From Lama guanicoe (lineage: Eukaryota): a DNA stretch of 62,000 nucleotides. The translations under genes and the position numbers were made by a program. Of this stretch, positions 1 to 62,000 are shown piece by piece (the stretch's first letter is position 1; each line of letters starts with the position of its first letter). The DNA lies in assembly GCA_013239625.1 (NCBI GenBank), contig MU053652.1:4391902-4453901 (forward strand), in the 5' to 3' direction. Below the pieces are notes generated by a model. It made no database searches. It saw only the letters and a program-made list of their open reading frames with translations, and was not told where the DNA came from.

Positions 1-2719
1 TGCCCAGAACACCACAGCTGGGGCTTCCTTCCCCTTTCTTACTAAGCACTGCCTCTTCAGAGTATTCTGAGGTGCAAGCTGGAAGTCCCCCACTTGGTCG
101 GCACTGTCACACAGACACCTCTAGACCTCATGTCCAACCCCTTCTCACCAATCTGCAGCTCTTTCTAGCTCTTCAAATAGCCTAAGGCCCAGGAAGCTGT
201 GTAGCTGCCCTCGTCCATCCCAGGCCCTGGCTCTCTGCTCCCTTGGCCCTGTTGAGAACAAATGCTACTTCCCTTTTCCTTCATGGTCAGCTCCTCTCCT
301 CTCCCTGATCCTCTGCCATCTGGCTTCTACCCTTTTCCCATGGATTCCGCTCTGCACCTTTGACCTAGAGCTCCAGAAGGCCCTGAAACCCTCAGGAATG
401 CCTCAGAAACGCCAGTCTCTGAGTCCCTTTCACACTTAAACTCTCAGATCCAGGAGTTTCACTGTTGCCCTGGTTTCTCACCGTCCCTTGTAAATAAATG
501 CCCTGGATTCAGTTCAGTGTCTTAGCATCCTCCCCTACCCCGCGCTGCCTCGCCCCTGCCCTGCCTCTCAGTGCGATCATCATTGCTTCTTCTGCAGATT
601 CTTCCTCACTCATATCTTCAACCTAGACACCAGGATGCCTCACCCAGCCCCTCATCTCCCCACCCCTACCCACCAGCTGCGCTGGGTCTGATTCAGGCAC
701 TCCTGAAATCTGCTTAGCTCAGTGTTTCACTCAAACCACTTCCCTCTCTGCTAGGAAGGGACTGGGGCCTCCATTCTTCCTGCCTCTCTGGAGGACTCTT
801 GATAGAGCATATAGCACCTGGATAAGGAGGAAAAGAAAGAGGAGGAAGTCCCACCTGGAAACTGCAGCCTTCTGGGGTTCCTGCAATGGGAATGGCTGGG
901 CCCCTGCTTTGTGGGAACAGAAGTCACCCTGGTCCCACAGGAACCAGCCATGGATCTCAGTGTCCTTTCTTGTCCCAAATAGACCTTGGCTGAAGCCCAG
1001 AGTCCATAGGTGTCCCCACCAGGGAGAGGGGTCCTATCCAGATGCACAAGGACCACCCATCATTGATGTGGGATGCAGGGGGCCCTGCAGCTTACCAGCC
1101 AGATCCATCTCAAGCCCCCACAGCTCAGGATCCTCCCTGGGGCAGAACTGCTGACCCTCTGAGGTGGGAGATGAGAGGGGACTCAGGATGGCAGGATCAG
1201 CCCAAGGGCACGGGGACTCTCCTCAGCTCACATCTGGACCTCAGGGTGGTGGGAAGATGACAGAACCACCCTGGATAGGAGGGCACTCTGGGGACGGCTC
1301 TGGGAGTCCAGAGGAGGCGCTATCTGGCCTGGAGCCTGGAGTGGCTGAGGTGGGAGGTTATGGGAGTGGGGCAGGGGACATGATATTTGTCCCAAGTGGC
1401 CTCTCAACACTTCACCCTGGGAAAGGGATGTCCCAGCTGCCCCTCTCTGGCCTTCTAAGGACTGGGCTGGATGGGGGTTGTGGCCTGAGCATTTCATGTG
1501 TGTGGTGGAGGCAGGGGAAGGAGCTCTTGGGGGCCAGTCACCAAACAGCTGCGGGGTCAGATGTTTGGCTCCTGCCAGCCGGGTACCCCTGGGCCAGTGC
1601 TGCGACCCTGTAGGGGTTAGGCCTGGGGGCCGGAGGTGGGGGATCGCCCAGGTTACCTAATTCTTCTGTAGACTGATGTTGTGGGTAGAAAAGCAAGAAA
1701 GCAGAAAGCCCTGAGGACTGACGGTCCCTGGGGACTCCTAGGGCAGGACCCACTCTGCTCTCTTGGGCCCTCTCACCAAGAGGGATGTCTGTTCTCTCTG
1801 GAGGGGAGTCTAGGGGGAGTCCTTACTCCTGGAATCTCAGTGTTTCACAGCTTTCCAAGCGAGGAGCCAGCTGGAGCTCTGACGCCTACCCAGTTCCCCG
1901 TGCCCGGCAGACTGGGGCTACAAGGGTGCTGATGGGCATGTGGGATCCAGGAGTCCCTGTGGATCTGTGCCAGTCTGAGGACCATGTCTCCCTGTTTCTC
2001 TCAGCCTCTCCTCCTCCCTCTTTCCTGCAGCCATCCTTCCAAACCCACAGCGAGGCCGACATGGCCTGACTGCTTTTCCAGGGGCCATCACCAGGAGTGA
2101 AGTTTGGGACGAGACAGGAAGAAGAAAGAGGCACCCGCTCAAGTAAGAAAGAACTTACAGGGGCTTCCTCATCGCGCCCCCAACTTTGCAGTTGCAGGTC
2201 ACAGGAGTGCCTGAAAAGACTGGGCAAGAGGGCAGTGAGCCCGGGGATCCTGGGTCCACCTGAAACTTGGCCATCTAGAGAGCAAGTGTGCTTAATCCTG
2301 GCATCCTCACCGCAGTTCGTGGCCACGGGGTCAGGGAGAGAGTAAGTGGTGGGCCTTTTGCTGGGAGACAGCCCATCCCAAGCTATGGCGAAGAGCCAGG
2401 AGTAGCACCACCGGTCTGCAGCTCAAGGCCGAGGGGCCGTTTTGATTAAGGCCCTGTTGGCAATGGACGTGATATTCTGGAGAGCGCAGGCCTCATGCTG
2501 GGCTGGCTGGAGGAGCAAATACAACCAGGTAATACTAATGAGTCCCTAATACATGAGGGACACCACTAAGCACTTTTCATACATTATTGCATTTAACTGT
2601 CACAGCCAGCCACTGTGAGGTGGCCATGGTCAGTACGTATCCCCGTAGACAAAGAAGCCAGCTGAGTTACTTGCTAACCTTGTGAACTTGAACAAGTTAC
2701 TCAGCTTATTTCTTTGTGT

Positions 2720-3002
2720 TCTTAGCATGACCTCTGGTGCTCCTTAGCTTGAAGAAGCAACACCCTGATCTCTGCCTTCACTTTACATGTAGCTCTCCTT
2801 GTGCGCAGGTCTCTGGATCCAACTCCACCCCACTTTTTTTATAGGGACATCAGTCATATTGGATTAGGGCCCACCTTAATGACCTCATCTTAATTAATCA
2901 CATCTGCAATGACCCTGTTTCTAAATAAAGCCATGTTCTGAGGTACTGGGGATTAGCACTTGAGCACATGAATTTGAGGGGAACACAATTCAACCCATAA
3001 TA
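2720..3002 (-). mobile_element. ERVL-MaLR (MLT1-type) LTR fragment
   Basis: Typical MLT1 text: cagtcatattggattagggcccacc...gacctcatcttaatt...acaattcaacccataa. Confidence 0.75.
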
Positions 3003-3039
3003 GTTTTAACATTTAACCTACTCTCCACCAAACATCGGG

Positions 3040-3380
3040 GTTGCATTTGATCCTCACAACTCTACAAGGCAGGGATATGTATTATCTTCTTTTATAAATG
3101 AAGACCCAGGTCAGCCGCTTTGGGGAATGAAGTAGGGCAGAAAAAAGCAGAGGATGGTGGGGGTAGGGAGGCAGGAGGAGAGAAACCAGAGCCACTGGGA
3201 AGGGAGGACTCCCATGGGGGAACTGGAGGCACACCCTGTGCCCTGTACCCTCAGGCTTCTACCCAGGGACAGCCAAAGTTCCCAGCTCCTTTTCCAGGCT
3301 GGGAAATTCAGAAAGGTTATGCACTTTACCCAAAGGCATACAGCAACTAGTAAAATGAGGCACTGGGATCTGAACTGGAC
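3040..3380 (+). mobile_element. MIR SINE interrupted by a 200-bp insertion
   Basis: MIR-like core attatcttcttttataaatgaaga resumes as attcagaaaggtta...cccaaagg... after the insert. Confidence 0.55.
3105..3304 (+). repeat. Dispersed direct repeat, copy 1 (copy 2 at 5061-5260)
   Basis: 200 bp, about 15 mismatches and no indels by hand alignment. Confidence 0.92.
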
Positions 3381-4044
3381 CATGAGTGATATTTGATCAC
3401 TTCAGAGTCAGACAGGCCTAGGTTCAGGTCCCAGCTGCATGGCCTTGGGCAAGGCATTCAGCCTTCTGAATCTCAGGGTCCTTGTTTGTAAAATGTGTTA
3501 ATGTCCTACTGTTAACAATGGCGAATCTTCAGCAGTGGGGGTGAGGTCTAGCCCAGTGCCTGGCACACAATAGATGTGATGATAATTTAAACATAGCAGT
3601 AGCCACTCCCCAGAGCACATCCTGTGTTTTGGTGCTTCTGGGTGGCTGCCTCGCTATGGCCAGCTGTCTTTGCTGAGTCCCTGGAGCAGGCAGAGCCAGG
3701 GGGTATGAAAATCTCATACTCTACCCGCCCAGAGATCCCTGGGGCTATCCTCCCACCTCAAACTTCCCACCTGACATGCCTCTGCTCTTTCCTTCCACTG
3801 AGGAGAGGGAGTTGGCTGCTAGGGGCCTCCTTCCTCATGCTCAGGCCCCGGGGTGTTGCCTCTATAGAAAATGTGGCCAGTGTATGTACCAGGGAATGAT
3901 CATGGCCCCTGAGAGAGGCCACCCGCACCCCAGCTGCCTCACCCTCAGGAACAGGCCCAGGAGAAAGCATAGGGTCTGAGAACCCAGCTGGGGGGATGGA
4001 TAGTGGGGGAATGTGGGGTGGGGATGACCACAAAGGGGCAGCCC

Positions 4045-4180
4045 AAAGTGATGGGAAGTGTTCTCTATCTTGATTTGATTGTAGTGATAATTACACCACT
4101 CTCTGCATTTGCCAAAACTCAGAACTGTACACTAAAAAGAGTGAATTTTATTGTATGTTAATTAAAAATAAAGAAAAATT
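4045..4180 (+). mobile_element. Old L1 (L1M) 3' end fragment
   Basis: gttctctatcttgat...aaaactcagaactgtacactaaaaagagtgaattttattgtatg with an A-rich end. Confidence 0.65.
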
Positions 4181-4325
4181 TAAAGAACAATTTGGAAGAT
4201 CCAAATTCTAAATGTCAAGAAGTTTTAAGAATAGCTTAACAAATTTATTTAGTTTGTAGTTTCCTTTTCATGCAAGCAGAAGACCAATATATGATAAATA
4301 CGTCTTAAAGAACTCCTTAAGTCTT

Positions 4326-4470
4326 TTTTTTTCTGGTCTTTAAAAAATATATACTTATTTTTATTTTATTATTATTATTTTCCCCTTAATGAAGGTACTG
4401 AGGATTGAACCCAGGACCTTGTGCATGCCAAGCACACATTCTACCACTGAGCTATACCCCTGACCCTAAG
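4326..4470 (-). mobile_element. tRNA-derived SINE (camelid-like family)
   Basis: Reverse complement ggggtatagctcagtggtag...cctgggttcaatcctcagtacc (A and B boxes), A-rich tail, candidate TSD taagtctt (4318-4325 / 4471-4478). Confidence 0.8.
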
Positions 4471-5060
4471 TAAGTCTTAAATAAAAATTCTAAATAATTT
4501 TAAAAAGAAAAGAAAAAAACAGGCTCTTCACAGAGAGGTAGGGGCAGCACCTTGCCCTTATCCTCTGTGTGTATTTCTCACTCCCTCCCGCCTGGCTCTG
4601 CTGGGCCCTTGCCCCAGCTGTCTGGCTGGGCCCTCTCCTGACTTCCTCCCAGCTCTCAGGAAGCTGAGTATTGTCTCTGGGGTCTGATGACTTCTATCAG
4701 GCTCCTTGACTGCCCCAGGGACCCAGGAAAAGGGGCCACCTTCAGTCTGGGTGGCTCCTGGTGAGAGGAGTATGAGGCAAGGTCATGGCAGGATACAGGT
4801 GGCATTAAATGGAGGCAAGTTTAGAACATTTGCAGAGGCCTAAACAGGGTTACGAAAGCCACTGTGGAACTTCAGGGCACCCAAAGCCTAGCATCAGCAG
4901 GGAACTACCACCCAGGGAGGGACTGCCCTCCAGAACCTGCGGCCGTGCAAGGTCGGAGGCCCGTGTGTTCCACCTTCCTGCCCTCCTATTTCTGGCCAGT
5001 GCCTCCCCTTAGCCAAATCCTCCCAGGATCCAGAGGCCAAGGGAGCCCATGTCATGCAGG

Positions 5061-5260
5061 CCCAGGTCAGCCACTTTGGGGCATGAAGCAGGGCGGAAAA
5101 AAGCAGAGAATGGCAGGGCTAGGGGGGCAAGAGGAGAGAAACCAGAGCCACCGAGAAGGGAGGACTCCCATGGGGGAACTGGAGGCACACCCTGTGCCCT
5201 GTACCCTCAGGCTTCTACCCAGGGTCAGCCAAAGGTCCCAGCTGCTTTTCCAGGCTGGGA
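5061..5260 (+). repeat. Dispersed direct repeat, copy 2
   Basis: Matches 3105-3304. Confidence 0.92.
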
Positions 5261-6269
5261 GTTCCTGAATGAATGAATGAATGAATGATAAATTTAAAAA
5301 TGAATGAGTGACAGAATGAATGGGATTGGGCCAGTTCCTATTGGCACTAAGGGCAAGGTGGATTATTTTTCCCAGGATTCCCACCCTTCCAGACCTTTAA
5401 GGGCTATTGCCTAAGTACCCACTTTGGGGTTCTACACAGGACCCTGAGCGAGAGAAGCAGAGACCATAGGCCAGGTGGGATAGGGGCAGGGTGGATCATC
5501 AGATACTAGGGAAACTGCAGGTCCTGCAGGATGAAAGGCCTTGCTCCTCCTCTTTCTCCGTGGAAAACTACTCAGGGGCTGCCTCCCCTTCCCAGCCCCC
5601 ACCCTGCTCCCCAGGCCCCACTTTCTCCATTTGGGCCACTCAGGGACATAGGCTGGGTTCACAGGGCTCAGTTAGGCGCTGGTGCTGCAGGAGAGGCGAA
5701 GCACAGGAGGGTGGAGACCGAGGGACCTGTCACCCTGATAGGTGGTGTGCATCTTCAGAGCAGCTGCCATGCTCCCCAGAGCGGGCCTCCTGGTAGGAGA
5801 AACTGATCCTGGCCTTGGACCTGGTCATGCTCTCAGAGTGCCCTGGGAATGGGCTGGTGGCAGCTGATGGGGAAAAGGAGGGTGGCCGCCATTCCCAGTG
5901 AGCCCTGCCCCCACAGCCTGTTGGTCCCTGGGGGCCCAAGGGGAATTCTGGACCAGCTCAGGGGTCTACACTGAGAGGTACTGGAGGTGCGGGATGGAGC
6001 AGGCGGCGTAGTTACCAGGGGAGTCTGATCACAGAGCTGCCAATAACCTGCTCCCTGGACCTTGGAACATGTGTTTTCCTGGATGTGGACATATGTCCTG
6101 ACTCATAAGATCTGTGCAGCCCCACAAAACTCCATCAAAGCTGCAGCCTCTGTGTCGCTCACTGGGGCCACCCTGTGGCCGTCTCAGTGCCTCACATCCC
6201 TTCTGTGGCCTGGTCATACAAGGCCATCCTTCCGGCAACTTTCCTGGGGACAGGAGGACAGTACAGTAA

Positions 6270-7975
6270 ACTGTCCACAGGGAAGCCCTAGCGTAACTAC
6301 TAAGAAAATAACAACAAAAAAAATGTTAAAAAAATCATTGCAGGAAAATTAAAAAGTTATACTAGAAAATATTCACTTAATGCAAAAGAAAGCAGGCTAG
6401 GAGAAATAGAGGAATAAAAACAAAATGATATATTTAGAAAACAAGTAAAATGGCAAATGCAAATACAACTGTATTAGTAACGTGAATGACTGAAACAGCG
6501 CAATCAAAAGGCAGAGATCATCAGACTAGATTTAAAGCCAAGATTCAAAAAGAATACAGTCTATAAAAGACATACTTTTTAGAGTCAAAGATGCACATAG
6601 ATTTCAAGTAAGAAGATGGAAAAAAATTCTATCATGCAAACGGTAACTGTAAGAAAACTGGAGGGGCTATACTACCATCAGCAAAATAGAGTTTAAAACA
6701 AAAAGAGTTACTCAGTGTAAAGAAGGTCAGTCTTTGGTGATAAAAGTGTCATCAAAAAGTGACATAAACAGATGTGCACCTAATGACAGAACCATACCTC
6801 ACTCCATATACATAAATTAACTCAAAATGAATCCAAGACCTATATAAAGAGCTAGTAATATCAAACTCGTAAGAAAACACAGGGATAAATTTTCCTAACC
6901 ATAGACTAGGCAATGATTCCTTAAATACAACACAAAGACAAAAGCAACAAAAGAAAAAACAGATAAATCAGATTTCATCAAAGTTAAAATTTTTTGTGCT
7001 GCAAAAAATTACATAAAAAATGAAAAGATGACTAACAGTATGGGAGAAATTATTGGCTTGCCATATACCTGATAAATGGCTTGTATCTAGAATATATAAA
7101 GAACTCTTACAACTGAATAATAAAAAGACATAGAACTCAATTTTTTAAATGGGCAAAGGATTTGAATAGCCATTTCTCCAGAAAAGACACATAAATGACT
7201 AATAACCTCGTATAAAGTTGTTTAACATCATGAGTCATTAGGGAAATGCAAACCAAAATCACAGTGAGATACCACTTCACACCCACTATGATGGTTATAA
7301 TAAAAAAGTTAGACAATAGTAAGTGTTGTCAAGGAGTTAGAGAAATTGGAACCCTCATATATTGCTGGTGGGAATGTGAAATGGTACAGCCCCTTTGGAA
7401 AACAATTCTACAGTTCTTCAAAGGATTATTTAAAGATAGTTACCATATGATGCAGAAATTCTACTCCCAGTTATACACCCATGAGAAATTAAAGCATGTG
7501 CCCTCACAAAATCTTGCACGTGAATGTTCATAGCAGCTTTATTCATAATAGCCAAAAAGTGGAAACGACCCTAGTGTCTATCAACTGATGAATGGATAAG
7601 CAAAGTAGGACACATATGTACAATGGACTACTACTTGGCAATAAAAAGGAGTGTAGTATGGATACGTGGCACGACATGGATAAACCTTGAACACATTATG
7701 CTAAGTGAAAGGCCAGGCACAAAGAACTACTTTTCTGAAATGTCCGGAATAGGCAAATCCATAGAGAAAATGTGGTGCCTGGAAGCATTCTGTAGAAGAG
7801 TGGTTGCTTAGGGCCAGGGGATGGATGGTGGTGAGAAATAGAGAGTGAATGCTGAAGAGTATGGGGTTGATTGCAGTGGTGGTCATACAACTCTGTGAAT
7901 ACACCGAACTATTGAATTGTACATTTTAAACAGGTGGATTTATGGTATATGAATTATATCTCAATAAAGCTCTTA
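6270..7975 (+). mobile_element. Degenerate LINE-1 (L1M): ORF2 5' piece joined to ORF2 3' end and 3' UTR
   Basis: A-rich; decayed ORF2 C-terminus MQTKITVRYHFTPT...CWWECEMVQPLWK; L1 3' UTR ending tatctcaataaagc. Confidence 0.9.
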
Positions 7976-8809
7976 CAGAAACAAGCAGGAATTTGAGGTC
8001 ACTAATAGGGGCCAGGACATCTGGTGCCTTGAGATGGACCCAGCTGTGGTTTTGACGCACTGGCCTCTACCCCTTTGCCATCTGACCCCTTCTCTTCTTA
8101 CTACCTGGAAGGAGCAGCTCTGATTCCTCCTCAGCCCCTGTCTAAGATCTTATTTGTCTCAAGACTATGGGGTGGAGCTATGGTACTGGGTGAGATCAGG
8201 CCCTTGACCAGAGTCCCCATGGTAAGTCTTGGCCCAAACTCCTGCAAGATTGTGTCTTCCAGCCAGACTTCATAGGAAGGTGAGCATGGGCTGACTGCAA
8301 AGGGAGTCAAGAGAATGGCCAAGGGGCGCCGGGCTAACCTGAAGCGGGGGCCCTGGGCAAGTGCAGGCAATGCCCCTACTCACCAGCCTCTGTCAGCTCC
8401 TCATAACAAACAGAGTTGGGCCATGCTTTGCCTTTCTTTAGTCTGAATATTGGGGCCCTAGATCAGGAACGCAGGGGCAGGGGCCAAAGGAGCCTCTGAG
8501 ACTCAGTACCCCCACCCCAGAACCCAGTCCTCAAATTTTGCAACGGGGTTGAGATGGGAGGAGAGACCCTTAAATGTACCCATGTACTGGTACCTGCCAA
8601 GCAACCCCATGGCCATACTGTGGGATTAAAGCAGAGGAGGGGCAGAGCTGGCCAAACTGACCTACCCATGGGGTGCTGGCAGCCCCATGAGCAAGGGAGA
8701 GTACGCCTGGGTCTTATAATTGAGTGAAGACCCAGCACTGTCTGGGGAGGGCCATGGAGAAGTGGACGTTCCCAGTGCACAGAAAAGTCACGGGCAGTGG
8801 GAGAGGAGC

Positions 8810-9015
8810 AGGTTTAGGAGTCAGAGCTGGGGTGCAGTGCCAGTTCCTCGGCTCCCCAGCTGAGTGACGTTGGTTGAGCTGCCTAAACTCTCCAACCCCA
8901 GTTTCCTTACTCATCAAATGGGGACCATCACAGCACCCACCTCTGAGAGCTGCTGTCAGCATGAACTCTGAGAATCCTTAGCCCCTGCCTGGCTCCCAGT
9001 ACAGTAGTTATTATC
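8810..9015 (-). mobile_element. MIR SINE
   Basis: MIR-like ggagtcagagctggg...ccagtttccttactcatcaaatgggg. Confidence 0.55.
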
Positions 9016-9214
9016 ATCGCCACTCGGGGGCGGGGACCTAGAGCTAGGGCTGCCACTTGGGGCTGTGCACTGCACAACTCTAGGAGGGGCTCATTCACAT
9101 TGAAGCCATTATGGATCTATTACAAAACTTTTCCAGCCAATGGAAGGAAGCACGCTGTCTTGAGAAGCTGTGCTTATCGCTAATTTGCACAAAGTTGCCT
9201 TACGGTCTGAATAC

Positions 9215-9392
9215 TTGCTGTTCAGTACCATAGCCACTAGCTACATATGGCTATTTCTATTAAAATTAATTAGAATTAAATAAAATTTAAAATTGAGATC
9301 CTCAATTGCACTAGCTGTATTACAGGAGCTCAGTTGCCTCATGGGGCCATCAAATTGGACATTTGCAGGAAATTCTACTGGACTATGCTGGT
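9215..9392. mobile_element. hAT-Charlie MITE (MER3-like)
   Basis: tagccactagctacatatggctattt...aaataaaatttaaaatt...gcactagc pattern. Confidence 0.6.
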
Positions 9393-12058
9393 CTAGATGG
9401 TCTCACACTGCCCAGAACCACAGAGGCTTTATAGAATCTTGACAGCAGGGCCATGAGGGATAGAAGAGAAAAGGGTGGGAAGAAGAGGGAACCACAGGCA
9501 GGAAGCCACACTTATCTCTTCTCTTTGCCTCACCCTGTTAGCTTCTTCAAACCCTAATGGGATCCTTCGGAGTCAGTCACTGAGAAGAAGAAAGAAAGAG
9601 ACTGCAGAAACCCCAGGTGGGAATGGGTGCAAGGCTGATTAGCAAGCTCCCTTCTAGGCTGGAGAACGTTGAGACTTGGAAGTCCCTGTGTGGCGCTTGG
9701 AAACATTCTGCCAACCCTCCTCCTCTCTAGGTCCTGGCTCTGTTTCGAGGGTCAGATGTGCAATCTGATTTTATTGGCCTCTCTTCGCACATACACTTTC
9801 AAGATTCCAGCAGGTTCCATTTAACAAGGAGGTACTGAGTTCCAACTGGAGTATTAACCTGTGAGCAGTGATGGTCAAGTGTGTGGACTGGCATCGGTAC
9901 TTGAGTAGGCATGCGGCAGCTTGGCACAGTCCCTGGAAAACAGTGAGGGCGACCCCTGGCATTTTAAGGACAGGCACGGGCAAAGCAGGCCCTTCCCGGA
10001 AGGGGGCTGGCGGCTTAGCTACTCTGAACTGGGGGAAGGAATAGCCAGCAGAGGGATACAGCTGTGGAATTAGAATCTCAGATCTGTCATAAATAGCACA
10101 TCCCCCACCGACTGCAGCTGCTCAGCCAGTCAGCCCGGGGAACCTTTGCCTGGAGTGAACATGATGTTGTAAATGGGGAGAGATGGTCCTAGGGGAATTG
10201 GGAAGTTGAGATGGGAGCCACCAAGAGAGGTGACTCAGGGGCAAGTTGGTGACTTGTGGGGGCAGGTGGGGATAGGGGCTGGGATCCTGCACAGCCTGTT
10301 TCCAAATACCACATCCAAATGCAGTCATGTGGTGTGCACACATGGGCATGTTGTTGTATGGGCCAGGTGGAGGGTGTGGAAAAGAAGACTGTGTTACCAT
10401 TGGTCATGTCAGGTGGCAGTGATGGACAAGGAAAGGCGCTGGAGCAGGTATAATGATGGGCTTTGCCTTTAAACCCTTGTGGTAGTTTATTTCATTGGTT
10501 ATAACTGGTGTGATCTCAAAGACATTAAATGAAGTATAAAAATTTAATCATTTACTAATCCCTTCTTCCCCTTCTTCCTCACCACAACCTTTTCCTTCCA
10601 GCCACCAGATCCGGAGAGAAAACCCACCCGCTGCTATTGACAGTACAGCCTGAAGGAGGTAAGGAACCACAGGTAACTTACGCTGGACTCTTCTGTGTGC
10701 CAGGCCCCAGGCCTGGGTCAGGCACCCATCACATGCTCGTTGCCTCACTGGACTCTGCCAGCCTGTGATGGTGGTTATTACTTCCTTCTACAGATGAAAG
10801 ATTTTGGCTTAGAGAGGTAGAATAACTTCGTGGAATATATGGCAAGGTTAGCATATCGGCTAAGGGCCCAGGGGAAAAGAGAATTCCTCTCGAAAGAGTT
10901 TAGCTAAAGAGCACTTAAAAAAGGGACCATTTACAGATCTGCAGGCACAGTTAAGAGAATCAACAGGGATGTTGAAGACCAGAGACTGACAGTTACAGGG
11001 AGCCACTTCTGCCCCCTGCACTGATGGGATAAGGGGAAGGAATAGCGTTACCACAAGAACCTTGGTGAGCAGGAGGAAGCCAGGAAGAAACACCTCATCC
11101 ATTCTCCTCTCCTGCCCTTTAGGCCCTGCCAGTGCCGCTCACTGGCTGACCCAACAGGAAGCCAGAGTAATGCAGTCTGTACGGGGTGGAGAGGGAGAAT
11201 GAATGGAAGAGGGAGAAACAGAGGACAATCAGCAGGACTTGAACTCAGGGCTCACTGATTCTAAGCCCTGGGGCCCTTCTGCTGTCCCGCATAGCAACAC
11301 ATGCTACTGTGCCCACAAGCCCCCCTGGGTCCCACACACCCTTCCATGCACGGGGACATCCTGTCAAGTAAGGACTCAAGCCTGGGCCCAAGTTATTCTT
11401 TCTTTAGCCAAAATATTCCTCTTCTAAAAAAAGTACTGCTATTTGGTTAGGATGGCGGCATCTGGTCCCACTAGCTCAGCAGAAAAATGTGAGCACCTTA
11501 TTTCAAGCCTGACATCTGAGTGCATGTGTGGTCTCCTGCTTACGCCCCTCCCTCTGCCAGGGCCATGTCCCCTTCCCTTCGCCTGGCGTGGGACATTCCA
11601 GCCATCACTATTCCTGATCCGTTCATCCCTAGGTTCCTGTATCTCGCTCGATGCCAGGCACCAAAGAGGTACACAATGGTCACTCACGGCAGAAACGCAA
11701 ATGCCTCTCCAAATAACACCCTTTCCTTAGGGCCCTTGATTTTTATTTCACAGAGTGAATTTTCCAGAAGCTTCTCTACTTTCTGTTACAGATAAAGAAT
11801 GCTAATATTGGCTTTCAGGTGGGGCTTCAGTAGGAGATGATGATGTTGATAAAAATAATTATATATTTTGGGTGCTTAACATGTGCCAGGTACAGCAAAA
11901 AGTTGTATATGCATTGTCTCATTCGTTGGCCACCGCTTATGCACATTCTCTCAGCTGCACCTTATTCCAGTTCTATGAGGGCTGCGAGCAGCTCTGCACA
12001 GGCGCATCCTGGCAGCATCTTGACTCAGGCCCTGGCTGTAACTCTTGCTTTGTAAATC

Positions 12059-12435
12059 TGTCTTGCTTTGGAATTTCCCTGTTGTTTGGTGCTGGACACC
12101 CTGGGGAGCCCACTTGAGCACTCGTTCATGCATAACTGGGAGCAGCTAATGCCCTGCGGGGCCACCCTAGCCCAATGGGGCCCCATGTCAATGGATAAGT
12201 GCTTCCACTTTCTGGCTGAGCCGCTTTCATACGGCTCAGATGGTCCCGTGGGATTGGACACAGCCGTCCATAGTAGTGACCAGCTCCTCCATAAGGCAGC
12301 CTTGCATCGGCTTTCCATCCTTCCCTGTTTTGCACTCCCCACCCCTCATTCTTGCCCCCTGGGGTCATATTCCAAAATAAATTTGCATGTAAGGCTTTGT
12401 CTCAGGCTCTGCTCTCAGGGAACCCAGGCTAAGAG
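12059..12435 (+). mobile_element. ERVL LTR (LTR16-like)
   Basis: 3' end aaataaa...ttgtctcaggctctgctctcagggaacccaggctaaga. Confidence 0.55.
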
Positions 12436-14519
12436 AATCCTTACAAAAATCACGACAGAGGTACTATTATTATCCCCACTTCACAGAGGAGGAACCTGAG
12501 GCTTCGACAGGTTCAATAACTTGCCAAAATCATACAGGGGGTAAGGACAGAGCCACTGAAATGTTTAGGAAGGAAGGAGAGGGTATGACTCAGGGAGTGG
12601 GAGATTGGATTTACCAGGGAATTGTAATAAAATTTCTGTTGAAGTTTGCGTGTCTGTTGAAGTTTGTGGCCGTGAATTTGAAGCGAATCCAGCCAGCCAA
12701 GTGATGGAGTGTTCTCCAAAGATGCTCAGATGCCCCGACAGACAGACGCATGGGCTGGAGTAGGCACTGTGGGTGGGCAGGGGTGAGGGCATTGGGCAGG
12801 GCAGTAAGCAGCTAGGAGTAAGTGTGACCAGGGATGACTGAAGGGCTTGGGCTCCTGGTGATGATAAGGAGTGGGGGCCCTAGGGCCCCCAAGGACCTGG
12901 CATTGAATCCAGGTTCTGTGGTTTCTCCTCAGTGTGACTTTGAGCGACTTACCTGGCTTCTCGGGTTCCTCATCTGTGAAATGGGAATAAAGGCACTTCA
13001 CCCACATGGTTGGGGTGACAGAAAGCACATAAGAGAAGTAATAAGAGCTAATGGCTACCTGCCAGGCTCCGTGCTAAGTGTGCTCCCCAGTCATTAATTT
13101 ACTTAACTCTCACAAACACTCTGCTAGGTAGGTGCTGTTAGAGTCGCAGGTCACAGCTAAGAAAAATCAGCCACTGAAAGTTAAATGACTTGCCTGCAGT
13201 CACATAGCAGGAAGTATCAGACTCAGGATTTGACCTGGGAGCTCTCACCAGAGTCTGCTCTTAGCTGCTCCTCCACCCAGCCTCCCAGGGCCCTGCCTTA
13301 AAACAGGCACCATTTTCTTTAACCCTGGTGGGAACAGAAGTGCTATTTCCTTGTTCTTTTTCCAGCCGCTGACCCTGGCTTTCCTCTGCTCCTGTGAGCC
13401 TAGCTCCCGGCCAGCTGAGGACTGAGGTCAGGTCTCAGCACTGGCTTAAGACCTCCCCTCCTACTCCTGCCAACTGCTCGGGGCATATTAGGGGCCCGCA
13501 CTCCTGGGGGGGACACTGCTTCCTCTTAAGATGCATGGAGAGTGGACTGGGGGGGCCTTTAGTCTCATCCTAGGCTGGGGGGCAGGCTGGCTCTGATTTG
13601 CTGCCCTTTACGGCAAGGAGGGAGCCTGCTTTGGCGGGATTCATAGCTCCACCCACCATGTCCCCTTGCCTGTGAGCTTGGGGCCCACTCCCACCTCCCC
13701 TGCTTCCCAGCTGCACTGAGGAGTTTCCCAGCTTTGCGGCCCATGTGACCAGCTTCCCTCACTTCCTTTGGCCCCCTCCGCCTGCAGAGCCCAGGGCCGA
13801 GTCCTGTCTTTGCCCAGACTCATCCCCTAGGCCAATCCTGAGCCCAAGAGCTGGAAAATAGGCTTAGGTCAGCCAGCGAAGGGAAGCCTTGGCATGTGGG
13901 GCTCAGCCTGCAGCTGCTGGGTTGGATAGTGGTGGAGAGTAGAGTCCAGGAAGGAAATGTAGAGGTGGGGAGAGGGGAGACCGGGAGCCCTTGACTTCCA
14001 GACCTGGAGCAGCATCTCTTGTTACTTATTTACTGAGCACTTAGCATGCGCCAACCACGACCCTACCCTAGATTCTTTATCTAAATAGTCTCACTTAGTC
14101 CTCATCGCAAGTCTATTAAGTAGATATTATGATCTCCAGTTTACAAACAGGGAAACCGAGGCAAAGAGAAGTTACAGACCTCAGGGCACGTGGAATTAGC
14201 TGAGCAGGGATCTGAACCCAGCTCAATTTGCTGTTACAGTAAACGGGCAAGGAAGGGGAAAAGCTGAACTGGGAACCCCAGGGTGATGGAGTAACCCAAG
14301 GCGCAGACAGACCGGCTCTCTCAGAACTCACAAGCAATGAATTTGTGGGTTTTTAGGGCCTGCTGTAGGATCATATGTGGGAGAAGTCACCCTCACCCCC
14401 TCCCAGCTTCCTGCTCTCCTGGGGGCTCTCCTGAGCCAGGGCTGGGGTCAATGTACCCATCAAGGAAGCAGGCGCCACGGGGCTGGATGACAGACACCAG
14501 AAGCCCTCCCTGAACAAAG

Positions 14520-14615
14520 ACTGGGTGGGAGGCGGCCTGGTGTGTCCCCACCCCGCCTCTCCCAGCGCCTGCTGAGCTGAGACCACAGACAGCGAGGCAG
14601 GCAGGCGGGGCGAGC
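14520..14615 (+). promoter_or_regulatory. KCP proximal promoter/5' UTR with GC boxes
   Basis: CCCCGCC (~14551) and GGCGGGGC (~14604) just upstream of the ATG. Confidence 0.4.
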
Positions 14616-39223
<24,608 letters not shown>

Positions 39224-40150
39224 GCCAGGATGACACTACCAGGACTCCTCAGGCCAGAAGTCTCCCCTTGGCAAGCAGCTCCCACCCTGCCTGGGCACTC
39301 AGAGCCCAGGCCCGGGGCCCACAGAGACCCCAGCTGTGTTGAGTTGGAGCAGTAAACTTGGGGCCTCCCCTAAGGTTTCCTTTCGTGTATGTGTGCTTCC
39401 TCCTGCTGCAGGGGTTCTGGTGTGGGCTGCTTGGAACCTGGGATCCAGAGGTCAATGTTTCCAGGGTCAGGGTGGTGGCAGCTGTGGGACCTTACCCATT
39501 CTTTGCACCTGTACCCCGAGCCATCCCAATACCGAGTGCTCAGGCACTTCCTGGGCCACTCTAAGAGCTGGTGACATAGGGATCCCCCACCTGGAGTAGG
39601 GAACAGGAGAGACAATGTGTCTGTGATGACATACAGACACATGTGAAACCCATGTACATCTGTGTGTGTTCATAGCAACACCCACCCCAGATGGACATGT
39701 GGGAGGGGACACGTGCAACTTTCAAAGACATCCTTATAGGGGAAGGAATGTGGGTTTTGAAGTTGAAAAAAATCAATTTGACAAGAAGTCTCTTCAAAGA
39801 AAACTCTATTTTGAGTTCTCTTTGCCACCTACCAGGTGTGTGACCTTAGGGTTTTAGGGACCTTAGCTAAAAGATCGGGGCACACAATTCTCATTGCAGG
39901 AACCTTATTATTCCAACAGGGAGCAAAGGGAGAGCGAGCTTTGGGCTGAACTGAGACCCCCTCCCTGCTTGCTCAGCCCATTTCTGCTGGGGCCCCTTTC
40001 ACGGAGCCCTTACAAAGCAGTTACAGGCAGGACTGCTCATGGTGGCAGGAGGTGTGGAGACTACAGACCATCTCCTACACCCGTTCCCTCCCCTTGTCAT
40101 AAGTCATGCAAACTGTGTTCTCATCTGTCTGCATCTCACGTGTCTTGGGG

Positions 40151-40156
40151 AATAAA
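40151..40156 (+). terminator. Probable KCP polyadenylation signal AATAAA
   Basis: First AATAAA I found downstream of the KCP stop (39223). Confidence 0.55.
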
Positions 40157-40509
40157 CAGAGTAACCAACAGATAGCACTCTGCGCTCGGGCCACTTGCAG
40201 TGAGCACTGGGGAAGAGCATCCCTGCTTATACTTGGGACCACATTTTCCCAGAGCCTGATTCTCATGGCCGTCTGTCTCCAATGAAGAAGATAGTGCCAC
40301 CTGTTAGTTAGGGCAACTTATTCTCTGGGGCCGTTTTCTTGACTGTGAACTGGGGATGAGAGTAGTAGCACCTACTTTGTCGAGTTGCTTCGAGGAAGGA
40401 TTACACGGACATAGGCTTCTGTGTCCTGGCACACAGTAAGCTGCTGGGAGCTGCTGCTGTACTGGGCACATCACATACCCATACAATGCAGTTGCAAGCA
40501 TAACACGTA

Positions 40510-40712
40510 CAGTTGACATTTGGAACAATGGGCCTACTTATACTCAGATTTTTTTCAATGTAAATACTGCAGAACTACACCGTCCACTATTGGTTGACTC
40601 CTTGGATAGGGAGGAACTGCCGATACGGAGAGCCAACTATAAGTGATATCTGGATTGTCCACTGGGTGGAGGGTCAGCATCCCTAACCCCTGAGCTGTTG
40701 AAGGTTCAACTA
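40510..40712. mobile_element. TcMar-Tigger MITE (MER8/Tigger2-like)
   Basis: cagttgac...ttcaact terminal inverted repeats, preceded by TA. Confidence 0.7.
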
Positions 40713-41019
40713 TCTATGTAAAACTGATGCTCGTTCCGGACTGCAAATGAGCACCTGCACACACCTCTTTATCAGGATCTTACTCCTTACCCCACACTGC
40801 CACCCAGATGGCCAAGAAACCCACATCAGAGTCAGGTCAGCATCTCTATGAGACTTGGCTGAGGCCCAGGCCCTGGCTCAGATGTCAGGGAGTTGCATTA
40901 TTTAGCTCAGGAGCCTTTGTCTCCTCCTTGCTCCTGTCCCCAGCTCCTGGTCCTCCTCCTCTCTCGAGGAGCAGCAGAGGGAGAGGAAGGCAGGATCATC
41001 TTCACTGGCCCCCTACCCC

Positions 41020-44000
41020 ATGGAGCAGACAGCCACTCCTGGGGGCCGAGGGCTCCCTTGTAGCCTCAAGCAGGCCTTGGCCCTGTACCAGCGCATCTTC
41101 CACTGCCCTGCAGGCTTGGGCCAGCTCTGGGCTGCCCTGCAGCAGGTGAGGGCGGAGGGGCACTGTTTTCAAGGGGGTGGGCTCTCCGTGGGGCCTGATT
41201 CCACTTTGCCTCCCCAGGTACAAGAGGGCCAGGCCTGTCCCTCAGGCCTGGAACTGCCCACGGTGCTACTGCAGATGGAGCGGAGCCGGCGGGCCCAGGA
41301 GCAGGTAAGGTCCAGCCGGCCAGGGGATGTGGCAGAGGGCAGGGTGGGTGCCCCTTCACATTCTGGCACCCTGTCTTCCTGCAGCTCCTGTGGGACTTGG
41401 AGCTGCTGACCGGGGCAGGGCTGGGCCTCTTCTGGCCCCACCGGGCCCAGCTTTGTGGTCTGAGAGGCCAGGCCCAGTGTGCATGGAGCCAGGGCAGCAT
41501 GCCCCATGGTAGGATGGATGGGGGCTCTGAGCAGCGGACAAGTTGGGTGAGCTGAAGGCAGGGGGGCAGTCAGTGGGACTTTGGGACACTTAAAGTGGTT
41601 GAGAAGTAGAAGGGCTTAGAGATAGAGGGATCTGGGTTCAAATCTCTGCTGACGCTCCTTGTGATTGTGAGCCTGTTTCCTCAGCTACGAAATGGGGAAG
41701 ATAATAGCTCTTTCTCAGGGGGCTGCAGGGGGGACTGTATCTGGTACCCAGGACTGTCCCGGCTCGTTACCATTCCATAGTGAACTATCTTGGTCAAATC
41801 AACTGCGTGTTGACACCTAGAAGCCTTTGGACATGGCTGCAGTGCGGGAGGAAAGCAGGCCTGGTGGGGCCCAGAGGGTGGAGGCACTGATTCCCAGGGT
41901 GCCTCTGAGATGAGACCCTGAGCAGCCCCAGTGCCTGGTCCCTCCCTCCAGGAAGGAGGGAGCTGTGGTGACTGGGAACTAGGATGTGCCTCCCAGTCCC
42001 AGCTCAGCCGTCAACTGCCCGAGGCCTTTTGGGCAGGTTAGTAGCTGTGGCAGGAGAGGGTGTTAGCGATTACCACTGAAGAAGTGTCCAGCCAACACTT
42101 TTGGCCAGGACTACAGTCTCAACTGAAGGCTAGAGTGGGCAGGAGGGATCCATTTCCAAACTCCTTCACTTGGAGGGGAAGAGGAGGGTGGTCACACAAG
42201 GACACGGATACCAGGAGGAGGGATCACTGGGGGCTTGGAGGTCGCCCACTACACTGGAGGTTGATGCCCTATGGACTAGGCAGCCCCCAACCCTTCCAGA
42301 GTTCCAGGCTGTGCTCATCGCCTCCTGCTGAGGACTCCCTGAACCAGACCCATCAGCTCCTGGAGGGGTGAGCCTTTCTCCCAGGGAATTTCATCCACTC
42401 CATGTTGCCACACTAAGCAACCAAGCACTGGATCCTTCGTTCTGTCTCTCTCCATACCCCTGCCCATCGACCCCTCCTCATTCCCCCAGCTCCTCCTGGG
42501 GCTCTCACTCAATTGTATCCATAAATATGGTTGCCCACAGCCCCTGGAAAGGGTAACCTCGAGTTCCAGCTCCTGGGACCCAGTGATGGGTACAGAGTTG
42601 GGGAAAGATACCCTGGACTGAGCTTGGGTGTTGGAGTGGGACGGCTTAGCAGCCTACTGGGGGCAGGGAGTCTGGGAGGCAGGGTGCCCCTGTCTCTCCA
42701 GAGCCCAGATGCAAAAGGTGCATCTGAGGCAGTCTTTGCATTCCTGCAGGGGGCAGTCGGTGGACCCATCATCAGCCCGGGATCTAAGTGAAGCCAGGAG
42801 TAATGCAGACCCAAGGTGGGAGAGCCCTGGCATGCCTGCAGAGTCCACGCCTGGTACGTTGACAGGAGGGGTTAGCAGCCAGGAGAACAGGCGTCCCTGG
42901 GCTGGAGTGGCCAGCCTAGGTTGGGAGGATTGGGGAAGCCCTCACCCCAAGTCCTGGGATTTCAGTCCATCCTCACCTATTCCTTGCCTCGTACTTTTTG
43001 GGGGGGTGCCAGGGGCACCCAGGGACAACAGGTAGATTTTCTTTTATATGCCAATTCCACCTGATTAGTACCAGCTGTCTCAGGCACTGTGTCCAAGAGG
43101 ATTCTGAAGCTAAGCTGGGGTACAGAGGGGAGAGAGCTGGGAATCACTGTCCACGGCTGCCCAGGGAGGAGGGACTTGAATGGCCGCTCCAAGCTGCCTA
43201 GTTGCCACCCGCATGCCAGGCACTGGGGAGAAACAGCACAAGAGAGACTTGGCTCATCACTTGTCCTCATCTCTAAGGAAATCATAGCCTAGTGAGAGAG
43301 TATGACAATAAACAGGCGATCAGAACTCAGTAGGATGGATGCTGTGAGCCCTGGGCCTGTTAGTTTAAATGAAACAGGCTCTCAAGTGATTTGTTAAATA
43401 ATAGGCCTGGCAAAGTCATAAGCCTTCAATTGTGCCATCATGCCCGGGAGAGAGGAGGAAAGTGCCAATGATTATTTCTGACCGACAGAGAGATTTTTAC
43501 AAGTATATTATTACCTGGGAAGACATTGTGGGAGACATCAATTACAACACTACAACCAGAGAAATAAATGACCTAGTAAGACAACAGATCAGAATGACAA
43601 GGGGACAGGGGTTGGAGGTTATTTTCACAGTTCATAGCAATAATTTCTAAAGGCTTGGGAGTCTTATTAGATTCTTTTGTTTGAAACTCTTCAAAAGACA
43701 GATTTGTTTTCACAGAGAGCATTCCCATTTGGTTACTGTTATGAATATTCACACATCCATATTGCATAAAGATGGCATTTCTTGTGAGAGTTCTCAATTT
43801 AAGACCTTACAAAATCAAGTTCTTTTAACTAGTTTTATGGATGCAAAACAATGCTCCTTCCTCCACAGCTGCAAAGGAGCAGCGACATTTCATCTTTTTT
43901 TAGATTCCTTTTGTTCATTAGGAAGACTTGCAGTTTTTAGGTTAGCCTCTGGCCTAAAATTCCACTTCTTGAATTTCACTTGATTTTTCTGTCAGAAACC

Positions 44001-46724
44001 AAGAAAGAGCTAAGGAGGATTATCCTAAATAGTAAGAAACTAAGGTCCATATGGTGGGGCTGGGTAGGCACACAGGGATAAAGTGGGGGTAGTCCTTATG
44101 AAGGACTGACAAGCCAGGTAAAAGCAGTCCCTTCCTGCTCCTAGGCCTACCCTGGTGGTTCTGAGGAAGAGGGTGTGCAGGTTCCTCTGAGGTGGTCCTT
44201 GGCTGGGAGGATGAGGAAGATGGGGTCAGCTGTTGGCACGCAAACCTGACAAACAGGCACATAGCAGACTGTGTAAATAAAAGGGGAGTGATGAACTGTG
44301 ACAGCCTTGAAATCCCAATACCAGTCCTCAGGGTACCTCCCTGCTTCCATGCTGGGGACTCCCTAGGTTTCTTGGTTCTGGTTCTGGTGGAATGTGTGTG
44401 TGTGGGGGGTGCTGGGACAGGAGCAGAGGGCTCCCAACATCAGTCTTTGTCCCGCAGGTTGCTTACAAGAGCTGAACCCCACCACCACCGGCAGTTTTGG
44501 GGAACCAGGAAGCTCAGAGTTCAAGGTGAAAGGGTTGAAGGGTCCTGGGCAAGACCCCTCTCAGATTGGGGATAGCAGGGGTTTGTCTGGGAGGAGGCTG
44601 CTGGGGTGAGAAGCCCACTCACTGCCAGGTGGAAGAAGGGACTATCAGTGAAGCACCTTTTCTATTATATAACATGGATTTAATGAATTCAGGAAAAAAG
44701 GCAAGGGCCCTTACAGGCCCACTGGGGTCTCCAGGGTTCCATGCGGGACATGGCCCTAGCACAGGGGGTGCCTCAAAAACCTGGGTCAAAGTGTTCTTCC
44801 TTCCTAGGACCTGACCCAGAGGGATGAGAGGGGCCAAGCAGAGCCCACAACCCAGAGGCCCAGTCGATCATCATCCAGGAGCCTACAGGAGAAAAAGCTT
44901 GCTCAGGGAGCCCCAGGACCCTCAAGCTTCCCGCCCCAGGGCCTGCCAGAACCCCAAGATCCCCTGGAGGGGCTGGGCTGCAGCCCAGGCCAGGAGAGAG
45001 CAGAGCTTCAGAAGCTGCTAAGGATTGAGATGATTCAGAGTCAGAGAGAGGAGGACCCTCAGGAGCAGAAAGAAGAGACCCCTCAGGATCAGAGAGGGGA
45101 GGCCCCCCAGGGGAAGGACAAAGACTTTCCTCAGAGGAAGAGAGAGAAGACACAACAGGGTCAGAGTGTGGAGGCTATGCAGGCTCTGAGGGAAGAAGAG
45201 GTCCCTGAAGGGCAAAGGTGGGAGGCCCCCCAGGGTGAGAACAAAGAGGCTCCTCAAGGTCAAGACAGAAATCACTCTAAGTGTCAGAGAAAGGAGGCCC
45301 TCTTGGAGCAGAGTGAGGATTCTCCTCAGGGCCTGGAAGTGAAGATCCTTCAGTCTTCCGACGGCAGAGGCTGTCTCTCACAAGCCCTGGAGGTGGCTCA
45401 GGGAGAGGCGCCTACACTGCCCTCGGAGGAAGGCGGCTCCCTGGGAATTCCGGGGGACTTCTGCAGGTCCCTGGGAGAACAGATGCCGCAGCCTGAAAGC
45501 CGGGAGAGCCCAGGCCCCCGGGGAAGGACCAACCAGCTGATGCAGGTTAAGACTGATGCCTGGACAGGAGAGTCGGCATCGGCCGTGGGAGAGCAGGGGC
45601 CCGCCCGGGAAGGAACGTGGGTTCCCCTTCCGACCCCGAGGCCCCCAGCCCAGCCGCCACTCCCAGGCCCAGGAGTGGTGATGCTAGCGGCCCGACACAC
45701 TGGGGGCTCCGGGCAGCTGGAGCACCTTGCAGCTCCCTCGGGGCACCCGGGCCTGGTGCGCGATCCGTACGCGCTTCAGGGCCCGGGAGGAAGCCCCAGC
45801 CCCGCGGAGCAGGAGGTGGGCGGCTCCACGGGGCTCCCGGGCGCCCTCGGGGAGTCGAGGGGTGGCGCCGAAGCCCCCAAGGCCTCGAAGGCCGCTTGGC
45901 CCGAGCCCCCGGGCAGGAAGAGGTCGTCGGCGGGTGTGAGCGCGGCGCAGCAGGAGACGGCTCTTCAGCGGCTGCTGGAGCTGCACCGTGAGGCTAGGCG
46001 CCGCCGGCGGCAGGACCGCGGGCAGCAGCAGCTCCGGGTGCGCGGCCGGGCCGGGCCGGGCGGGCGGGCGGGCGTGCTGTCGGGACACCGAGGGGCGGCG
46101 GGGCGGCCGCTGACAGCCGCCTCCCCCAGGTCCTGGAACGCCTCCGCATCGCCAGGAACCGCCACTGCCGGGTGCACCCCCTGGGACCTCCACCCAACCC
46201 AGCTCAGCTCCCACCACAGGCAAGACCCCCCCCCCCAGGAGAAGGCAGTGGGGCCGTAACGACCCTGCCCGGGCGGGAGGCGGCGGCCGAGCTGGGCGCG
46301 ACCCGGGGCCCTTGGATGTGCTTGCGCCGCGCACTTGCAATGACACCTGCGGAGAGCGGGAGGGGCGGGCCTTCCCGGGTGCTGCCCCTGCTGGCCTCAT
46401 CGAACCCGGGCGCTGGGAGGCGCGGACGCTCAGCGCTCCGTACGGCCCCAGGAGGACGCGGCCGGGCAGCGGCGCGCCCTGCGGGAGCAGCTGGAGCAGG
46501 CGCACCGGGAGAGGACCGGGCGGCTGCGGGCTCTCGGAGCCAGGTGAGGGGGCGAGCGGGGAAATTTGTGGGGTCGTGGCAGTCCTCTTTCCCTGGCATC
46601 TGGGGTGACAGACCACTCTCTCCCCAGGAACACCCAGAACTTCCAGCAGCTACTGTGGCCCCCTGGCGCTGAGGAGCCTGGAGAGTATCGCTCACCATTC
46701 CCAGACTCCTCTAGTCACTGCTGA
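41020..46724 (+). CDS. Uncharacterised multi-exon protein (~742 aa): helical N-terminus, 8-aa E/Q/P repeat region, C-terminal R/Q/E/L-rich coiled-coil-like segment
   Basis: Exons 41020-41145, 41218-41304, 41385-41546, 41952-42036, 42280-42367, 42750-42853, 44458-44525, 44808-46037, 46130-46219 (GC donor), 46452-46543 and 46628-46724 join in frame (2229 nt) without an internal stop. AATAAA at 47138-47147. The middle exons (41952-44525) are less certain than the terminal blocks. Confidence 0.7.
45550..46600. promoter_or_regulatory. CpG island over the 3' exons of the uncharacterised gene
   Basis: Very high GC and CpG density by inspection. Confidence 0.7.
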
Positions 46725-46909
46725 ATCCTCAAAGGGATGATTAAGAGATGGGGGGTTAAGGAAAAAGCAAGAGGTCAGAGAGTTTCAGAACGGCCCAGAA
46801 AGCAGCCTCAGCGCCTGGGAGAGCCAGACAGACACACACGACAGCCTTGCCCCACCAAGAGGTGTGTTATTTCTTTTTATCCCCCCTCAGCCCACTACCT
46901 GGCCTAGGG

Positions 46910-49090
<2,181 letters not shown>

Positions 49091-49544
49091 AGTGCATCAC
49101 CTCACACAGGGCCAGGGTTCCACTAGCCATGCCCTCAGCACACCTCACATGCCTTATGTGCTGAGGCAGCAGCAGGCCAGGGCCCACTGGCCAAGAGCCT
49201 TGACCCCCAAACCTCTGATAGGACCCAGACTAGAATCAAAGACTTTCGGGTTTCCTGTGAATTTCGCTTCCATCCCTTGAAGTCATGTCCCCTCCCAGCC
49301 AATACAGACTCAAGTCGGGGAACCAGGGGTCTGGATGCCAGCCTCCTTCATTCCTCCCTGCCAGAGCTGGTCATCTCTGTTTCTGAGGACTCTTGGCACA
49401 ATCTTCTCAGTCCAACTCTTCTATGTTTGAGTCTTTGGCAGAATCTTTTCCAGCCCTGCCAATCCAATCCCCACCCAACGGCCTCATCCCACATGTGTCC
49501 TTTCTAGCACCCAGCCTCAGTTTGGAGAGAAGCAAGAACGTTAC

Positions 49545-49550
49545 TTTAAT
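49545..49550 (-). terminator. ATP6V1F polyA signal ATTAAA
   Basis: tttaat on the + strand about 240 nt past the stop codon. Confidence 0.55.
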
Positions 49551-49790
49551 TTAACAGCAACAATGACACTGTGTAACAGCACAGGGAAGAGGTAGTGGAG
49601 AGAAGACACTCAGGCTTCCTGTACCCTAACCAGCCTTGATTTTAATGGCACAGCCCCAGCAACCTAGAAGCCCCTCGCCTAGCCTCTCAGTGGAGTGGGA
49701 AGGGGCAGGGAATTGGAAATCAGAGGCTCAAATCTTAGAGAAGGGCTGATGGCAAGCCTGGGGAGAGGCTGCAGGGCTGTGGGGAGTCCC

Positions 49791-52036
49791 CTAGCGGAGG
49801 TCTTCAGCCGTGAACATGCCCCTGGCCCTGCGAAGGATGGAGTCCTTGGCAGCATCATAGGGGTGCTCCTTGGATGGGATCTCCAGGACGGCCGGAATGG
49901 AGCGCTGGTGGGCATCGAGCGCATGCCGCACCATCTCTGCGATGTACTGGTTGATGAGGATGATGCCAATGTCGTCCCGGTTTAGAAACTGCCTGTTGGG
50001 AGAGATGAGAAGGGAGTCCAGGGCGGTCCACTCTCAGTTGGTGGGCTGGTCTGCAAAGGGGAACAAGCTTGATCCAGAGAGCACAATGGACAAGGGAAAA
50101 GGTTGCTATCTTAAACTTGCTCCATTCTATTCAGAATCAATTTCACTCAAAAGCTAAGGGCCACGGCTTCTACCTTCCCCTGCTTGGAAGGCTCCCAGCT
50201 GAACTGATAATGAAGATAAGGGTGCATGCTGGTGTATTCCATATGCTGCCTTCATGTAAGAAAGGAGAGGATAAGAATACATATGTCTGACCTTTTTATC
50301 TGCAGAAAGATAAGGAAGAAGCTAAGTGGTTATCTGCGGGGTGGAGGAAGGAGGTAATGAAGTAGAAGAGGTCGGGGTGAGAGTATGACTTCTCAATGTG
50401 TGTATCTTTTAAATATTAATTTAGAAACCACATGAACACATTAACTTTTCAAAAGAAAACATTAAATTTTTTCAGGGGGCACTGTTGAGACCACTCAAGG
50501 TCTATGCTGCTAAGGGCAGGGGGTAGATCAGAGGGGAAGTTTGGCCTGAGTCAAGAACACAACACAGGAAGAGGAAAATTAGTGACCAAGGAAATCACAC
50601 TTTCCACATAGAGAACCTGGCGCTGGACTCTTACTTTCATGTGATCCATTCCATGTGACCCATTCATTAATTTATTTACTCCTTAAAAACTATTTACTGA
50701 GCACCTACTCTGTGCCAAACACTAGGGAAGGTTATACTTAATGATTTCTGAGGTCCCTTTTGATTGGAAACTTGGAAAGTTCTTGCAGTAATATTTGTCC
50801 TTCTCTCATGACAACTTGGGTCACTCTACCAGACTGCTTAGGGATCAGCAGAGATCAGCTCCCAGGTAAGGGCCTATCATCCCCCAGGCAGCGGGAACCA
50901 GTTTCAGCCGGCAGCTCAGGACTGGGCTGCTTAGGGAGAAACAGGTAAGAGCGGTTTGTTCCTGAGACTTGGCACAGGGGCCCTAGAGAAGGGGTGTGGG
51001 AAAAAAAGGGAGGACTGGCACCCTCAATTCTAGTCATCAGGACACCTCCTGGATTAAGGGACATGCCTGCACCTACATTTTGAAACTATTGCTCTTAACC
51101 CAGGACAGGAAATGCATATTTGAAGTGCAAGGTCTTAGCAGAAGGTAGGACACAGTCCTGATAACCTGTCCACTGTGCTAAGGGCAATGGGAAATTCCAA
51201 AGCAAACAGAAGACAGCGGCACAAGCAGAGTGTAGACCTGGCTTAAGGAAGGCAGAAAGAGTGGGGACCAGGTTCAAATCCCTTCCCTGCTCAGTCTCTT
51301 CAGCATTGTATGACTTTAGTAGGTACCTTAACCTCTGTGAACTTTTTAGTTTTCTACCTGTAAGTGGGAATACCCACTCCCTACCTTACCTCACGATTGG
51401 GGCCTCAAAGGGATATGAAAATAAAGAAAGCCGAACTCACTGCCCAGGTGTTCAGAGTGTGTGGTTCTTTTAGGGGTCAACTCGCAAAAGAGTGCTTGCA
51501 GTGCCCGAGCCTGCTCTACGGCTGAACTGGGGAGGCCCCTGCAGGGAAGCTGAGTCTGGCCCCCTCCAGGGCCTAGGTGCTCTAAAAGCCCAGCTCCGGC
51601 GGGGCAGGTTGGGCCGAGCGCGGCGCCAGCCCGTCACGAGCTCTGTTCCCCTTCTTTCCTGACACACGGTCATGTGAGGGGGGAGCTTGTGGACCCGACA
51701 TAGCCCCGGTCCCATACGGAGGCCTTCGCTCCGGAAGGGCGGGTGGACCGACTTCTCTGAGCCTGGAGGACGGGGTCTGATACTTCGGTTAAGGTCTGGA
51801 AGCCTCGTGCCGCCCCCGCCTTCCCGCGCTGCCACTAGGCAGCGGAGGGTCCCGTTCAGGCCTCGCGGGCTACCGTACCGGAAAGTGTCTTCGATCTCAT
51901 TGATGGTAGTATCCTTCTCCACCACCAGGAAATTAGGGTGGCGGTTCTTGTTAAGCTCCCCTATGCCGCCCAGCAGGAAGCCAGTCACCGTGTCCTCGTC
52001 TCCGATCACCGCAATTAGCTTCCCCCTCCCCGCCAT
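49791..52036 (-). CDS. ATP6V1F: V-type proton ATPase subunit F, 119 aa
   Basis: Exon 1 (52036-51879) [53 protein letters not shown]; exon 2 (49992-49791) [66 protein letters not shown]. 360 nt, GT-AG intron. Confidence 0.99.
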
Positions 52037-52400
52037 CCTGACAGCCAGGCAGAGATCAGCCGCGACCACCCGAAGTCACCGAAGCCCCGCCTCCGCAGCG
52101 CACCGCCTTTTCGGCCGCACCTCCACCCGTCAGACATGCGCAGTTCCACCACTCCGCCTCCCGGAACATGCGCATTAACAGCAAGAGCGCCTGAATGTGA
52201 ATACGCCTGCGCCATAAAGAGAGGCCAGAACCCGAGGACTACGGTTCCCAGAAGCCCGCGCGGCATCACCGGCTTGCGCAATCACGTTAGCGCGTTCCTT
52301 CAACCAACTTGTGGAGCCTACTGCTGTTAGACACCGAGACGCCGGAGAAGAAAAGACGGTTCTCGAGGGTAAGGTCCGAGTCTGTATCGTGTATGTATGT
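51580..52400 (-). promoter_or_regulatory. ATP6V1F CpG-island promoter with a ZNF143/SBS motif and NRF1-like half sites
   Basis: CpG-dense around exon 1; ACTACGGTTCCCAGAAGCC at 52238-52256; CATGCGCA at ~52136 and ~52168. Confidence 0.75.
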
Positions 52401-55101
52401 AACTACGGCACATAGTTAACAACTACTACGTATTTGTTCAATTAATAAAAGGATGAACAAGTTAATGATGATCCTCTTTAGTGCGGTAGAGCATTGACAA
52501 AGCAATGTGTTAACTGGTAAAATGTGAGAAGTACGTGGAAGCACACTTCAGGTGTAACTAACTCATGGGGGGAGGTGGGGCGCGCAAAGAGGGTTGCCAG
52601 TAGGATGCAGGGGATAGAGATGAAGACAAGAAGGTGTTTTAGGGAAGAGCAATGGCATGTGCAAAGACTTAAGAGACTAGAAAGTAAAAGTGCCTTCAAG
52701 AGAAGTTAAAGGATCTGGAGGTTATCCTGGGAACAAACTTATTCTGAAGTAACTGAAGAAATTTAAGCACGAGAATGATATAAACAGGATCGAGACCGTG
52801 CTGTGTGCAGAGGCAAGACTGAAGGCAGAGAAACCATTGTGGTAATAAGAGATGATGGTGGCCAGAACCCAGGTAGTGGTGATGGGGAATGTGGAGAAGT
52901 AGGTGGAGTCAAGAGATATTTAAAGACAGAATGGGGTTTTGGATTGGATATATTTGGGGTGACCCAGGTGACCTCCAGGTTTCTGGCCTGTGCACCTAGG
53001 TGGACAGGAGTAACATTCCCAATAGAGTGAACTCTGTGAGATGAACATGTTGAAAAGAAAGGGCCACTTGTTCCTCCTCCCTTTTAACAAATAGGCATCC
53101 TGGCATCTGGCATGTGATTTGCAAGTTTAGAGCAGGTGAGACATCCAGCTGGCCTAGTCTAATCGTTGCACGTATGATAGGCTCAGGACTTGAATACATT
53201 TGGTTTGAATTTTGGCCCTGCTTCTTGGAGATGTGATTTGGGACTCATTACCAAAATTCTGAGGACCTTGGTCTCTTCAGATAATAGTATACCAGCATTG
53301 TAGGACTGTTGGGATTAAGTGAGATGGAGTCCCTCAGTGCTCAGCACGCATGACCAGACTGTAGTTGGGGGAGAGCAGCTGGGCTGGATATTCGTAAACA
53401 CATCCACAAACAGGTGGGGAGGGCAGCAGAAGCTGAGAAGGAGGCCAGCAAACCATGCAGGGAAATGCTCCCACCTGGGGCGAGGTGGGAGGGAAGGCAG
53501 AGTGAGGAAGGGTGTGTGTAGAAGCAACTGGTTTGGTGCCTGGCACAGAACTGACCCTTAATGGCCATGAGTGGTTGGGTACTTGAGAATGGATTCTGCC
53601 TTCAAAGGGCCTTTCAGGTTAAGTAGGAAGCTAGGAGAGTGCCACATTTATCACACTCCTTCATTCACCCAGCACGTATCAAATGTGGACATGGCGAGGC
53701 TGAGGACCAAGATTGATAAAATGCGATTTCTGTCCTCAAGGAGCTCCCTCAAGATCGAGGGGAGAGTAGAAAATATCACGAGGAGGTGGGTAGACATACA
53801 GAGTGGCCCTGGAGGGGTCTTGAGGGGGCAGGACTCAGGAGAGGTAGGGGAAAGAAGAAACTTAAAGAGGAGTTGGGAGGCAGACAGGTTACCCAGTGAA
53901 GGTAGGGGGGATTCGGAGGCAGGCTGTGTATGTTGCATTTGCTCTGGCTGACTCATCACCGTGTGCTGAAATGCTTGGGGTGAGTCTAGAGATGGGGGAT
54001 CAATTGAGTGAAATGCTGCTTTACTCTGCTCTGGCTACTTAGTTGCTCATGCGTTTATTCATTCATCATAGCTGTCTGTATTAGACCTCCCAGGGTCAAA
54101 GGGCTCAGTCTGGTGGGGGAGACAGATCCTCTAAGATACACGGTCACAGATCAAAGTAGTAAATGCAGCCAGAAATGTGCTCCGGGGCAGTGTGAGAACT
54201 AGGGGGCTTCAGGAAAGCTTCCCATTGGCCAGAAGATGAGTGTGGAGAGGCAAGTGTGTTCCTGGGCAGAGGCCCAAAATGCCACATGGGTGCCTGGGAA
54301 ACCAGAGGTTGTGAGGAGAAGTGGAGGTGGAGGGCACACTGCCTGACTCTGGGCACTTTTTGAATAAACAGGTAGGGAGGCTGGTGTCTGAACCTAGAGA
54401 CCTTGGAGGCCTCATTAGGACACGTAGACTAGCCCGAAGCAGAAGGACATTCAGAAGGGCCCTGGACCCGAAAGGGCCATCCATAGTCCCTTTGATGTGA
54501 CCCCCTCTGGCTGCAGCATGAAAGGTGGGTTGGAGGGAGGTTAGTGGAGGGGCCAGTTCAGGAAGGAGGCCCTAAGCAAGGTCAGGGCTGGAGGTGGGGA
54601 GGGAGCAGGCCCAGACTGACCCAGGACCTGGCGGGAGTGAAAGAGCCCTGGGTTTGCATGAGGTTCTGCCTGCCTGCTGAGCGAGGAGCATTCCTGCTTC
54701 CGTCAGTGCTGCTTTAAGGTCCTAATTTTGAGAACATCTTTGAAATCAGGCTGAATGGAAACTGGCCTCCTGGTGGTCCTAGGGCAGTCTTCTAGAACGT
54801 AAGTGTCCACCTCCCTTTCCCACCCAGCAGCTCTCCAGGAATCTGAGGACGAAGACCACATCCCTGACACCCCACTGCCATCCATGATTCTTTCAAGGAA
54901 TCTGCCAGCATTCCAGACCTCCCCACAAAGACGGCCCAGCGGTCTGCCCCAGGTCCTTCCCCTTGGTCTGAGTCAGTCCCCCAGGGATCAGGCAGCCTGG
55001 CCTCTGCCTCCTGGGGCCTGGTTCAGTGTCAGCAGCCAGAGACAGCCAGCCACGGGGAGCCCACGCACAAGGAACAGCCAAGCCTCTGCGACAGGCCGCA
55101 C

Positions 55102-55107
55102 TTTATT
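55102..55107 (-). terminator. FLNC polyA signal AATAAA
   Basis: tttatt on the + strand about 690 nt past the FLNC stop. Confidence 0.7.
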
Positions 55108-55795
55108 TGGAGTTTTCCACCTAAGCAGCTCCCAGCTGAGCCGCATGACATGTGCAAAAATCCCCCCAGAAAGCTGGGCCTCGCAGTGTGTAAAAAAGGC
55201 CCCCCATGGGGCAGAGCTGTGCAATCATAATAAAAAAAAAAAAAGAGAGAAATCAGTCCCTCAGGAAGCCTGGCTGGGATCTAAATCTCCCAGAGCCAGG
55301 CCACGTGCCAAGGCTGCTGCTGCTGGTGTGGGGTCCGTTTTCTCCTCGGATTGTGCTCTCTTCCAAGTCCTTAACACTCTGGGGTTGTGGCTGCCAGAGG
55401 GGCTGGACGCAATCCTCAGTGGCAAGGAGGCCTGGCCAGCAGTGCAGTTGGAGGGTGACCTCTCTCACACACACAGACACCCCCAAACATGTGCTCCCCC
55501 ACTGGCCTCAGCCCCACCAGAAAACGCAGGGTTTCCCTGGCCCCCCAACCCCCAGTCCACTCTCATGTCACGTTTGAGGCAAGGGACATGGCCCCGGGAC
55601 AGACAAGGCCCTCCAACCCCAGGGCCCTGGTCGGGTGGGGGTCAGAGCCACTCAGTCCACCCCAGGGCAGGTGTTTGAGGTGTCTGATTCTGCGTGTGTG
55701 CATCTGGGTGTGGCCCTTTTGCGTGTGTGTATGTGTGTATGTGAGTGTGTTTGGCCAGAGGTGGGGGCCGAGGCTGGGGGAGGCACTTCTGGGAT

Positions 55796-58700
55796 TCAGG
55801 GCACGTTGACTTTGAAGGGGCTTCCGGGAACACTTTCGTCGCCCCACTTGACGATGAGGATGTAGTCCCCTTTCTCCTTGACGGTGTAGGTGACGTTGTA
55901 CACTCGGTTCCCCATGTGCTTCACGTACACCTCCTCACAGGGGGTCTTGGGCCCATGCACGCCCACCATCATCATGTTGGTGCCTGGAGAGGAGGGCAGT
56001 GAGGGACAGGCTCACACCACAGCCCTTGGCCTCACGTTCTTGTGCATTTGCCCACCCCAGGAAACTGGCCCCTCTCCCCCAGTGACTTGCCTGCTTTGCT
56101 GCAGTCCACGGTGAAGGAGTTCTTCTGGCCCACGAAGGCCTGGGACAGCCCGGGGCCCCGTGTCACCACCTTGCTGGCATCCGAGGAGAACTTGGGGATG
56201 GAGCTATAGCTGGAGCCCCGGCTTGAGGACGACTTGGTCACAGTCTCCACCAAAACCGTGGATGTTTCATGAAGGCTGTGGCCTCCAGACAGCCGGGGAC
56301 CTGAGAGGCAAGAGTGGGGCGGCCACAAGCCAGGTCAGTGGCATACCCTTCCCTAGGTGAGCCCTCTGCCGACACTGACAGCCCCACGTTCCCTTCCTCT
56401 GCTGTAGCATCCTAGGAGTGGCCCCCCAATTCCTAACGAGCCAGGGAGGCAGGGCAGGCTTATCTTGAGGTCTGGGGCCTCGGATGGCTCCGCCCCCCCT
56501 TCTGGGCTTTGTCTGGGACCCCAAGTCACAGGGTAGAGTCTTGCTTTAAAAAGGAACATGTATCCAACTAATCCTTCATGCAGCTTCCAAAAGGAATGCT
56601 GGCTAAATATTTACTGAGCTCTCTCTTCTTGGAAGCCAGAAGGGCAGAAAGCTAAGTGAAAGCTTGGGGAGCCACCACAGGGAAAAGATTAGTTGAGTGA
56701 TGGACAACAATAAAGAGGGAGGATTTGATTTTTGAAAAATGATCTACATGAGTCCATGTGGAGAATGTAGAGAATGGTGTGCTGTGTAAAGCCAGGCCCG
56801 CTTTATCCCTGGTAACCTGACCTTGATGTTTGGGGCAGATATGACATGGGTGTGACTGGCTACCGGAGTCAACCAGGACTTCCCCCCTCCAGGACACTCA
56901 CCTGTGACTTTGGCCTTGAAGGGGCTGCCCACGATGTGCTGTGGGCCACCATACTTGATGGCAATGAGGTAGTTGCCAGGGGCCATGGGAGTGTAAGTGA
57001 CCACGTGGCCCTCAGGACACTCCCGACAGTCCAGCTGCACCTTGGAGGGGCCGTCAATGGTGACAGACAAGGCCCCTGAGCCCGCGTTCAAGGTGTTGAC
57101 GATGAACTCTGATGACACGCCTGGGACCAGAGGTAGCAAGGGTGTAGGCAGAAAGGGTTTGGGGCCCAGAGGTGGGTGGGCTGGAGCCCAGGCTCCCTGG
57201 AGCAGGCCTCTGTGAGGACTCAGAGCTCATCAGCACTGCCCCAGGACTGGGGGCTAAGCACCCCAATATCACCCCCTCCTCCCAGCCACTCACCTGTAGT
57301 GCCTCCCTCAAGCCCAGGACCGTAGGCTGACACCAAGCCTGGGTCTCCAGCCTGGCTCTGCTCCCCAACGCGGATCTTGAAGGGACTGCCAGGGATGTGG
57401 GCACCGTTGAACTTGACATCGATGGAGTGGACGCCATTCTCATGGGGGATGAAGCGGATGGTGTGCTTGTCTGTGGGGCAGAGATTGTTAGGTGAGCTTT
57501 TGTCCTTCCCCTCCCTTTCCAAGAAGGTCCTGGCCTGACAGGGACTGGGCTAGCTCACCACTGTCCAGCTCGGAGACGTAGCACTCCTCCACTGCACCCG
57601 AGGGCGTGTGCACCCTAGCATCGATCACACCCCGAGCACCGTTCAGCTGCACCGCAAAGGACGCCGGCTGGTTCACCTTGAGCCCCGTCTCCTGTAGAGG
57701 TCACAGAGGGTGCTCAGACTCCTGGGAGGGTCTGGAGCGCTCCTGTCTGCAAGCTGGCACTGCTTTCACCACATACCCAGCCTGGCTCCTGCCGCCTGGC
57801 CCAGCTCCCAGAGGCCCTCAGCAAGACTACAGTAGCGGTAGGGGGCTGGGTCTGTGACCCCAGCATCCACCTGCAGGAGGTGGGCCCACTGGCTGTTCTG
57901 GGCAGGTAGGGCACCAGAGATGACGTGCCCTGTCCTGGCTGAGGAGGTAAGACCCAGACATTGTAAAGCGGGCCCGATGACAAAGCTGCTAGAGCTGTGT
58001 GGACCTGATGAGGAAAGAGGAGAGTGGCCTGGACTGGCTAGCGGTGCTCAAGGGGGGAGGTGGGCCAATGGGGAGGCTGGGGGGGGTGGGGCACAGAGCC
58101 CAGCTCTAGAGTGGGGGTAGAGCTGGAGGAAGGAGAAACACAAGGGTTCTGATAAGACTACCCTGAGCCACAGCTGGAAGGGGCATGGAGCCCCCTGCTG
58201 TACAGATACTGGGAGAGAGGAGATGTCTGTCTTGACCTTTGAAGGTCACTGCTAAGTCCCTGGCCACATGGGCCTGCCATCCTCTACTCCTGCCCATCTC
58301 TCAGGGTGGCAGAGGGGCCCCATCCCTGGGCACACACCTGGAGGCTGGTGACAGTGAGACGGCGAGCATCATCTGAGAGGGAGGCCACGGGTACCACAAA
58401 GGGGCTGTCTGGGATGTGCTCATCGTTGAACTTGATGGAGACCTCATAGTCACCTGAGGAGGGAAAGCCAGTCAGCATAGGCCCCAGGATGCAATGGCAA
58501 GGCAGAGCCACCTCCACCCTCGCCTCTTCCAGGACAAGCTCCTGGAGACAGATGTGCATTCCCCGGGTGTGGGGTGAAGGTAGACAGCAGAGAAAGAGCA
58601 GCAGCCCAGGTGAAGAATCAGTTCAGTAGTCCCTTCTCCTGCCTGGTCAGTGAGCAAGAGGCCCGTCTAGAAGGTTATTCAGGCCCAGCTCCACTGTGGA

Positions 58701-61700
58701 CACCCACCTGGTTCCTGGACAACATAGGAGACCCCACAGGAGCCATCTTTGCGGTCCTCAAATGCAATCTCCGCCTTGCTGGGCCCCTCCACAGCAATAG
58801 ACAGGCCCCCGGCACCTGCTTCTCGAGTCCAGATGCTGAATTCGGCTGGAGACGGAAGCAGGACAGGGGCGGCTGTTCAGCACCATTGCCCATCCTGCCA
58901 GCTGCCCTGCCCCCATCCCCTGTCTCAGCTTCCTCCCCCTTACCTGGCACACCGGCCACCCCTCGCTCCAGCCCTGTGCCTCCAGCCCGCACCTTGTGGG
59001 CACCACCTTCACCCAGTGGCCCCACGGTGAACTGAAAGGGGCTGCCTGGCACATGCTGCCCGCGGTACTTGACAGTGACCGTGTGGGGCCCCATCTCCTG
59101 GGGCACAAAGCGCACACTGTATGCGCTGTCCTCCCCCTCCACGATCTCTGCAGCTTCTGTCTTGCCGGACGGGCTGGTCACCTGTGCGGTCATATCCTGA
59201 GAGCTGGCCTCACCTGCAGGGGGTGGGGTGTGTCAGGGTGACACTTGGGCTGCTCCTAGCCCCTTCTTCCCTCCTTAGTAAAACCCTCCCCTTGCCCCAA
59301 GGGATGGAAGGCCCAGCCTCCCCAGGAAGACCCTGGCCCTGCTCACCCTCCTGCTGGCGAGTGATGCTGCCAAAAGAGCCCAGGCGTTCTCGGCCCAGAA
59401 AGTCCCCGAAGACGGTGGGGAAGGGGTCTCCGCCAACCTGGGTGGACTCCTCCACCCGCACCTCACGCTTGGTCTCCCCGCCCCGTGTCTTGCTAATCTC
59501 TGTGCGCTCTGTGCGGGTATACGTGTGGCTGCTGCGGGTGAAGGTGCGTGTCAGGCGCTCCTGGGCAGACACCATCTGGAACCAGTTCCCTGTGGGACAC
59601 ACAGAGCCAGGGAAGGGGAGGGGAGGGAGAGGAGAAATGAGCCAGCAGGACAGAGACCCTGGGGGCAGGCTCGGGGCCCTCCCCATTGCCCCACCCTGCC
59701 CAGGCTCTTCCTGGCTCCCACCTGGGATCTTGAGGTTGAGGTCGCAGGTGCTGCCGATGGTGGCGATAGAAGGCGCCTGCCTGCGCCGGGTGATGCTTTC
59801 CTTCATGCGGCCCTCACCGGTAACCTTCACCGTGAATGGGCTTCCTGTAGCAGGAGAAAGGGGTCTTAGATCCCTTGCCTCTAGCCTCCTGGCTTGTCTT
59901 ACCCACCGCCTGGACTCTTACCCGGCACATGCTTGTCGGCAAACTTGATGTTGATGATGTAGGTGCCAGGTTCAGTGGGGCAGTAGGTGACTTTGCATGT
60001 GCCATCCTCCATATCCTCACAGTTGATGTCCACCTTGCTAGGGCCTTCAATACTCAGCCCCAGGCCCCCATAACCTACCGGGAAGCAAAGGACACATCTC
60101 CCTCAGTCCCCACTGCCATTCTGCTCTCCCCTCCCCAAACTGCAGGCTCCATCCAGAATGGGCACCCCAGGTCTATCATAACCACTAACAAAAGATGGCT
60201 CAGCAGGAGGAGAAGGGGCAAGCAAGGCACTGACCCAGATGGTCAGGGAGAGGCAGTCTTGGAAATTCCCTAGGGCAGGCTTCTTGGGTGCCAGTGAGTG
60301 AGACAGAAACTCAAGACAGCTGAGCTTTCTCTTAAATGTGAGAGAAGTGACATGGGGCCCACTTTCTTCATTGGGCCCCAGAATATGAATCTCAGCAGAG
60401 ACTGGGCCAGGAAGTTCAGGGAGGAGGGTATGGCCAAGGGGCATGGGGCAGGAAAGAAGGACTAGTCCTCATTAGAGGCACCAGCTGAAATGAGGGGTCT
60501 CTGGGACAAGAAGCACCTGCATTACGAGTGTCCACGATGAACTCCGCCACCTGGAACGTGTGTCCCTCAGACAGGCCCTTGCCCCAGACCCGCACCTTGC
60601 TAGCGTCCCCGATCTCAGACGGCCCCACCAGGATCTTGAAGGGGCTATTGGTGACGTGCTTGCCGCTCTTGCGCACGCTCACCACATGCTCCCCAACCTC
60701 CTTGGGGGTGAAGGAGATGCCTGTGGAGAAGAGGGGTCAGGCATGGAGCCCTGGGCCTGGCGGCGTCCCTTCCCGGCTCCCCCCAGGCCCCTCCCTTGGC
60801 CCCATGCTCACCAATGTGCCGGTTGGGCAGGCGCTTCAGCAGGCAGGGCTCCTCATTGCCCGATGGGGCACGGATGCTGGCAGTCAGCTGGCTCAGGTCA
60901 CTCTCGGTGATCTTCAGTGACACATCCGTGGAGGTGCCCACGTTCAGCTGTGAAGTCCTCATCGAGTCATCGCCTGGGGGAGAGTTGGCATGTCAGGCAG
61001 TGTGACTCCAGGCAGGCCCTGCCTTCATGGAGCTCAGGAGACCTCCTGGCAGATCCTGCTGGACTCAGCAGAGACTGGGGGCCACTCACAGGCACAGAGA
61101 AACTGGGGAGAGGGCAATCTTCATTCACATTTAGCTGCCAAATGTGGGCCCAGCACCCTAGTCCCCCTGAATCGGTTAAATCCCTAATTTACACAAATTT
61201 CAATCTTAAGTCACATGATTTTATGGAGACAAAACACTAGACTGGACTAGACAACACAGACCCTTTACTAGCTGTGTGGCTCTGATCAAGTTGCTTAGCC
61301 CCTCTGAGCCTACTGGTTTCCTCAGCTATCAAAGGGAATTAACAATACTCTAACTTGAAAGCCTCAACAAGATATGTTTCAGAGCTGGGGCAGGGGAGGT
61401 GGGGGTGGGGGTGGCTGAATGTTTCTCACCTGCTGTAGAGAATAGAATTACATCCTTACATTCATCCAGAAATGAACTCTTCCACCTCAAGGGGGCCCTA
61501 CCCTAATGCCTGGTGACTTGAACACACCAGGCTTGTACATCCTTGTGTGCTGGGGATGGGGGGTGTCATAGGCTGTGGGTACCCACATGTCCACCCACCT
61601 GTGATCTTGGCTGTGAAGGGGCTCCCCGGGATGTGCTTGTCATCAAAGCGCACGATGATGCTATAGTCTCCAGGCGCCGTGGGCAGGTAGGATACAGTGC

Positions 61701-61983
61701 AGGTGCCATCCTTGTTGTCCTTGCAGGTGATCTCTGCCTTGGACGGGCCCTCCACGGCCAAGGACAGACCCCCTGTAGGTGGAAGTGGGGCTGAGATCAG
61801 AGGTCCTGATCAGCTACCCCTCCCCCTCACAGCCCCTGTCTGCAGCTCCCTCACCTTCCCCAGCATCCTTGGTGACAATGGTAAAGGTGGCCGGCTTGTT
61901 GACCATGCCATGGCTCAGGCCTGGCCCATAGGCACTGACATGGCGGCTGTTGATGGCATCCACGTAGAACTGCAAGGGGCTCC
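55796..61983 (-). CDS. FLNC: Filamin-C, 3' part (last 15 exons; C-terminal Ig repeats including the muscle-specific Ig20 insertion); continues beyond the window
   Basis: Exons (-): 61983-61855, 61772-61599, 60973-60812, 60720-60517, 60074-59922, 59844-59722, 59589-59347 (243-nt insert [50 protein letters not shown]..., FLNC-specific), 59213-58944, 58845-58708, 58453-58338, 57691-57559, 57470-57294, 57120-56902, 56300-56091, 55983-55796 ending SPFKVNVP*. Repeated HIPGSPF filamin motifs. Confidence 0.98.
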
Positions 61984-62000
61984 CTGGGGGTGGATGGAAA

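Follow-up and report, generated by a model that had tools for sequence, protein, structure and literature searches.

What is encoded between KCP and ATP6V1FNB in the guanaco? An earlier note on 62,000 nucleotides of Lama guanicoe contig MU053652.1 (hereafter the window) had placed an intact, unnamed protein-coding gene of 11 exons in this interval. We asked whether that gene is real, how its exons are joined, and what kind of protein it would make. We believe that this is, with good probability, a genuine single-copy protein-coding gene, the orthologue of LOC141578239, whose product has two helical ends, a disordered spacer and a putative scaffold role.

Exon structure and position

We could rebuild the proposed 11-exon chain exactly (2229 nt, 742 codons plus stop, phases 0,0,0,1,2,1,0,0,0,2). 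Its first six exons are 41020-41145, 41218-41304, 41385-41546, 41952-42036, 42280-42367 and 42750-42853, and its last five are 44458-44525, 44808-46037, 46130-46219, 46452-46543 and 46628-46724. The junctions 41145/41218, 41304/41385, 46037/46130, 46219/46452 and 46543/46628 all have AG acceptors, with GT donors and one GC donor at 46220. The N- and C-terminal peptides that had been quoted are present, and so is the AATAAA reported at 47138, which is the only + strand AATAAA or ATTAAA within 46700-47600.

The exon count did not survive: the camelid RefSeq model and our orthologue-guided model have 10 exons and 707 aa. In the proposed frame, no fetched orthologue matches the additional exon or the part that lengthens the next exon on its 5' side to 42280, and the sole overlapping orthologue at the additional exon (monkey model P0065) uses another frame, which bears a stop in this window. 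The 10-exon, 707-aa model is better supported than the 11-exon chain, and its features are as follows.

Exon 1, 41020..41145, + strand: start codon 41020-41022, donor gtgagg; first helix of the conserved N-terminal block
Exon 2, 41218..41304, + strand: 87 nt, phase 0; acceptor ...ctccccag, donor gtaagg; tblastn with P0073 gives 90% identity
Exon 3, 41385..41546, + strand: 162 nt, splice sites read; P0075 98% identical
Extra exon of the earlier note, 41952..42036, + strand: open, with good splice sites; missing from the 707-aa camelid model
Exon 4, 42300..42367, + strand: 68 nt, end phase 2; acceptor cccttccag, donor gtgagc; within the gap-free fit to P0126
Exon 5, 42750..42853, + strand: 104 nt, end phase 1; P0075 95% identical
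Exon 6, 44458..44525, + strand: 68 nt, end phase 0
Exon 7, 44808..46037, + strand: 1230 nt, 410 codons; P/G/E/S/Q-rich disordered middle
Tandem repeat in exon 7, 45042..45111, + strand: unit of 24 nt (8 residues), 2.9 copies
CpG island, 45600..46500, no strand: GC 0.76-0.78, CpG observed/expected 0.68-0.85; end of exon 7 through exon 9
Exon 8, 46130..46219, + strand: 90 nt, followed by the GC donor at 46220
Exon 9, 46452..46543, + strand: 92 nt, end phase 2; second C-terminal helix
Exon 10, 46628..46724, + strand: near-invariant RNTQNF motif; stop TGA 46722-46724
Likely poly(A) signal AATAAA, 47138..47143, + strand: about 415 nt past the stop

The ATG of exon 1 is the first past an in-frame upstream stop at 40903-40905, and the aligned Met is the start in most full-length models of alignment A1. 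Exon 3 carries the invariant LWDLELL..G..L.LFWP core (invariant columns L72-P89 of alignment A3), and the conserved C-terminal block starts in the last ~35 codons of exon 7. The join of exons 8 and 9 is present in Rangifer, Dasypus, Chlorocebus, Hipposideros, Eumetopias and the pig-like contig ORF P0083. By eye, marsupial orthologues have many more octapeptide-like units in the region that matches the exon 7 repeat.

In this window the gene is on the + strand, which is the strand of KCP, in the interval from the KCP stop (39221-39223) to the converging SPMIP1/ATP6V1FNB; for other species this position is seen indirectly, through models fused to KCP. It starts ~1.8 kb downstream of the KCP stop and ~0.9 kb after the likely KCP poly(A) signal. 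We propose that it would be a separate transcription unit that begins past the 3' end of KCP and converges on SPMIP1/ATP6V1FNB. The surroundings of exon 1 are CpG-poor, and such a promoter region suggests that expression may be tissue-restricted. An Rfam search of the window found nothing within the gene.

Relatives, names and transcripts

The 10-exon model aligns without gaps to XP_074223978.1 (P0126; "uncharacterized protein LOC141578239", Camelus bactrianus), with 670 of 707 residues identical, and it differs from the Vicugna model P0075 at 8 positions (699/707 identical). With exon 7 alone as the query, 48 cluster representatives were matched, 18 of them at E<=1e-30. The relatives come from camelids, ruminants, pigs, cetaceans, horse, carnivores, bats, shrew, armadillo and tree shrew, and further from monkeys, lemur, gibbon, rodents, rabbit and three marsupials. 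The N-block motif (LWDLELL..G..L.LFWP) and the C-block motifs (..LLEL.., RDREQQRLRV, RNTQNF) are all found in the window model, as they are in at least 18 fetched two-ended models. When camel is compared with bilby, both ends align (E 1e-23 and 9e-28) and between them there is only low-complexity similarity. Across 28 sequences the N block has eleven invariant columns; the C block has 66 across 6 sequences from five orders. The middle region has ~45-65% identity between orders, which is not far above a rough neutral expectation. Many of the automated models diverge at the 3' end: intron 8 is retained in some, and others use a different frame for exons 9-10.

When the 2.05-Gb assembly was searched with each block, C and N, this was the only locus matched (next-best E 0.13 and 0.34), and the gene is single-copy in this genome. 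A scan of metagenome contigs for orthologue DNA gave 598 pattern matches and 0 relatives.

The gene is shared by marsupials and placentals, and it has already been annotated automatically and left uncharacterised. The suspicion that a LOC model might exist was right, with RefSeq LOC141578239 and many others in the databases; the implied novelty was overstated, since databases already list the gene in many species. What did hold is that it has no real gene symbol in any source. Orthologue titles are either "uncharacterized" or spurious low-complexity names (collagen-like, glutenin-like and atrophin-1, for example), and this one orthologous gene bears different titles in different species. NCBI assigns '-like' names where a named orthologue is absent. 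No publication was found under six of the gene's LOC identifiers, and the papers found for ATP6V1FNB together with KCP are, by title and abstract, unrelated.

For transcripts, the clearest case is P0083 (544 aa, on a pig-like contig of 3112 nt, from read assemblies only), which crosses six of the nine junctions, joining exons 4 through 10. Because reading straight across six junctions needs splicing, we take P0083 to be spliced RNA. The pig-cluster read-assembly ORFs P0116, P0117 and P0119-P0123 and the warthog-cluster P0004 continue past the exon 7 donor, as would be expected of genomic or unspliced RNA. Transcript support thus comprises one spliced pig-like contig ORF and the automated models of other groups. 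Four RNA-seq runs from one 'reproductive system metagenome' study contained 0.17-0.21 of the sampled words, but these are unaligned shares and are no evidence, for tissue included.

A KCP module, a decaying frame, or a gene

The exons could instead be an alternative 3' module of KCP, reached by a read-through or conjoined transcript or by a long KCP isoform that ends here. The gene lies 1.8 kb downstream on the same strand, and a rabbit model titled 'kielin/chordin-like protein isoform X2' (P0161, 1962 aa) has VWC/VWD Pfam domains together with the whole C block. There are further KCP fusion models in Microtus (P0186), Pteropus alecto (P0101) and Monodon (P0050). The join in P0101 fits an AG inside exon 1, at 41112-41113, and the match to P0050 begins nearby, at 41104. 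However, the joins differ, with Pteropus joining in mid-exon 1 and rabbit and Microtus at exon 2, and the fusion models leave KCP at differing places, as merged predictions would. KCP has a terminal exon, a stop and an AATAAA (at 40151) of its own. Most full-length A1 models begin at the conserved exon 1 Met. The ~30 residues encoded 5' of the internal acceptor are conserved to marsupials, and a pure 3' module of KCP would not need them. We consider this explanation very unlikely. KCP is the adjacent gene on the same strand, and several annotation pipelines merge the two, but KCP has VWC (PF00093), VWD (PF00094) and TIL domains, whereas a Pfam search of five orthologues and exon 7 found 0 families at E<=1; each of the two also has its own boundaries, a separate conserved start for this gene and a stop and poly(A) signal for KCP. 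The JGI protein in cluster P0055 is KCP.

The frame might also be decaying or non-functional in this lineage, with noise transcription at most, and be open only through its T-poor, GC-rich composition. No stop-free run in the window is longer than the one that contains exon 7, at 483 codons. When 44700-46300 was shuffled 1000 times with its dinucleotides preserved, the mean stop-free run was 243 codons, 16 shuffles had a run of at least 410 codons and 1 reached the observed 483. The low T content of the stretch makes long open frames likely by chance, and on the antisense strand a run of 321 codons is open at 45684-46649. Given its composition, the openness of exon 7 is only moderately unlikely, and openness alone is weak evidence. 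In addition, the middle of the protein evolves fast, the gibbon model P0162 (273 aa) is in frame with the monkey protein only from ~residue 98, with a segment ahead of the C block that does not align, and no model from Homo, Pan, Gorilla, Pongo, Mus or Rattus appeared in any of the four hit lists of the relative searches.

Against decay, each of the ten exons has an open frame and intact splice sites, the 707 residues run gap-free against Camelus with only those 8 differences from Vicugna, and conservation of the terminal blocks reaches from camelids to marsupials. GC in exon 7 also varies by codon position in the coding frame (0.73, 0.54 and 0.71 at positions 1, 2 and 3). The gene stands above chance because its frame and splice sites are conserved in other mammals, and this upholds the claim of an intact protein-coding gene between KCP and ATP6V1FNB. 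To decay in this lineage we give slightly less credence still than to a KCP module.

It is possible, and we offer it tentatively, that this is a therian-only family with no relative of either end detectable among known families, still intact in most other mammals but degraded or missing in Mus, Rattus and the great apes. Since these are the lineages that drive gene naming, such a loss is our proposed reason that the gene is nameless. If this is true, a conserved mammalian gene, perhaps linked to the reproductive tract, has been invisible to the human and mouse literature; and should great apes, mouse and rat truly lack it, the gene would be an example of a conserved one beyond the reach of model-organism biology. 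The discovery itself is modest because databases already hold the gene. Its contradictory automated names illustrate how low-complexity proteins are mislabelled and how neighbours are merged into KCP.

The predicted protein and its likeness to known systems

AlphaFold2 predicts the 707-aa model to be mostly disordered, with 560 of 707 residues at pLDDT <50. The C-terminal helix-loop-helix is confident (by 10-residue blocks, helices 584-630 at pLDDT 81-93 and 648-675 at 63-84), and these helices are long in the monomer model. The N block, predicted alone, gives helices 16-27, 33-45 and 54-80 at a low-confidence pLDDT of 50-71. The model agrees with the idea that a disordered linker joins two conserved helical ends, which are also the part common to camel and bilby. 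A fold search with the full model returned only generic single long helices (Z<=5.9, all tied), and an ESM Atlas search gave no usable match. A PDB sequence search found no solved relative: the N block had no match, and the best matches of the C block were to CCDC22 (E 0.05) and CENP-I (E 0.07), which we rejected as chance coiled-coil matches.

We infer that a genuine gene of this layout would encode a flexible scaffold or adaptor. Residues ~15-90 would form three predicted helices around the invariant core, and residues ~584-675 a basic helix-loop-helix ending in RNTQNF. Each helical end would fold on partner binding or on self-association. Between the ends, a spacer of ~450 residues, fast-evolving, apparently repeat-derived, P/G/E/S/Q-rich and disordered, may act as a length-tolerant linker.

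The closest known counterparts are the camelid RefSeq models XP_074223978.1 (707 aa), XP_072820625.1 (Vicugna pacos) and XP_064343874.1 (Camelus dromedarius). They are the same gene, at 95-99% identity over 707 residues without gaps and with exon joins, and apparently neighbours, as in this window. The Vicugna and dromedary models have 77-82 additional residues compared with the window model; those of Vicugna read as retained intron 8, and in the window a poly-C run at 46226-46236 shifts the frame of that reading. These models carry no function, family or stable name, and the dromedary one is titled 'retinitis pigmentosa 1-like 1 protein'.

Likeness to collagen alpha-1(I), HMW glutenin, atrophin-1 and basic salivary proline-rich protein is in amino-acid composition only, and likeness to MAP7D1, GPRIN1, RP1L1 and MICAL-L1 is likewise only compositional (P, G, Q, E and R-rich low complexity). 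The Pfam search found none of the domains of these name-giving proteins.

CCDC187 is grouped with ALMS1-related proteins. The Vicugna entry is titled 'Coiled-coil domain-containing protein 187' in UniRef, which raises the idea that the protein is a CCDC187 relative, or its C block a divergent ALMS motif, and hence that it is a centrosome or basal-body protein. By eye, the C block resembles this genome's ALMS-motif exons in some features: both stand at the very C terminus, past a long disordered region, and both have an 'HPL' turn besides two helices, the second of which ends in N..(R/Q)..F. However, 0 of 4 orthologue C-terminal fragments match PF15309 at E<=10, where membership takes a match of at least 27 bits. 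A PF15309 scan of the assembly found exons of three other genes (best 63 bits), none on the window's contig, and on the ALMS-motif loci the score of a profile made from 33 distinct C blocks did not exceed 4 bits (E 2.2 among 650 frames). As we read the exon edges, the exon boundaries of the C block differ from those of these loci. Among 94 hits of the C-block profile none is named ALMS1, CEP295, C10orf90 or CCDC187, except for that UniRef title of the Vicugna orthologue, and the UniProtKB-titled orthologues of Rangifer and Camelus bactrianus are still 'Uncharacterized'. With no profile match in either direction, we rejected the ALMS-motif lead at the available sensitivity, and we give the ALMS or CCDC187 reading hardly any chance of being right, the least of the three alternatives.

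According to one paper, proteins that bear the ALMS motif are linked to centrosomal functions (PMC2965680). Like ALMS1, CEP295/KIAA1731 and C10orf90 (PF15309), the gene would pair a long disordered body with a short conserved C-terminal helical motif; set against them, its conserved N-terminal block is a feature of its own. The likeness is, as we read it, an analogy of layout and not membership.

Gene model and neighborhood

RefSeq already lists this gene in dozens of species, and in that sense it is not new. The automated LOC model that the earlier note suspected is XP_074223978.1, "uncharacterized protein LOC141578239", a protein of 707 aa from Camelus bactrianus. With the Vicugna model as a guide, we built a ten-exon model (2124 nt, 707 aa). 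Its alignment to the Camelus protein is free of gaps, at 670 of 707 residues identical, and it shares 699 of its 707 residues with the Vicugna protein, which has 77 extra residues besides.

Exons of the candidate gene
41020-41145, + strand, exon 1
41218-41304, + strand, exon 2
41385-41546, + strand, exon 3
42300-42367, + strand, exon 4
42750-42853, + strand, exon 5
44458-44525, + strand, exon 6
44808-46037, + strand, exon 7
46130-46219, + strand, exon 8
46452-46543, + strand, exon 9
46628-46724, + strand, exon 10

The earlier note had proposed eleven exons. All of the junctions it named have an acceptor AG and a donor GT, with the sole exception of a GC donor at 46220, and the AATAAA at 47138 is where it was said to be. 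Its 2229 nt, 742 codons and phases of 0,0,0,1,2,1,0,0,0,2 are recovered when an exon at 41952-42036 is added and the following one starts at 42280. The eleventh exon is not in the Camelus or Vicugna models, and the one orthologue that overlaps it, the monkey-like P0065, uses another frame that has a stop in the window. That exon is possible, without support from orthologues.

Automated models conflict at the 3' end: intron 8 is retained in some, and in others exons 9-10 are read in a different frame. Intron 8 is read as coding in the Vicugna and dromedary models, which gives 77-82 extra residues; we read the 77 in Vicugna as the retained intron. A run of 11 C at 46226-46236 directly follows the GC donor, and because a change in its length would shift the frame, intron 8 appears weakly defined and prone to retention. 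The second frame over exons 9-10 (46452-46724), used by several carnivore, rabbit-like and rodent models, is also open in the window. Compared by hand with fox models, 4 of 44 residues differ in the main frame and 8 of 42 in the other; these small numbers fit selection on the main frame.

The frame also continues without a stop on the 5' side of exon 4, into intron 3 (42045-42371, +), and monkey and bear models (P0007, P0102 and P0093) begin there. These starts suggest an alternative first exon or promoter, which would give a protein without the N-terminal block.

The DNA of the window is mammalian. The gene lies on the + strand with KCP on one side and SPMIP1 on the other, and it converges on SPMIP1. 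The gene order is presumably that of human 7q32 in reverse.

Other features of the window
4390-4461, - strand, tRNA-Ala-like sequence, anticodon GGC, Rfam 46 bits
~16997 to stop at 39221-39223, + strand, KCP (tblastn with two KCP-containing models; terminal open frame)
20065-20139, - strand, tRNA-Ala-like sequence within KCP, anticodon AGC, Rfam 58 bits
40151, + strand, AATAAA 3' of KCP
48404-49078, - strand, presumably SPMIP1/ATP6V1FNB (open frame)
~49679-52075, - strand, presumably ATP6V1F (open frame)
~54000-62000, - strand, presumably filamin C repeats, in the 3' part of FLNC (open frames)

The two tRNA-Ala-like sequences may be tRNA genes or tRNA-derived repeats.

Coding potential, conservation and transcription

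Exon 7, the large exon, is T-poor, and in 1000 dinucleotide-preserving shuffles of 44700-46300 a stop-free run of at least 410 codons appeared in 16; the observed 483 codons were reached in one. For this reason openness alone is not strong evidence of coding. GC in the proposed frame of exon 7 is 0.73, 0.54 and 0.71 at codon positions 1, 2 and 3, which shows a three-base periodicity.

Conservation carries more weight. With the exon 7 translation as query we found at least 48 cluster representatives, at least 18 of them at E≤1e-30, and both conserved ends are present in at least 18 fetched protein models. Relatives come from camelids, ruminants, pigs, whales, horse, carnivores, bats, a shrew, armadillo, tree shrew, many rodents, rabbit, Old and New World monkeys, a lemur, a gibbon and three marsupials (Macrotis, Antechinus and Sminthopsis). 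Between camel and bilby, the two ends of the protein align with E of 1e-23 and 9e-28. Across 28 sequences, 11 columns of the N-terminal block (residues ~15-90) are invariant; in the C-terminal block (residues ~584-690) the number is 66, across six sequences from five orders. Each block was searched against the 2.05-Gb assembly and this locus was the sole match, so the gene is single-copy.

For transcription, the pig-like P0083, an ORF of 544 aa whose sole source is a 3112-nt read-assembly contig, spans the joins from exon 4 to exon 10 uninterrupted. Nothing other than spliced RNA would give such joins. It is the lone spliced contig, since the remaining pig-cluster read-assembly ORFs that we read, and P0004 of the warthog cluster, continue past the exon 7 donor.

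Restricted expression is suggested by the CpG-poor surroundings of exon 1. A CpG island at 45600-46500 (GC 0.76-0.78, CpG observed/expected 0.68-0.85) reaches from the last part of exon 7 to exon 9 and may hold an internal or antisense promoter. An antisense open run of 321 codons (45684-46649) overlaps this island of the 3' coding exons and is probably due to composition alone.

Relation to KCP

Several predictions fuse the gene to KCP, in rabbit (isoform X2, 1962 aa), Microtus, Pteropus alecto and Monodon. The entry point varies from the AG at 41112-41113 within exon 1 in Pteropus to exon 2 in rabbit and Microtus, and KCP still ends in a terminal exon, stop and poly(A) signal of its own. In our alignment, the majority of full-length models have the conserved exon 1 Met as their start, and conservation of the exon 1 residues ahead of the internal acceptor reaches marsupials. 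To us the fusions look like merged predictions or minor read-through and not like the main form.

The AG at 41112-41113 has a pyrimidine-rich run before it; the Pteropus alecto KCP model (P0101) enters there in frame with the last KCP exon skipped, and the match of the Monodon fusion model (P0050) begins nearby at 41104. It could be a genuine minor read-through acceptor.

Protein architecture, naming and the ALMS motif

From the Camelus orthologue and 26 aligned sequences, AlphaFold2 gave a mean pLDDT of 43.7; 560 of the 707 residues score below 50. Both ends came out helical, as the earlier note had read them: confidently at 584-630 and 648-675, weakly at 16-28, 33-45 and 55-80. Modelled alone, the N-terminal block remains at 50-71. 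A structure search with the full model returned generic long helices and nothing else, and PDB sequence searches found no relative of either block. In the middle part, P and G each make up 12% of the residues, E 11%, and S and Q 10% each; a 24-nt repeat lies there in 2.9 copies. By eye, eight-residue units are far more numerous at this place in marsupial orthologues, which makes repeat expansion the probable origin of the spacer.

We infer that the protein most likely acts as a flexible scaffold, in which the two helical ends would serve as binding modules that fold upon a partner or self-association and the spacer would tolerate changes in length and sequence.

A literature search on six LOC identifiers of the gene found no papers, and its automated names are look-alikes that contradict one another. 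Among the matches listed (four lists, filtered) there was no Homo, Pan, Gorilla, Pongo, Mus or Rattus model; the only ape model was a 273-aa gibbon protein, in frame with the monkey protein only from about residue 98 and with an unaligned stretch ahead of the C-terminal block. We hypothesize that the gene has eroded in great apes, mouse and rat; if true, this would account for the absent gene name.

One automated name, the UniRef title "Coiled-coil domain-containing protein 187" of the Vicugna entry, points to a CCDC187 relative, and the C-terminal block resembles the ALMS motif by eye. Tests did not bear out the ALMS-motif reading. Pfam gave zero families at E≤1 in five orthologues and in exon 7, and no meaningful match at E≤10 in four C-terminal fragments. 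At the sensitivity of these searches we rejected ALMS-motif membership, because PF15309 matched none of the four fragments and, across this genome, three other genes with nothing on this contig, while a profile from 33 C-terminal blocks scored at most 4 bits on the genome's ALMS-motif loci. The 94 matches listed for the C-block profile included no named family apart from KCP fusions. We keep the comparison as an analogy: what the protein shares with ALMS-motif proteins is layout only, with no sequence-profile match.
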